64,000 bases of DNA from a virus (taxonomy: Duplodnaviria; Caudoviricetes): the IMG/VR virus record IMGVR_UViG_3300013383_000017, positions 32,001 through 96,000 of that record. One strand, written 5' to 3'. Below, piece after piece: positions 1-64,000 of this stretch; within the stretch, counting starts at the first letter, position 1; every line of letters starts with the position of its first letter. The position numbers and the translations under genes were made by a program. Below the pieces are notes generated by a model that saw only the letters and a list, made by a program, of their open reading frames with translations, did no database searches and was not told the origin of the DNA.

Positions 1-119
1 GAGCGTTTTAGAAGGGTTTTTGTGGGTCGGTATGTTTGCAGTAGCACTGCAAGTTCTGACAGCTCCACGCGTGCACATGCACACACGCACCACACGCGCG
101 CTCATACACCACCCCACCG

Positions 120-208
120 CCGTGAATTTTTAGCCCGTGGATTTTTAAGAAGAAAGGGATACACCCAATAGGATGCATCCCTCCGTGAATTTTCAGTCCG
201 TGAATTTT
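120..208 (+). repeat. Four direct repeats CCGTG(A/G)ATTTT
   Basis: Copies at 120-130, 135-145, 183-193 and 198-208. Preceded by a CA/CG alternating tract (~66-102) and ACCCCACC. Confidence 0.8.
148..182 (-). terminator. Rho-independent terminator ending the leftward operon
   Basis: Minus strand AGGGATGCATCC-TATTG-GGTGTATCCCT followed by TTCTTCTT, just after the 208..495 gene. Confidence 0.65.
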
Positions 209-495
209 CAGAATGGTAGGTCGTCTTTGCCCTCGTCTGCCTTTGCTATTTGTGCAGTTGGTGAATTTTTGACATGTTCAGGGTCGCTCCACTCGTCGGG
301 CTTTAAGTCTGCAATATAGATAGCCTTTTTGGCTTCTTTATCCCATATCGTTATCGTATGCGTTGCCCCGAATTTGGACGGCTCCCGCAACTCGGATACA
401 CTGATATACACGCCTTTCAATCCTTGGTTGGTTGTTTGTACTAACTCTTTGGGAATACTACTTAATCTCAAAAATCCTTTTAATCTCTGTGACAT
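208..495 (-). CDS. Single-stranded DNA-binding-like protein (Bacteroidetes phage type)
   Basis: Small beta-rich protein ending in the acidic SSB tip DDLPF. Confidence 0.6.
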   Translation of the reverse strand: MSQRLKGFLRLSSIPKELVQTTNQGLKGVYISVSELREPSKFGATHTITIWDKEAKKAIYIADLKPDEWSDPEHVKNSPTAQIAKADEGKDDLPF

Positions 496-516
496 AAATT
501 TTTAGTTTTTAATGGT

Positions 517-798
517 TTATGAATTTTTAGTTTTGTTTTCTTTTTCGTTGATGACCGAAAATAATTGCATAAATTTTGCTCTCTTTTCGGGATGATGGAC
601 TAAAAAAGCGGCTACTACTGGTAGTAATATCAGCTCTATTTCCGACCTCTGCTCAATTGCTATATATACACTTGATGCAATCTCATTTCCCATCCCTTTG
701 AGACTTAAAGTTATATCTTCTTCCCCTTTTGCAATTATAAATGCCCTTTCGCATTCATTTACTAATTGGTCTGTCAATTCTTCAATTTTATTTTTCAT
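517..798 (-). CDS. Hypothetical protein
   Basis: ATG-started ORF packed in the leftward operon. Confidence 0.7.
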   Translation of the reverse strand: MKNKIEELTDQLVNECERAFIIAKGEEDITLSLKGMGNEIASSVYIAIEQRSEIELILLPVVAAFLVHHPEKRAKFMQLFSVINEKENKTKNS

Positions 799-1510
799 AC
801 TCTTTTATCCTTGCGACCGCTCTATTGTAGTGGTCTTTGTTCAACTCGTAACCTATGTAATTTCTCTTCTCTAAAATGCACGCCACCGCGGTTGTTCCAC
901 TGCCCATGCAATTATCTAATACTACTCCGTCAGGCTTCGTGTACATCCGCACTAACATCCGTATCAGTTCAAGCGGCTTCTGCGTTGCTACTACCTGCGT
1001 GCGCTCCTTTGGGATATTGAGGATGCTCGTTGGAAACCCTCGCCGTGGTTGCCTTTCAGTCTTTCTGACATGCGCGAATGTTACTCCATTCCTACACTCT
1101 ATTCGCTTCGCTTCCACCCTCTCTATTCCACTATCGTAATAATGTGGATTTTTATCCCCAAATACACAAATGCTCTCGTGCTTATTGATGGGCTTCGTGT
1201 GTGCGAGGAAGAAATCCGTGCCGTTGTTCTTCGCCCAAATCAACTCGTATCTAAACCACTTCGGGTTACTGCTTATCAGTTCGCCAAGATACGCACCCGA
1301 TGCAAACAAAATCACATTTCCTCCCTTTACAAGCACCCTCTTCCACTGCTTCCACAACTCCGATAGGTCTATTTGGTTATCCCATCTGTTGTTTTTGCAC
1401 CTATTTACAGCTCTACTCGGTAGGTCACAAATGATTGTATCTATACATCCGTCGGGTAGGCCTTTCAAACCCTCTAAACAATCCTCGTTATATATCTGAT
1501 TTACTAACAT
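788..1510 (-). CDS. DNA N6-adenine/N4-cytosine methyltransferase (beta class), variant motif IV
   Basis: IYNEDCLEG start, motif IV DLPS (normally DPPY/DLPY), TQKPLEL, motif I LDNCMGSGTT, GYEL. Confidence 0.85.
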   Translation of the reverse strand: MLVNQIYNEDCLEGLKGLPDGCIDTIICDLPSRAVNRCKNNRWDNQIDLSELWKQWKRVLVKGGNVILFASGAYLGELISSNPKWFRYELIWAKNNGTDFFLAHTKPINKHESICVFGDKNPHYYDSGIERVEAKRIECRNGVTFAHVRKTERQPRRGFPTSILNIPKERTQVVATQKPLELIRMLVRMYTKPDGVVLDNCMGSGTTAVACILEKRNYIGYELNKDHYNRAVARIKEYEK

Positions 1511-1952
1511 ATTTTCCTCGTATCTTTTTGAAGATTAAATACATAACTTTCCCATATTCGTCCATAAATCGGATGCCCGTAACTACATTATCCACCATAT
1601 CCACCGAAATTTTTATTTGGTTGTCTTTGTAGCGATAGTTCAGTGCCATTACCGCCTGTCTTAACCCGTCTGCAAAGAGTTTTGCGTCGTCTTCGCTAAA
1701 TACCACATTTAGATACCTGCTTACCGCGTTGTGTATCTCTATAACCTTTCTATGCGGTGTCATTGCGTTGTTAATGCTATGTAAGATATATTCTCCCATC
1801 TTGTCTTTTATTCCTCCTATGATGTCATTTATATCCTTGTCGAGCAATCCGCGTATCTCCTCGCTAATCTCCATCTCCTCTGTCGTTGCCCTGCGTGGTA
1901 GATTTTTGACTGCATCCGATATCCTCCGTCTGCGTCGTACTTTATGCTCCAT
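1488..1952 (-). CDS. Hypothetical protein
   Basis: ORF overlapping its neighbours in the operon. Confidence 0.65.
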   Translation of the reverse strand: MEHKVRRRRRISDAVKNLPRRATTEEMEISEEIRGLLDKDINDIIGGIKDKMGEYILHSINNAMTPHRKVIEIHNAVSRYLNVVFSEDDAKLFADGLRQAVMALNYRYKDNQIKISVDMVDNVVTGIRFMDEYGKVMYLIFKKIRGKYVSKSDI

Positions 1953-2223
1953 TCTTCTTTTTCTCCCTCGCTCTCCTTTGGTATTCCCTCACCTTGTCGG
2001 GGTTGTTCTTAACCCATTCGCGCTGATACTCTCGCAACTCGTCTGCTTTCGCTCTGTGTTGCTCTTGTACCTTTTCTTTGTTCTTCTCGTACCACTTCTT
2101 TTGATACTCTTTCACCTTTTCGGGGTTCTTCTTCGCCCATTTAATAGCACGAGCACTCACTTCTTTTTTGTGCCTCTCCCGATAAATTCGGGCATACTCT
2201 TTTGCTTTCTCTTTCGTTACCAT
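1942..2223 (-). CDS. Basic helical repeat protein (WxKxNPEKVKEYQ repeats)
   Basis: Two NP(E/D)KV(K/R)EYQ repeats. Paralog of 2217..2531. Confidence 0.7.
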   Translation of the reverse strand: MVTKEKAKEYARIYRERHKKEVSARAIKWAKKNPEKVKEYQKKWYEKNKEKVQEQHRAKADELREYQREWVKNNPDKVREYQRRAREKKKNGA

Positions 2224-2531
2224 TTTTTTTGTTCTTCTTGTATTCTAATACCCTTTGCTCGGTTCTTCTCATACCACCTCTTTTGATACTCTTTCACCTT
2301 TTCGGGGTTCTTCTTTGCCCATTCGCGTTGATATGCATTCCGCTCATCGCGATGCATCTCCTGATGCTTTTTTAGGTACGCTCTCCGTTGCTCTTTCTGC
2401 TCCTCTGTCATCCTCTCCCTGCGGCGTCGCTCGACATCCCTCCAATACTCTCTGTATCCATCGGGGTCGTTGGTCTTCCACTCTTCGCGGTATTGACGCA
2501 TGTATTCCTTTATGTATTCTTTTCTATTCAT
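2217..2531 (-). CDS. Basic helical repeat protein, paralog of 1942..2223
   Basis: Shares WAKKNPEKVKEYQK and a 33-nt identical DNA stretch (2101-2133 vs 2283-2315). Confidence 0.7.
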   Translation of the reverse strand: MNRKEYIKEYMRQYREEWKTNDPDGYREYWRDVERRRRERMTEEQKEQRRAYLKKHQEMHRDERNAYQREWAKKNPEKVKEYQKRWYEKNRAKGIRIQEEQKKW

Positions 2532-3376
2532 TTTTTTTTAATCCTAAAATAATCTCTCATAAACTCTTCGGGCGTCTGCTCTAATGGAAACATCCCGGTT
2601 GTCTTCTTAATATAGTCCTCCGAATTTTTACAAAACAACTCGGAATACATTAAATTCCAAGCATTGCGCTTGAACACATCTTCGGATATCTTTCCCCCCC
2701 TATTGTCATAGTACCTTTGTATCCTCTTTATAACTAAATTGAGTAATTGTGGGTACTGCTTCCATTGTTCTATCTGCTTTGTCTGACTTGCAAGCGGACA
2801 TCCGATGCATCCCAATCGTCTTTCGGGATGGAACTTCCCCTGCTCGTCATAATAGACGGGTGCACACTTTATTCCTCGCTCCTCGATAAACTCCGCCACA
2901 TCCTCCAAAGTCCAATCCAATATAGGGTAATATGCCCTTACTTTGGGCTTTCCTTTCATCTTCTTGTATATCCTGCACTCTTCGGGTTCGTGATATCGCT
3001 TTGCTCTTGCTGTACTTTCATCTGCTCTCACTCCCATTATTGCACGAGGTAAAATTGGATACTCTTTTAACACTCCACAGCAAAACCGCCTAAACCTTGA
3101 CGGCTTTCCGCGCTTCTCTATTAACTGCAAAAAAGTCTGTTCGGGGCGTCTAATCTCCACTCCCATATCCTTGCAGTGCTTTATAGTACCTATGGGGTCT
3201 ATCGTGGTCATCTTGTAGATAGCGCGGTAGTTGATGCCTGCCATCTTCGCTAACTCCAAGCACACATCACTATCCTTGCCGCCCGAATAGGCTACCTCGA
3301 TTGGTCCATCCTCCGTCGGAATGGCTTGCAGTAGCCGTATGGCTCTATCTACTTTCTTTTTCAACCTCTCTGTCAT
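2528..3376 (-). CDS. Phosphoadenosine phosphosulfate (PAPS) reductase family protein
   Basis: PP-loop YSGGKDS, FCCGVLKE, GVRADES and RLGCIGCP (Fe-S Cys). Likely start MTERLKK at 3376 (ATGA overlap with the upstream gene). Confidence 0.9.
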   Translation of the reverse strand: MTERLKKKVDRAIRLLQAIPTEDGPIEVAYSGGKDSDVCLELAKMAGINYRAIYKMTTIDPIGTIKHCKDMGVEIRRPEQTFLQLIEKRGKPSRFRRFCCGVLKEYPILPRAIMGVRADESTARAKRYHEPEECRIYKKMKGKPKVRAYYPILDWTLEDVAEFIEERGIKCAPVYYDEQGKFHPERRLGCIGCPLASQTKQIEQWKQYPQLLNLVIKRIQRYYDNRGGKISEDVFKRNAWNLMYSELFCKNSEDYIKKTTGMFPLEQTPEEFMRDYFRIKKK

Positions 3377-3816
3377 AACAATACAACCAATATGATTACC
3401 AATGCCAAGTGTAATGCTACGGATAATTGAATGCTCTCGTGGATTGCCCTCTTTTTGTTCTCCCCTACTAAATCGTCCGCCCAATGCTCGGTATAGAAGT
3501 GACGATAATTTTTACCCCTATGTAAGCAAGCGTGTAAAAGGCTCGGCAAACCCACTATAAGCAAGTAGAACCACCCAAGTATCAGCGACTGCTTATAATG
3601 CCCTATTTCGTGCCTTTCTGTGACGCAAGATAGGTCTTTAAAGACATTGAACTCGCAGAAGATAAATTCCCCTAACGATACACTGCCGCGCATCAGTTCT
3701 GAATAGTATATCTTCTTCCCATCCACATACTTCGTCGTGTCGGGTCTTAATATCACCCACAACAACGCCCCTAATAGCGTCTGTGGAAGTGTCCAAAGAA
3801 TTTTTATTATTTTCAT
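3373..3816 (-). CDS. Membrane-associated HExxH metallopeptidase-like protein
   Basis: WTLPQTLLG...RHEIGHYKQS...FYTEHWAD. Paralog of 10125..10520. Confidence 0.7.
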   Translation of the reverse strand: MKIIKILWTLPQTLLGALLWVILRPDTTKYVDGKKIYYSELMRGSVSLGEFIFCEFNVFKDLSCVTERHEIGHYKQSLILGWFYLLIVGLPSLLHACLHRGKNYRHFYTEHWADDLVGENKKRAIHESIQLSVALHLALVIILVVLL

Positions 3817-4028
3817 ATCTCTTTTTCGTATGTCAGTCCTATCGTTGGGATGCTATCCTTTCGCATCCGCAGATACATCCTGCCCGTCAAAACAAATGCT
3901 ATCCTCTCTAACAGATTTCCTCGATAGCGAAGGGTAAATCCGTCTTTTTCTTTCCTTATGGGGACATTCCCACTCGTCCCCGTGCAATCGCTAAAATATA
4001 CTATTTTCATCTTCCAATTAATTTCCAA
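3813..4028 (-). CDS. Hypothetical protein
   Basis: Operon-packed ORF. Confidence 0.6.
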   Translation of the reverse strand: MEINWKMKIVYFSDCTGTSGNVPIRKEKDGFTLRYRGNLLERIAFVLTGRMYLRMRKDSIPTIGLTYEKEI

Positions 4029-4642
4029 TAATTATTTAATTCAATCCTAAATACCTCGCTCTTGTAGTATCCGCAACTCTCCCTTTCGGGACATCTCCCT
4101 CGATAGATGCAGTTCGGCACCATCATTGCTCCCATATCGGGGTCTTGCTCGGTTATTGCTTTCTTGACCAGCGTCCAAGCCTGCCGCGTTTCGGGACTTG
4201 CGCAACTACAAAGTCGCTTCCTGCTTATGTTTATAAGCGTTTGAGCGTTGACATAAAAGTCCTGCTCGTTGCGCTCTCCCTGCAACATAAAGTCCCTTGC
4301 CCTCCAATCCAAATACTGCTCTGCATCCGCTTTCAGTATCTGCATCACCTTTTCCGTCTGCTTCGCCACTGCCTTGTTCCTATCCTCTCTCTGCGAATGG
4401 ATGAACGGAAGTGTATGCTCGTGCCTTAACAAGTGCACACCTACCCACTGACGCAAATTTTTGAAACTTATCCGATACTCAACTAACTTTATTTGTGAGT
4501 GCTCCGCAAAAAGGGACATCCGCTTCCATTCGGCGGATGGCTCTTTCTTTATTGGCTCTTTCCCTGCCGTTCTTCTCGCGGCATTCAAAGCCCTATTCCA
4601 CGAGGTCTCCTGTATAACCTCTACTGACAACTGCTTTTCCAT
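4007..4642 (-). CDS. thyX: Flavin-dependent thymidylate synthase-like protein
   Basis: AEHS, HLLRH...SQREDR, NAQTLINISRKRLC and a C-terminal Cys cluster, typical of phage ThyX-like proteins. ATG at 4642. Confidence 0.7.
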   Translation of the reverse strand: MEKQLSVEVIQETSWNRALNAARRTAGKEPIKKEPSAEWKRMSLFAEHSQIKLVEYRISFKNLRQWVGVHLLRHEHTLPFIHSQREDRNKAVAKQTEKVMQILKADAEQYLDWRARDFMLQGERNEQDFYVNAQTLINISRKRLCSCASPETRQAWTLVKKAITEQDPDMGAMMVPNCIYRGRCPERESCGYYKSEVFRIELNNYWKLIGR

Positions 4643-4785
4643 TGCCCTTGACAAATCTTTTTATAGGCTTCGGGTGCTGTTATCCAATCCCCCTTAAATT
4701 CCCTAAACTTCGCACATAAGTGCAAGTATCGGTTACCACCGCGCAGTCGCTTCCACTGCAAGTATTTGCACCCGTAACACCTCAT
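4621..4785 (-). CDS. Small Cys-rich protein (54 aa, not in ORF track)
   Basis: MRCYGCKYLQWKRLRGGNRYLHLCAKFREFKGDWITAPEAYKKICQGQWKSSCQ. ATG overlaps the upstream stop (ATGA). Confidence 0.6.
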   Translation of the reverse strand: MRCYGCKYLQWKRLRGGNRYLHLCAKFREFKGDWITAPEAYKKICQGQWKSSCQ

Positions 4786-5222
4786 TTCCTATGTGGTATT
4801 GTTACATCCATATCACCACGCCTAAAACGCGGAGCAATTATCCTTATATCTCCACCATTCTCTAACCAATCTATAATTTTCTGACCAACTCCAAAACCTA
4901 TCCCCATAGATGTTCCCGTCGATAGACAATCAAAAGCGACTTTCATCTTTTCTTGTAGGGTATTATCCTTGTAAAACCCAACCAATACGCTCACACTTTC
5001 ATCGCTATCATAGTCGAATATGCCGTTCTTAACACCAATGCAGAAAACATCATTTCCACTCCTGTAAAAAGCACTATATTCGGCATCTTGGTATAGATAT
5101 ATAAAATACTCCTCCGTGCCCTTTAACTCATCGGGTTCATGATAACTTGAAACCCAACCATTCTGCGCTACTGCTGTCATCCCGACCAACAAAGCGACCA
5201 TTATTGCCATTATCTTTTTCAT
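4782..5222 (-). CDS. Secreted/periplasmic hypothetical protein
   Basis: Sec signal peptide MKKIMAIMVALLVGMTAVA-QNGW. N-terminus resembles 11579..12019. Confidence 0.7.
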   Translation of the reverse strand: MKKIMAIMVALLVGMTAVAQNGWVSSYHEPDELKGTEEYFIYLYQDAEYSAFYRSGNDVFCIGVKNGIFDYDSDESVSVLVGFYKDNTLQEKMKVAFDCLSTGTSMGIGFGVGQKIIDWLENGGDIRIIAPRFRRGDMDVTIPHRK

Positions 5223-5236
5223 ATCTTTTTTTTTAA

Positions 5237-5354
5237 TCCGCTATGGTAGGACTTGAACCTACATCCCTCGCAAATGCGTGCCTGCTTAAAATTTAACTTC
5301 ACTTAAAATTCCCACGCACTCCAAGTGTTCATACCAATTATACCACATAGCGGA
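5237..5354 (-). ncRNA. tRNA-like RNA with the anticodon arm replaced by a long hairpin
   Basis: Acceptor TCCGCTATG/CATAGCGGA, D arm GTATAATTGGTATGAAC, T arm GTAGG-TTCAAGT-CCTAC. About 51 nt replace the anticodon loop. Confidence 0.7.
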
Positions 5355-5358
5355 TATG

Positions 5359-5646
5359 TTATTTAATCATTCCACTATCGCATACAACTACATTCCCCAT
5401 TATTACATCCCATATCGGGATTACATTGTAATTCTGAGCAATCATCGTGGCGGTAGTATTGATTTCCGCGCCATTCAGTTTGCCCTCATCATCGATTACC
5501 ATCAAACGATTATTGTCGTTCAACGATAAAATATCTATTACACGGCATCCGATATGCTCGTATAACTCTTCCAAAGAAAAATCAGTGCCGTTCTTTGGAT
5601 TGATTTCTACCACTGCACCTGTGGTCTTGTATAAAAATGCTTTCAT
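5359..5646 (-). CDS. DUF3846-like protein
   Basis: PKNGTDFSLEELY...MVIDDEGKL...N..AT...IMGNVVVC pattern. Confidence 0.75.
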   Translation of the reverse strand: MKAFLYKTTGAVVEINPKNGTDFSLEELYEHIGCRVIDILSLNDNNRLMVIDDEGKLNGAEINTTATMIAQNYNVIPIWDVIMGNVVVCDSGMIK

Positions 5647-5755
5647 TTTTTTTTATTAATATTTTAAAAAGGGCGTTGTGAGTATTCCAAGACTTATTCC
5701 CCACAAAGAGTTGTCCAAAATCACCTCTTGCACTCTCTTCCGACCGCCTTTTATG

Positions 5756-6034
5756 TTACCGGGTTTTGCGCCATGCGTGCCAATGCATGGCTCCATCCCT
5801 CGAAAAGTAAGTCTCCCTCTCCCAATTCATTCCTCCCTTTTCCGGAACGAATGCATCAACCTGCACCCTGCCTCTCTCTGCCCGGTCTGAACACCCGTTT
5901 TTCCGCATGCAGTCCCGGACAAACTGCATTGCAGTTTCGAGAGAGAAGTGGTCGAAGTCTCCCTCGAACCACCCCTCTCTAAAAAACATATTTCCTTGGG
6001 TAAAGAACATTACCCAAACCCTCATTGTATTCAT
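5756..6034 (-). CDS. Hypothetical protein
   Basis: Likely start MNTMRVW at ~6034 after AAAGGAGG. Confidence 0.6.
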   Translation of the reverse strand: MNTMRVWVMFFTQGNMFFREGWFEGDFDHFSLETAMQFVRDCMRKNGCSDRAERGRVQVDAFVPEKGGMNWERETYFSRDGAMHWHAWRKTR

Positions 6035-6064
6035 ATTTCCTCCTTTTTTAATGGTTATTAAATT

Positions 6065-6261
6065 GCCGTCTTTCCGTGCTGCCAAATACACTAACTCTCT
6101 TCTCCACTTTGGTAATGCATCTCTCCCTTGTGGTGCAGCAAGTTTTTATTAAGAGTTCTTGCAACTCTTTATCTTTCTTAAAAATGTCTGTCTTTCCAGA
6201 CTGCCAAATGCACAAACCATCTTGTCCGCTCTGATAATGCATCTCTTTCTCACGGCGCAGC
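6065..6261 (-). ncRNA. Two tandem 75-nt structured RNA repeats (6187-6261 and 6065-6139)
   Basis: Ungapped alignment about 70% identical, with structure-preserving substitutions and a conserved GGAAAGAC loop. Downstream of the promoter at 6468-6499. Confidence 0.6.
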
Positions 6262-6467
6262 CCCTTGTCACCCTTCATGAGCACTGGGATAACTTTAAGG
6301 TTATCATTCTACCTTTTTTTAGATGGTGAGGTTTCCATCACACGACTATTTCAAGTCGTCTCCAAGATTACACATGCTATTGGGTATTTATAGCACCTTG
6401 ACCTCTCGGAGTATATTTTTCAGGATTTCAATCCGTCATTTTTCAGACTTCCGCGTTGTTTGTATTG

Positions 6468-6499
6468 CAAAGGTATAACGAATATTTGAATTATGCAAA
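6468..6499 (-). promoter_or_regulatory. Bacteroidetes sigma70 promoter
   Basis: Minus strand TTTG (-33) ... TACCTTTG (-7, TAnnTTTG). Confidence 0.8.
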
Positions 6500-6504
6500 T
6501 ATTT

Positions 6505-6918
6505 TTAGAAAAAATTATACTCTTTTTTTAACTTTTTTATCGTGACATCATTCTTCTCCTTGATTTTCATACCCTTACGAGTTGGTGCGTGCTCCCATAA
6601 ATTATGACAACTTATACACAACATATTCGTATTTCGTGGGTCGTGTGCCATTTCGGGGTGCGCCCCCCTCGTTAAAATATGGCTAACATTAAATGCAGAC
6701 GGCCAATATAACGGCTTTCCACACTCCTCGCAGATATGCGGCTTGTGCTCTATTACCCATTTGTAAAACTTCGCATTGCCCTCCGCGTTATTCTTGCCAA
6801 AAAGCCGTTTCTGCACGCTTATCCGCAACTCGTGGCTCATTGGTAGTCTTTCGTCTATAAGTGGCTCATAGCCCCTCTTTTGGGCGTATAAATACTCCTC
6901 GTCAGTCGTTAATAGCAT
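6505..6918 (-). CDS. HNH-family nuclease (NinG-like)
   Basis: CEECG...SHIL...MAHDPRN...LCISCH. Confidence 0.75.
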   Translation of the reverse strand: MLLTTDEEYLYAQKRGYEPLIDERLPMSHELRISVQKRLFGKNNAEGNAKFYKWVIEHKPHICEECGKPLYWPSAFNVSHILTRGAHPEMAHDPRNTNMLCISCHNLWEHAPTRKGMKIKEKNDVTIKKLKKEYNFF

Positions 6919-7327
6919 CGTTGATTATCGTATAATAATTTTCAGCCCCATATCTCTGTACCCAAGCAATCGCTTCAACCGCTTCCGCAGTGTCTAATTC
7001 TTCCCACTCCCTCACCCTTACTTTCCACTTCCCCTCCTCTCTTATCTCCTCGCAGAAGACAGGGCACTCCCTCCGTATCTTGTCGTATACTCCCTGCTCC
7101 GTCAAGTCCTCTCCGTTCTCGTACATTGCCCTCTGCATCTCCTGCAAGACATACCCGAAAAAATAGGCTTTCATCTTCTTGCTCGGCTCCTTGCTCTGTA
7201 TCTCCGCTCGCAGAATTATATTGCAGTTGGGATGCAGTTTGCAGAACTCCTCTAACTCTGCCCACCGCATCCCTAACTCTCCCTTACTGTCTATCTTGCC
7301 CCATAGGGTCTTCTTTCGCACTCTCAT
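6902..7327 (-). CDS. Hypothetical protein (possibly NinB-like)
   Basis: SKKMKAYFFGYV motif and position next to the HNH gene. Confidence 0.5.
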   Translation of the reverse strand: MRVRKKTLWGKIDSKGELGMRWAELEEFCKLHPNCNIILRAEIQSKEPSKKMKAYFFGYVLQEMQRAMYENGEDLTEQGVYDKIRRECPVFCEEIREEGKWKVRVREWEELDTAEAVEAIAWVQRYGAENYYTIINDAIND

Positions 7328-7487
7328 TCAATATCTCCTTTATCTTCTCTCGCATTCGCAGTGCTTGCGCGAATGTTTCAAAGTAATTCCCACTTTTCTT
7401 CAACTCTCTCTCCCAAGATAGATTATCACTGCTACTCTCTATCTCTCCGAATACATTTAGCCAATATATCTTTTTATCTTCTGCCAT
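7284..7487 (-). CDS. Hypothetical protein
   Basis: Ends GNYFETFAQA...IKEIL, a common small phage protein pattern. Confidence 0.6.
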   Translation of the reverse strand: MAEDKKIYWLNVFGEIESSSDNLSWERELKKSGNYFETFAQALRMREKIKEILNESAKEDPMGQDRQ

Positions 7488-7732
7488 AGTGTTTCCTCCT
7501 TTTTCTTTTCGGGGATGTAATAGGTCGCAAATCTGACTATCTTACCCGTCTTTTTTGATTTCATCGTCTTGAATTCCGTTACTACCTCGATACCCTCCTC
7601 CCTCAACGCCTTTCGTACTCTCGATATTACCGCAGTGTGGTTGCCTATGCCGTAATCGAATAACATATTTAATTGCGTTAGCGTCTTGCCCTCTAATAGG
7701 GCTTGTTTGGTTATTTCGTTTTGATTTTCCAT
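7457..7732 (-). CDS. Winged helix-turn-helix protein
   Basis: ALLEGKTLTQLNMLFDYGIGNHTAVISRVR...FATYYI. Likely start MENQNE at 7732. Confidence 0.65.
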   Translation of the reverse strand: MENQNEITKQALLEGKTLTQLNMLFDYGIGNHTAVISRVRKALREEGIEVVTEFKTMKSKKTGKIVRFATYYIPEKKKEETLWQKIKRYIG

Positions 7733-7736
7733 TGTG

Positions 7737-8147
7737 TTATATTTTAATGTTATCTGCTTTTTCCGCAATTCCATTGCACCTCATAAGATGTTGCAATTCG
7801 TGGAGGTAATGTATAGGTAACTCTTCTCCATACATATCGTAATTAACATAAATCCCATCATCATATACCATAAGACTAAAATAATTATAATAACCCTCTA
7901 TTGCATATTCCCACTCACAATCAATGTTAGATGGGTGCTTATAGCCAGCCTTGGCTAACACATCCTTTGTTAGTGGTATGCCATAACATGGGTAATCTTT
8001 GTCGTCAAACTCCCACGGGTCGCCCTCGTTGCCCTCAAAGTTAGCGTAACAATAATTCTCTCCCACCATTTCTATCTGCATCGGAAATCCGTGCTCGTCC
8101 ATTATCCAATCCCCTACCATAAGGGATGCACATTTAATCTCGTTCAT
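7737..8147 (-). CDS. Hypothetical protein (LMVGDW...HELQ family)
   Basis: Tandem paralog of 8144..8539. Confidence 0.7.
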   Translation of the reverse strand: MNEIKCASLMVGDWIMDEHGFPMQIEMVGENYCYANFEGNEGDPWEFDDKDYPCYGIPLTKDVLAKAGYKHPSNIDCEWEYAIEGYYNYFSLMVYDDGIYVNYDMYGEELPIHYLHELQHLMRCNGIAEKADNIKI

Positions 8148-8539
8148 ATCCTAAACCAATTTGCTAAATCGTTATACCCCATTACTCTTAATATATTCTG
8201 CAATTCGTGTACGGATGCAAAAGTTGCTACCTCATTACTGCCATGCCACATATTATCGATAGATGAGAAAATAACATAAATGTCCGCATTGAGTTCTTTT
8301 TTGATGAAAATTGGTTCACTACATGTCCAATAATCAATACACTTAATTAAATTCTTATCTAATATATCAGGAGTAACAACTATTTTACCGACTTTCTCGA
8401 TAGGGACATCCTCGATAGCATTTATTGTTTCTATCGCTATGTAATTTTTATTTATTCCCTCGACCTTTCCGTATAGATAATTAGATGTCATTGTTTCAAA
8501 TTCCACCCAATCTCCTACCATCAACTCAGTTATTTTCAT
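8144..8539 (-). CDS. Hypothetical protein (LMVGDW...HELQ family)
   Basis: Tandem paralog of 7737..8147. Confidence 0.7.
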   Translation of the reverse strand: MKITELMVGDWVEFETMTSNYLYGKVEGINKNYIAIETINAIEDVPIEKVGKIVVTPDILDKNLIKCIDYWTCSEPIFIKKELNADIYVIFSSIDNMWHGSNEVATFASVHELQNILRVMGYNDLANWFRI

Positions 8540-8621
8540 CTGTTATCTTCTGTATTTCCTGTTCATAGCACCAATCTTGCAGTGTGCCAACCATTAACCC
8601 ACCTTGCCTTATTTTCATTTC

Positions 8622-8891
8622 TTAACCCTCCGAATTCGGTGTGTTTAACCTCTCATATTTTAGTTCATCTATCTCTCCATCCCAAACCTTTCCATCTTTT
8701 GTTTCAATATTATCATCTTCGTTGTAATGCCAACAATTGGGGCAATACCACTTACCACCTCTTTCTGTCCAATCAGAGTTCTCTGCATTAAACTTTGCTC
8801 CATCTTTATCCGAAGTCCAATACTCATCGTTAAGTATTTCTCCACAACAATCACATCTCATATTGAAGAAGTATTCTCTTATTATTCCCAT
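8622..8891 (-). CDS. Zn-finger protein
   Basis: CDCCG...WYCPNC. Confidence 0.7.
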   Translation of the reverse strand: MGIIREYFFNMRCDCCGEILNDEYWTSDKDGAKFNAENSDWTERGGKWYCPNCWHYNEDDNIETKDGKVWDGEIDELKYERLNTPNSEG

Positions 8892-8895
8892 ATCC

Positions 8896-8958
8896 CTATT
8901 TCTTTAATTCTTCGATAAGTGCATCGGCTAATTTTATAGCACCTCTTGCAGTAGTGTT
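8896..8958 (-). pseudogene. Orphan 3' gene fragment (...ARGAIKLADALIEELKK*)
   Basis: Recognisable C-terminal motif of a common Bacteroidetes phage protein. In-frame TAA at 8965-8967 upstream and no start codon. Confidence 0.5.
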
Positions 8959-9175
8959 ATAATTTTAATTCTATATATGGTAAGCCATCCAAACCCTTAT
9001 ATTCTTTTGCATCTTCAGACCAGTCTACTTCTTCCTTTATCATATCAATTAGATAATCCTTGTCATATCTTGCTATAAGTTGCATTATTACATCTCGTAA
9101 TTCTGCATTGGTTAAATCTTGTGCTCGGACATGGTCAATGATAAGAGTACCATTTATAATGCTTGTTATTTTCAT
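8957..9175 (-). CDS. Hypothetical protein
   Basis: Operon-packed ORF. Confidence 0.6.
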   Translation of the reverse strand: MKITSIINGTLIIDHVRAQDLTNAELRDVIMQLIARYDKDYLIDMIKEEVDWSEDAKEYKGLDGLPYIELKL

Positions 9176-9354
9176 AATATGCTATCTATCCTTTCTTTAA
9201 TGTCATCGACTATAAAATCTTCCAAATCATTTGCAAAGTCACGCAAATACTCATCTATAAAACCTAAATCCTGCGAACTACTATCAATAAACTTTTCATA
9301 TATTGCATCCGAATACTTATCTATAAGCCTATCTTTTGCACTCCAATTACCCAT
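9172..9354 (-). CDS. Small acidic hypothetical protein
   Basis: ORF, likely start MGNWSAK. Confidence 0.55.
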   Translation of the reverse strand: MGNWSAKDRLIDKYSDAIYEKFIDSSSQDLGFIDEYLRDFANDLEDFIVDDIKERIDSIL

Positions 9355-9356
9355 AT

Positions 9357-9731
9357 TTATTCCTCCCATTCGACTTTAATTGGGACTATATAATCTAGAC
9401 CCACTAACATATAATTCGATGCAACTTCTTTTGTGGGGTATATCTCACTATCTGCAATGATGTATTTACCTTTTCTATCTCTATACATATTCACCCACCC
9501 CTCGTGCTTTTCGGGGGCGAAGAATAAATCTAAAGAACTACTCTCTTCAGCATAATATGCCCCATTTGGGTAATAACTCTGTATATATTCCTTTCCCCCA
9601 TTATCAATTAAAGCTATTACTGGAAGATAATTTTTTGCATCCGTGCAAATTATTCTTGCACTTTTACCATCTCTCGTCACGACTTTGCGTGACGGATTGG
9701 CTAAATACTCTTTTAAGTTAAATTGTTTCAT
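9357..9731 (-). CDS. Conserved Bacteroidetes phage hypothetical protein
   Basis: MKQFNLKEYLANPSRKVVTRDGKSARIICTD...DLFF...GWVN pattern. Confidence 0.75.
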   Translation of the reverse strand: MKQFNLKEYLANPSRKVVTRDGKSARIICTDAKNYLPVIALIDNGGKEYIQSYYPNGAYYAEESSSLDLFFAPEKHEGWVNMYRDRKGKYIIADSEIYPTKEVASNYMLVGLDYIVPIKVEWEE

Positions 9732-9734
9732 ATC

Positions 9735-10109
9735 TTATTTTAATTTTATAACTACTCTACTGAAAAAAAGTTTACTTTTATATGTGTAAGAGCAATAACC
9801 AGAGTTAAGACTTACAATCCACATATTAGATGTATCATATTCTGATGAAGATCCATACCAATCTTGAAGTAAATCTCCATTATGTTTTTTAAGAATATCA
9901 TTAATTTCCTCTTTTTGAAGATATATTTGGAGTAATTCTTTTTTTGTAGCAATCTGTATATTATTCTTTTTTGCATGAATTATATAGTCATGATAAGACA
10001 TTTTTGAGACTTGCTTTTTAAGTAGTATTCTATCAATTAACGGAATATAAACTCCTTGTTGTTCTTCAATCCATTGAGGGGCAATTATTTCTTTAAGATT
10101 TTTATTCAT
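9735..10109 (-). CDS. Hypothetical protein (DUF1566-like C-terminus)
   Basis: ATKKELLQIY...WYGSSSEY...WIV. Confidence 0.55.
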   Translation of the reverse strand: MNKNLKEIIAPQWIEEQQGVYIPLIDRILLKKQVSKMSYHDYIIHAKKNNIQIATKKELLQIYLQKEEINDILKKHNGDLLQDWYGSSSEYDTSNMWIVSLNSGYCSYTYKSKLFFSRVVIKLK

Positions 10110-10124
10110 AGACTTATATTATTA

Positions 10125-10520
10125 CTATTCTTTAAAGTATTTATCTGAGAGATTGTTAGCCCACTTTTCAGTATAGAAATGATAATAATCACCTTCTTTG
10201 TGGAATGCAGCATGTATAATTGAAGGAATGCCAATGATGAATAAATACAAAGGTCCTAATATCTTACTTTGTATAGTATGTCCAAATTCATGTTTAATAA
10301 TTCTTTTTTTATATTTGGCATATATTTCTTTATAATATATATCACCTATAAAGATAAAATTACCAATAGTAACTCCTCCTTTCATCCAATAACAATAAGA
10401 CACTATTACACCTTGAACTTTTTGTACTGCCATTTTAGGCATTAAAATATATAGCAATCCCCCAATTATTTCTTGGGGAAGTTGCCATATAATTAGTATT
10501 ATGCTTTTAATAATAGACAT
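10125..10520 (-). CDS. Membrane-associated HExxH metallopeptidase-like protein
   Basis: WQLPQEIIG...KHEFGHTIQS...FYTEKWAN. Paralog of 3373..3816. Confidence 0.7.
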   Translation of the reverse strand: MSIIKSIILIIWQLPQEIIGGLLYILMPKMAVQKVQGVIVSYCYWMKGGVTIGNFIFIGDIYYKEIYAKYKKRIIKHEFGHTIQSKILGPLYLFIIGIPSIIHAAFHKEGDYYHFYTEKWANNLSDKYFKE

Positions 10521-10774
10521 ACTACAATACCAATTAAAATACCTAAAACATTAAATATTACATTATGAACAGTAGCCTTTTTATCTTGATGTTTAAAGGT
10601 AATATCATAACCCTCTTTAAAAGCAGCACAAAATACTGCTACCATAGTACCAGCAATAGGAAACACTGCTGTATCAATTAATGCAAATGTTATAATGATT
10701 GCATAACATACTAAAAAATGCAGCAATCCATCCACTGCTACATATTGTTTAATTTTACTAAAAAATTTTTTCAT
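10499..10774 (-). CDS. Small membrane protein
   Basis: Three hydrophobic segments, DGLLHF...KEGYD motif. Confidence 0.7.
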   Translation of the reverse strand: MKKFFSKIKQYVAVDGLLHFLVCYAIIITFALIDTAVFPIAGTMVAVFCAAFKEGYDITFKHQDKKATVHNVIFNVLGILIGIVVCLLLKA

Positions 10775-10801
10775 ATTATATCATAATAATTATTTAAAAA
10801 T

Positions 10802-11452
10802 TTAACATAAATATCCTATAATTCTAATATCATCATAAGAAGGAAATAAAGTATCAACTATAATATTATCTATTAAATAATAAATAGAAGATATAAAATT
10901 ATCTACTATTAAGTAATCCTCAAGATAATCTTCTTTTACTTCTTTTAAATATTCTATTTCTTCTTTATCTATATCTATTGGTTTTTCTGTTTCTATATTT
11001 AATTTACTAGCCATTTCAGATAGTATTTTATATATAGAATCATATAGATAAGTTAATTTGTAGTATTCTTTACTATTATCATCATATTGCTCTTTTATTT
11101 TATTTCTTTCTTTATTTAATTCTTCTAAAGTGCAATATGAAGAGTAGTATCCTTCTTCTTCTGGTAGTATTACTTTTGCTTCTTCTGATATATCTTTTGG
11201 AAATCCTTTATTACTAAAAGAACTATTTCTAAATAAATCTCTTATTATACCTTGAATATAAAAAGAGTCTGTTTTCTTTAATTTTATATCAGAAGTTGTA
11301 ATATCTGGTGGTATTACTTCTGATATCCATTTTTTCTTTTCTTCATCATAATATGATGTGCTTTTTTCAATATAAGAACTAAAGGTTTTTACGAGATTCC
11401 ATTTACCTTTTTTATCCTTATATTCAATAACATAATGTAAATAAGTACTCAT
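10802..11452 (-). CDS. Hypothetical protein
   Basis: MSTYLHYVIEYK...GFPKDIS...SYCTLEEL...IRIIGYL, a common phage family pattern. Confidence 0.7.
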   Translation of the reverse strand: MSTYLHYVIEYKDKKGKWNLVKTFSSYIEKSTSYYDEEKKKWISEVIPPDITTSDIKLKKTDSFYIQGIIRDLFRNSSFSNKGFPKDISEEAKVILPEEEGYYSSYCTLEELNKERNKIKEQYDDNSKEYYKLTYLYDSIYKILSEMASKLNIETEKPIDIDKEEIEYLKEVKEDYLEDYLIVDNFISSIYYLIDNIIVDTLFPSYDDIRIIGYLC

Positions 11453-11481
11453 TTTTTATTATTTTTATTGTTTATAATTAG

Positions 11482-11566
11482 TGCTCCCAGTGAGACTCGA
11501 ACTCACACGACCATTTCTGATCAAGGGATTTTAAGTCCCTCTTGGCTTCCATTTCAACATGAGAGC
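11482..11566 (-). tRNA. tRNA-Leu (anticodon TAA)
   Basis: GCTCTCA acceptor, AGGGA-CTTAAAA-TCCCT anticodon arm, long variable arm, GTGAG-TTCGAGT-CTCAC T arm, discriminator A, no encoded CCA. Confidence 0.9.
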
Positions 11567-11578
11567 AAGATAAGAAGT

Positions 11579-12019
11579 TTATATATTATTAAAACTTCTT
11601 ATTTCTATAAGTAGATTAGTGTTATCTACTTTTAAAAATTCATATATTATAGTATTATTTTTATTTGATAACCACTCTAAATCTGTGTTTTTATCACCGG
11701 GTATTGTATTACCCCACATTATATTTTCACTATCTATTAATAATAGTGCAGCAGTTGTAGTATGGTCTACACTATTATTATGTTTGTAATACTTTTTAAT
11801 AAAAGTATAGACACTATCATCTGCTACTACTGTTTGTATTTTTAGATAGTTAAGTGCAAATATTGTAGTATTTTCATCTGATGGATACATTATTATATTA
11901 CCATCTTGAATACAATATAAACAAAGAGTGTCTTCTGTATATTCAGCACCCCAACCTTCTTGTGCTTTTCCTATATATATAGATAGAAAAAGTAGTATTA
12001 TTGTTATTATCTTTTTCAT
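11579..12019 (-). CDS. Secreted hypothetical protein
   Basis: Signal peptide MKKIITIILLFLSIYIGKA-QEGW. Confidence 0.65.
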   Translation of the reverse strand: MKKIITIILLFLSIYIGKAQEGWGAEYTEDTLCLYCIQDGNIIMYPSDENTTIFALNYLKIQTVVADDSVYTFIKKYYKHNNSVDHTTTAALLLIDSENIMWGNTIPGDKNTDLEWLSNKNNTIIYEFLKVDNTNLLIEIRSFNNI

Positions 12020-12023
12020 TGTA

Positions 12024-12212
12024 CTAATGTTTTAATTTTGTAATTAGTAATAATATAGGTGAAGATAAAAATAATAAGATATGAGCAAAAACTTTACCTA
12101 TCTTAGGACTATTATACTTTAATGCTGTTTTATTAATAGTAGCAGTAATAATATCAATATTAGTATTGTATATTATAAGACAAATAATAAGATATGTATA
12201 TAAAAGTATCAT
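12024..12212 (-). CDS. Small two-TM membrane protein
   Basis: Two hydrophobic segments. Confidence 0.5.
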   Translation of the reverse strand: MILLYTYLIICLIIYNTNIDIITATINKTALKYNSPKIGKVFAHILLFLSSPILLLITKLKH

Positions 12213-12228
12213 TTTGATATTTTTTTAA

Positions 12229-12316
12229 AAGTTTCCTTACTATTTAGTTTTTCATAGATTAAGATAGGATATATTACAACCAACAAGAACAGAAATATAT
12301 AATAGTAAGGAAACTT
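12229..12316. repeat. Perfect 16-bp inverted repeat around a 56-bp spacer
   Basis: AAGTTTCCTTACTATT (12229-12244) / AATAGTAAGGAAACTT (12301-12316). Confidence 0.8.
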
Positions 12317-12330
12317 AGATATGTATAATA

Positions 12331-12912
12331 CTAAAGAAGTATGCTGGCTTCTTTAATTAGATTATGAAAAGTAAAAGAAAACTGTTTTGCTGTTTTATAA
12401 TCTGGAAAAGACAGCCCATTATAATCTGTATTATTTATATCTGTTTTAATATTAATAATATCATTTTCATAAATTATTTTGTAATTATTCACAGCAGAAT
12501 CTGGTTCTATCCAAGATTCTCTTAGATTCATAAGTTTCATATATGCAATAAATGCCTTGCATAGTTCTTCAGACATTATATTTGCATCTGATAATCCTAA
12601 TTTATAGTTAGAATGCACCTTACGAATATCACAAAACTCAGTAATATAATATTTATCCACTCCTGCTTTTCTCTCACAGTATTCTTCCCAAGATTTTGGT
12701 CTTTCATTGGATTCATACCATTTAATATATTCTTTATTTCTTTTACCCCACACATCATAACCTTGTGGTGTATCCTTAAAAATAAATGCATTTAAAATAA
12801 AACCATTATCATAGTGCAGAACCTCAGCACCATATTTACAATAATTCTCATAAAATTCATTTTTCCATGATTGGTTATCCAACCAATTTAAGATTTGTTT
12901 TTTTGTTATCAT
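12331..12912 (-). CDS. Hypothetical protein, paralog of 13001..13552
   Basis: Likely start MITKKQILNWLD at 12912. Shares KSW.E.C, AY..L..LR..W and NGLSFP with its neighbour. Confidence 0.75.
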   Translation of the reverse strand: MITKKQILNWLDNQSWKNEFYENYCKYGAEVLHYDNGFILNAFIFKDTPQGYDVWGKRNKEYIKWYESNERPKSWEEYCERKAGVDKYYITEFCDIRKVHSNYKLGLSDANIMSEELCKAFIAYMKLMNLRESWIEPDSAVNNYKIIYENDIINIKTDINNTDYNGLSFPDYKTAKQFSFTFHNLIKEASILL

Positions 12913-13000
12913 AATTATATTAAATAAGTAGTATTTTAAGTTTAATATAAAAATATTTATATAGTAAGAGTTTATATTACTCTTACTATAAAATATTTTA

Positions 13001-13552
13001 TTATAAAATAGACTTGGCTTCATCAAGAAGTTCTTCAAAGGTCTTAATAAAGTCACGAGCCATAGTGACAGATGGAAAAGATAATCCATTATAAGTAGCA
13101 GTGGTGAACTTCAAATCATCAAAGCCATTTATAATAGTATATGAGTTATTTTTACATATTATTTTGTAAGACATTACTCTCTTTTCATCTTTAACCCAGT
13201 CATTCCTTAAACAAAGTAATTGTAAGTAAGCAGACAATGCTTTATTATCTACACAATTATTTTCTGGGTATTTATCGCAAAGTTCTGTCCAAGATTTTAC
13301 TCTATCTACAGAGTTTTTATTATACCATGTGATAAATTGATTATTTTTATCTTCCCATTCTAAAGGAGAATGGTATTCATGGTCCAACTCTATTTCTTCA
13401 TTAGTAGCATCATCCCAATTAAATGCACTTCTAATGAAGTTATCATTATATTCTAGAGTAGTTATATTACCTATTCTAGAAATAAGATAGTAAAATCTGT
13501 CTTTCCATGGTTGTATATCAACCCAATGTAGTATTTGTTCCTTTGTTTTCAT
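13001..13552 (-). CDS. Hypothetical protein, paralog of 12331..12912
   Basis: MKTKEQILHWVD...NGLSFP...EAKSIL. Confidence 0.75.
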   Translation of the reverse strand: MKTKEQILHWVDIQPWKDRFYYLISRIGNITTLEYNDNFIRSAFNWDDATNEEIELDHEYHSPLEWEDKNNQFITWYNKNSVDRVKSWTELCDKYPENNCVDNKALSAYLQLLCLRNDWVKDEKRVMSYKIICKNNSYTIINGFDDLKFTTATYNGLSFPSVTMARDFIKTFEELLDEAKSIL

Positions 13553-13553
13553 A

Positions 13554-13982
13554 CTATATATATTTAAATTCTATATCTATAGTACAACTAAAAATAAATG
13601 ATTTATTACTATTTTTATGTTTTAATTCTTTATCTGAAGAGGGCAAAAGAGTTATATTTTTATCTCTATTTTGAGATTTTTTGTAACCCTTTTTAGGTGT
13701 TAAAAATGATTGAGATTTGATAGTCATCTCTAACCCCTTAGGTAGCAATACATTAGGTTCAGTTTTCTCTCTATTCCAAGAGTAACTACCATCAGTATTT
13801 TCTTTAATAATATGCATAAATAGTAATGCTCTTTTAATAGCAACTATTTTATGAGTATTATTAATACCACATTCTTTACATTCTTTAACCCACTTAATAG
13901 TAGTTTTATTATTACCACTATTCTTCATTCTTCTATTAATCTGGGTTAGGAATAGAAGAATGTTTTTTTCATTTTCTGTCAT
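13554..13982 (-). CDS. Basic hypothetical protein
   Basis: Likely start MTENEK at 13982. Confidence 0.6.
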   Translation of the reverse strand: MTENEKNILLFLTQINRRMKNSGNNKTTIKWVKECKECGINNTHKIVAIKRALLFMHIIKENTDGSYSWNREKTEPNVLLPKGLEMTIKSQSFLTPKKGYKKSQNRDKNITLLPSSDKELKHKNSNKSFIFSCTIDIEFKYI

Positions 13983-14370
13983 ATTTATTTTACTTATCTT
14001 TACTGAAAGCATAACTACTGAGAGCATTAGTTGGTGCTGTCAGTATTAATGAGTCTTCAAAAGAAAATCTTAGTACTTTTATCTTTCATTACCTTACCTT
14101 TTCTGATGAAAAAATCTCTCGGAAATAGAGAGAAAAAGAAAAAGAAAGTAACCAAAGAATAAAGAAAAAGAAGAGATTAATTATTATTATTATTTCTTTT
14201 TAAGATACAAGAGGAAGAACTATATTTATAACCCCTTTTTCCCCCTCCTATAAAGAAAGAAATATATAAAGAAAGAAAGAGGGTTCCCCCTTTTTCCCCT
14301 AATTTCTCTTTTTTTCTCTTAGAGTAGTATTATTTTCTCTACTCTAAAGTAGTATTATTGCTCTTATTAA

Positions 14371-14400
14371 TAAAGGGGCAGGATTTCTCCTGCCCCTTTA
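14371..14400 (-). terminator. Strong hairpin terminator
   Basis: TAAAGGGGCAGGA-TTTC-TCCTGCCCCTTTA. Confidence 0.8.
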
Positions 14401-14401
14401 A

Positions 14402-14638
14402 TTATTCTTGGAAGAGGGCATCCAGTTCCTCTGAATGCCACTCTTCCTTTCTGCAATAGCCCGTGTAGAGGACCTTATATCCTCTCTCACGGGCTACCCA
14501 CCAACTGCACTCTTTCTCAAACGAGAAGAGTGCAGCCTCTCTCACTTCGGAGAGAACCTCTTTGAAGTCCTCCCCAGATATACAGCACTCCTGCTGTATA
14601 CCATCGCGGGAAAATCCCGCTATGTAAAATTCATTCAT
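14402..14638 (-). CDS. Small early hypothetical protein
   Basis: GC-rich ORF between two hairpins. Confidence 0.7.
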   Translation of the reverse strand: MNEFYIAGFSRDGIQQECCISGEDFKEVLSEVREAALFSFEKECSWWVARERGYKVLYTGYCRKEEWHSEELDALFQE

Positions 14639-14656
14639 ATATAATCACTTAAAATT

Positions 14657-14683
14657 AAAAGCAGGGATAAATATATCCCTGCT
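14657..14683 (-). terminator. Hairpin terminator
   Basis: AGCAGGGATA-AATA-TATCCCTGCT with a U tract on the minus strand. Confidence 0.75.
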
Positions 14684-14706
14684 ATTATAAACAAACATTG
14701 GTGAGG

Positions 14707-15069
14707 TTAAACCTCACCAATGACATCATTATCTTCTGCGACCTTGCGCAGCAGATAAAAGTTGCCCTGAGGGCTTGATATACCCTCAAAGCATAAAGTA
14801 CCTTCAGCAAAGGCACTTTCCGCACCTTTGCTGAGAATCTGCTCTGCGGCATATGCCGAGCAAAAGCCCAGCACATTGCCACAGACATCTAGGCAAACCA
14901 CCTTGCGCAGTGGCTTGCCTTCAAACAGGACGGCACTTCCGTCCTTGTCGTGATAGACTGGGTACTCTACTTCCCCAGTCTCGTTCCTCCGTGAGAAGAA
15001 CTTAAATCTCACGGAAGATGTCTTCGCAGCCTCCTTGAGGCCTTGAAGAGATAGCAATTTGCTTGCCAT
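14707..15069 (-). CDS. First gene of the leftward block, hypothetical
   Basis: Likely start MASKLL at 15069. GC-rich relative to its flanks. Confidence 0.7.
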   Translation of the reverse strand: MASKLLSLQGLKEAAKTSSVRFKFFSRRNETGEVEYPVYHDKDGSAVLFEGKPLRKVVCLDVCGNVLGFCSAYAAEQILSKGAESAFAEGTLCFEGISSPQGNFYLLRKVAEDNDVIGEV

Positions 15070-15222
15070 GGTACAATAAATTAAATTATCCACAGGGGAG
15101 GGTTCGGATAGTGAATATTCCACTTCCACAAATAAAACAAAAATAAAAAAAAAAATAAAAAAAAATTAAAAATTTTAAAATTAAGATTAGATTAAGTACC
15201 TTTTAATATTTCATTAATACTA

Positions 15223-15253
15223 TTGCATATGTCATTTTTTTTACTTATATTTG
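15223..15253 (+). promoter_or_regulatory. Bacteroidetes sigma70 promoter for the late block
   Basis: TTG...TATATTTG. Spacer nearly identical to 19203-19234. Confidence 0.8.
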
Positions 15254-15545
15254 CCCTGTAAGTTTGAGTTACACAGACTTTATCCCCCTAGGACCAATCC
15301 GCAAGATGAATGGCTAGGGGCTTACAGGGGCGGTCGTTTAATTAATAGACATAGTGAGGACCCCTGACACAAACCGACTATATAAGTATAAGCAATAGTG
15401 ACCCACAGTGTAACTGTGAAAGTCTGAGAGGGAAATGGGTCCATTGGGGCAGAAGCTGAAAAGTTTAAACCGCCTATTGTGAAAGCTAATAGTTAGTCCA
15501 GCAGGTGACTGTATGGTGAGCTAGGTAAAACTGGCTAGGGGATTA
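15254..15545 (+). ncRNA. Candidate large structured RNA / leader
   Basis: ORF-free, GC-rich island with many complementary pairs (see findings). Confidence 0.6.
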
Positions 15546-15568
15546 CTGTATCTAAAAATTAATGAAAT

Positions 15569-16012
15569 ATGAAATATTTTGAATTAGAAGAATTTATAAA
15601 AAGTGATACTGCTAAAAAATACAGTATAGATAATACACCAAGTAAACTAGTTGAGGGGCATATTGTGCAATTAGTTGAAGGGTTGTTAGATCCTATGAGA
15701 GATGCTTGGGCTGATTTTTGTAGAAGAAAGGGTTATATAAGATGTGGTATTAAAGTAACTAGTGGTTATAGATGTCCTACTTTAAATAGTAAGGTGGGGG
15801 GTAAAAGTAATAGTGCTCATTTAACAGGATATGCTGCAGACTTAGTACCTTTGAATGGGGAAACTGAAGTATTTATTTGGTATATACAAAAGTGGTTAAA
15901 AAACAATAATATTATGTTTGATCAGTGTATAGATGAACATAATAAGTGGTTACATATTGCTCTAAAAAATAATAAAGAAGAGCAAAGAAGACAGATTTTT
16001 AAAATTAGATAA
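15569..16012 (+). CDS. Peptidase M15 family endolysin
   Basis: TSGYRC..LN..VGG...SAHL.GYAAD...WLHI. Confidence 0.9.
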   Translation: MKYFELEEFIKSDTAKKYSIDNTPSKLVEGHIVQLVEGLLDPMRDAWADFCRRKGYIRCGIKVTSGYRCPTLNSKVGGKSNSAHLTGYAADLVPLNGETEVFIWYIQKWLKNNNIMFDQCIDEHNKWLHIALKNNKEEQRRQIFKIR

Positions 16013-16013
16013 T

Positions 16014-16907
16014 ATGACTATTAATGAGATAGCAACAAGGTTAGAAAGGGATAAATGTTTAAGAAAACAAGGTAGAAGTACTGTGGCTAAAAGGTTACAT
16101 TGTTCTGTAGAAGAGGTAGACAAAGCTAGAAAAATATTAAAAAATAACAATAGACCCAAAATACTAATATTTGATATAGAAACTGCTCCTATGAGGGCTT
16201 ATGTTTGGGGAAGATGGAATCAAAATGTATCATTAAGTGAAACTATTTCAGAGTGGTTTATGTTGTGCTGGAGTGCTAAGTGGTTAGGAAGGGATGATGT
16301 CATTAGTGAGAAACTAACAGCTGAGGAAGCTTTAAGAGAAGATGATTGTAGAATTACAATGTCTTTATGGGAACTAATTAATGAAGCTGATATTGTTGTT
16401 GCCTATAATGGTAAAAAAGCTGATATAAAATGGATGAATACTAGATTTATAGTACATAGCATACCACCTCCTTCTTCCTATATAGTTATTGACCCTTGTG
16501 AAGTAGCAAGAAAAGTATTTGGTTTTTCTTCAAATAAACTAGATGCTTTAGCTGGCTATTTTAATATAGAGCATAAAATGGAAACCAACTTTGAATTATG
16601 GGATAAAGCACTAAGAGGAAGTCAAGAAGCTTTGGATTATATGTCTTTATATTGTGGAAAAGATGTTGAAATATTGGAGAAAGTATATTTAAAATTAAGA
16701 CCTTGGGATAAGAAACATTTTAATTATTCTTCTTTTATTAATGAGGACTGCTGCCCTATTTGTGGTGGTACAATTGAAAAAATAGAAAAGAAATATATTA
16801 CTTCTTCTAGTATATTCTCCCTTTATAGATGTAAATCTTGTGGTGCTATATCTAGGGGTAATAAAGGTTCTAAAAGTAATAGTAGTATTAAAATTTGTAG
16901 TCATTAA
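16014..16907 (+). CDS. RNase H-like (DEDD, YprB-like) exonuclease with C-terminal Zn ribbon
   Basis: FDIET, AYNGKKAD, NKLD, YCGKDV, then CPICG...CKSCG. Confidence 0.85.
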   Translation: MTINEIATRLERDKCLRKQGRSTVAKRLHCSVEEVDKARKILKNNNRPKILIFDIETAPMRAYVWGRWNQNVSLSETISEWFMLCWSAKWLGRDDVISEKLTAEEALREDDCRITMSLWELINEADIVVAYNGKKADIKWMNTRFIVHSIPPPSSYIVIDPCEVARKVFGFSSNKLDALAGYFNIEHKMETNFELWDKALRGSQEALDYMSLYCGKDVEILEKVYLKLRPWDKKHFNYSSFINEDCCPICGGTIEKIEKKYITSSSIFSLYRCKSCGAISRGNKGSKSNSSIKICSH

Positions 16908-16919
16908 TAATAGTGTAAT

Positions 16920-19187
16920 ATGGGAAAGAAAGTAAATAATAATTCAATGTGGGGAAATCTAACATTAGAACAAAAAAAGGAATTGTTTAATATTTACACT
17001 AAAAACGGTTTTAGTGATATAGATAATATAATTAGTGACTTTAATAAAAACCATAAAATTAATGAAAAGTTCAAAGAGCTACTCCCTACTATTACAAATA
17101 AAGATACTATAATAACATCAATTCCTTACAGAAAGGGGGGACCATTAAATAAAAATAAGGAAGCTAAAGAAGTAGCAGAAGGTAAATCTTATGATAATTA
17201 TTCTTGGGATGATTTTTTAAAAGACCTTAATTTAGATGTAAGAAAAGAAACTTGGAAGGAACAAAATTTTGATGGTTATAGTGATGAGGATTTAAGATAT
17301 CTATATGATAAATTAGGAGATGCTGGTTGGGATCCTGCTGTTGTTTCATATGCTATAAGGTCAGAATCTGGTTATAATCCCTATGTTCAAAATGAGAATG
17401 GTTCTTCAGCAATTGGGTTGGGGCAATTTACTAAAGGTACAATATATGATTTCTTAGGTAAAGATGTTGATACTATATATCAGTCTTATCTAGATAAAAG
17501 CAGGGATGTTAAAACTATTATAGATGAAACTATTAATTACTATAAGTATCTTCATGATAGGCTAAAAACAGAACCTGATAATATGGGTTATGGTAGATTG
17601 AAAGTTAATTTATTTGCTAAAAATGCATCACTTGATGCTACTTTACCAGATAATACATATGAAAAATCTCTAACTCAAGAGCAAAAAAAATATATAAAAA
17701 AGGGTACTGATACATATAGAACTTTAGCTAAGTATTATGATGATGAATATAATAAGTATCGTGGTGTCCCTACTAATAAAAAGGAAGATGGGGGTACTAT
17801 AGATACTACAGATTATAATAAGCTTTCTGCAATTTCAAAAGCTTATAATTTTGTTTTACAAGAAGAAAATAATAAGTTTAATATTTTTGGGAGTGGTTAT
17901 AATCCTATAAATAAAAAGTGGTATCCACATAAAAGTTTTGAAGGTGGGACACCAACTGTGGGGTATGGTACTAAATTAGGTACTGGAAGTAAATGGGCTA
18001 AAATAGCAGAGCTACAAGGTTTTCTTACAAATGAACAAGCAGAAAAAGCTGCTTATGACCAAGTTGTAGAGCATTATAATAATGCTAGGGATAGTGTAAA
18101 TAAAGCTTATGGTGATGGTACCTTTGATGCCCTAGATCCAACAATTCAGTTCTTATTGTCAGACTTTGATTATACAGGTACTGGAATAGAAAAATTCCCT
18201 AAATTCTTTAATGCCGCTGTTAAGGGAGATGTTAAAAAGATGTTAGAGCAGTATAAAAGATACTCAAAAGGAAAACCATTAGGAAGAAACAAAGAAGTAG
18301 AAAAGATACTATTACAATTTAAGGAGAGGGCAGAAAGAAAAAAAAGGGTAGAAAATATGGAATCTCCAATTTCTGATTTCTCTGTTAAATTAAATTATAA
18401 AGATAATAATCCAGATGCTCCTGTATTTAGAAGAGGGGGTCATTTGAAACCACTTACTAATAATTATAAGTTAAATGGTAGCAATGCTAATTATATAACA
18501 AATAATTACAGTGTTGCTAATAATAAAGTTACTTCTGATAATAAATTATCTTATACAGAAAATTATGAATTCCCACTTTCTGATTATAGTACTTCTGTAG
18601 GCTATGATGACTTTTTTACCTATTTTTCTGATTATCTTGCTTCTAATGTAGAGAACAGTAAAAATAGTGAAAGAGGTGGCTGGCATTCTGGGACTAAAAC
18701 TTGGACACCACATCCTTCCCCAGAAGGAGGAGAGCCTACTATAGGCTTTGGTTTAAAGATGTATGATGGTACACCCCAACAAATTTTATATAAAAAGCAA
18801 GGCTTTTTAACGGAAAAACAAGAAGAAACAATAAGAAAGGAAATCACATTTGCAAAATATAAAGATGCAAGAAATGCATTTAATAATATAAATAATGATG
18901 CAGATGCCTTTGATAAACTAAGTGATGAAGCTAAAGTGTTTGTAACAGACTATCAATATCAAACTAATAGTGGTGTACAGGGTTTTCCAAAACTTATGAG
19001 TGCTTTATATAGAGGTGATTATGATACTGCCTTTAATGAATATCATGTTTTTTATAAAAAAGATACTGGAGAAAAAGATAAAGATGGTAATATTATATAT
19101 GAAACACTCCCAGACTATCATAGAGATAAAATACATAGATACTTTTTAGAAAGATTTAAAAATGGCTCTTATAAATTTTTTAAATAA
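16920..19187 (+). CDS. Multi-domain muralytic protein (SLT-like plus two T4-lysozyme/GH24-like domains)
   Basis: SESGYNP..QN..SSAIGLGQF; EENN...HKSFEGGTPTVGYG; VENS...HPSPEGGEPTIGFG. Confidence 0.75.
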   Translation: MGKKVNNNSMWGNLTLEQKKELFNIYTKNGFSDIDNIISDFNKNHKINEKFKELLPTITNKDTIITSIPYRKGGPLNKNKEAKEVAEGKSYDNYSWDDFLKDLNLDVRKETWKEQNFDGYSDEDLRYLYDKLGDAGWDPAVVSYAIRSESGYNPYVQNENGSSAIGLGQFTKGTIYDFLGKDVDTIYQSYLDKSRDVKTIIDETINYYKYLHDRLKTEPDNMGYGRLKVNLFAKNASLDATLPDNTYEKSLTQEQKKYIKKGTDTYRTLAKYYDDEYNKYRGVPTNKKEDGGTIDTTDYNKLSAISKAYNFVLQEENNKFNIFGSGYNPINKKWYPHKSFEGGTPTVGYGTKLGTGSKWAKIAELQGFLTNEQAEKAAYDQVVEHYNNARDSVNKAYGDGTFDALDPTIQFLLSDFDYTGTGIEKFPKFFNAAVKGDVKKMLEQYKRYSKGKPLGRNKEVEKILLQFKERAERKKRVENMESPISDFSVKLNYKDNNPDAPVFRRGGHLKPLTNNYKLNGSNANYITNNYSVANNKVTSDNKLSYTENYEFPLSDYSTSVGYDDFFTYFSDYLASNVENSKNSERGGWHSGTKTWTPHPSPEGGEPTIGFGLKMYDGTPQQILYKKQGFLTEKQEETIRKEITFAKYKDARNAFNNINNDADAFDKLSDEAKVFVTDYQYQTNSGVQGFPKLMSALYRGDYDTAFNEYHVFYKKDTGEKDKDGNIIYETLPDYHRDKIHRYFLERFKNGSYKFFK

Positions 19188-19202
19188 TTTTTATAAAAAA
19201 TA

Positions 19203-19234
19203 TTTGGAAATGTCATTTTTTTTACTTATCTTTG
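19203..19234 (+). promoter_or_regulatory. Bacteroidetes sigma70 promoter
   Basis: TTTG...TATCTTTG. Confidence 0.8.
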
Positions 19235-19257
19235 CATTAACTTAATAATTAAGGTAT

Positions 19258-19491
19258 ATGAAAAATAAAAAAATGTTAATAATAATTATTGCTGTTATAG
19301 CACTAGTAACTACACTTGGTATGATAAAAGTAATGCCATTTTATACTTCTTTAGTAGGACTTGCTACTTTTATAATTGGACTTATTTGTGGTTATCATTT
19401 AAGCAAGACAATAAAAGAAAAGGAAGTTATTATTGGTGCACCTTCAGAAATTAGGAAGGTTAAAAGAGCAAAGAAAGTAGCTAGTAAATAA
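19258..19491 (+). CDS. Small two-TM membrane protein with basic tail (holin-like candidate)
   Basis: Two TM segments and a Lys/Arg-rich C-terminus. Confidence 0.55.
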   Translation: MKNKKMLIIIIAVIALVTTLGMIKVMPFYTSLVGLATFIIGLICGYHLSKTIKEKEVIIGAPSEIRKVKRAKKVASK

Positions 19492-19492
19492 T

Positions 19493-20056
19493 ATGGATAA
19501 GAAGATTATAGTAGAACTTTTAGAAAAGGATTTCTATAATACAGAAACATATAATTATAAAAGATGTAATGGGAAAAATGGGGTGGATGCTCAGTTTAAT
19601 ATAAATAGTCATCATACTGTAGATGAAAAGTTTACTACTGTTAGTGTTAAGCATCCTTACCCCTCCCAATATCAATATATAGAGTTATATTATAGAAAAA
19701 AAGATAAAGAAAAAAATGGCTGGTTATTATCCCCAGATAATAATAACTCTTCGTATATATTTGTATGGGTTGATAAAATGAATGGTACGAATAGTTTGGA
19801 TAATATTAAAAAAGCTGAGTATCTTCTAATTACTAGGGAGAAATTAATAGAATGTATATTAACAAGTGGGTTATCAGAAAAAATATTACTCTCTTTAGTT
19901 AATATATGGAAAGAAAGTGATAGGGGAGGTCTTATTAAGTTTGATGGTATTTCATTTATATGCTCTCATAGGGGTAATAAATGTTCTATTGGATTATTAG
20001 TAGATAGATATAATTTAAAGAGATTTTCTTGTTTTCATAAATATTATATAAAATAA
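19493..20056 (+). CDS. Putative PD-(D/E)xK nuclease-like protein
   Basis: GVD...VDEK...IEL...GWL pattern. Confidence 0.45.
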   Translation: MDKKIIVELLEKDFYNTETYNYKRCNGKNGVDAQFNINSHHTVDEKFTTVSVKHPYPSQYQYIELYYRKKDKEKNGWLLSPDNNNSSYIFVWVDKMNGTNSLDNIKKAEYLLITREKLIECILTSGLSEKILLSLVNIWKESDRGGLIKFDGISFICSHRGNKCSIGLLVDRYNLKRFSCFHKYYIK

Positions 20057-20065
20057 ATTGTTTCA

Positions 20066-20108
20066 CCCTAGAGCATTGGGCTATATAAGGTTCGATTCCT
20101 TACTAGGG
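20066..20108 (+). ncRNA. Minimal tRNA-like element (acceptor stem plus T arm)
   Basis: CCCTAG-AGCATTGGGCT-ATA-TAAGG-TTCGATT-CCTTA-CTAGGG. Confidence 0.6.
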
Positions 20109-20132
20109 ACTAATAATAAAAATAAATTATAA

Positions 20133-20321
20133 ATGAGAGAAGATTATAATAATATACCGGTTTACTATTGTAAACATTGTATGTCTTTGGGGGTAAAAGA
20201 AATGATTGGTACTGAAGGCTATTGTATAAACTGTGGTTCTACAGACATAGAGTATGTTGATTTTGATGAATATAAAAGTTTATACAAAATAAGATTTGGA
20301 AAAGAATTAACTAATAAATAA
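20133..20321 (+). CDS. Small Zn-ribbon protein
   Basis: YYCKHCMSL...YCINCGSTDI. Confidence 0.75.
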   Translation: MREDYNNIPVYYCKHCMSLGVKEMIGTEGYCINCGSTDIEYVDFDEYKSLYKIRFGKELTNK

Positions 20322-20329
20322 TTATAATT

Positions 20330-20602
20330 ATGGAAGAAAGAGTAGATATTCCAGAACTGGAGCAATTAAACAATCTCGATGTTAATTTCTCTAAAGAAGA
20401 TTTTGAGAAATTGGAAGCACAAAATAAAGAACTAATGAATCTTATAAAGTCCCTTGATGCAGAGAGATATTTTAAGAGAATGGACTACTTATTTGAAGTA
20501 GTTAAAAATGCTAAAGAATTTGATGTTCCCTTTATAGAAAGGGTTGTAGCAGAAATAGAAATGGCTTTATATCAAGAGCCAACAACTAAAAAAGAAGAAT
20601 AA
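20330..20602 (+). CDS. Hypothetical coiled-coil protein
   Basis: FKRMDYLFEVV pattern seen in crAss-like phages. Confidence 0.7.
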   Translation: MEERVDIPELEQLNNLDVNFSKEDFEKLEAQNKELMNLIKSLDAERYFKRMDYLFEVVKNAKEFDVPFIERVVAEIEMALYQEPTTKKEE

Positions 20603-20605
20603 TAC

Positions 20606-21043
20606 ATGGTTAGAATAGATAAAGCAATACAAGTTCCCTGTAAGCTTTCTAGTAACTTCTTTCATGTTTGGCTAACTTTTTTTGCTCCTATACATAAAAT
20701 AACACCGGGTGTTATGAGAATAGCAGCAGAATTATTAAAATATCATTATATTTTAAGTAAGAATATATTAGATAATAAGATACTAAATAACTATCTATTT
20801 ACAAGCGAAGACATTAGAAATAAAATAGTAGAAACTTGTGGTATATCTTTATCTAACTATCATGTAAGCATTAATAAATTAAAGCAGAATAATTTTATAA
20901 CAGAAGAGGGTATTAATCCTAAATATATTCCTCCTATAAGGGAAGAAGATAATAAAATAAATGTTCTGTTTATGTTTGAGATACTAGATTTAAAAGATAG
21001 TGAAAGAAATTTACAAGAAAGTAGCACAGAAACTAAATCTTAG
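20606..21043 (+). CDS. Winged-helix-like protein
   Basis: IVETCGISLSNYHVSINKLKQNNFI. Confidence 0.6.
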   Translation: MVRIDKAIQVPCKLSSNFFHVWLTFFAPIHKITPGVMRIAAELLKYHYILSKNILDNKILNNYLFTSEDIRNKIVETCGISLSNYHVSINKLKQNNFITEEGINPKYIPPIREEDNKINVLFMFEILDLKDSERNLQESSTETKS

Positions 21044-21272
21044 TGAAAAAGATGTAAAAGATGCTTATGTGTCTTTTTGGGGAATTATAAAAGAAAAAAT
21101 AGAGAGTCTTCCTTTTGATGAAGATTTGTCAGAGGAAGACTTTGATAAATTAGTTACTAGTTTTAATATACCATCTTTAGGTAAGTTATTTTGTACTTAT
21201 GATAAGTATATTAAACATAAGAATCATTTAAAATATTTAAGTAATATATATGCTAAAAATAAAGAAAGTTAA
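21000..21272 (+). CDS. HU/IHF-like DNA-binding protein
   Basis: IYKKVAQKLNLSEKDV...FNIPSLGKL. Confidence 0.7.
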   Translation: MKEIYKKVAQKLNLSEKDVKDAYVSFWGIIKEKIESLPFDEDLSEEDFDKLVTSFNIPSLGKLFCTYDKYIKHKNHLKYLSNIYAKNKES

Positions 21273-21654
21273 ACCACTGCTTAATCATATTATTACAACT
21301 GCTAATATTTATAGTAATAAAATTGATGAGTTGTCTACAGAGGGTCAAGAAAGTGGTGAATTTAAAGAATATCAGACAGTTGTTGCTGTAGGTCCCAATG
21401 TTAGTAATGTTAAAGTAGGTGATGTTGTAGTTATTAGTGGACAGGCTTATGCTAGACCAGTACATAAACAAAAAGAGGATAGTGTAACAGGATTGATGAA
21501 TAGTGACTCTGTACAATATATGGTCCAATTTCCTATTTTATATATTAATGATGTACCTCATTTGTTCCTTTATGACAGAGATGTTGAATTTGTTCTAGAA
21601 GATTATGAAGAAACAGATGATACTATTACAGAAGAAAAAGTAGAAATAATTTAA
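21250..21654 (+). CDS. GroES-like co-chaperonin
   Basis: VKPLLNHI...VVAVGP...VKVGDVV...DVEFV. Confidence 0.7.
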   Translation: MLKIKKVKPLLNHIITTANIYSNKIDELSTEGQESGEFKEYQTVVAVGPNVSNVKVGDVVVISGQAYARPVHKQKEDSVTGLMNSDSVQYMVQFPILYINDVPHLFLYDRDVEFVLEDYEETDDTITEEKVEII

Positions 21655-21692
21655 ATATAGCCCTCTTTATTAAGAGGGTTTTCTTGTTTATT

Positions 21693-22241
21693 ATGAAGTT
21701 ATTAAAATATGAGAATTACCAAGTATTACCTACAGAAGAAGCTTTTTTAGTCAAAGGTATAAAGGAACTATATAAAGCTGATAAGACAAAAAATAAAGAT
21801 AATTTTATGCAGCAACTTAGTTATATCTATTTTATGGCAGACCCAAGAAGTCCTTATAATGAATATCCAGAAGAAGAGAAGTTTAACTACCTAATTCAGT
21901 ATGAGGGTTTTCCTAAAAATTTTAAAGTAACAAAGAATTTAGAAGATGCTATTATAGATTATAAAAGATTAACTACTACAGCATCTATGAAATTATTAGA
22001 CTCTATGAGAATAGCAATATCAAAGATTAGTTACTTTCTTGAGAATGTGGATTTATTTGAAACAGATGATAAAGGAAGACCTAAGTATAGTGCTGATAGA
22101 ATAGCTGCAATGACTGATAAAGTTCCTAATTTAGCGAAGAAACTAATTGAAACTGAGAAGATTGTAGATTCTGAAATATTAGAGGTAGGTAGAGCCAGAG
22201 GAGGTAATGAAAATAAAAAATTATTTGAAGATGGAGTATAA
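21693..22241 (+). CDS. Conserved crAss-like hypothetical protein upstream of TerL (small terminase candidate)
   Basis: YIYFMADPRS...RARGG...FEDG; position. Confidence 0.6.
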   Translation: MKLLKYENYQVLPTEEAFLVKGIKELYKADKTKNKDNFMQQLSYIYFMADPRSPYNEYPEEEKFNYLIQYEGFPKNFKVTKNLEDAIIDYKRLTTTASMKLLDSMRIAISKISYFLENVDLFETDDKGRPKYSADRIAAMTDKVPNLAKKLIETEKIVDSEILEVGRARGGNENKKLFEDGV

Positions 22242-22566
22242 AGAGATAATAAACGAAATAATAGATGGATTAAATTTCTATAATAGAGATTACAATGGTA
22301 CTTTCATTTCTAATACAGTAATAGAATCTTCTAAAGGACCATATAAATGTTTTAAGGATATACACTTTTCTTTATATCATAAGTATTTAAGTAATAATAC
22401 TGTTGTGTTTGAAATAAATTATATGGCTAAAGAAATAGATGGAAGTATAGATAGAGATTTGAAAAATGTTAAAAATCTAATATGCTCGGAGGTATTTAAA
22501 ATTATTAGTAATAAGGAAGAGTTACAAAGATATGGAATTAAACAAAATACAAACACCTTTAGATGA
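22207..22566 (+). CDS. Hypothetical protein
   Basis: Operon-packed ORF; start may be 22231. Confidence 0.6.
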   Translation: MKIKNYLKMEYKEIINEIIDGLNFYNRDYNGTFISNTVIESSKGPYKCFKDIHFSLYHKYLSNNTVVFEINYMAKEIDGSIDRDLKNVKNLICSEVFKIISNKEELQRYGIKQNTNTFR

Positions 22567-24805
22567 TTTACATATCGAGAATTATTCAAGAGAAATACAA
22601 GATCAGTTTTGGGAATTCTTTAATTCTGTTCCTTTTATTAAGAATTTAACATCTATAGACAGAAAAAGAGCCTGTGAATTACCAAGAGATAGTAGTGGTA
22701 AAATAATAATAGATATTACAAACCCACATATCTTAGAAGATGTAGATTATTTTAGACAGACAGCAATACATTATCAAAAAACTGGAAAGTTTACTGACTT
22801 AAAACCTAATGGTAATAAAAATAGTGATTATTATAAGTGGGTTACAGAAGAGGTAAGAAGATGTAGGGATGGTTATGTAAGAGAAAGTGATGGGGAGTGG
22901 GTAACAGGAGATTACTATTTCTTCCTAAATTATTGCCCAATGCTTATATCTGTTACAGATGATAGTGGTAAAGGGAAAAAGAAAAATAAAGCAAAGAGAA
23001 TAGTTGACTTTCCAAGATTTTGGGAAGGGCACTATTGGATAACACATTATCTTTATAAGGCTAGACAGGAGGGTCATCATGCTGGGGAATTGTCAAGTAG
23101 AGGTCGTGGTAAGACTTATTTAGGTGCTGCTTTTTTAACTAAGAGATTTATATTAGGGGAATCAAAAGATGTTAATAGGGAAGTACAATGTGTAGTGACT
23201 GCCTATGAAAGAAAATTTATTAGTGGTGCTAATCAGATATTGGATATATTTAAAAAGAATATAGATTTTCTAGCAACAAATACAGAGTTTCCATCTAAGA
23301 AGTTAGTTAACTCTATGCAGGGACTACAATGGGTAATGGGATACAAAGACCTTGATACTGATGCTAATAAAGGTACATTAAATTCTGTAATAGGTATAAC
23401 ATCAAAAGATGATGAATCAAAACTAAGAGGTTCTAGAGGTGTTCTCTACTTGATCGAGGAGGCCGGGACCTTCCCTAGACTTCTTAATCTTTATTCTAAC
23501 ATTAGACCTAGTGTTGAAGATGGGGATAATGTCTTTGGTCAAATATTCTTTTATGGTACTGCTGGTGATGAGTCTTCAGATTTTGCTGCAATGCAAGAAA
23601 TGATGTACAATCCTAGAGGATATAATATACTATCATTATCAAATGTTTATGATAAGGAAGGTCAAGGTAGGAAAGAATTTACTTTCTTTTTTCCGGGTTA
23701 TATTAATATGGCTAATTGCTATGATGAAAATGGTAATTCAGATGTAACCAGAGCACTTTTAAATATCCTTATAGATAGATATACTGTAAAGTACAACTCT
23801 TCTGATGTAAATGCAGTAACAAAAAGAATTGCAGAAATACCTATTACTCCACAAGAAGCTATTGTTAGAACTACAGGAAATTATTTTCCTGTAACTGAAT
23901 TAAATGCAAGACTTAATCAAATAGATAATAACCAAAGATTCTATGATGATGTTCTTATAGGAACTTTAGTTTCTGATGGAGAAGGGGTGAAATTTGTTCC
24001 CACTACTGATACACCAATTAGAGATTTCCCTACTAAAGATAATAAGCAGTTAGGAGCTATAGAATTTTATGAATTACCAGTTAAAGATAGTTCAGGTAAA
24101 CCAACTTATGGTAGATATATAATAGGGCATGACCCTGTAGATGATGATTCTTCAGACACTATGTCTTTAACTTCTACTTTTGTTTTTGATTTATTTACAG
24201 ACCAAATAGTAGCAGAATATACAGGTAGGCAACCTTTAGCTAATGATAACTTTGAGATTGTTAGGAAGTTATGTATTTTCTATAATGCAAAGTGTTTGTT
24301 TGAATCTAATAAGAAAGGTTTATATTCTTATTTTGAAATGATGCATTGTTCTTATCTGCTTGCTGATACCCCAGAATATCTAAAAGAAAGAAGTCTAGTA
24401 GCTTCTATTGGTGTAGGAAATAAAGGAAAAGGTGTTTCTGCCACTCTCCCTATTAATAACTATGCTAATTCCCTTATTAGGGATTGGATGTTAAAACCTA
24501 TAGTAAGTCAGACAAAAGTGACAGAAGAAAAAGATGGGGTAATGATAGAAAATGTTGTTGAAACATCTACTTTTAATCTTTATAATATAAGAAATAGAGC
24601 ACTTATTAAAGAAGCTATACTATTTAACGCTAATGGTAACTTTGATAGAATAAGGGCACTTGGTATGGTGATGCTATATAGAGAAGAATATTTGATACTG
24701 TATGGTGGAGATTCTAAGTCTGCTATATCTAGTAGATTTTTATCTCAAGATAATGATTTAGGAGATGACCCATTTTTTAATTCTTTATATAGACAGTCTG
24801 ATTAA
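22532..24805 (+). CDS. terL: Terminase large subunit
   Basis: Walker A SRGRGKT, Walker B LIEEAG, GTAG coupling motif, nuclease IGHDP...FESN...NFDR. Confidence 0.95.
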   Translation: MELNKIQTPLDDLHIENYSREIQDQFWEFFNSVPFIKNLTSIDRKRACELPRDSSGKIIIDITNPHILEDVDYFRQTAIHYQKTGKFTDLKPNGNKNSDYYKWVTEEVRRCRDGYVRESDGEWVTGDYYFFLNYCPMLISVTDDSGKGKKKNKAKRIVDFPRFWEGHYWITHYLYKARQEGHHAGELSSRGRGKTYLGAAFLTKRFILGESKDVNREVQCVVTAYERKFISGANQILDIFKKNIDFLATNTEFPSKKLVNSMQGLQWVMGYKDLDTDANKGTLNSVIGITSKDDESKLRGSRGVLYLIEEAGTFPRLLNLYSNIRPSVEDGDNVFGQIFFYGTAGDESSDFAAMQEMMYNPRGYNILSLSNVYDKEGQGRKEFTFFFPGYINMANCYDENGNSDVTRALLNILIDRYTVKYNSSDVNAVTKRIAEIPITPQEAIVRTTGNYFPVTELNARLNQIDNNQRFYDDVLIGTLVSDGEGVKFVPTTDTPIRDFPTKDNKQLGAIEFYELPVKDSSGKPTYGRYIIGHDPVDDDSSDTMSLTSTFVFDLFTDQIVAEYTGRQPLANDNFEIVRKLCIFYNAKCLFESNKKGLYSYFEMMHCSYLLADTPEYLKERSLVASIGVGNKGKGVSATLPINNYANSLIRDWMLKPIVSQTKVTEEKDGVMIENVVETSTFNLYNIRNRALIKEAILFNANGNFDRIRALGMVMLYREEYLILYGGDSKSAISSRFLSQDNDLGDDPFFNSLYRQSD

Positions 24806-24849
24806 ATTTAAAATTTGATTAAGCAACAATTAATAATACATTTATGCTA

Positions 24850-24880
24850 TTGTATAAATGTATTATTTTTTGTATATTTG
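24850..24880 (+). promoter_or_regulatory. Bacteroidetes sigma70 promoter upstream of portal
   Basis: TTG...TATATTTG, overlapped by the inverted repeat 24832-24867. Confidence 0.7.
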
Positions 24881-24913
24881 CTTACTATAGTAGATTAAAG
24901 AAGTAAATATATT

Positions 24914-27241
24914 ATGCAATTCGATATATCAGAATTGGGTGGCAGTTTCCCTAAACAATTACTGCCCTTTAGTCAAAAAGGAAGTAAATGGAGAGCACAA
25001 TGTGTTTACTGGGGAGCAAGTAGAAATATAATGACTTCTTCTCCTATAAGAAGGTCTGTAGCACACAAACAAATAAACTATGACCTCTTAAATGGTAAAC
25101 TACACATGGAAGATTTAAGTCTGATACTTAATCCTTTCAATATGCAAGGTGCTTTTATTCCTAAAGCAATACAACACTTTCCTATAATGAATACTAAGAT
25201 ACAGATACTTAGGGGTGAGGAAGGTAAAAGGGTTTTTGACTATAGTGTAATTATAACTAATCCCAACTCAGTTTCAGAAATAGAAAGGAACAAAATGGAA
25301 GAGTATAAAAGGAGATTAGCAGAATTAATACAAACATCACAAGAACAAGGTGTTGACCAACAAAGAGTTCAAGAACTCTCTGATTACATGAATTATAAAT
25401 GGAAAGATATAAGGGAAGTAAAAGCAAATGCCTTTATTAATCATTATTGGAAAGAACAGAATTTTGGATTAAAGTTTAATAATGGTTTTGTAGATGCTTT
25501 GACAGTAGGAGAAGAAATTTATCAATGTACTGTAGTACAAGGAGAACCAACTCTTATAAAGTTAAATCCTAGAAAAGTAAGAATCTATCAATCTGGTTTC
25601 TCCAATAGAATAGAAGATGCCGATATGATAGTGATAGAAGATTATTGGTCACCCGGCAGAGTAATTGATACATACTGTGATATTCTTAAAAAAGAAGATA
25701 TAAAAAGAATAGAGGAATTACAATGCAGTGTTCATTTTGGGGGTAGTAAAGAGAATGTTGATGAAAGGTTAGGTTTTTATAAAACAGACACACCACTTAC
25801 ACCACAAGATTTATTTACTACTGATACTGATACTTACAATGGATTACCTTATGATATAAATGGTAATGTTAGAGTTTGTCAAGTTTTCTGGAAATCAAAA
25901 AGAAAGATAAAGAAAGTAAAGTCTTATGATCCTATGACTGGAGAAGAGATTTTTAATCTTTATGATGAAGACTATATTTGTAATAAAGATATGGGTGAAA
26001 CAGAAACTACTATGTGGATAAACCAAGCTTTTCAAGGTACTATGGTTGGAGAAAATATCTTTTTAGATTTAGGCCCTTGTCCTATTCAATTTAATAGAGT
26101 TAGTAATCCTTCAAAATGCCATTTTGGTATAATAGGCTCTATATATAATCTTAATGATGACAAGCCTTTTTCTCTTGTAGATATTATGAAGCCTTATAAC
26201 TATATGTATGATGTTATATACGATAGATTAAATGGTTTAATTGCAAGAAATCATGGTAAAGTTATTAGACTAGACTTAGCAAAGGTACCAGATAAATGGA
26301 ATATAGATAAATGGCTTACTATTTTAAAAACAGCTGGTATAGCAGTAGAAGATTCTTTTAAAGAAGGTAATAAGGGTCTTGCAACAGGTAAATTAGCTGG
26401 TTCTTTAAATAATGCTAGTTCTGGTGTTGTTGATGCAGAGTTAGGACAATCTATTCAGCAGCATATCTCTATTCTTGAGTATTTAAAGAATGAAATGGGA
26501 GAAGTAGCAGGCATATCAAGACAGAGAGAGGGTCAGATATCTCAAACAGAAACTGTGGGAGGTGTAGAGAGAGCTACATTACAATCTTCTCACATCACAG
26601 AGTGGCTATTTATGACTCATGATGATGTCAAGAAAAGAGTGGTAGAATGTTTTTTAGAGATATGTAAGATAGCATCAAAAGGTAGAAATATTAAGTTTCA
26701 ATACATTACTCCAGAACAGGCACAAATGGTTGTTGATATTGATGGGGATGAATTTTCTGAAAGTGACTATGGTTTAGTTGTGAATAATTCTCTTAATACA
26801 CAAGAACTTAAAGCAAATCTCCCTATGATAATACAAGCTGGTTTACAAAGTCAAGCATTGTCATTCTCTTCTGCTATGAAGATATGGAGTGCTAATTCTG
26901 TGGTTGAAAAGCAAAGAATGATAGAAGCTGATGAGAAGAGAATCAGAGAGCAACAACAACAAGCACAGCAGCAGCAACTAGAGTCACAACAACAAATTGC
27001 TCAAATGCAGCAACAGTTGGAAGAAGCAAAACTAGAGCAGGCAGATTTATTAAATAAGAGGGATAATGATACTAAAGTTCTAATTGCTACTATAAATGCT
27101 CAATCTCATTCTTATGAAAATGATAAAGAGAGACTAGAGGAATCAAAAAGGCAATTTGATGCTAAACTTTCTTTAGACAAAGAAAAGTTTTCTTTTGATA
27201 AGGAGATAGCTAATAAAAGAGTGAATCAAAAGAAAAAATGA
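24914..27241 (+). CDS. Portal protein
   Basis: crAss-type portal: NYDLLNG, GISRQREGQI, Gln-rich C-terminal coil. Follows TerL. Confidence 0.92.
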   Translation: MQFDISELGGSFPKQLLPFSQKGSKWRAQCVYWGASRNIMTSSPIRRSVAHKQINYDLLNGKLHMEDLSLILNPFNMQGAFIPKAIQHFPIMNTKIQILRGEEGKRVFDYSVIITNPNSVSEIERNKMEEYKRRLAELIQTSQEQGVDQQRVQELSDYMNYKWKDIREVKANAFINHYWKEQNFGLKFNNGFVDALTVGEEIYQCTVVQGEPTLIKLNPRKVRIYQSGFSNRIEDADMIVIEDYWSPGRVIDTYCDILKKEDIKRIEELQCSVHFGGSKENVDERLGFYKTDTPLTPQDLFTTDTDTYNGLPYDINGNVRVCQVFWKSKRKIKKVKSYDPMTGEEIFNLYDEDYICNKDMGETETTMWINQAFQGTMVGENIFLDLGPCPIQFNRVSNPSKCHFGIIGSIYNLNDDKPFSLVDIMKPYNYMYDVIYDRLNGLIARNHGKVIRLDLAKVPDKWNIDKWLTILKTAGIAVEDSFKEGNKGLATGKLAGSLNNASSGVVDAELGQSIQQHISILEYLKNEMGEVAGISRQREGQISQTETVGGVERATLQSSHITEWLFMTHDDVKKRVVECFLEICKIASKGRNIKFQYITPEQAQMVVDIDGDEFSESDYGLVVNNSLNTQELKANLPMIIQAGLQSQALSFSSAMKIWSANSVVEKQRMIEADEKRIREQQQQAQQQQLESQQQIAQMQQQLEEAKLEQADLLNKRDNDTKVLIATINAQSHSYENDKERLEESKRQFDAKLSLDKEKFSFDKEIANKRVNQKKK

Positions 27242-27316
27242 TTAAAATAAAACCTAATAAAAAATATAATAAATATAGGGGTAGGAAACTATCCCTATGT
27301 TATTAAATTCATTATT

Positions 27317-27934
27317 ATGAAAATTAAAACAGGGATTGAAATAGTATCTATGCTTTTTATTTTATTCTTTATTGTGGGAAGTATTATTCAAAATAAAGAG
27401 CTAAAAGAGGCAAGAGAAAAAATAGAGATTCTAAATAGAAATTATTTTACATTAGAAAAAGAATATAATAATGCCTTAAATCAAAATTCTTTATACATTT
27501 TTACTATTGATAACCTAAGAAACTCTAATGATTCCATTATTATGGAATTAGAGAAGACAAGAAAACAATTAAAAATTAAAGATAAAGATATAAAAGAACT
27601 AGGCTATTTACTATCACAAGCTAATAAAAAGGATACTATATTTTTAAAAGATACTATTTTTAGAGAGAAAGTAGTTGTGGATACTGTTATTACTGATTCT
27701 ACATGGTATAAAACAAATATACATCTAGAATATCCTAATATAATACAATTGGAACAATCTTTTATTAGTGAAAAAGAATTATTTTTTTACAAACATACAG
27801 AAATAATAAACCCTTCTAAATGCTGGTTTATAAATTTATTTAAGAAAAAAAGGGATACAATGGAAGTAGTAGTGGAAGAAAAGAATCCTTATATAAAAAA
27901 TAAAAAACAAAAATTTATACATATAATACAATGA
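27317..27934 (+). CDS. N-terminally anchored coiled-coil protein (spanin-like candidate)
   Basis: TM anchor, coiled coil, DTI..KDTIF repeats, WF..LFKKK. Confidence 0.55.
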   Translation: MKIKTGIEIVSMLFILFFIVGSIIQNKELKEAREKIEILNRNYFTLEKEYNNALNQNSLYIFTIDNLRNSNDSIIMELEKTRKQLKIKDKDIKELGYLLSQANKKDTIFLKDTIFREKVVVDTVITDSTWYKTNIHLEYPNIIQLEQSFISEKELFFYKHTEIINPSKCWFINLFKKKRDTMEVVVEEKNPYIKNKKQKFIHIIQ

Positions 27935-28263
27935 TTGAGCCTTTATCTACACTACTAATCACTGCTGGTACTTCTTGTATTACTGGTTTTACTACTTGGT
28001 TTTTCTCTAGGAGAAAATATAATCAAGAAGTTGCAGGTGATAATATAAAAAATCTTCAAGAATCTTTAGATTTTTATATTAAATTATCAGATGATAATAA
28101 TAAAAGATTGGGAGAGATTCTTGAAAGAAATAACCAATTAGAGAAACAGATAATTGAAGTTAAAAAGGAAAATTTTGATTTGAAAGAACTTATGAATGAT
28201 CAAATACTTCAAATAGAAACCCTTACAAAACAGGTTAATTTACTAATACAAAAAAACAAATAA
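27931..28263 (+). CDS. TM plus coiled-coil protein (holin/lysis-associated candidate)
   Basis: TWFFSRRKYNQEV...SLDFYIKLSDD. Confidence 0.55.
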   Translation: MIEPLSTLLITAGTSCITGFTTWFFSRRKYNQEVAGDNIKNLQESLDFYIKLSDDNNKRLGEILERNNQLEKQIIEVKKENFDLKELMNDQILQIETLTKQVNLLIQKNK

Positions 28264-28265
28264 TT

Positions 28266-28364
28266 ATGGGAAAGAAAAAAACAGGAAGAGCAAAACCTAT
28301 GGTTGGGAAAGCAGGAGTACCCAAAAAGGATACTGGAAACTCAAAAAGGGGAAAATGCAAATAA
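28266..28364 (+). CDS. Small basic protein (32 aa, not in ORF track)
   Basis: MGKKKTGRAKPMVGKAGVPKKDTGNSKRGKCK; ATG two nt after the upstream stop. Confidence 0.6.
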   Translation: MGKKKTGRAKPMVGKAGVPKKDTGNSKRGKCK

Positions 28365-28767
28365 TAGATTATTATATAAAGTATTTTTAATTTCTATTAA
28401 ATATTCCCCATTACTACTGATTGTTCTCAGTCTTACAAATACAATACATGGTTATTTTAATTTGACTATATGTATATGTAATTATATTGGTGGTATATCT
28501 ATTATTCTGCTTTTAATATTATATCTATCTTCTTTGGTATTTAAATTTTGTAAATACTATAAAATGGCACTTTTTTATCTATTAATTAATTGGGCTATTA
28601 ATATTATAGATTGTTATATTGGAATACCTATATCTGATTTTAGATATTTGGAATTGCAGCTGTTTGTTTTTGGTACTTTTTTAATTTTAATGTTAATTAG
28701 TTATGTTAGAAATCATAAAGAAACTCTTACTGCAAATAGTAAAAGACATAGATACAGGCAACTCTAA
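28303..28767 (+). CDS. Four-TM membrane protein
   Basis: Hydrophobic segments, FKFCKYYKM. Start uncertain (no ATG). Confidence 0.6.
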   Translation: MGKQEYPKRILETQKGENANNRLLYKVFLISIKYSPLLLIVLSLTNTIHGYFNLTICICNYIGGISIILLLILYLSSLVFKFCKYYKMALFYLLINWAINIIDCYIGIPISDFRYLELQLFVFGTFLILMLISYVRNHKETLTANSKRHRYRQL

Positions 28768-28978
28768 CCTTACAGAAGAAGAACAAATAAAAGCAATACA
28801 AGAAATTAAAAACTTTACAAGGAAAGACATAGGTTTAAGTAAAAGCCAAGCATGTTCTTTTTTAAATATCAGTAGGGCTAAATTTGATAATTTAGTAAAG
28901 AATGGCAAGTTACCTAAAGGAAAGAAAGTGCTTGGTTTTAAAGAACTTAGATGGTATAAAAAAGATTTAAAATTATGA
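28703..28978 (+). CDS. Excisionase/AlpA-like HTH protein
   Basis: LSKSQACSFLNISRAKFDNLVKNGKLPKG...LRWYKKDL. Confidence 0.75.
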   Translation: MLEIIKKLLLQIVKDIDTGNSNLTEEEQIKAIQEIKNFTRKDIGLSKSQACSFLNISRAKFDNLVKNGKLPKGKKVLGFKELRWYKKDLKL

Positions 28979-29469
28979 TTACTATAGAAGAGCAAATCAG
29001 AAAAATAATAAAATCTTCTTTACCTCCTAAAGATGAAAGTGTTATATGGTTAGATGTTTCTAACCCAAGTAAGCCACTATTAAAGTATTATGATTTTGGT
29101 GAGTGGGTACCTATGTCAACTACAGATGTTGAAGTAGCAGGTATTAAAGATGAGATTAAAAATCTAAAGAAAGAAGTAGATACAAAATGTAGTGGTATAA
29201 AAATATATAATGTAGACGAAAAAGAGTTAATATCTGAAAGTATAGGAGATGTTGTAACTATTAAAGTAGGTAAGATTCCTATAGAAAAAATAGATGGTTT
29301 AGAAGAGAAATTGTCTAGTCTTTCTTCTGGTATAGAAGGTATTAAAATAATAAAACATGATAATGTTACTATGCTTCCTATAGATAAAAATAAAAATGCT
29401 AATATTCAATTAGGGAATTCTTTATCTATTGACACTAATACATTAAATCTTGTTTGGGAAGAAAATTAA
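28975..29469 (+). CDS. Putative fibre/adaptor protein
   Basis: PP.....WLD...P.LKYY..GEW N-terminal fibre motif; ends LVWEEN. Confidence 0.55.
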   Translation: MITIEEQIRKIIKSSLPPKDESVIWLDVSNPSKPLLKYYDFGEWVPMSTTDVEVAGIKDEIKNLKKEVDTKCSGIKIYNVDEKELISESIGDVVTIKVGKIPIEKIDGLEEKLSSLSSGIEGIKIIKHDNVTMLPIDKNKNANIQLGNSLSIDTNTLNLVWEEN

Positions 29470-29492
29470 CTTATTAATTTATATTAAATTAT

Positions 29493-30740
29493 ATGGCAAA
29501 CACAAAATTAAAATTTAGAAAATTGGCAGCCGCCCCTACATCTGGGATGACTGCAGGAGAGGTGATTTTCTGTACAGGTGACCATACTATCTATGTGGCT
29601 ACCAGCGATACAGCAAAGCAGGCTTTTTATGGTGGAAATGTAAAAAATGTTACTTCCACCGATGGTAAGCTAATCTTCTCCTTTATGGATGGAACGAAGA
29701 ATTTGGAAGTTGACTTTAGTGATATGAACTCCACCCTTGCAACACTTACTAATTCTGTTAGTGACTTACAGGGAAGAGTTGACATTCTGGTAGGAAATCA
29801 ATTGGTTGAGGGTAAGGATATTCATTTTACTACTGGGGAAGAAGCTACTGTAGATAATCCACAGAATGCTATAAATGTATCACTTGATAAGGATATTACT
29901 GTTATGGGTGTTACCGTGGGTAATCTTACTAATGGTAGTAAACTTTTAAAAGGTAAATCTCTTTCTGAAATACTTCAGCAGATATTGATGAAGACAATTG
30001 ATGCAAAGGTGGGTGCATATCCATCTGTCACACTAACTGCAACAGGTATAAGCAATGGCCAAAGAGTTGAAGTTGGTGCTAATGTTACTGCTACACTTTC
30101 TTATACTTATATTGATGGTAAGTTTGTGGGAGCAGAAAGTGCTTACTCTTATAATCAAGTAGCTGGATGTACAAAGGGGGCAGTCAAGTACTATTGTAAT
30201 GGTTCAGAGATTACTTCTCCTCACAAGCCGTCTCTTACTGAAGATGCTTTCCAGTACAAATGTACGGCAGCATATAGTGCAAGTACTAATACTCCAAAGA
30301 AAAATGATGGAACAAATTCTGCTGTAAAGATAGCAGCAGGAACTGCAACATCAAATATTATAACCATTTATGCGAGGTATCCTATCTATACTAATGGCGT
30401 TACTTCGTCTATATCAGATACCACTGCTCCTACTGTAACTGCAACGGCTGATAGCACAAAATTACCTCTTGTGGATAATGGAACTCAATTCGGAGTTGCT
30501 TTTGCAGCTATGACTACTTCTACTGGTTATCGTCTTTTACTCCACGATGGAAAGAAGATAACATCAGCAAAGGCTTTAAATGGTCTTACTGGTAAGTATG
30601 ATATTGATGTTACTTCAAAGTTTGTTAAAGGTTCTTCAGTTTCAAAAGCAGTGGGGACCGGTTCTTCTACTTATAATGTATGGGAATACAAAGCAACAGA
30701 AGGCGCTAATAGAGTGGTTTTTACAATTGGTAATGAATAG
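29493..30740 (+). CDS. Putative head/tail fibre protein
   Basis: Thr/Ala/Gly-rich beta protein between portal and MCP; GC-richer than flanks. Confidence 0.6.
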   Translation: MANTKLKFRKLAAAPTSGMTAGEVIFCTGDHTIYVATSDTAKQAFYGGNVKNVTSTDGKLIFSFMDGTKNLEVDFSDMNSTLATLTNSVSDLQGRVDILVGNQLVEGKDIHFTTGEEATVDNPQNAINVSLDKDITVMGVTVGNLTNGSKLLKGKSLSEILQQILMKTIDAKVGAYPSVTLTATGISNGQRVEVGANVTATLSYTYIDGKFVGAESAYSYNQVAGCTKGAVKYYCNGSEITSPHKPSLTEDAFQYKCTAAYSASTNTPKKNDGTNSAVKIAAGTATSNIITIYARYPIYTNGVTSSISDTTAPTVTATADSTKLPLVDNGTQFGVAFAAMTTSTGYRLLLHDGKKITSAKALNGLTGKYDIDVTSKFVKGSSVSKAVGTGSSTYNVWEYKATEGANRVVFTIGNE

Positions 30741-30751
30741 GAGGAAAAATT

Positions 30752-32035
30752 ATGGGAAAGAAATTTAATGGAAATATTAAGCTTGCATCTGCAATAAATA
30801 GAACAGGTGCTCAACCTCTTGATGATAGTGTTGTTGTTGCAACAGTTGCGGATTTATATAATAGTTTTGGTGCTACTGCTTACGAAGGTATGATGGTATG
30901 TGTCCTCGCCGACCATAATATTTATGTCTTGACAGATGTATCTAAAGTAAGTACAGCAGCCGGATGGAAAAAGATTGGTGATGCATCAAGTGACATATCT
31001 GGTGCAATTGCTGCCCTTGATGTTACTTCAAATAAAAGTGCTTCTGTTGCTGGTATAGCAGTAACTGTTAATCAGACAGATGGTAAAGTACAAAAACCAG
31101 TTGTAGAAGTCACTGCAGGTAGTGTAGCAAGTGGCAATGCAAATGTAGTAACGGGCGGTGCAGTATATACTGCAATTAATAATGCATTAGGAAGTGTCTA
31201 TAAGGTTAAGGGAAGTTATTCTACCCTTGATGCTCTTGAAGATGGTGTAGCCGAAGCAAATAGAAAGGAGGGTGATGTTTATAACATTGAGCAGGGGTTC
31301 ACTCTTGCTAATAAGAAATATCCAGCAGGAACTAATGTTGTGTGGGTTGCAGAGCAGACTATCGGGCAGCTGGTGACCGCAGCACATTGGGATGCTCTTG
31401 GTGGAACGATAGACCTTTCTAATTTTGCCACTGCAGCACAGGGAAAATTGGCTGATACTGCTATGCAGGGTGCTTCTGGTGATAGTTACATATCAGCCGT
31501 AGCTGGTGGTACTGCAGGCAAGACAGTCACAGTTACTGCCAATGTAACAAAGATGGCTGATGTTAAGACTGGTACTGTCGCACTTGCCGATGCTGCTGAT
31601 GTTAAGTCTTATGTTGATACAAAGGCATCAGCTGCAGCATCTGCTGGTGTTACTTCTTTAGGAGGAAAAACTGGTGCTATATCAGTAGACTCTGGGAAGA
31701 CCACACTTGGAGATGTCAATTTCACTATCAGTGATGATAAAAAACTAACTGGTTCAGTTGCTGGTATCAAGTCAGCAGCAGGAAAAGAAGCAAGTGATTT
31801 TGCAACTGCTGCACAAGGAGCAAAGGCTGATAGTGCAGTGCAGTCTGTTACAGGAAGTGGTTGTGTGAAGGTTGTAAAAGATGATGCTTTTACTAATGGT
31901 GCTATTGTTTCTGTTACCACAAAAGATATAAAAACAGCAACAGAGAGAGATGATGGTCTTGTAATTGCATCAGATGTGCAAAGTTATGTTAGCACCTCTA
32001 TAAAGGATGCTATGGTCTGGGCAGAGTTCGCATAA
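30752..32035 (+). CDS. Putative fibre protein
   Basis: AYEGMMV, GDVYN...AGTNVVW...WDALGG, two FATAAQG..AD repeats. Confidence 0.65.
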   Translation: MGKKFNGNIKLASAINRTGAQPLDDSVVVATVADLYNSFGATAYEGMMVCVLADHNIYVLTDVSKVSTAAGWKKIGDASSDISGAIAALDVTSNKSASVAGIAVTVNQTDGKVQKPVVEVTAGSVASGNANVVTGGAVYTAINNALGSVYKVKGSYSTLDALEDGVAEANRKEGDVYNIEQGFTLANKKYPAGTNVVWVAEQTIGQLVTAAHWDALGGTIDLSNFATAAQGKLADTAMQGASGDSYISAVAGGTAGKTVTVTANVTKMADVKTGTVALADAADVKSYVDTKASAAASAGVTSLGGKTGAISVDSGKTTLGDVNFTISDDKKLTGSVAGIKSAAGKEASDFATAAQGAKADSAVQSVTGSGCVKVVKDDAFTNGAIVSVTTKDIKTATERDDGLVIASDVQSYVSTSIKDAMVWAEFA

Positions 32036-32093
32036 AATATTTAGTATAGTGAGGGTGATACTTCACTATACTCCTAATTAAAATTATTTAAGT

Positions 32094-34745
32094 ATGAGTA
32101 AACCATATAAACTACATAAAGTAAACTCCCTTCCTTCAACAGCAACGGAAGGTGATATTTACTTTGTAAAAAGTGATAAGAAGATATATGTAAGAACTGC
32201 AAGTGGTTGGGAAGATTTTAATGGTGTTCCTGTTAATAACCTCACCACTACTACTACTGGAAAGGCTCTTGATGCAGCACAAGGCTATGCACTAAAACAA
32301 GCAATTGATGCAGCAAAAATACCTCAAATGCAACCAGCACCATATATACCATATGAGGTTACTTATGGAACTGCTGGCTATGTAACTGCTCCTTTTTTAG
32401 GGATAAATTATAGAAATAGTGGTAAAAGAGATGTACTAACTTCAAGAGGTTGGCAACAATTGACTGATAAGGATTTAATTTTAGGTCCCGGAACTCAATT
32501 ATCTCCAATAGATTACATCCTGAATCCAGTTACTTCTTTAAATATGCTTAATTACCTTCCTGCAGAGCAAATAATATTAGAGGTAAGCTTAGACGGAGGT
32601 AGTACTTGGAAAAGTTATAGAGAGTGGTATAATGAAAATATAGCGAATACACCTTTAATGGATTCACAGTATAAAAACTATAAAAGATCATTATTTAATA
32701 ACACATCAACATTTAATATATCAATACCAACCAAAAACAATAAAAAATCAGTTGATTGTAAACTAAGAGTTACATTTACTGCAATGCAATTCAATGTTCC
32801 AGATGGTACTCCAGAAACTGAAATAGTAAATTATTGGAAATCAGATTATGTTAATATATGTGAAAGATACTGTAGATTAAATAAATTTCTTATTAATATT
32901 AGTACAAGTGGCGCTCCGGGAATTAGGTGCCTACATGAAATTAGAAAAGGAAATTCGGATATATGGGAGGAGTGTCGAACATCAGAAAAGATGATAGGCT
33001 GGACAGGTTGGAACTCTTTCCCAATTGGAAATAAGAATGATTCTATTAGTTCCTGTACTTTCGGTGGATCGACCTCTCAAGTTAATAATTACTGGTGTCA
33101 TAGATTAACCTTCTTTATTTGTGGAGAAAAAGAAGAGTCTGATGACGCTACAATAGAGAGTCAAAGTAGTCAAGATTACTTATCTATTCGGAGTAGTATT
33201 ATTAGCATACTTGGGTTTGGTTATGCATATTTTATGGCCCCTAGCTATAATAAAACTAATTTTCCATTTTATTCAGATTTTCTTAAACAGACACACTTTC
33301 TAGGAAATATATTTATACAGGATTCAAATAATACGATTGTAGCCTCAATTGAAGATAATGGTAATTTGTATGCTAAGAATATATATGAAGGTAATAAAGT
33401 CGCTTCCAATTCACTTAGTAATAAATATGCAAATAAGACTTATAATGCTAAATCCTATGAAGCAATAAACATAAAGACAGATAATTCAGCAGAAAGCAAA
33501 GCAGCCAATGTAGCAGCAATAAAGGCATATACTGATAACCTTATTAGTTTGGGAGTAAGCTTGAATAATGGATTTATAATACCTGTAAGAGTAGACAGTA
33601 TTAACTATGGGGTATTGGTAGGCTCCGGAAGTACACCTCGATTACATGGGTATATCAATCGAGATAATACATGTAATTCCTTGGTTATTGCAGTTGATGG
33701 TACTGCAGCTATGTCACAAATACAAAGAGCAGCAGAATCTACTCTTTCTACCACCTCAAAAACCATAGTAGGAGCAATCAACGAATTGAAGACAGAAGCA
33801 GGGATGAGGGATAATGATATAAGTGCAGCACAAAGTCAAGCATTATCGGCGCAAGAAGAAGCCACAGATGCAAAGAATAAGGTTACTGACCTTGAAAAGA
33901 AAATACCTACCATAGATAGTGCGCTAAGTGACACTTCCACTAATCCTGTTCAGAATAAGATATTAAAAACCTGCTTAGATAATATAGCAGATAATGTAGA
34001 TGCAGCTGCTGATGCGGTCGCAACTCTTTCTAATAAGGAAACTACCATTGCAGGACAGAAAGTGAAGATTGGAGGAGAAATAACTGCCGTACAACTAACA
34101 AAAGGATTAAGATTTCCAATTCGCAGTGTGCTTAACCTTTTAGAGAGTGACCAAAGTCTTAGTTTAAGTTCATTTAATGCATATCTAACTGAGAATAATT
34201 TAAGCTTGCAAGATTACTTCTGTGCACCTACTATGATTTATCGTTCAGAAGATGACGCAGAACCGAAGTGTGGTATGATGTATAATTCACCTACTTCACA
34301 CTGCCTTACAGGTATATTTGACACAGGTACAGACACAGTGGAGTTCGAGGATATTCAGAAAATTCAATTTAATACAAACTCTGGAACAATTAATATAGGC
34401 AATAATGGCTTAGCAGAAGTACCTTCTGCAACTATTAACCTATCATCAGTGCCAACCACAAGCACCCCAGTAACCACAACCCTGAATGATTATGACTATA
34501 AGCAAATGACAGATTTAAGTATTAAGAAATATGTGAAATTTCCTAATACGATGTCTGTTAATAACGCAAGAACACTTATGGAATTAACTCTTATGGAAAA
34601 GAGTGAAATGATTAGACTTAGTGGTGCAGAAGAGGTATGGACATATGTATATCAGCACATCTGCTATTATGGGGGTGGTATTCATGTCTTTGAATTTAGT
34701 CTAAATAGTGATACCAAAGTTTTAACTGCTAAAATGATAATGTAA
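32094..34745 (+). CDS. Putative tail fibre / receptor-binding protein
   Basis: NNLTTT..GKALDAAQG, L.T.SKTIVGAINEL and DSALS.TSTNPVQNK fibre motifs; mosaic. Confidence 0.65.
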   Translation: MSKPYKLHKVNSLPSTATEGDIYFVKSDKKIYVRTASGWEDFNGVPVNNLTTTTTGKALDAAQGYALKQAIDAAKIPQMQPAPYIPYEVTYGTAGYVTAPFLGINYRNSGKRDVLTSRGWQQLTDKDLILGPGTQLSPIDYILNPVTSLNMLNYLPAEQIILEVSLDGGSTWKSYREWYNENIANTPLMDSQYKNYKRSLFNNTSTFNISIPTKNNKKSVDCKLRVTFTAMQFNVPDGTPETEIVNYWKSDYVNICERYCRLNKFLINISTSGAPGIRCLHEIRKGNSDIWEECRTSEKMIGWTGWNSFPIGNKNDSISSCTFGGSTSQVNNYWCHRLTFFICGEKEESDDATIESQSSQDYLSIRSSIISILGFGYAYFMAPSYNKTNFPFYSDFLKQTHFLGNIFIQDSNNTIVASIEDNGNLYAKNIYEGNKVASNSLSNKYANKTYNAKSYEAINIKTDNSAESKAANVAAIKAYTDNLISLGVSLNNGFIIPVRVDSINYGVLVGSGSTPRLHGYINRDNTCNSLVIAVDGTAAMSQIQRAAESTLSTTSKTIVGAINELKTEAGMRDNDISAAQSQALSAQEEATDAKNKVTDLEKKIPTIDSALSDTSTNPVQNKILKTCLDNIADNVDAAADAVATLSNKETTIAGQKVKIGGEITAVQLTKGLRFPIRSVLNLLESDQSLSLSSFNAYLTENNLSLQDYFCAPTMIYRSEDDAEPKCGMMYNSPTSHCLTGIFDTGTDTVEFEDIQKIQFNTNSGTINIGNNGLAEVPSATINLSSVPTTSTPVTTTLNDYDYKQMTDLSIKKYVKFPNTMSVNNARTLMELTLMEKSEMIRLSGAEEVWTYVYQHICYYGGGIHVFEFSLNSDTKVLTAKMIM

Positions 34746-34747
34746 TT

Positions 34748-35047
34748 ATGTGTGACATTATTTATAATTATATAAACAAATTAATAGCATTCTCTAAAAG
34801 ACATGATATACTATATAGTATTATATGTCTAATTATAGTAACAGTTTTATACTTTTTTCCTATAAATATATATGTAGCAACTTTTATAATATTATTAATT
34901 TCTTTTCCTTATTTTAATGAACCTAAGAAATTATCTTTTGGTAAGTACAAAAAAATGGATGAACAATGTGATACAATATATATGTTTACTGGTATAATAG
35001 TAGGAGCTGTATTATGTATTATAGCATTAAATGGTAATGTTTTTTAG
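34748..35047 (+). CDS. Small membrane protein
   Basis: Three hydrophobic segments. Confidence 0.55.
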   Translation: MCDIIYNYINKLIAFSKRHDILYSIICLIIVTVLYFFPINIYVATFIILLISFPYFNEPKKLSFGKYKKMDEQCDTIYMFTGIIVGAVLCIIALNGNVF

Positions 35048-35050
35048 TAT

Positions 35051-35090
35051 AAATCCTCAATAGAGTAACTTCTATTGGGGATTTATTTTT
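35051..35090 (+). terminator. Rho-independent terminator
   Basis: AAATCCTCAATAGA-GTAACT-TCTATTGGGGATTT-ATTTTT. Confidence 0.75.
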
Positions 35091-35123
35091 ATATATAGTA
35101 ATGTTTTCTTTTTACTTTAAAAT

Positions 35124-35160
35124 AACATATCTTTGTATTGTAAGCTTACAGAGATATGTT
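35124..35160 (+). promoter_or_regulatory. -7 promoter element inside an operator-like inverted repeat
   Basis: TATCTTTG (35128-35135) within AACATATCTTTGTA...TACAGAGATATGTT; palindrome TGTAAGCTTACA at 35139-35150. Confidence 0.65.
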
Positions 35161-35180
35161 TAATTTTTAATTATAATTTT

Positions 35181-35942
35181 ATGTCAGAAGAAAAAACTTA
35201 TGTATTTGGAAATGATACCAGTAATGGATTATGGGCATCTTTACCAGCAATGCTTTCTAATAGAGGTGTTGATCCTGCTATTTTATCTTGTTTTAATAAT
35301 AGAGGATTTCTTGGTGGTGATGGGGATATACTGGCTCTTATTATTTTGTTTGCTATATTTGGTGGGGGATTCGGAAATTTTGGATTTGGTAATGGAAATT
35401 CTGTTGCTTCTAATACTGATATGATAATGCAGACATTAAATAGGAATGGATTAGATGTTGGTACTCTTGCTACTAATCTTAATGTAACAAAAGATGCAAT
35501 AACTACAGCTATTGGAGGTGTAGCAACTCAACTATCACAGTGCTGCTGCGATAATAAAACTGCAGTTATGCAACAGGGTTATGAAAGTAGAATAGCAAAT
35601 GCAGAACAAACTACTATATTAGGTAGTAAAATAGATCAGCAAACAGCTCTTATAAATGACAAGTTCTGTGCCTTAGAAATGAGAGACATGCAAAGTAAAA
35701 TGGATGAATTAAGGGAAAGAAATACTGCCCTTATGAGTCAATTAAGTAATGAGCATCAAACTGCTGCTTTGCAGAGTTATGTTGCTTCTACTATTTCTCC
35801 AATTGCATCTGATGTTGCTACAATTAAAGCTACTTTACCACCAACAGTTAGTGTTCCTTATCCACAACTAGCAGCAGTGCCAGCATCTTATGCTACTGCT
35901 TATTATAGTCCTTATTTTAATAGTAATAATTCTATTTGGTAG
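35181..35942 (+). CDS. Gly-rich TM plus coiled-coil CCC-motif protein
   Basis: True start MSEEKTYVF at 35181; IILFAIFGGGFG, QLSQCCCDNK. Confidence 0.8.
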   Translation: MSEEKTYVFGNDTSNGLWASLPAMLSNRGVDPAILSCFNNRGFLGGDGDILALIILFAIFGGGFGNFGFGNGNSVASNTDMIMQTLNRNGLDVGTLATNLNVTKDAITTAIGGVATQLSQCCCDNKTAVMQQGYESRIANAEQTTILGSKIDQQTALINDKFCALEMRDMQSKMDELRERNTALMSQLSNEHQTAALQSYVASTISPIASDVATIKATLPPTVSVPYPQLAAVPASYATAYYSPYFNSNNSIW

Positions 35943-35945
35943 GAG

Positions 35946-36281
35946 GTGATTATGGCTCAATTAAAATTTTCAAATAGAGTCGGTTTTCCTAATTTAGAAG
36001 CAGTTAGTGTGGTTTCAGATGGTACTAATACTACTGTTAATTTTAATCCTTATAATATACCCACTAATACTTTCTTTGGCGGGTTTTGGGTTAAAATACC
36101 ACAAGCTGTAACTACTAGTACTGAACCATTGCAGTTTAGTACAATAGGGGTTAGTAACTCTACAGTTTCTGTTTATTTAGCAAATGGAACACAAGCTACT
36201 GTGGCTAATATAGCTAGTACAGGACCTGCTATTTATTTAGTATTTTATGATAGAGATAACAAAAGAGTTCAATTAATTTAA
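35946..36281 (+). CDS. Small beta-rich hypothetical protein
   Basis: NRVGFP...VFYDR...VQLI; cassette gene 2. Confidence 0.75.
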   Translation: MIMAQLKFSNRVGFPNLEAVSVVSDGTNTTVNFNPYNIPTNTFFGGFWVKIPQAVTTSTEPLQFSTIGVSNSTVSVYLANGTQATVANIASTGPAIYLVFYDRDNKRVQLI

Positions 36282-36287
36282 TTTATT

Positions 36288-36809
36288 ATGTTTCAATCTT
36301 TAAGACAGAATAGTCAATTATATGTATTTTATAAAGGTGATAACCCAAGATTAGAAAGGGCAATGGTTGTATCACCCCCTGTTTCAAGACCTAAATACCA
36401 AGTACCTGCTAATTTTGGTCAATCAGAAATGGTAGTAGATATAATAGCAAAAGTAAATGGACAAACAGTTAATTATAATGGTTTACCGGCACATTTAGAT
36501 ATAGCAGATAGTGTATTAAGTGGTGAAAATATTGTTGTTTCTGATAATAAGGAAGCTATGAATGCTGAAATACTATCTTTAAAACAGAAAAGTATAGATA
36601 TAATTAATAGTGTTGATTTTCATAAAAACCTTATAAAGAATTGTGATTTAATTCTTTCAGAGCTAAATCCAGAATTTGCAGAAAAGAAAGCTCAAAAAGA
36701 GGAAATAGATACTTTAAAAATACAAGTAAATGATCTATCTAGTAGTATTAAGGAACTTATGGAAACTAATAAAATATTAATAAATAAGTTATCTATAAAA
36801 AATGAATGA
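36288..36809 (+). CDS. Hypothetical protein with C-terminal coiled coil
   Basis: MFQSLRQNSQLYV...LNPEFAEKK; cassette gene 3. Confidence 0.8.
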   Translation: MFQSLRQNSQLYVFYKGDNPRLERAMVVSPPVSRPKYQVPANFGQSEMVVDIIAKVNGQTVNYNGLPAHLDIADSVLSGENIVVSDNKEAMNAEILSLKQKSIDIINSVDFHKNLIKNCDLILSELNPEFAEKKAQKEEIDTLKIQVNDLSSSIKELMETNKILINKLSIKNE

Positions 36810-36811
36810 TT

Positions 36812-36967
36812 ATGAAAATGTGGGAAATAAGAGAAAATGATGAACATAGACCAAGAAAATTAAGAAATTATAAAGAATATGATGATTATACTTGTGGCTA
36901 TGAAGATGGTTATGAAGAAGCTATGAGGTCTATGCAGTATAGGTATAATGAAAGAAAAATATATTAA
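36812..36967 (+). CDS. Small protein (51 aa, not in ORF track)
   Basis: MKMWEIRENDEHRPRKLRNYKEYDDYTCGYEDGYEEAMRSMQYRYNERKIY fills the gap exactly. Confidence 0.7.
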   Translation: MKMWEIRENDEHRPRKLRNYKEYDDYTCGYEDGYEEAMRSMQYRYNERKIY

Positions 36968-36969
36968 AT

Positions 36970-37368
36970 ATGAGATTAGATACTTATAACCACTTCCCTA
37001 CAGGAATGATAGAATACTTAGATACTTATGGGTGGCATTTTAGTAAAGCAATGTGTGATTGGGCAATAAGTAAGATGCATAAAGAAAATAATAAACCTAT
37101 TGATGTTATAAGTAAAGAAAGAGTAGATAGCTTATTATCTATTTATGGTATTAAACTAGATAATAATAAGGGCTATGACTATGTTTATATAGCTAATATG
37201 GTAATGAGTGATTTCTATGGTAAATCTATAAAAGATGAAGAACATCTTATTCTTTATGTAAAGGATGTAATAGATGATGTTGATGCCTATGAAGGTATGC
37301 CTTTTACTAGGTTTTATGCTGATTGTATAGGTAGTGGTACCCCTATAATTTGGGAGGATATGTTATGA
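36970..37368 (+). CDS. Conserved hypothetical protein
   Basis: YL..YGWHFSK.MC.WA...YD.VY.ANM..SD...I.WEDML. Confidence 0.8.
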   Translation: MRLDTYNHFPTGMIEYLDTYGWHFSKAMCDWAISKMHKENNKPIDVISKERVDSLLSIYGIKLDNNKGYDYVYIANMVMSDFYGKSIKDEEHLILYVKDVIDDVDAYEGMPFTRFYADCIGSGTPIIWEDML

Positions 37369-37799
37369 TAAAACAAGATATTTATATTAGAAAATATGGT
37401 TGGAAAATAATAGTGTTCTATATTGTAAATGATATAGATATCAAGGCTATTTTAAAAGAACTAATTAATATAGATTGTGATATAGAATCTTTTATTAATA
37501 TTTATTATAGAATAAACCATTTTAATTATAATGAAGGTATTACATATACAAATCAAGATACTAAAGATACTATAGTAATTATATTTCCATCTACTTCTCC
37601 AGAAGAACTAAGTGATACTATAAATCATGAAAAAGGACATTGCTTAGCACACATTAGTGAAACTCTGAATATTAATCCTTTTGGGGAAGAAATACAATAT
37701 ATTAATGGTTATATAAGTAAAAAAGTATTTAAAGAATCTAGAAAACTATTATATGGTTGTGAAAAACTGAATCAAGATTTATTTTCAATTAGGCAGTAG
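37365..37799 (+). CDS. HExxH metallopeptidase-like protein
   Basis: GITYTN...TINHEKGH...GEEIQY; likely start MIKQDI. Confidence 0.65.
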   Translation: MIKQDIYIRKYGWKIIVFYIVNDIDIKAILKELINIDCDIESFINIYYRINHFNYNEGITYTNQDTKDTIVIIFPSTSPEELSDTINHEKGHCLAHISETLNINPFGEEIQYINGYISKKVFKESRKLLYGCEKLNQDLFSIRQ

Positions 37800-37817
37800 G
37801 AAACTACTGCCTTTTTT
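37791..37817 (+). terminator. Rho-independent terminator
   Basis: AGGCAGTAG-GAAA-CTACTGCCT-TTTTT. Confidence 0.85.
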
Positions 37818-37861
37818 ATTTAATATAATATTAAGCACTGCTTAATTTTAAATTAAATGTA

Positions 37862-37892
37862 TTGTATATTTTAAAATTTTTAATTAGTTTTG
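37862..37892 (+). promoter_or_regulatory. Bacteroidetes promoter for the capsid operon
   Basis: TTG...TAGTTTTG. Confidence 0.6.
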
Positions 37893-37926
37893 TAATTAAT
37901 TATTATTTTAATAAAAAAGGGAAAAT

Positions 37927-39075
37927 ATGGAAGATTTTAGTTTAGATCTCTCTAATATTTTAAGTGATGAGCAATTGAATGCTCTAAACAATGAAGGAGA
38001 GAAGAAAGAAAAACAGGATACTCCACCTGAAATTAAGGAGAACACTAGTACTGAGAATTTAACAGCATCAGAGTTGTTTGATTCAGAGAGCGTAAGTAAA
38101 AGTGACGAGGATAATAAAAAAATTATTAAAGATGATAATGATATCTCTGTCTTAAATACTGATGCTCCCCCAAAAAATATCTACTCTTCCATAGCAAAAG
38201 CATTTAAGACAGATGATATTTTTGATTTATCTGATGAGGAAATAGATAATATTAAAACTTCTGATGATTTTGCTAATGCTATTGAAAAACAAATTCAATC
38301 TAAATTTGATGAAAGACAGAAGAGAATAGATGATGCACTAAATAATGGAGTGCCTGCTGATAGTATTAAAATGTTTGAAAATAATATTGGTATACTTAAT
38401 AGTATTACTGATGAAAACATTGAAGATGAAAGTGAGCAGGGTATTGAGTTAAGAAGAAATTTAATAATAAGAGATTACCTAAATAGAGGTTATACTGAAG
38501 AAAAAGCAGCAGCAATGGCTCAAAGGTCTTTTGATTCTAATAATGATATTGATGATGCAAAAGATGCATTACAACAAAATAAAGACTTTTTTAAGAGAGA
38601 ATATAATAAACTTCTAACAGAAGCTAAGAAAAAAGCTGATAAAGAGAAGAAAGATATTGCTGACGCTGCTGAAAGATTAAGAAAATCTATTTTTGAAGAG
38701 AAGAAGGCATTTGGGGAACTGGATGTTGATAAAGGTACAAGGCAAAAGATTTACGATACTATTAGTAAGCCTTATTATAAAGATCCTGCTACAGGTCAAT
38801 ATCTAACAGAACTTCAAAAATATGAAAAAGATAATCATAATGACTTCATGAAAAATATTGGTTATTTATATGTAATAACTGATGGATTCAAAACCTTAGG
38901 TAATATAACAAAAACTATAGAAAGAAAAGTTAACAATAAGGGCATAAAAAACCTTGAGAATATCATTAATACTACATATAGAAACTCAGATGGCAGCTTG
39001 AGATTAATTAATGATAGTACTTCTGATAAGGAGTCTTATTTCTCTGGTGGTTGGACCCTTGATTTAAATAATTAA
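37927..39075 (+). CDS. Putative scaffolding / pre-MCP protein
   Basis: Acidic N-terminus, helical body, immediately upstream of MCP as in crAss-like phages. Confidence 0.65.
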   Translation: MEDFSLDLSNILSDEQLNALNNEGEKKEKQDTPPEIKENTSTENLTASELFDSESVSKSDEDNKKIIKDDNDISVLNTDAPPKNIYSSIAKAFKTDDIFDLSDEEIDNIKTSDDFANAIEKQIQSKFDERQKRIDDALNNGVPADSIKMFENNIGILNSITDENIEDESEQGIELRRNLIIRDYLNRGYTEEKAAAMAQRSFDSNNDIDDAKDALQQNKDFFKREYNKLLTEAKKKADKEKKDIADAAERLRKSIFEEKKAFGELDVDKGTRQKIYDTISKPYYKDPATGQYLTELQKYEKDNHNDFMKNIGYLYVITDGFKTLGNITKTIERKVNNKGIKNLENIINTTYRNSDGSLRLINDSTSDKESYFSGGWTLDLNN

Positions 39076-39087
39076 TTATAATTACTT

Positions 39088-41437
39088 ATGGTAAAATTAA
39101 ACAAATTTCAGACTGCAACATTTGATGGTTGGGCTTCGGAGATTACAAAAAGAAACCATATTGATTCTATGTATCCAAGTAACCAGCAGGCTGTTGCTGA
39201 TTTTATGATTCAGTTGTTGGCAAGGAATTTTGGTAATAGCCTTGAAACAACTTTGAGTAAATTTCCTACAAAGTTTTTTGAAGATGATTCAGAATTTTAT
39301 TGGGATGTTATAGGTTCTGCAAGGAGAAATATTCCTCTAGTAGAAGCTAGGAAATATGATGGTACACCAGTTAAAGAAGACTCTGGTATGATAGGTGCTA
39401 ACAGAGAGCCTTTCTACCTAGTATTTCCAGAAATGTGGTTCTTCGATGGTGAGGAAATCTTTGGTGAGTTGAATCAAGTTTATCCTATGTTAATTAAGGA
39501 TAAGCCTAAAACTGAAGGTACTAATTATGTTTATCTTGTAGAACTCTCTAATGGTTCAACTAATGGTATTCCTGCTGAAAGGTTACTTGCTGGTGAGAGA
39601 TTCTCTTGGGGATTTGCTCCAGTAGAAAGAGGACTTTCTCGTGGTGTTGGTGGTGTAAGGTATGCTACTCCTGCTAAGATGAGGAATGAATTTACCACAA
39701 TCAGAATTAAAGATGAGGTTTCTGGTGATGTTTATGGAAAGAAGATTGCTATGGGTGTTCCTATGGTTAGAGTAGACCAGAGTGGTAAGATGGTTAAAGA
39801 AACTGCTAATATGTGGATGCATTATTGGGAGTTTGAATTTGAAAAGACTTGGAGAGAATATAAAAATAACCTTTATGCTTATTCTGTTTCTAATAGAAAT
39901 GAGAATGGAGAATATATGAACTTTGGTAAATCTGCAGAGGTTATTCGTAAGGGAGATGGTCTATATGCTCAGTTAGAAAGAGGAAATGTACATTATTATA
40001 ATAAGTTCTCTCTTCAGTTACTAGAAGATTTACTTCTCTCTATTTCTACTTCTAAACTTGAAGCTGGTGAGAGGGAATTCCTTATTAGAACTGGTGAGTA
40101 TGGCATGAGAGATTTCAGCAGGGCTGTATCACAGACTGGTTCTGGTTGGTCTATGTATAATTATAATGCTGATAATCTTGGTATTATGAAGAAAACAGGG
40201 GATAATAACTTTACTCTTGTTAATCCACAGTTTGATAATTATTATACTTTTGGTGGTATTAAGATTAGAGTTGAGGTAGATTCATTCTATGATGACCCTG
40301 TAAATAATAAGATAGAATTTCCGGGAGGAGAAGGCAAAGCAATGTCACACAGATTTGATATTATCAATATTGGTACTATGGATCAGCCTAATATCTTTAA
40401 GTGTGGTATTAAAGGTCAGCCTACGGAAGTTAGGTCTATTCAGTGGGGATTAATGGCATAAGCCTTACACATTTCTCAGTTCTCACTATTCTACCTAGAA
40501 CAGAAAAGAAAGTATAAAATAAGATTGTTAATTGCTAGAAGTTCCTTAGAGACTTTATTGCTTTTTATCTTCAAACATTTAATTATGGAAGAAAAAGAAT
40601 TATGGAAAAAACTAGATGAATATCCAAATATAGAAATTAGTAATTTAGGAAGGATTAAAAAATTAAAAAATCATAAAAAACATAAAGATATTATTCAGTC
40701 TGATTTTTTTAAAGATAAAGATGGGTATTCAAGAATAAATGTTTTAAATAAAAAAGGTGAAATAAAACAAGTTGGTATACACAGACTAGTGGCTTTGGCA
40801 TTTATCCCAAATCTAGAAAACAAAAAGTGTGTCAATCATAGAAACTCAGTAAGAACAGATAATAGAGTTTCTAATCTAGAATGGGTAACACCAAAAGAAA
40901 ATGTTTATCATTCTTTTATTTTTGGTAATGCAGTAAAAAGAACATTAGTACCAAAAAATAAAGTATTAACAGCATTTCAAATTTCTGAAATAGAAAATTT
41001 GAGAAGGATGTATACATTAAAAAAGATTTCATATCTTTTTAATATTAATTATTCTACTTTAAAAAACATAATTCGTAAAAAGAAACAACATAAAGTATTG
41101 GATAACCAGCAGCCAAGTATCTATAGTTACAATGATATTATAGATAAAGGTTCAACGACTATTCCGAAAGGAAGTAGTGAGTAGTACTCACGAAATGCAG
41201 TCTGCTGTATTTACAGTAAAGATATAGTCTGAACTTCAATGAAAATTGAAGAGAATATATGGAAACGATATATTCGTAACATTAAATGTGAGAGATCCTT
41301 ATACGGGTAGATGGGGTAACCAAAATATGTCTTTTGAGGATGACAAGGCTGTTATCCACAAGATGGGACAGTTTGGTGTTTGTGTTCTTGACCCTTCTAG
41401 GACACTGTCTTTGATACCTAAAGTATTAAGGGGATAA
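39088..41437 (+). CDS. Major capsid protein, spliced: join(39088..40450,41289..41437), 503 aa
   Basis: FEDDSEFYWDVIGSARRNIPLVEAR, ANMWMHY and IGTMDQPNIFKC match the phiCrAss001-type MCP. Splicing gives QWGLRDPYTG and the C-terminal GVCVLDP...LIP. Confidence 0.93.
40451..41288 (+). mobile_element. Group I self-splicing intron in MCP
   Basis: Exon ends in U and intron ends in G. IGS TTTCTCAGTTCTCACT (40472-40487) pairs with both exons. Core P AATTGCTAGAA, Q AACCAGCAGCC, R GTTCAACGACTA, S AAGATATAGTCT. Confidence 0.92.
40585..41184 (+). CDS. Intron-encoded NUMOD4-HNH homing endonuclease
   Basis: ELWKKL...EISNLGRIK; IHRLVALAFIPN...VNHRNSVRTDNRVSNLEWVT..EN. ATG at 40585. Confidence 0.9.
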   Translation: MEEKELWKKLDEYPNIEISNLGRIKKLKNHKKHKDIIQSDFFKDKDGYSRINVLNKKGEIKQVGIHRLVALAFIPNLENKKCVNHRNSVRTDNRVSNLEWVTPKENVYHSFIFGNAVKRTLVPKNKVLTAFQISEIENLRRMYTLKKISYLFNINYSTLKNIIRKKKQHKVLDNQQPSIYSYNDIIDKGSTTIPKGSSE

Positions 41438-41442
41438 TTAAT

Positions 41443-41470
41443 GGGTGGGGAAATTTCCCCACTCTATTTT
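41443..41470 (+). terminator. Terminator after MCP
   Basis: GGGTGGGGA-AATT-TCCCCACTC-TATTTT. Confidence 0.75.
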
Positions 41471-41495
41471 AAATTTTTAAAATGGGAGATTAAAA

Positions 41496-42464
41496 ATGGA
41501 AGAAATGAATATTGATACTCAAGAATTAAAGGAACCAATACCTATGGAACCAGTAACTCTTAGTAGACAAAAAGAAAAAACAAAAGTAAAAACTGTTACT
41601 ACAGTTTCTGATAGAGAGGTTACAAATTGTTTAAGAAATGAAAAAGTCATTGTTAGATATATTATAAAAGAAAAGACTGGAATTACAGATACTAAACACC
41701 CATTTTATGGTGGTTTGGCTGATAATTCTTTTATTGACCTCACAGTACCCCTTTTAAGAAGTGGCTCTTATAAAAATCCTCTTACTAGTAATGAGAAGGC
41801 ATTTTTAGAGTCCTATATGGGATTAGAGGAAGGGAGTCTAAGTGTTTATAATAAAGAAGATAATTTTTGGGATAATTTTTATGTTAGATTAACTAAGGTG
41901 GATACTATATTAAATCTGGCAGATGCTAATGATTATATTAGATATAAAGTTATCCTTGCTAATAATGATATTGTAGCACCTTCTTTAAAGTCCTTACGAG
42001 ATTATTCTCTAGAGACATATAGATTTGTAATTATTTCAGAATCTGAAACATATAATTCTACTATAGACAAAACTAATACTAAGAGTAAATGCTGGAAAGA
42101 GTTTGGAAAAGTTGAAAATAATGAAGATATCCTAAGATGTATTATTCATACCATTGATGGAAGAAAACCTTCAGAAAATACTAAGATAGAGTTCTTGAGA
42201 GATAGAATTGATAAATTGATAGATTCTGATAGTAAACTATTCTTATCAGTAATTACTGACCCTCTTCTTGACTTTAAGGTTTTAATAGAAAAAGCATATG
42301 ATAAAGGTGTAGTAAATAAGAGAGGTGATTATTATTATTTTAATAATACTCCTTTGTGTGGAAAGAATGAAAATCCTACATTTACTATTGCAGCTAAATA
42401 TATTAGTTTACCTGAAAATCAAGAGATTAAGTTTGCTATTGAAGGTAAAATAAAAAATAAATGA
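41496..42464 (+). CDS. Conserved crAss post-MCP protein (gp33-like)
   Basis: NCLRNEKVIVRYI...YGGLA...NFW...DYIRYK. Confidence 0.8.
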   Translation: MEEMNIDTQELKEPIPMEPVTLSRQKEKTKVKTVTTVSDREVTNCLRNEKVIVRYIIKEKTGITDTKHPFYGGLADNSFIDLTVPLLRSGSYKNPLTSNEKAFLESYMGLEEGSLSVYNKEDNFWDNFYVRLTKVDTILNLADANDYIRYKVILANNDIVAPSLKSLRDYSLETYRFVIISESETYNSTIDKTNTKSKCWKEFGKVENNEDILRCIIHTIDGRKPSENTKIEFLRDRIDKLIDSDSKLFLSVITDPLLDFKVLIEKAYDKGVVNKRGDYYYFNNTPLCGKNENPTFTIAAKYISLPENQEIKFAIEGKIKNK

Positions 42465-43135
42465 CTTTAGAACAGTTTAATTTAGAGTTTGATATTCTAT
42501 TTAATAGCATTTCTTCTAATGTAGCCCCTAGTTTATCACCATTAGAAAAAAGTATTCTTTTAACACAAGCACAAGAACTTTTAGTAAAAGAGTATTATAG
42601 TGGTGATATAACAGGAAACTCTTTTGAAAAAAATGAAGAATCAAAAGAATATCTAAACACTTTAGTTACTCAAACTACTGCAACTGAAAAACCTACTGTT
42701 TTAGATGTGCCTTTTAATTATAAAAGTTATGAACTTCCTACAGATTTATTATATATAGTTAATGAAGTTATAACAGTTAAAAATAAATGTAATGAATCAT
42801 TAAGTAGTGTATTAAGAGTAAAACCATCTTCAAATGATGAGTATATAAAAAGTCTAGACAATCCTTTTACTGGACCTTTAGGTAATATAGTATTAAGAAG
42901 AATAGAAAATAACACTATATTTTTGTATCCTCCTAATACAGAAGAAGTTAAGTCTTATTTTATTACTTATATTAAAAGACCAGAACCTATTGTTTTGCTA
43001 GGTATTGAGGATGCTCCTGCACCTTATAAACAATATATAGAAAATGGTAATAACTGCTCTTTACCAGAGTCTTGTCATCAAGATGTGCTATTAAGAGCAG
43101 TACAACTTGCTAGAAATGTTTGGGTTTCCCAATAA
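42461..43135 (+). CDS. Tail ring protein (gp34/35-like)
   Basis: F..EFDILFN.I.SN.AP...EKS.LLT.AQE...YIKRP.PI...H..VL.RAV.LA. Confidence 0.8.
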   Translation: MTLEQFNLEFDILFNSISSNVAPSLSPLEKSILLTQAQELLVKEYYSGDITGNSFEKNEESKEYLNTLVTQTTATEKPTVLDVPFNYKSYELPTDLLYIVNEVITVKNKCNESLSSVLRVKPSSNDEYIKSLDNPFTGPLGNIVLRRIENNTIFLYPPNTEEVKSYFITYIKRPEPIVLLGIEDAPAPYKQYIENGNNCSLPESCHQDVLLRAVQLARNVWVSQ

Positions 43136-43160
43136 TAAATAATATTTAATATTAAATAAT

Positions 43161-44252
43161 ATGAATTTTTCAACAAATCAAGTTAAGCAGCTTTATGTAG
43201 CAAAAGCTGATTCAACACTTACATTAAAAGAAATTAAATCCCCTGATAAGGCTGCTACTGTTGGGGCTGTTATAGATATTGATGGGGAGATAACTGATAT
43301 TATTCCTAAGGGAAAAGTAATGTCTGTTACTACTGCTTGTGCTCAAGATGATGCTCAGAAATTAAAGAGAAAGGGTGTCCTTATTAAACTTAATGCAGAT
43401 GTAAATGATGGAGCACCTGTTGCTGGTGAACACTATATTATGCATCTTAATTATAGAGGGCATATTGGTGAGGAAGATACCTATCAGAAGTGTGCAGAAG
43501 TTTATGTTAATAAGAAGAACATGACTGCTGCTGAGTTTCTTCAGAAAATGGCTCAATCTCTTATTGATCAGATAGGTGTAGAAGCAACTCCTCTTTATGA
43601 ATTATTTACAACTGAAGGACAAGTTATAAAAGAAATTACTATACCTGTATTCTCTGAAACTGTTGACTATAAGACAGGTGATAAGGTTATTTATGCTGGC
43701 AAAGCATATGCTTTTAGTAAGGCACATACTAAAGGTGCTTGGGCTGCTGGTGATGTTACAGCCCTTACAGAAGCTCCAGTAGAAGCTATTACTGATAAAG
43801 GATTTTACATTGTAGAGCCAGTACCTTATTGGAGATTAGGTACTTTCCCAGAGACTTTAATGAAAATTGAAATAGGTACAGCTCCTATTACAGTTAGTGC
43901 TATAGAGTATATTGATTGGCTTGCTAATTATAAGTTTGAAGCTGTTAATATTACAGCTATTAAACCTATTTACAATACCCATAAGATTGCAGACCTTGAG
44001 TATTTCTGCAAGGGTGAAAGGGGTATATCTGCAGGTCTTTCTGCTCCTTATGATGTTCAGTTGCCTTTAGATCTTAAAGTTGATACTACTGTTGCTACTG
44101 GTTATGATATTCTTAATGTTCATTATGCTTATGAGGGACATAATCAGAATAGTACTTTATCTGAAAAAGATATAACAATAGTTATCCCTAATAGTGGTGC
44201 TACTGTAAACACTAAACTCAGCACTCTTAAAACTAGTCTTTTGGCACTTTAG
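43161..44252 (+). CDS. Auxiliary capsid protein (gp36-like) with CBM-like insertion
   Basis: STNQVKQLYVAK, PVAGEHYI, IADLEYFC.G.RG, SEKDIT. Confidence 0.85.
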   Translation: MNFSTNQVKQLYVAKADSTLTLKEIKSPDKAATVGAVIDIDGEITDIIPKGKVMSVTTACAQDDAQKLKRKGVLIKLNADVNDGAPVAGEHYIMHLNYRGHIGEEDTYQKCAEVYVNKKNMTAAEFLQKMAQSLIDQIGVEATPLYELFTTEGQVIKEITIPVFSETVDYKTGDKVIYAGKAYAFSKAHTKGAWAAGDVTALTEAPVEAITDKGFYIVEPVPYWRLGTFPETLMKIEIGTAPITVSAIEYIDWLANYKFEAVNITAIKPIYNTHKIADLEYFCKGERGISAGLSAPYDVQLPLDLKVDTTVATGYDILNVHYAYEGHNQNSTLSEKDITIVIPNSGATVNTKLSTLKTSLLAL

Positions 44253-44266
44253 TGTGTATTTAATAT

Positions 44267-44296
44267 AAGGTGGCACTTAATTGTGTCACCTTTTTT
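44267..44296 (+). terminator. Rho-independent terminator
   Basis: AAGGTGGCAC-TTAATT-GTGTCACCTT-TTTT. Confidence 0.8.
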
Positions 44297-44375
44297 AGTA
44301 TCTATTAATTTTAGATTAAATCTATTGTATTATATTATAATTTTTATTATATTTATATTTTAAAATTTAATTAAA

Positions 44376-45170
44376 ATGAGTACTTATAGAGAACTAATAT
44401 ATATAGTATCAGATTTAGCAAAACAACTAAATGATGATACTACAATAAATGAAAACCATATAGCCTTCTTACTTAATAAGTATAGAATGTATCTTTTAAA
44501 ACAGAAATATGGTAAGGATTACAGTCAAAATATACCAATAGAAGCATTTCAAACTATATGTGTAGACTTAAAAGAAAATAATTTTTCCTCACAATGTGTT
44601 GACTCCTGCCTTATAGATGATGCTGAGGATAAATATTTAAAATCAATTAAAAAAGTACCTAGTATTTTTAATATCAATTTAGTTAGAGTAGCAACTAATA
44701 ACATATTTAAAAGTTCTATAGCTTTTATTTCTCCGGAAAGAATGGGTTATGTAGGTAATAATAAATGGTTAAAGAATGTTATTTATAGTACCATTTATTA
44801 TGATAACTATCTATATTTAAAATCAGCCAATCTCAACCTATATAAGAAAATAGATAATAATTTAGTTTATAATAAGGTATATCTTTCTGCTATTTTTGAT
44901 GACCCTATTCAAGCTTTTAATATGAAGCACTGTACTGGAGATGTTTGTACTGAAGAAGAATGCTTAAAAGAATATAGTTATTTAGATATACAATTTCCAA
45001 TAGAAAGTGCTTTGGAAACACAACTTATAGCACTTACACTTAATGAAGTTATTAACGCTTCATATAGACCTAATGATAATACTAATAATGCTAAAGATGA
45101 TTTGGCTGATCTTGCTTCTTATGTATCTCAATATATGAAGAAAAATAAACAACAAAATACAGATGCATAA
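44376..45170 (+). CDS. Tail ring protein (gp40-like)
   Basis: MSTYRELIY...DD....E.H..FLL.KYR...FPIE...D..NNA.DDL. Confidence 0.8.
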   Translation: MSTYRELIYIVSDLAKQLNDDTTINENHIAFLLNKYRMYLLKQKYGKDYSQNIPIEAFQTICVDLKENNFSSQCVDSCLIDDAEDKYLKSIKKVPSIFNINLVRVATNNIFKSSIAFISPERMGYVGNNKWLKNVIYSTIYYDNYLYLKSANLNLYKKIDNNLVYNKVYLSAIFDDPIQAFNMKHCTGDVCTEEECLKEYSYLDIQFPIESALETQLIALTLNEVINASYRPNDNTNNAKDDLADLASYVSQYMKKNKQQNTDA

Positions 45171-45690
45171 TATAACACTAGAGGATTTTTTAAAGGAAAC
45201 TAAAAAAGTTAAAGAAAAAAGAACATTTAAAGTAACTAATTCTATTGGTTCTTCTTATGCTTATAGAATCTATAAAAGAGATATTAATGCATTGTCTAAT
45301 CATGACTATTGTAGAGTAATAAGGGAGATAAATAATGAAATTATTAATAGAATAATAGAAGGTGATATTATAAATCTTCCACTAAGGATGGGTAATCTAT
45401 GTATAGTAAAGAAAGAAACTAAAGTTGTATTTAATAAAGATAAGTTATATATAGATAAGCCTATAGATTGGAATAAAACAGCTATTTTATGGTATAATAA
45501 TGAAGAAGCCAGAGAAGCAAAAAAGATAGTTAGAAATGATGTGCCTTATGTATTTAGAATAAAATATAGTAAAGGACATGCTATGTATAAAAATAAAAAC
45601 TTTTTTAGGTTTAAAACACATCGCCCAGTTAAATTAAGAATAAAAGATTTAGTTCAAAAAAATGAACTAGAAGCATTAATGGTGGATTAA
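45163..45690 (+). CDS. IHF-like protein of the crAss tail module
   Basis: LPLRMGNL...PIDW.KT..LW. Confidence 0.75.
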   Translation: MHNITLEDFLKETKKVKEKRTFKVTNSIGSSYAYRIYKRDINALSNHDYCRVIREINNEIINRIIEGDIINLPLRMGNLCIVKKETKVVFNKDKLYIDKPIDWNKTAILWYNNEEAREAKKIVRNDVPYVFRIKYSKGHAMYKNKNFFRFKTHRPVKLRIKDLVQKNELEALMVD

Positions 45691-45691
45691 T

Positions 45692-46522
45692 ATGGAAAAT
45701 AAAAGTATAAGTTTAAAACAGGTAATAGATAGATTGAAAAGGCATCCTATTTTAAAAAGTTTAAATGAAGAAACTATAATAGATTATACTATTGATTTTT
45801 TTAGGATAGTAGGACTGCCTAATACATATGAAGAAAAAACCTGTCTAATAAAAATACATAATAATAAAGGGAAGTTACCAGAAGATTATATAGAGCCTAT
45901 TCAGTTAAGGTATGTTGATTATAATCCAGTAGAATTTAATGAAGAAAAACAATATACAAAAGGCACTATTTTATTTTATGATAATAAATTATGGAAATTA
46001 TTACAAAATAAAGATATTGGAGAATGGGATAATACTATAGTAGAGGAAGCAGAAATAGATAATAAAGATGTAGTATATTATAGATATAGTACTGATACTT
46101 TCCACATGAGTACTAATAAAGTAAATAGTGTCCCATTTACTTATAAAATACAGGGAGAGTGCCTTATAACCACAGAACAAGATTGTATGGTAGAATTATC
46201 TTATTATGCTATTGAAGTTGATAAGTGTGGGTTACCTGTTATACCTGATAATTCTAAGTTTATTAGAGCATTAGAAAACTATATAAAAGTACAATATTTT
46301 ACAATACAGTTTGAATTAGGTAATTTACCACCTGCAGTTTTACAACACGCTGAACAGGAATATTGCTGGGCTGTAGGAGCTTGTGAGAGTGATTTACATT
46401 CTATATCTTTAGATAAATTAGAAAGTATTGCTAATATGGCTAAATCCTTAATACCAAGAGATTTTGAACATCATTCTGGTTATGCAAATGCTGGAAATAA
46501 AGAACTTTTAAAAATACAATAA
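45692..46522 (+). CDS. Tail ring protein 1 / tail tubular protein (gp43-like)
   Basis: RHP.L...DF.RIVG.P...YSTD.FH...G.P.IPDN..F.RALE.YIK...QEY.WAVG. Confidence 0.85.
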   Translation: MENKSISLKQVIDRLKRHPILKSLNEETIIDYTIDFFRIVGLPNTYEEKTCLIKIHNNKGKLPEDYIEPIQLRYVDYNPVEFNEEKQYTKGTILFYDNKLWKLLQNKDIGEWDNTIVEEAEIDNKDVVYYRYSTDTFHMSTNKVNSVPFTYKIQGECLITTEQDCMVELSYYAIEVDKCGLPVIPDNSKFIRALENYIKVQYFTIQFELGNLPPAVLQHAEQEYCWAVGACESDLHSISLDKLESIANMAKSLIPRDFEHHSGYANAGNKELLKIQ

Positions 46523-46523
46523 T

Positions 46524-49500
46524 ATGAAGTTAGATGTAGTAGAATGCGGAAATTTAGGAATGTCCCAAGATTTATCTATTAGTAAAGCAGATAATAAATT
46601 AGCTTTTGAGAATAGAAATATAAGAATAACAGCTGTAAATGATAATACTTTATTAAGTATTACAAATGAGAAAGGACCATCTGAAGTAGAAGGTTCTACA
46701 TCTATAGAAGGATGTTATAAAGCACATTGTATAATAGATGATACATTGGTACTATTTACATCTAAAACAGCTGTACCTCTATTAAAGTTTTCTGATTATA
46801 TATATGTAATAAAATTAAGTAAAACAGGGGATACAATGACTGTTAAATTATTGTATTCTGGCAATCTTAAGTTAGGGGATAATATTGATACAATAGGATA
46901 TTATGAAGCTTATGATGTAAGAAAAGTATATTGGGTAGATGGTGTAAATTCTCCTAGAGTTATTAATATAGATAAGGAATATACTAATAATGAATCATTA
47001 GATTTTATGCCTGTTCTACATAACTTTTCTACAATTAAAGTTGAAAAAGACTTTAATGGTGAGGGTATTTTTGAAGCAGGTACTATTCAATATGCTATTA
47101 CTTACTATAATAAATATGGGGCAGAAACTGCTATTTCTAATATAACACCTTTAATATATATTACAGAAGAAAATAATGGATTAGATATAAATAATAAAAC
47201 TTCTTGTAATTTTAATATTACTATTACCAATATTGATACATCTTTTGAATATATGAGAGTATATTCAATAAAAAGGACAACTCTCAATGGTCCATTTACT
47301 GTAAATATAGTTAAGGATGTACCAGTAGTATCTTCAACAATATCTATTATAGATAATAATACTAATCAAGAAAGTATTGACCCTAATTTATTATATTATA
47401 TAGGAGGTAATGATTTTATAGCTAAAACTATTAGTCATAAAGATAATACTCTTTTTGTGGGTAATATAACTACTAAGGGAACAATAGTAAATGATGATAT
47501 TGAGGATGATATTAAAAATAATTGGTATACAGATATAAAAGATAAAGATGGTAATATAACATACAGAGAATGCAATGTTATATCAGAAATATACAAAACA
47601 GTTAATACTGGAAATTATAAAAATACTGATGCTTATTATGTAAAAGATACATCTTTTATAAATAACAATATAAAAGGTTTTAAAAGCTCTGAAATTTATA
47701 GATTTGCTATACAGTTTCAAAGTGAGAAAGGACAGTGGTCGGCTCCTATTTATATAGGAGATAAAAAACAAACTAAGTTCCCTAAAACAAGTCTTGTAAA
47801 CTATAATGTAGTAAACCATATTCCTGTCTTTGAGTTTAATAATTCTATATTTTTTGAAAATGTACTTACTAAGCAATTAAAAGATATTTACAAAGATATT
47901 AGAGCTTTTAGAGTTTTAAGAGCAGAAACAACTTATGAAAATAGAAGTGTTTTAGCACAGGGAATAATTAGTCCTACTATATTTAATTATAAGCAAAGAT
48001 GTGATAATGCTCCTTATGTAATATCTTCTCCTATAATGAGAGATAATACTAATAGAAACTGGTGTAACTTAGCAAATGAAATAAGAGGCACTAAATATAA
48101 TAGTATAGCACAAAATGAAACTAATACAGATATTAAAAAAGACTCATATGCTATAATTCTTATTTTTGAAGAATGTGTTGATTATATCTGCAAAAAATTA
48201 AAATGTTCTATAAATGCTACAAAAACTAATAATACAGATTATGGTGTTATATTACATACTTTTGCTATAGATAATGATAAATATAATAATACCGAGCTTG
48301 TAACAAATATAAATAATATATTAACTAGTTATAATTGTGCTAAAGTAATAACAGAAGCAGAGATAATAAATCTTATTAAATATTTAAATAATGAAATAGA
48401 AAGTGCACCTAGTGGTTGGATAAAGTATTCTAAATATTCATATTCTTGTGAGTATATTATTAATGATACAATACCAGAAAAATGTATAGATAGCAGTAAT
48501 TATCAAAATAAGCAAAGTGAATTTTTTGTAGATACTTCTATTATTACATTTCATTCTCCAGAATTAGATAAGGAAGAATTATCTATAAATGATGATGTTA
48601 AATTTAGATTAGTAGGTATAGCTCCTATAACAGCAAATAAAGCAGATGTATCATTAAATGTAGAAAATCCAATGTCTTCTTTAGGTGGATTATTTAAGGA
48701 TAATATATATAAATATAACTATCCTAATATCTCAAAAAATGTTAAACCACTAACAAAAGATAGATTGTATATTGATGCTTCTTGGAATTATAGTAGTGAC
48801 AAAAAAAGTTTTTATCCAGATAGCAGTATAACTAAAGCATATAATGTATTTATGTGGGATAAGACAGGTTCTCTTATAGGACAAACAGATGGCACTATAA
48901 AAAATAGTAGTGGTGATAGCTGGGGAGAAGAAAAGAAATCTATTATAAAAAATAAAATATTTGCTAATAAAAGATTTTCTTTATATACTAAATATCTTAA
49001 TATAAAAGAAGATATTAATATTACAAATGTACAAACATTTAATTCAGAAAGTATAGATGCTAAAAGACTTAATATACTAAATAAGGATATTTATTATTAT
49101 GGTAATTATGATTTTCTTAATACTTATTTAGATTCTTATTCTGTAGATGGCACATATACTAATGAAATAAAGAGTTATGCTCCTGTAAGAATTAAATATA
49201 AATCTACTCCACATGCTGTATTTGGGTTATTAAATAGTGATAAGACTAAGATGCTTAAACTTCCTTATATAATAGGAGAAGCACCTGCTTCTGAATACTC
49301 TGAGGTTAATAAAAAATATTTATGGCTCTCTAATATATTTGGTAGTCAAGATTTATATAGTACCGATTCTATAAATCAATCTAATATAGAATATCCAGAT
49401 AGTAATTATTTATTTATTGGAGAATTATATAGAGATATAAACTATAGTTCCTTATATGGTGGATTAGAGGATACTTCTTTGCAGAAATTAAGATGGTTAC

Positions 49501-50882
49501 CTGCTAGTGAGATTTATAATATTTATACACCTTATATATCTACAATCTATATATATGGTGATACTTTTTATGAAAGGTATGATTGTTTAAAGACTTATCC
49601 TTTTTCAGAAGAGGAACAAAACAGTGTAGTAGATGTTACATCTGTAATGCTAGAAACACATATAAATACTGCGGCAACCTATAATACTGCAAAAGATAGT
49701 CTTACTAATATAAGACCTACATCATTAAAATTAAATACAATATATAATCAAGAAGATAATGTTTTTGTATATTCAATACTAGATAATAAATATAAAAATA
49801 TAAATTATCCTAATCAAATTATTTGGAGTTTACAAAAAACAACTAAAGAAAATATAGATAATTGGACTAATATTACTCTTACTTCTTCTTTAGATTTAGA
49901 TGGTACAAAAGGTAATGTAACGAAACTAATAACATATCAAGATAAACTATTAGCCTTTCAGCCAAAAGCCATATCTTCTATAAACTATAATAATAGAACA
50001 GCATTATCTACAGTAGAAGGTGTTCCTATTGAGATAGTTAATAGTGGTTTAGTTAATGGCTATACTATTATTTCTGATAGTATAGGACTTTCTAATATAA
50101 AAGAAATAGTAAAAGCATCTTCTGGTATATATTTTATAGATATTATAAATAAGCAAGTTTATTGTTTAAACAATAATGGTTTAAGTACTATTACCTCTAA
50201 AGGGTTGGAACAATGGTTTAAAGAGCAGTGCTCTTATAATAGTATAAAAGATACTAAAAAGAAAGCTTTTACTGTATGCTATGATTACCTAACTAAAGAT
50301 GTATACTTTATAAACTATAATCATTGTATAACTTATAATGAAGTATTACAACAGTTTACATCTTTTATGCCCTATTCAAATATTTCAGCATTATTTAATA
50401 TATTAGGTTATTCCTATTTTATTAGTAATAATATATCTATTATGAAACTATTTAAAATGTTTGGTGGTGATTATAATAAAGATAAAAATGGTCAATTTAT
50501 ACCTTACTCCATTACATATAGGATAAATCCTAATAATATAGATAATGTATTTACTAATATAGAATTTACTGCTGATTTATTAAAGAGTGACTATACTATA
50601 GATTCTAAACCTAATAATAGTTTATTATCTAGTGTTCCTTTTGATAAACTTACTGTGTGGAATGAATATCAATATGGAGAATCTAATATTACACCTAATT
50701 ATGGTGTATCTAATATAAAACAAAAGTATAGAAGGTGGAGATTAGATATTCCTAGAGATAGTAATTCTAAATATAAAATAGATAGAATTAGAAATCCTTG
50801 GTGTTATATTAAATTAGAGAAAACACCAACAGATTCTAATAAGTTAATTTTTCATAATTTATTAGTGAAATATTATAAATAA
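46524..50882 (+). CDS. Muzzle / tail stabilization protein (gp44-like)
   Basis: GM.QDLS.SK...AFE.RNIRIT; KVYWVDG.N.PR.INI; GDT...RYDCLKTYP; RIRNPW. Confidence 0.88.
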   Translation: MKLDVVECGNLGMSQDLSISKADNKLAFENRNIRITAVNDNTLLSITNEKGPSEVEGSTSIEGCYKAHCIIDDTLVLFTSKTAVPLLKFSDYIYVIKLSKTGDTMTVKLLYSGNLKLGDNIDTIGYYEAYDVRKVYWVDGVNSPRVINIDKEYTNNESLDFMPVLHNFSTIKVEKDFNGEGIFEAGTIQYAITYYNKYGAETAISNITPLIYITEENNGLDINNKTSCNFNITITNIDTSFEYMRVYSIKRTTLNGPFTVNIVKDVPVVSSTISIIDNNTNQESIDPNLLYYIGGNDFIAKTISHKDNTLFVGNITTKGTIVNDDIEDDIKNNWYTDIKDKDGNITYRECNVISEIYKTVNTGNYKNTDAYYVKDTSFINNNIKGFKSSEIYRFAIQFQSEKGQWSAPIYIGDKKQTKFPKTSLVNYNVVNHIPVFEFNNSIFFENVLTKQLKDIYKDIRAFRVLRAETTYENRSVLAQGIISPTIFNYKQRCDNAPYVISSPIMRDNTNRNWCNLANEIRGTKYNSIAQNETNTDIKKDSYAIILIFEECVDYICKKLKCSINATKTNNTDYGVILHTFAIDNDKYNNTELVTNINNILTSYNCAKVITEAEIINLIKYLNNEIESAPSGWIKYSKYSYSCEYIINDTIPEKCIDSSNYQNKQSEFFVDTSIITFHSPELDKEELSINDDVKFRLVGIAPITANKADVSLNVENPMSSLGGLFKDNIYKYNYPNISKNVKPLTKDRLYIDASWNYSSDKKSFYPDSSITKAYNVFMWDKTGSLIGQTDGTIKNSSGDSWGEEKKSIIKNKIFANKRFSLYTKYLNIKEDINITNVQTFNSESIDAKRLNILNKDIYYYGNYDFLNTYLDSYSVDGTYTNEIKSYAPVRIKYKSTPHAVFGLLNSDKTKMLKLPYIIGEAPASEYSEVNKKYLWLSNIFGSQDLYSTDSINQSNIEYPDSNYLFIGELYRDINYSSLYGGLEDTSLQKLRWLPASEIYNIYTPYISTIYIYGDTFYERYDCLKTYPFSEEEQNSVVDVTSVMLETHINTAATYNTAKDSLTNIRPTSLKLNTIYNQEDNVFVYSILDNKYKNINYPNQIIWSLQKTTKENIDNWTNITLTSSLDLDGTKGNVTKLITYQDKLLAFQPKAISSINYNNRTALSTVEGVPIEIVNSGLVNGYTIISDSIGLSNIKEIVKASSGIYFIDIINKQVYCLNNNGLSTITSKGLEQWFKEQCSYNSIKDTKKKAFTVCYDYLTKDVYFINYNHCITYNEVLQQFTSFMPYSNISALFNILGYSYFISNNISIMKLFKMFGGDYNKDKNGQFIPYSITYRINPNNIDNVFTNIEFTADLLKSDYTIDSKPNNSLLSSVPFDKLTVWNEYQYGESNITPNYGVSNIKQKYRRWRLDIPRDSNSKYKIDRIRNPWCYIKLEKTPTDSNKLIFHNLLVKYYK

Positions 50883-50994
50883 AATTAAAGGGGAGTAAAA
50901 GCTAAATTTTACTTCCCTTAATTTTTACTTAAAAGTGTTGTGTAGTATAAATATTTTTACTATATTAGTAAATTGAATTATAAATAATAATAAA

Positions 50995-52734
50995 ATGGAC
51001 GCAAATACATTACAGGGAATAATAAATTTAGTAGGCATGTCTGCAGGTAATCTTGATTCTAGTGGGCTTACTAAAGATAAAACTAAATATTCAAATGAGA
51101 TACAATTAAATAATCATTTTTCTTCTACTAATGATTATGACTCACTTACTAATAATTTTAGTAATTTAAAATTAAATACTAATAATTATACACAGTCAGA
51201 TTTATGGAACTCAAATAATTGGAAATCTGCAGCTAATATGTTTAAAGATGCTACTACAGGAGCATTGTCAGGTGCTGCAGCTGGTCCAGTAGGTGCTATA
51301 GTTGGTGCTGTTGCTGGGTTAGGTACAGGTGCTTATAAATGGATAAAAGGAGCAACAGATGCTAAAAATAAAGCAGATGAACTAAATAAAGAACAGAATG
51401 AAGCTAAAAATGCTGCATTGTATAGTGCACAAAATAATGCCTTCAATATATCTAATGATACTTTTAATAAAGCAGTTATGGGAATAAAGAAAAATGGAGG
51501 TAGTTTAAATACCTATGATTTATATAAATTAAGCACATTAACTCCCTATAAAATTAAAGATAAGAAACTACAATATAGAGGATATGGCAATATAAATGCT
51601 TTTGGGGGTGACCTTAATCAGTCTGGTGATTGGAGTAATAATGTAAAAATTATATCAGAAGGGGGTACTCACGAAGAAAATAAATATGGAGGAGTACCAC
51701 TAGGAGTTAGTATAGATGGTGTTCCTAATTTAGTAGAAGAGGGGGAAGTAGTCTTCAATGACTATGTATTTAGTAATAGGTTATTTCCATCAAAAGGACA
51801 GCTAGAAAGCATTAAACTTCCTAGAAAATACAATGGTAAAACTTATGCTGAGATAGCAAAAGATATGCAGAAAGAATCAGCAGAGATGCCTAATGACCCG
51901 ATTGCTAAAAATAGTTTATTAGATAATATGGGAAAACTGATGGCTATTCAAGAAGAAACAAGAGAACTAGAAAGTGCTAAAAATTTTAATAATGCTATTA
52001 ATAAAGATATAAATGTTTTTAAGGGTGGTGGTAAAACTAATACTGATAAAACTAATACTGATAAAACTAATACTGATTGGCTGAGATATGCAAGTGTTAT
52101 AGGCTCTGCTGGTCAAGTATTATCAGATACTTTTAATCTTACTAATCAATATGATTATAGTAATGCTGATTATATAAAACAAGGTATTAACAACATAAAA
52201 GATTACTCCTATACTCCTGTTAATGGACATATTGATTATACCCCAATAGACTTATCTTATTTGGATAGCAAGATATTAAATACTGGTTTAAGTAGTCAAA
52301 GAGCAGTACAAAATAGTTCTTCTAATAATGGGGCAGCTATTACTAATTTACTTGCTTTAAATAATAATATAACTCAACAAAGGGGTGATAATTATTTTAA
52401 GACAAGACAATACAATGAAGAATTAAGAAATAAATCTACTCAGTTTAATACTAATATACAACAAATAAATAGTCAATTACAAGCTCAAACAAATCAATTA
52501 AATGCTCAGTCTGCTGCTCAAAGATTGCAAGGATTAAGTAATTATGCACAATTTAGAGATAGCATTGATACTGCTGTTTCTTCGGCTCGTTCTGCTAACT
52601 GGAATAATCTAATACAGAATTTAAATAATATAGGAAGAGAAAAAGAAGAAGGTAATTTAATTATAGAGTTTTTAAAAAATAATGGTTTGTATGAGCAATA
52701 TATGGATTATATAAATAATACAAAAAATAAATAA
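50995..52734 (+). CDS. Cargo/ejection protein 1 (gp45-like)
   Basis: Gly/Ala TM segment (GAAAGPVGAIVGAVAG), GGTHEEN..GGVP.G...PNLVEEGEV...YVFSNR. Confidence 0.85.
   Translation: MDANTLQGIINLVGMSAGNLDSSGLTKDKTKYSNEIQLNNHFSSTNDYDSLTNNFSNLKLNTNNYTQSDLWNSNNWKSAANMFKDATTGALSGAAAGPVGAIVGAVAGLGTGAYKWIKGATDAKNKADELNKEQNEAKNAALYSAQNNAFNISNDTFNKAVMGIKKNGGSLNTYDLYKLSTLTPYKIKDKKLQYRGYGNINAFGGDLNQSGDWSNNVKIISEGGTHEENKYGGVPLGVSIDGVPNLVEEGEVVFNDYVFSNRLFPSKGQLESIKLPRKYNGKTYAEIAKDMQKESAEMPNDPIAKNSLLDNMGKLMAIQEETRELESAKNFNNAINKDINVFKGGGKTNTDKTNTDKTNTDWLRYASVIGSAGQVLSDTFNLTNQYDYSNADYIKQGINNIKDYSYTPVNGHIDYTPIDLSYLDSKILNTGLSSQRAVQNSSSNNGAAITNLLALNNNITQQRGDNYFKTRQYNEELRNKSTQFNTNIQQINSQLQAQTNQLNAQSAAQRLQGLSNYAQFRDSIDTAVSSARSANWNNLIQNLNNIGREKEEGNLIIEFLKNNGLYEQYMDYINNTKNK
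52033..52077 (+). repeat. Three perfect 15-bp tandem repeats (KTNTD x3)
   Basis: AAAACTAATACTGAT x3, in frame in cargo 1. Confidence 0.9.
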
Positions 52735-52741
52735 TATAAGT

Positions 52742-54922
52742 ATGCCAAGAATATCAATGAATACTACCGTGTTTAATCCTATTGATTTTGAAAAGAGAAT
52801 TAAACCAGTAGAAGCATATATAAATACATACAATAATGAATCTAAGACTTTAGATACATTAAGTATGGCTGGAGATAATATAGCTTCTTTAATAACAAAT
52901 ACTGAAGAAGATAAAGAACTCCAAAGTAAATATAATAATTATGATACTGGTCTAACTAATGCAGTTAAGCAATTAGAATCTGGAGATATTAGTTCTGCTA
53001 TGAATAGCATAAGAAGTTTATCACGGCAGTATTATAAAGATTTAGACCCAATAAAAACTGCTGCAGCTGCTAGATTACAAGATATACAGAATTATCAAAA
53101 AGAAAAAGCAAAAGGTGATTATATAGGTAATGATCCGTCTCTAAGAGGTATATCTTCTTATATGAATGGTAATGCCCCTAATAATTTCTATATACATGGT
53201 AATGATTTATACAAAGCAGCAATGCAAGGTATGTCATCAGCATCTGCTAGAAACAAAACTATAAGTGATTGGGGGTTAGATGAAGACCTTTTAAATCTGT
53301 ATTTTATAAGGGGAGCAGCTACTGGTTTTTCTGATAAAGATGTTAATGATATATGGGATAGTATATCAGAAAATGTTAAACAAGGAAAAACAAAAAAAGA
53401 TTTAAAAAAAGATCTCACTGCTTTAGAAGCTGATGTTTTAGATGTTGCTCATAGTGTATATGATAGGTATATTGGAAATGCTTTTAATGATGATAAGTAT
53501 TCTAGGGAGCAAGCGTATAATTATATATTATCAGGAGCTAAAGATGGTATAGGATTTGATTATAAAGAGGAACGGTTAAATAATACACTACTTACCGCAA
53601 AAACACCTAAAAAAGAAAATAAGAAAGATGATAGTGCAAAAATAACTAGTTATGCTTATGCTAATAGAGTACCAGATGATAAAGAAATAAAAGAAGAACA
53701 GAGAATATTGGGCTATGCTTATACTGATAGTGATGGCAATGTAAAAATAGCAGATAAAAAAATACAAAAAGAAGTAGCAGAAAAAAATAAAAAAATAGAA
53801 AAACTCTATAAGCAAGGTGTATATAATGATAAAGGAGAAAAAATAGACATACCGTTTGAAGACCTTGATTTTTCTACTTTTGAAGGTAATAAAAATCTAG
53901 ATAATACTGCTGTACCTACAAATGCTGGGTATGCAAAAGGGGTTGCTTATAACTATACTATAAAAGATAAAAAAGGAAATAAATATAAAATAGGAAATAG
54001 TAATAATATGCTTGATGCATTAACTCCTACAACAGAAGAAAAGATAGTAACTAAATATAAACCTATGGAAATAGATGGTGTTGATAAAGTTGATACATTT
54101 AAGTTAGGTGCTGCTATTGAACTTAATAAACATGTAATGAATAATAATATATTAGCATTTGATGATCTTAATAGTTCTGAAAGATCAACCTTAAAAAGCA
54201 AAACAGTAGAATATATTAATAATGTAGGACTACAAGAAAATAATCTTAATAATTCTATTATAGATGGTGATGGTGATAATAGTTATGGTTTATTTGATTT
54301 TAAAACTGGTAAAAGATTAAATGAAAAAGAAACAGAAAATGTTAGAGCTATAAAACAAGAAGATATTATAAGTGTTGGTCTTGCTATGCCTAATAATAAT
54401 AGTGGTTTTAAAATGGTTGTATCTTATAAAGATAAAGATGGTAAAGCTAAAGATATTTATGTAAAACCTAATAATGTAGCATTCCAAAAGTATGTACATA
54501 CAATGGATAGACTGTTAAAAAAGACATCTACATTTAATGACTTATCTATGGAAAGAGCAAAAACAAGTGTTGTTGATAATAAAGCTGATGTTTTAGAAAT
54601 TGGTAAAGATATATTATTAGATGACCTTAATAATGGTACTTTTGATGATAATAATATTAGTGAAAATGGTGTAGAAATTGTAGACACTACTGATGGTGTA
54701 ATAAAAGCTATTGTCCCACAGAAAATAAAAATAGGTGAAGATTTTGATTATATTAAAACTTATTATAGTGTAATACCTGATCCAAATGATGACACTAATT
54801 ATATTATTATAGATAGCAAGCCTGTCTTTGGAAAAGACACTGCTTATAATGGGCAAACTTATAATAGTTTTGCTAAGCACTTAGGAGAAGGATTAATTAA
54901 TCAGTTATTTAAAATGAAATAA
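52742..54922 (+). CDS. Cargo/ejection protein 2 (gp46-like)
   Basis: Position, F.P..F N-terminus and helical composition. Confidence 0.7.
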   Translation: MPRISMNTTVFNPIDFEKRIKPVEAYINTYNNESKTLDTLSMAGDNIASLITNTEEDKELQSKYNNYDTGLTNAVKQLESGDISSAMNSIRSLSRQYYKDLDPIKTAAAARLQDIQNYQKEKAKGDYIGNDPSLRGISSYMNGNAPNNFYIHGNDLYKAAMQGMSSASARNKTISDWGLDEDLLNLYFIRGAATGFSDKDVNDIWDSISENVKQGKTKKDLKKDLTALEADVLDVAHSVYDRYIGNAFNDDKYSREQAYNYILSGAKDGIGFDYKEERLNNTLLTAKTPKKENKKDDSAKITSYAYANRVPDDKEIKEEQRILGYAYTDSDGNVKIADKKIQKEVAEKNKKIEKLYKQGVYNDKGEKIDIPFEDLDFSTFEGNKNLDNTAVPTNAGYAKGVAYNYTIKDKKGNKYKIGNSNNMLDALTPTTEEKIVTKYKPMEIDGVDKVDTFKLGAAIELNKHVMNNNILAFDDLNSSERSTLKSKTVEYINNVGLQENNLNNSIIDGDGDNSYGLFDFKTGKRLNEKETENVRAIKQEDIISVGLAMPNNNSGFKMVVSYKDKDGKAKDIYVKPNNVAFQKYVHTMDRLLKKTSTFNDLSMERAKTSVVDNKADVLEIGKDILLDDLNNGTFDDNNISENGVEIVDTTDGVIKAIVPQKIKIGEDFDYIKTYYSVIPDPNDDTNYIIIDSKPVFGKDTAYNGQTYNSFAKHLGEGLINQLFKMK

Positions 54923-54924
54923 TT

Positions 54925-57900
54925 ATGGCAAATGGAAATTATTACTTAAACCAGACTGCTGATAGTGACGGTCAGTTTGAAACTGAAAAATGGGCTACAA
55001 CTAACACTGATAAAACCCAATCTAATGAAGGTGTGTTTTATATGAATACTGAAGATGTCCTTCCTACTTTTGTAGGAAGGCATTTTAATGGAACTACATC
55101 TGATTCTAATGCTGCTGGAAGAGTTATTAACTGGGATAAATATGAATCTGAAGGTTATACGGATTTAGAAATTTTAGCAGCTAATCAAAAAAATAAAGAA
55201 AGAATAGGTAGTGCATTAGTTAATAATGTTGTTACCTTTGGTAGTACTTTATTTAATAGTACTGCAGGTCTTGTTTGGGGATTACTAGACGCTGCTATTA
55301 ATTGGGATATTACAAGATTAGCAGATAATGCTTTAACAAGAGAAGCTCATAAATGGATAGAGGATGCTAACTATAATAATCCTATATATCAAAGAAAAGG
55401 ATTTGAAGATTTAAATGCTTTACAGAGATTGGGTACTACAGAGTTTTGGGCACAAACTATACAAAGTTTAGGATTTACAGAGGGAGCAATAGTGGCTTCT
55501 TTATTGCCCGGTGGTATATTAGCTAGAGCACCTAGATTTATAGGTATGGGATTATCTTCATTAAGTAGTTCTACAGGTGAAGGTACAGTAGAGGCTCTTT
55601 ATGCTAAGGATGATAAAATAAAATTAGAAAAAACATTAGCTATAGATGCATATAATAGAGCTAGAAAAAATATACAATATTTACCAGAAGAAGATAGACA
55701 AGAAGCTTATAATAGTCTTGAAAATAAATTAAATATAGCTTTAAATGATATCCAAAATGATGGTGATAGAGTTGGTAATGCAGTGTTGGGATTAAATATT
55801 GCATTATTAACAATTACTGGTTTAGCAGAATTTGGTCCTTTAATAAAAAGAGGTATGAGTAAAGCTAGAGCTAGGTCTGCAAAAAAATTATTAGAAGCAG
55901 GTAATATAGAACAGGCTATAAGTAGGGCAGGTAAACATGTTGAGGGTAACCCATTAACTGTTGTTAGAAGAGGAACTAATGGTGCAATAGAGGAAATTGA
56001 TAGGGTTGGTAAGGGAATATTTTATGCTAAAGAAGGAGCAAAGGTTATTGGGAGAGGTTTAGTAGAAGGATTTGAAGAAATCGGTCAAGGTATAATACCA
56101 AGTGCACTAGATAAATATAGTAAATTTAATAGCTTTAATGATAGTGAATTTAATCCTGAAAAAAGAGAAACTACTAATAATTTCTTAAATGCAATGTGGC
56201 AATCTACATTAGAAGCAATGCATGATCAAAATGTTTTATCCGAGGGATTAAGTGGCTTTGTTACAGGTGTAATAGGTGCACCTATGATTAGAAGTTCTAG
56301 AAATAGTAAAGGTAATTTCCAGTCTCCTATATATTTACAAGGTGCTTTGCATGAATCTTTTGAAAACATTAGAGATTATAATAAGATACAGGGTGATATA
56401 GATGTAATTAACAAGAGACTACAAGATCCTAATTTTCAAGAATTTTATAATCACCTAACAAGAAATATTGCTTTTAATGAAGAAACTAATGAAGCTATAG
56501 CAGAAGATGATATAAAGAAATTAAAAGACAGTGAATTAAAAACAATTATATCAGACATTACTCTTTTTAATAATGTAGGTGCCTTAAATAATTATAGGCA
56601 AATGATAAGAGATATATCTACTCTTAATGATGAACAAATAGATGAATTAATAAAAGAAACAACAGATAAAGATGGTAATGGTCCTTTTAGTTCTAATGAT
56701 AATAAAGATGACATTAATATAGTTAGAGATAAACTAAAATCAAATGCTGATTACATTGAGAGTCAAATAGATATGTATGAAAAGTATAGTACTTTCTTAG
56801 ACTCTGTTTTACCTAATCTAGATTCAAAAGTAAGAGAAAATATAATTGCAGCTCATATTACTAATGAAGACTGGTTGCAAAGAAGTTCTGAATTAAAAGA
56901 TAAAATATATGATTATTATAAGCATTACCAAGAAAATATAGATTCTAGTAAATTAGAATCAAAAGAAGAATTCTACAAACATAGTATTGAGGAACTAAAT
57001 ACTATATTTAAAGAAGTAATAAGAAGAGCTTCTGTATTAGAAAAGAAAGAAATAAATGATACTATTACAGATTTTAATAGAATTAATAAGAATATTGAAG
57101 ACTATAGTACTCAGCTTGAAAACTTTTATAAGGACCCATCTCAATATGTTAAACAGAGAGAGAGGAAAGTGGAAAGAAAAAAACAAGAAGTACAAAATAA
57201 CAGTAAACAAGATAAATTAAGTAGAATTGATAATGCTACCTCTTTTGCTGATATATATAATATAGAACAAGAAGAAACAGAACCAGATACTCCTTATGTT
57301 GATGCTCATAGTAGTAAAAGTAAAATAGCAAAAGAATATATTAAAACACGGTCTACTTTAAGTGTTATAAATAGAAAAAGTCAAGCATTACTAAAAGATA
57401 AGTCTGTACCAGAACAGGTAAAAAAAGATATAAAAACTATTATAAATAGAGCTTTTGATTTTACTGATGATAAACAATCTATTAAATCTTATAATGATTT
57501 AGTTAATATAGATAATTCTTTTTTTAATTCTCAGTTACTACAAGAAGATGGAAAAGATGTAAAACCAGAAGAGTTGCAGAAAAGATTTGATGCTGCTATG
57601 TCTTTACTTACTCCTATTATTAAACAAGCAGATTCCGAAAATAAAAAAAGACAAAAATTTACTGATAAACAGGGTAATACTCTAGAATTAGATGATACCT
57701 ATACAGGAACAAAAGAGGAGGAAGAATTATTTGATTTTATGGAAAGAAAATCAAGGGAAAAAGCAGATGATTATAGTGATATTGATGATTCCATTGCAGA
57801 TGATGTCCCTAAACCTAAACCTGCGCAACCTAATAATGAAAAAAAGAGGAAGAATAAAAAAGAGGAGAGTGGAGAAGAAAATGGAGAAGGTAATGGATTT

Positions 57901-59445
57901 ACTACATATACTGATGAAAATGGTGTTGTGCACTATGTTGACCCTAACAGTGCAGAGCGGAAACAAGATGATAATAGTAAAGAAAGTATAAAAGAAGGTT
58001 CTGGTCAGTTTTCTGGAGATGTAAATATAGATTTACCAGAAGGTTCTTTCTATCCTGCTATATATCAATATGATTTAAGTGAAGCTAATCCTTTAGATAA
58101 AAATGGTAATTATAAAGACATAAACTTTGTACAGCCTAAATATGAAAATTCAGACAAGGTATATACTTATTTAAAAACTAAAGGACCAGAAGGCAATGCT
58201 TTTGAGTGGGTAAATAATGGAGGATTAAAAAAATATGTAGAAGAAGGTGGTAAAGTATATATTGGTATAGACCCTGAGTTTTCTGAAACACAACCTGTTT
58301 TCTTTGTAAAAATAGGAGATGAATATAAACCAATAAATCTATCTTATGAGAGTCAAGAACAGATAGATAAAAGGGGTCTTACTGATATACATAGAGTTGT
58401 AGTAGAGGAATATAATAAAAATAAAGGTAATCTTTATATTAGTCCTTATTTATTTACAGTTAGTAATATAGCAAGAGGTAGATTACCTATCAAGGTAAAT
58501 CAAAAGTTTAATTTAAAAGATGTTATAGGTACAACTACTGACCCTTTTTCTTTATCAATAGTTATTGATAAGTATGCTATGAATCCATACTCAGGTAGGG
58601 CTTATATTAAAATAAAGACAGCTAATAGTAATATGCCTATTAGTGTTCCTATTATGCCTATTAGATATAAAGATAGGGATTTAAATTCTAATAATAGTTA
58701 TTTAGATAAAGTAGATACTGTAGTGCGTAATTTTGTTACTGAGGTTACTTCTTTTGCTGTAGGTTTAGGAAATATAGAAGATGTATTAAAATTGTTAAAT
58801 AAATTAAAACCATATATTCTTATAGAAGACTTAGAACTATTTGTATCTAATGATGTTTTATATTTTGCAAAAAAATTAAGAGATGAAAATGGTAATATTA
58901 TTAAAAAAGCAAATGGATATGATGCCACAAAAATAATAGGTAGTACTGATGCTATTAATTCAAGAGATGCTGCTGTTGATTTAGTTAATGCTGTTTTAGG
59001 TGATTTTAAATTTGTAATTAATAAGGATTCTAATATCTTTAAATTAGAAGAAGCAGCAGAAGCAGGTATCTTATATTGTTTTACTCCTAGCTTGCAATCT
59101 CAAATGTCTTTTTATAGTCTTAAAGCAGAGAGTAGAATTGCAGAACAGAAACCAGTAGAAGGAAATAATGAGGATAGCACAAAAGCAGATGAACAAAAAC
59201 CTAATAGTATTATACAAAGAAAAGAAAGAAAAGCAAGAGTACAACAAGAACATGAAGTTGAAGGAGAAATACATAAAGCATCAAACTTAAATAATAATAA
59301 TGATTCTAACGCTGTTATAAGTATGGATGAAGAAAGAAATAAAAGTATGGATAATCAACCAAGAGAAGCTCCTGTAGAGAGTAAATCAGCTGCTTTAAGT
59401 AATAAAGAAGAGGAATACATAAATAATTGTGATTTTCCGTTTTAA
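54925..59445 (+). CDS. Large cargo/ejection protein (gp47-like)
   Basis: N-terminal Gly-rich TM-like helices, EGFEE..QG motif, last gene of the rightward block. Confidence 0.75.
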   Translation: MANGNYYLNQTADSDGQFETEKWATTNTDKTQSNEGVFYMNTEDVLPTFVGRHFNGTTSDSNAAGRVINWDKYESEGYTDLEILAANQKNKERIGSALVNNVVTFGSTLFNSTAGLVWGLLDAAINWDITRLADNALTREAHKWIEDANYNNPIYQRKGFEDLNALQRLGTTEFWAQTIQSLGFTEGAIVASLLPGGILARAPRFIGMGLSSLSSSTGEGTVEALYAKDDKIKLEKTLAIDAYNRARKNIQYLPEEDRQEAYNSLENKLNIALNDIQNDGDRVGNAVLGLNIALLTITGLAEFGPLIKRGMSKARARSAKKLLEAGNIEQAISRAGKHVEGNPLTVVRRGTNGAIEEIDRVGKGIFYAKEGAKVIGRGLVEGFEEIGQGIIPSALDKYSKFNSFNDSEFNPEKRETTNNFLNAMWQSTLEAMHDQNVLSEGLSGFVTGVIGAPMIRSSRNSKGNFQSPIYLQGALHESFENIRDYNKIQGDIDVINKRLQDPNFQEFYNHLTRNIAFNEETNEAIAEDDIKKLKDSELKTIISDITLFNNVGALNNYRQMIRDISTLNDEQIDELIKETTDKDGNGPFSSNDNKDDINIVRDKLKSNADYIESQIDMYEKYSTFLDSVLPNLDSKVRENIIAAHITNEDWLQRSSELKDKIYDYYKHYQENIDSSKLESKEEFYKHSIEELNTIFKEVIRRASVLEKKEINDTITDFNRINKNIEDYSTQLENFYKDPSQYVKQRERKVERKKQEVQNNSKQDKLSRIDNATSFADIYNIEQEETEPDTPYVDAHSSKSKIAKEYIKTRSTLSVINRKSQALLKDKSVPEQVKKDIKTIINRAFDFTDDKQSIKSYNDLVNIDNSFFNSQLLQEDGKDVKPEELQKRFDAAMSLLTPIIKQADSENKKRQKFTDKQGNTLELDDTYTGTKEEEELFDFMERKSREKADDYSDIDDSIADDVPKPKPAQPNNEKKRKNKKEESGEENGEGNGFTTYTDENGVVHYVDPNSAERKQDDNSKESIKEGSGQFSGDVNIDLPEGSFYPAIYQYDLSEANPLDKNGNYKDINFVQPKYENSDKVYTYLKTKGPEGNAFEWVNNGGLKKYVEEGGKVYIGIDPEFSETQPVFFVKIGDEYKPINLSYESQEQIDKRGLTDIHRVVVEEYNKNKGNLYISPYLFTVSNIARGRLPIKVNQKFNLKDVIGTTTDPFSLSIVIDKYAMNPYSGRAYIKIKTANSNMPISVPIMPIRYKDRDLNSNNSYLDKVDTVVRNFVTEVTSFAVGLGNIEDVLKLLNKLKPYILIEDLELFVSNDVLYFAKKLRDENGNIIKKANGYDATKIIGSTDAINSRDAAVDLVNAVLGDFKFVINKDSNIFKLEEAAEAGILYCFTPSLQSQMSFYSLKAESRIAEQKPVEGNNEDSTKADEQKPNSIIQRKERKARVQQEHEVEGEIHKASNLNNNNDSNAVISMDEERNKSMDNQPREAPVESKSAALSNKEEEYINNCDFPF

Positions 59446-59462
59446 ATACTATATATAAAAAT

Positions 59463-59496
59463 AAAGGTGAGGATTTATATAATCCCCACCTTTTTT
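59463..59496. terminator. Bidirectional terminator between convergent blocks
   Basis: AAAGGTGAGGATT-TATAT-AATCCCCACCTTT-TTT with A/T tracts on both sides. Confidence 0.8.
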
Positions 59497-59513
59497 GTTT
59501 ATAGTCATATTTT

Positions 59514-62500
59514 TTATTTATTAAAGTATCTTTCTGCTATTTCTGGATGTAATAATCTATATATTGTTTTATTCATAGGTACAAAGGGACTATTCATTAA
59601 TGCTCTATAACCTTTTGATTTTCCTTTAAATCTTCCAGATTCTATCTTTTCTCCAAACCAATTAGGTAAATATAATGCTTCTTTTATCGATCCTATACTT
59701 TCTAATGTTCTAGTTGCTGCCATAGGAGAAGCAATGATATCTCCTAATTCTCTTGTAACACCAAAAGGAGTAAATGCTTTTATTTCAGTTTTTAATCTCC
59801 TACTCATATATATAAGTAATCTTTCTCCCCAAGGATTATCTTTTTTATCTTTATCACCCGTTAATGCAGCAGTAACACCTGTTAATACTATTACTGTTAT
59901 TAATTCATTTAAAGCTCTTGCTATATTAGATTTTTGAAAATCTTCCATCTGATCCCAATGAAGACTTATTTGTAGTCCCATATCTTTGGAATCTTTAATA
60001 GTACTATATATAAACTTCCACAAAGATACATAATAACCTTCATGTTCTTCTGCAGTATCAAAATTATATAGTGTTTCTTTTGATGTTATACCTCCATATT
60101 TTCTATTTAGAGCTGGTACAATATACTTTCTAAACATCATTATTAAAGCACCTATTGCTGTTTTTTGTAAAGCATTTTTATCTGCTTTATTATAAATACC
60201 ATATAAATCATGGTTTACTCCCCACACTCTTTTTTTGAAGTTATTTTCTTCTTCTCTTGTTAACTCTACACCATCTATTGTACCTAAATATTTCTCACCA
60301 TTCTCATCAGTTTTAACTTCTAATGCATCCCATAAAGATATCTCTTTACCATCATTTGTTTTTACTTTAGTATACATTGCTTGTGCTAATGCTGTCCTAC
60401 TTTCGCCCCAATGCGCACCTGCAGACATTAAAAAATAAAGACTATTTTCTGATAATAATTTTCTTACCTTTGGTGTTTTAAATTTATAATTAAATATATC
60501 ATTTTCATAATTATGAAGAACATCAAATTTTTCAAGGAATAATCCAAGTTTATTTGTTTTATTTATTTCCCCAAATTCTCCTATAACTTTTAATATATTT
60601 TTTCTATAGTACTTATCTGCTGAATATAAAGATTTTGCATCAAAATAAGCCTTTCCTCCCTTTACCATACTAGCAGCAACTTCAGAATTTACTTGAATAA
60701 TATCATTACCAACAGCTGCAATAGCAGCTAATGCATTTAATGCTAAAGAGTTAAGAGCAGTTAATTTATTTAATAGTCCTGCAACTTTAGATAAGTTTAT
60801 ATTAGTATTCTTAATTTGTACACTTGCATCACTTAAATATCTTCCGTAGAGTTGTGTTTCTAATAGTTCGTTATATTTAGCTACAAAATTATTATTTTCA
60901 GTTTTAAATATTTTCTGTACTAATTTTATACCTTTTGTTTTTATAGTTTCATTTCCTTTTTCTTCTGCAACTCTTTCATTCATAGGTGTTCTACCTAATT
61001 CTAATATATCAACTATATCAGACATTTCTTCATAATTTATAGCCATATCAGCAAAAGCAAGCATTGTAGATACCGTATCTCTATTTAAATTACTTTCATC
61101 TATAGCAGATGTAAAAAATATAGGAAGAGTGTATTTTTCAGAACCATCAAAATTTTTATATTTACCACCACTACCAAAATTTGTATCAGATAAATGAGAT
61201 GTTACAGATTGCTTTGCGGCTTCTCTTATTTTTCCCCACCACTCTTTAGGGTTTGTTTCTTTTAATCTCAAATATAAATCTTTTTGCATTTGTACAGCTA
61301 GCATTGGATCATTACTTAGTATTTGAGGAGGTAGTTTGCTTAACATATTCACTCTTATTTGCATAAAAGTATTATAGTAATCTAACTGTTCATCTGATAA
61401 ATTGTAATCTTTTTGTATATCTACACTATATTTAAGTGGGGATGGATCCCCCTCATAAGTAGTATTATCTCTATACCAAGCATTTAAATCTTGATTATAA
61501 TCTTTCCAATCTCCTTTTTCTATATCTCTTTTATACTTTTCATATAGTTCTTTCTTAAAAGAATTTAAAGTATCATAATATAAAGTCCAGTTGGTATTAG
61601 ATATATATCTACCACTCATACTACCATCTTTATGTCTTTCAAACATAAAAGAATCATCTAATCCTTTTTCTTTTAATTTATTATATTTTGCTACAAGTAC
61701 TCTTTTTAGTTCCTGTACTTTAGTTCTTGTATTGTCTTTCTTTTCTTTTATAGCAGCATCTACTATTTGTATTAATAAGTCATTAGTATTAGCTGCAGAT
61801 TGTATATATCTATCAATAATAGTTATATCCTGTTTAGCTGTTTCTAATAAGCTATCTATTATATCTTTTGTTAGTACTTTTTTCCCTTCTTTAGTTGATA
61901 CTTTTATTCCTTCTTCTGGGAAATACTCTTTTAAAAAAGTAGAAAAAGCACTAAAAGCAGCTTTTTTATATTCTGATTCTAGGATACCTAAATCTTCATT
62001 CAAACTATGTAAATAAGAAGAAATTTGAGGTTCTAATTTTAAATCACCATCAAATGTTTCTTTGGCTATTAAATCTCTTACTGTAGGATATATAGAATCT
62101 ATAAATATTTTTATAGTATTTAATTGATAAGCAGCTTCTTTTATATTTAAATCAGAATTAATAATTCCTTTCATTTTATCTGTATAAGTAGATAGATTCT
62201 CAAAAGATTTTTGTATAAAAGATACTATACCAATATCAAACTCTTCTTTTGCTAGATTTTCTTTTTCTTCTAAAATAAAAGATTCAACATCAAATATATA
62301 ATCTGCTAATTTATCATTTAGTTCCTCTTTTTCTTTTTCTGTTTTTGCTTTTAGCATTTTATCTTGAAGACTCTTTCTATAGAAGTCATATTTCTTTATT
62401 TCATTACTTAAAATTCTTGTTAGTATTTCTTTTTTGGATGTTGTTTTACTTTGTAAGTTATATAAAGAATCTAGTTTTTTTAGGTTGTTTAATTGTTCTT

Positions 62501-63554
62501 TTTTTACATCTATATCTTCTGTTATAAATTTACCTATATCACTAGCTATACTTTGTGCTTCTGTTAATGCATCTATAAAATCTTCTTTTTTAAATGTTTT
62601 TCTAATAAACTCTTTAATTGAATTTATTACTCTACTAATTATACCTTGATAGTTAGTGTTTTGTTTTTTGTCTAAAAACCAAGATTGATATATTAATTTA
62701 CCTGCTACTTCTCTTATTAATGTTTCCTCATTATTAGAATACTTTTTAGTATATTCTTCATATTCTTCTCCTAATACCTCTCTAATTAATGTTGGGTTTT
62801 TAGATAATAAGGTAAATAATCTTCGTACCAGAGGATTATCACTATTTATATCTACAGCAAAGTGAGCAAACTCTTCTGGAAGAGCATTTACACCTGTTTC
62901 ATTGTTAGCTAATTTAATTAGTCCTATTAAACCTTCTGCTGTATATTCTGCTGTCTTATAATCTACTTTACCACCTATACCAATGCTTTCTTCTAGTTTT
63001 GTTAATCTGTTTATAGTTATTCCTTTATTAGCTAATAGTGTTTCTATACTTTTATTAAGAGTATAATTTATTTTAATATTTTTAGCTTTAGCTTCATTTA
63101 TTTTATTTTTTCTTTCTACTTCTACATATAAACCACTATTATCTTGCTTTATAGTAGCTATAAAATCCTTATATGTATTTTCTTCATTAAATTTATTAAC
63201 TTTTTCATATAAAGTCATTACTCCTTTATATGTATTTTCTTCATATTTAAAAGAACCATCTTTGTTAATAGCATCTATCTTTTTATTTAATGCTGTAGTA
63301 ATAACAGCATCATTCAATATTGTATTTACTTCTTTATTTTTTAAAAGACTTTCTATTTTTGGTTCTCCTAATTCGTCTTTTTCTATTTTTTGATATTCCC
63401 TTGTAAAAGAGGGAGAAGTTACTTTAAAGTAAAGACTTTTAGTAGCTTCTCTACTGTTAGTCAAAGAGAGTAAATCTTTAAATAGTTTACTCTCTTTTAA
63501 CTCTCCAGTATTTACATCTTTTTTAAAGGGAAACAAAGTACAATAATTTCCCAT
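59514..63554 (-). CDS. Large virion protein (RNA polymerase-associated cargo) with degenerate zincin motif
   Basis: LPEEFAHF...REVAGKL zincin-like region; C-terminal G.YN..D......A.G.L.MMFRK..V and EGYY motifs typical of crAss giant proteins. Confidence 0.75.
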   Translation of the reverse strand: MGNYCTLFPFKKDVNTGELKESKLFKDLLSLTNSREATKSLYFKVTSPSFTREYQKIEKDELGEPKIESLLKNKEVNTILNDAVITTALNKKIDAINKDGSFKYEENTYKGVMTLYEKVNKFNEENTYKDFIATIKQDNSGLYVEVERKNKINEAKAKNIKINYTLNKSIETLLANKGITINRLTKLEESIGIGGKVDYKTAEYTAEGLIGLIKLANNETGVNALPEEFAHFAVDINSDNPLVRRLFTLLSKNPTLIREVLGEEYEEYTKKYSNNEETLIREVAGKLIYQSWFLDKKQNTNYQGIISRVINSIKEFIRKTFKKEDFIDALTEAQSIASDIGKFITEDIDVKKEQLNNLKKLDSLYNLQSKTTSKKEILTRILSNEIKKYDFYRKSLQDKMLKAKTEKEKEELNDKLADYIFDVESFILEEKENLAKEEFDIGIVSFIQKSFENLSTYTDKMKGIINSDLNIKEAAYQLNTIKIFIDSIYPTVRDLIAKETFDGDLKLEPQISSYLHSLNEDLGILESEYKKAAFSAFSTFLKEYFPEEGIKVSTKEGKKVLTKDIIDSLLETAKQDITIIDRYIQSAANTNDLLIQIVDAAIKEKKDNTRTKVQELKRVLVAKYNKLKEKGLDDSFMFERHKDGSMSGRYISNTNWTLYYDTLNSFKKELYEKYKRDIEKGDWKDYNQDLNAWYRDNTTYEGDPSPLKYSVDIQKDYNLSDEQLDYYNTFMQIRVNMLSKLPPQILSNDPMLAVQMQKDLYLRLKETNPKEWWGKIREAAKQSVTSHLSDTNFGSGGKYKNFDGSEKYTLPIFFTSAIDESNLNRDTVSTMLAFADMAINYEEMSDIVDILELGRTPMNERVAEEKGNETIKTKGIKLVQKIFKTENNNFVAKYNELLETQLYGRYLSDASVQIKNTNINLSKVAGLLNKLTALNSLALNALAAIAAVGNDIIQVNSEVAASMVKGGKAYFDAKSLYSADKYYRKNILKVIGEFGEINKTNKLGLFLEKFDVLHNYENDIFNYKFKTPKVRKLLSENSLYFLMSAGAHWGESRTALAQAMYTKVKTNDGKEISLWDALEVKTDENGEKYLGTIDGVELTREEENNFKKRVWGVNHDLYGIYNKADKNALQKTAIGALIMMFRKYIVPALNRKYGGITSKETLYNFDTAEEHEGYYVSLWKFIYSTIKDSKDMGLQISLHWDQMEDFQKSNIARALNELITVIVLTGVTAALTGDKDKKDNPWGERLLIYMSRRLKTEIKAFTPFGVTRELGDIIASPMAATRTLESIGSIKEALYLPNWFGEKIESGRFKGKSKGYRALMNSPFVPMNKTIYRLLHPEIAERYFNK

Positions 63555-63567
63555 TTTTATAATCTAA

Positions 63568-63999
63568 TTAACACATTTCTACAAATTCACCATTTTCATC
63601 AAGCACTGTATTTTCTTGATTCTCCCTAGCACTCACTTTATCTGCACTACTAAGGAGCATGTCAATAATAGGATTATCACCTTCCATTACAAAGTCATCT
63701 GATTCATTATCATTAACATCATTAGTTTCATCAGCTAATTTTTCAATGTCACTTGTACTTGCATCTCCTATAAATTCACCATTCTCAGATTCTTCTTGTG
63801 ACACTGCCTGTTCATTTGTATTAGAATTATTATCTTGTAATAAAGTGTCTCTTATCGTTTTTTCTACAACTTCTTGACAATAGTACTCTCTTAATTTACT
63901 ATCACCCATCTTTTGTATTCTTTCATAAGTACACACAACTTTATCTCCTTTCTTCTCTTCACTTACCTTTTTATAATAAACAGTAACTGTTTCTCCTAT
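63568..63999 (-). CDS. C-terminal end of a larger gene truncated by the window edge (probably the virion RNA polymerase)
   Basis: Frame is open to the window edge (IGETVTVYYKK...VCTYERIQKMG...EY); acidic tail ending EMC. Identity is inferred from position only. Confidence 0.55.
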   Translation of the reverse strand: MGETVTVYYKKVSEEKKGDKVVCTYERIQKMGDSKLREYYCQEVVEKTIRDTLLQDNNSNTNEQAVSQEESENGEFIGDASTSDIEKLADETNDVNDNESDDFVMEGDNPIIDMLLSSADKVSARENQENTVLDENGEFVEMC

Positions 64000-64000
64000 T

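Follow-up and report, generated by a model that had tools for sequence, protein, structure and literature searches.

The window, the 64,000-nucleotide stretch of phage DNA analysed here (positions 32001–96000 of the 141.9-kb IMG/VR record IMGVR_UViG_3300013383_000017), contains a junction at which two gene arms diverge. Minus-strand open reading frames (ORFs) occupy the left arm and end at 15072, and the rightward arm begins with an M15 endolysin gene (15569–16012), followed by the gene for a DNA polymerase exonuclease subunit and then by the portal, head and terminase genes. The stretch 15254–15568 between the arms carries stop codons in all six frames and hence holds no ORF, so that coding in any frame was rejected, and its GC content is 0.37–0.45, compared to ~0.27 in the surrounding phage arm, in agreement with an earlier note on this DNA that had described an ORF-free, GC-rich island here. 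Immediately 5' of this stretch lies a promoter of the Bacteroidetes sigma-A type, a class with the consensus TTTG at −33 and TAnnTTTG at −7, with an A-rich tract just upstream. The main features of the junction, all on the plus strand, are as follows.

15222–15253 (+), Bacteroidetes sigma-A type promoter, with ATTG at 15222–15225 (−33) and TATATTTG at 15246–15253 (−7)
15254–15568 (+), whole leader RNA, ~315 nt, running from the −7 box to the first plus-strand start codon, both ends predicted
15267–15281 (+), 5' kissing partner, AGUUACAC at 15267–15274 and then CAGACUUU at 15274–15281
15325–15330 (+), CAGGGG, tentative 5' strand of helix P2, which can pair with CCCCUG at 15361–15366
15361–15366 (+), CCCCUG, tentative 3' strand of P2, paired instead with AGGGG at 15537–41 in the single-sequence fold
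15376–15494 (+), conserved core, a three-way junction (covariance model R3: 72 bits, E 4e-20)
15408–15426 (+), kissing partner in the core loop, GUGUAACU at 15408–15415 and AAAGUCUG at 15419–15426
15535–15555 (+), conserved 3' motif CUAGGGGAUUACUGUAUCUAA, a near-repeat of 15311–15325 (direct repeat)
15569–16012 (+), M15 peptidase endolysin, 147 aa (PF08291, 2e-14; PHROG 894, 3e-29), a neighbour of the RNA and not a conserved partner

Across the whole record, GC content is 0.41–0.49 at 1–41.7 kb and at 138–142 kb and ~0.27 between, so the record may join two phages or be a chimeric assembly; the leader lies within its crAss-like part, whose nearest named relatives are Steigviridae, Asinivirinae. 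On the left of the junction, the minus-strand ORFs at 14402–14638 (78 aa) and 14707–15072 (121 aa) have a GC content of ~0.5 in an otherwise AT-rich arm and match neither Pfam nor PHROG; for the 121-aa product, a single other cluster (90% identical) exists among 5.8 billion proteins, and no loci were found for its ORF in IMG/VR or JGI metagenomes. Terminator-like hairpins occur in the same region at 14696–14722 and 14660–14683, and inside an ORF at 14763–14793. A 17-nt inverted repeat (15202–18/15558–74) spans the leader, with its left arm upstream of the −33 element, and was judged to be a chance match in AT-rich DNA. The only tRNA called by ARAGORN in the window is a tRNA-Leu(UAA) at 11481–11566 (−) on the leftward arm, and a 115-nt Rfam tRNA match of 35 bits at 5238–5352 (−) is not called by that program. 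In relatives, the GC-rich ORF-free islands are tRNA arrays; a reading of the leader as a degenerate tRNA array was nevertheless rejected, since neither ARAGORN nor the Rfam tRNA model detects anything there.

Folding of the plus strand of the stretch gave −94.8 kcal/mol (z −2.2; minus strand z −0.8), with pair probabilities above 0.9 for most of the predicted helices of the window RNA. This single-sequence signal is only modestly above chance, and the case therefore turns on relatives of the RNA. The pairings listed in the earlier note are all present in the sequence, at the following positions.

15254 and 15321 (+), CCCTGTAAG with CTTACAGGG
15268 and 15408 (+), GTTACAC with GTGTAAC
15274 and 15419 (+), CAGACTTT with AAAGTCTG
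15285 and 15314 or 15535 (+), CCCCTAG with either of two copies of CTAGGGG
15325 and 15361 (+), CAGGGG with CCCCTG
15329 and 15470 (+), GGCGG with CCGCC
15400 and 15436 (+), GACCCA with TGGGTC

BLAST and nhmmer searches with the RNA found no second copy in 49 endolysin loci, 80 portal loci, INPHARED or the window's own genome, and exact-pattern scans returned only one relative, its near-identical copy (L165) and high-GC chance matches. A covariance model (R1) derived from this one sequence, with its predicted fold, produced one weak match of 16 bits at 2063–2231 of L055, the IMG/VR contig that encodes the nearest portal protein detected (58% identity). The match is syntenic, lying at a strand switch with an A-tract, an identical −7 box and 475 nt without an ORF. 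The window and L055 have the series TATAAGCAA..GTGACC..GGTCC..GGGG..AACCGCC..TTGTGAA in common, with three pairs changed on both sides, and L055 folded independently into the same core. A two-sequence core model (R2), applied to whole records of portal relatives, matched seven records including cr111_1 and five further IMG/VR records, to which cr128_1 was added by blastn; its additional match in the GC-rich half of the window at 1368–1450 (−) (17.8 bits, E ~0.06) was discarded, as it was not recovered by the better model R3. That eight-sequence model (R3) matched the genome of crAss001 (NC_049977.1:824–923, 89.5 bits) as well as cr112_1, cr128_1, cr111_1, PhiCrAssBcn22, IAS virus and four IMG/VR lineages with a variant core; the E-values of these models are rough, as they come from short calibrations. 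The 49 R3 matches aligned over the ~100-nt core comprise 25 distinct sequences, and an exact invariant 18-mer, GAAAAGGTTGAGGGTAAA, is found in 46 IMG/VR contigs, mostly of 92–104 kb.

Every named carrier belongs to the Steigviridae, Asinivirinae, consistent with the Steigviridae placement proposed earlier, and conservation extends across genera whose portal proteins are only ~55% identical. No R3 match at E<=0.1 was obtained in ten named Asinivirinae genomes (DAC15, cr108_1, cr116_1, cr126_1, cr85_1, cr106_1, 'frurule', bajarodcaudo virus, Dulem virus 41 and phi14:2), in which the element must therefore be dispensable or too diverged to be seen.

The conserved core consists of an outer helix P0, an A-rich internal loop, the helices Pa and Pb, and a GG/CC closure around a stretch of variable length, with Pb enclosing a small ACC/GGU helix that has a 16-nt loop. 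In the main type of the family, the unpaired runs UGAGAAAAGGUUGAGGGUAAA, YURGGG and UUAACCGCC are near-invariant. The window RNA contains the same P0/Pa/Pb junction, joined by GAGGG(U)AAA, GGGG and CCGCC strands, with all of its helices located within 15376–15494.

15376–81/15489–94 (+), helix P0, with 20 distinct helices in 24 sequences
15392–98/15474–80 (+), helix Pa, with covariation
15400–04/15437–41 (+), helix Pb, with covariation, the GACCCA/TGGGTC pairing of the earlier note
~15447–48 with 15470–71 (+), Pc, the GG/CC closure, surrounding a lineage-specific hairpin (15453–57/15462–66)
15426–35, 15446–49 and 15467–74 (+), conserved unpaired runs GAGAGGGAAA, GGGG and AAACCGCC, respectively

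In alignments fitted to the model, 94.0% and 94.5% of the cells of P0, Pa and Pb are paired, compared to 65% and 69% in shuffles, and a control in which the partner strand was slid left 28–51% of cells paired. Covariation scores were 0.75 and 0.69, compared to ~0.2, values reached by none of 500 shuffles; these counts are somewhat inflated by the fitting of the alignments to the model, and the same helices and compensations are seen in plain MAFFT alignments and in independent single folds. As many as five pair types occur at one position in Pa and Pb, with the GACCCA/TGGGTC pairing (Pb) being maintained by compensatory changes in relatives, and frequent G-U pairs in Pa point to the plus strand as the folded one. 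The large structured plus-strand RNA that had been proposed from the window alone is thus recovered in fold, covariation and strand, with both homologues and covariation in hand. Comparison of relatives provides what we regard as decisive support for the predicted fold, and we are close to certain that this RNA family, and the fold of its core, are genuine.

These changes also bear on whether the conserved object could be the DNA itself, either as a replication origin or a packaging or end-recognition site at the arm junction, or as a functionless remnant of acquired GC-rich DNA. The strand switch coincides with the minimum of the cumulative GC skew and adjoins an A-tract and GC-rich orphan ORFs, and the terminal repeat of DAC15 ends near the same junction, all of which would suit such an element. 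We nonetheless consider it very improbable, given compensatory changes that keep helices and a loop-loop contact (described below) and that would be meaningless for duplex DNA, G-U pairs that fit the plus strand only, a promoter that always precedes the RNA at a fixed distance, and conservation across genera with portal proteins as distant as those above.

Four IMG/VR lineages (L219–L222, records G015, G041, G006 and G004) carry a variant core in which GGUACAGGUAAAU replaces GGUUGAGGGUAAA and ACGGG or CCGGGG is found instead of CCGCC, while P0, Pa, Pb and the loop-loop contact are retained. The paired change of two conserved runs may reflect a tertiary contact between them.

A second set of compensatory changes links the core to the 5' part of the RNA. 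In the window, AGUUACAC (15267–74) is complementary to GUGUAACU (15408–15) over a run of 8 nt, and this kissing contact is extended by CAGACUUU with AAAGUCUG. The earlier note had observed that GTTACAC/GTGTAAC and CAGACTTT/AAAGTCTG lie in a non-nested, pseudoknot-like order, and these two pairings prove to be the kissing contact and its extension. Across the family, the core partner is a variable octamer, the N8 of ACC-N8-UGAGAAAA-GGU in the core loop, whose Watson-Crick complement is found in the first 5' hairpin loop (nt ~14–28) in all 11 lineages compared, with different letters in each (for example UAUACAU/AUGUAUA in crAss001, GACAGUU/AACUGUC in G011 and UGCUAC/GUAGCA in G018). The longest Watson-Crick run of a lineage with its own partner averages 6.4 nt, against 3.65 nt for cross-lineage pairs, and the observed sum was matched in 0 of 20000 permutations. 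Since the first 5' hairpin loop kisses the core loop, the contact joins the 5' domain to the core in a single body. The core loop, enclosed by helix Pb, is not that of a terminator hairpin and has no U run after it.

A scan of the window against Rfam 15 (4227 models, including RNase P, group II domains, riboswitches, ribozymes, Y RNA, GOLLD, ROOL and HEARO) gave nothing at gathering scores save a tRNA elsewhere, and nothing overlapping 15254–15545 even at E<=10; six relatives matched only their downstream tRNAs at E<=0.1. The region is unannotated in the RefSeq records of crAss001, cr111_1 and cr128_1, and full-text literature searches turned up no description of the RNA. The expectation that it would prove undescribed in Rfam was therefore upheld, and, as judged from its sequence and predicted structure, this is a new RNA family of a known general kind, the structured phage leader RNA.

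The same scan gave no match to RNase P or group II models in the stretch at E<=10, and a resemblance to the RNase P specificity domain that had been suggested from motif order is not supported. That motif likeness, taken as a lead only, would fit a catalytic RNA, which might be a self-cleaving ribozyme acting to trim the transcript, or else a reduced RNase P-like RNA that serves tRNA arrays. Like RNase P RNA, the leader is large and held by long-range contacts, it has tRNA genes behind it in several relatives, and an invariant core with pseudoknot-like topology also occurs in ribozymes. The run that recalls GAGGAAAGUCC, however, is in part a covarying helix in the leader and not the conserved P4 strand; no RNase P, hammerhead, twister, HDV-like or other ribozyme model matched the window (E<=10) or six relatives (E<=0.1), and this phage has no tRNA array behind its RNA. 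Catalysis accordingly seems to us a most unlikely function.

Outside the core and the kissing contact, a tentative helix P2 would form between a C-run that immediately precedes the core and the G-run found ahead of UAGUAR, and its two strands appear by eye to be compensated in relatives (AUAGGGU/ACCCUAU, CAGGGU/AUCCUG, UUGGG/CCCGA); an automated own-versus-cross test did not separate own P2 pairs from cross pairs, so that CAGGGG/CCCCTG of the earlier note stands by eye and not by that test. For the GGCGG/CCGCC pairing, the CCGCC strand is invariant in the main type, but no GGCGG was seen in the 5' parts of relatives that were read, and the pairing is not supported. At the other end, most lineages carry the 3' motif in a form like CUAGGGAUUAYUAUAUCUAA, ending 2–25 nt before the start codon in five of them, and its pairing partner, in a simple duplex search, differs between lineages. 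In the window, the single-sequence fold pairs the 3' motif with 15346–65 and buries 15537–15565 in a 25-bp closing helix. A switch between the two copies of CTAGGGG, as predicted from the sequence, is possible.

Such features bring to mind a riboswitch-like or protein-responsive device, in which the core would sense a ligand or factor and set the pairing of the 3' motif, thereby gating translation of the first gene and entry into the operon. The long invariant unpaired runs of the core are typical of a binding pocket, and the nearness of the 3' motif to the start codon in those five lineages, its burial in the closing helix of the window, and the near-repeat of the 3' motif in the G-run 15311–25, such that both could compete for one C-run, would all suit this mode of action. 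We regard it as unlikely, because the gene that would be controlled is a different one in every lineage, the spacing to the first ORF is 112–240 nt in three lineages, ~135 nt separate the core of the IAS virus RNA from the first tRNA, no consistent partner of the 3' motif emerges across lineages, no known riboswitch class was matched in Rfam and the varying genes allow no ligand to be deduced.

The RNA directly follows a promoter at the strand switch in all 12 lineages with flanks read, and in 16 of 16 family members examined the promoter lies 116–167 nt 5' of the core in the same layout; the window likewise has a TTTG/TAnnTTTG promoter at the junction of its divergent arms directly before the RNA, the late-type promoter noted earlier (ATTG plus TATATTTG). 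From the −7 box to the first ORF, five of eight relatives have 303–315 nt and the remaining three 338–478 nt. A copy of the promoter (76% identical) is located at 24802–24881 of the window, before the portal gene, where the leader is 34 nt; of the three or more late-type promoters that this genome has, a single one carries the RNA. A further late-type promoter copy was observed at record positions 105902–105950 (window ~73902–73950, past the window end). Upstream of the promoter, most members with flanks read have G-runs or GGGG...CCCC hairpins (GGGGAGGG-like) and, after them, a long A-tract, as at 15090–15200 in the window, at 1780–1900 in L055 and in the upstream parts of L176, L180 and L182; in the members read, this region is the leader side of the divergent minus-strand gene.

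The first downstream ORF is unrelated in the seven other lineages read, ranging from 49 to 195 aa and including an HExxH protein (sizes of 81, 195, 61, 83, 49 and 144 aa were recorded). An endolysin directly follows the RNA only in this phage among the lineages read, and the RNA lies upstream of none of 49 endolysin relatives in IMG/VR. In crAss001, it is found in the 318-nt gap between the Gp2 and Gp3 coding sequences of the RefSeq record, with Gp3 and Gp4 downstream. Same-strand tRNA arrays follow it in crAss001, IAS virus, G011, G041 and G001, the first tRNA of IAS virus lying ~135 nt past the core; this phage has none. With unrelated first ORFs and no RNA at the endolysin relatives, the RNA goes with the promoter and the arm rather than with lysis, and the earlier suggestion of an endolysin leader that times lysis has to be given up, as the first gene differs in every lineage read and tRNA arrays lie behind the RNA in several relatives. 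As a separate observation, up to a dozen tRNAs occur on the rightward arm behind the RNA in relatives. What looks by eye like a shared small-protein type with WQLPQ and HExGH motifs is encoded by the first or second gene in several relatives (first ORF in L182 and L183, second ORF in L180, gp098 in cr111_1, and Gp4, annotated DUF4157, in crAss001), and it is absent after the RNA in this phage.

A terminator scan found no terminator on the plus strand of 15254–15568, and the sequences read showed no terminator hairpin with a U run between core and first gene. According to work on phi14:2 and crAss001, middle and late genes are transcribed by host RNA polymerase (10.1101/2020.03.07.982082), and the late genes of crAss001 occupy the rightward arm (PMC8375218). 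The stretch 15254–15568 encodes a member of a new family of ~300-nt, compactly folded leader RNAs of Asinivirinae crAss-like phages, and we find it a plausible, if not yet probable, reading that this RNA acts by antitermination in cis. The RNA starts at the host-type promoter at which the leftward and rightward arms diverge, and the folded leader would act in cis on the transcribing host RNA polymerase, in the manner of the put RNA of HK022 or the Bacillus EAR. The polymerase would thereby become resistant to Rho-dependent and intrinsic termination along the rightward operon, which in several relatives begins with untranslated tRNA arrays and runs on into the structural genes. That the leader makes host RNA polymerase termination-resistant over this long operon is offered tentatively, by analogy. 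We favour the antitermination reading because the RNA is positioned at +1 and is independent of the identity of the first gene, because untranslated tRNA arrays lie behind it, because a terminator hairpin with a U run is apparently absent between core and first gene, and because the fold is rich in invariant unpaired bases.

Both put, whose RNA is made of two simple stem-loops, and EAR (eps-associated RNA), of ~120 nt, are leaders that bring about processive antitermination. The leader described here resembles them in being a folded RNA that begins right behind its promoter, in front of a very long operon, and in the irrelevance of the first gene's identity; action in cis would also be common to all three. 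The family has no sequence or fold likeness to either, however; its RNA exceeds put in size three- to fourfold and has both a three-way junction and a kissing loop. The logic proposed for this RNA is also that of the leaders of rrn operons. Several findings run against antitermination: the portal promoter of the same genome has a leader of only 34 nt and other late promoters are without the RNA, the ten named Asinivirinae genomes listed above gave no match, and no tRNA array lies behind the RNA in this phage. The 3' motif, which abuts the start codon in several lineages, would fit translational control equally.

The tRNA arrays and the compact fold also allow a different product, a stable non-coding RNA that would be cut from the 5' end of the primary transcript, for instance through tRNA processing by RNase P and RNase Z, and that would serve in trans as a scaffold or decoy, possibly for a TROVE (Ro60-like) protein. 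Tertiary folds tied by a kissing loop are typical of stable RNAs, and bacterial and phage Y RNAs are bound by Ro60/TROVE proteins. Genes for TROVE proteins (PF05731) were detected in 8 of the 16 RNA-positive records tested, compared to 2 of ~28 RNA-negative ones, although shared ancestry confounds this link. The early genes of crAss001 include one for a TROVE protein, a possible ribonucleoprotein component (PMC8375218), and phi14:2 makes abundant, persistent long non-coding RNAs from intergenic DNA near its left end (10.1101/2020.03.07.982082). Like Y RNAs, the leader is a structured non-coding RNA, and some of its carriers, including crAss001, encode TROVE; but no Y RNA or other Rfam model matched it, PF05731 is missing from the window's 141.9-kb record and from seven other carriers, and in crAss001 the RNA (0.8 kb) is not adjacent to the TROVE gene (~97.5 kb on the circular 102.7-kb record). 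The abundant phi14:2 transcripts, from the g004–g006 intergenic regions, resemble the leader in being transcribed rightward from DNA without ORFs, close to the left end of an Asinivirinae crAss-like genome, yet they are present from the earliest sampled time point, like early transcripts (10.1101/2020.03.07.982082). No R3 match was found anywhere in phi14:2, so no homology to its non-coding RNAs was detected, the best score being 13 bits and lying outside that region. With no terminator to define a 3' end in addition, we hold a released RNA to be rather doubtful, and antitermination in cis remains the function we prefer for the leader.

The element, with a complex fold maintained across genera, is present in the laboratory model crAss001. 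Since that phage and its host can be cultured and published RNA-seq data cover its infection, the fold, its kissing contact and the proposed effect on transcription are all testable. For annotators, the covariance model marks a region that is now left blank or given doubtful 49-aa ORFs. Among the viruses of the human gut, crAss-like phages rank with the most abundant, and, to our knowledge, how their late genes are switched on is barely known. It is possible, though we would not count on it, that the RNA represents a new large functional class specific to crAss-like phages with a biochemical activity of its own, as a processive antiterminator that would reprogram Bacteroides RNA polymerase or as a device that senses a ligand or tRNA and licenses the late/tRNA operon. 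If this were true, late development of the most abundant human gut phages would have a master control point in the leader.
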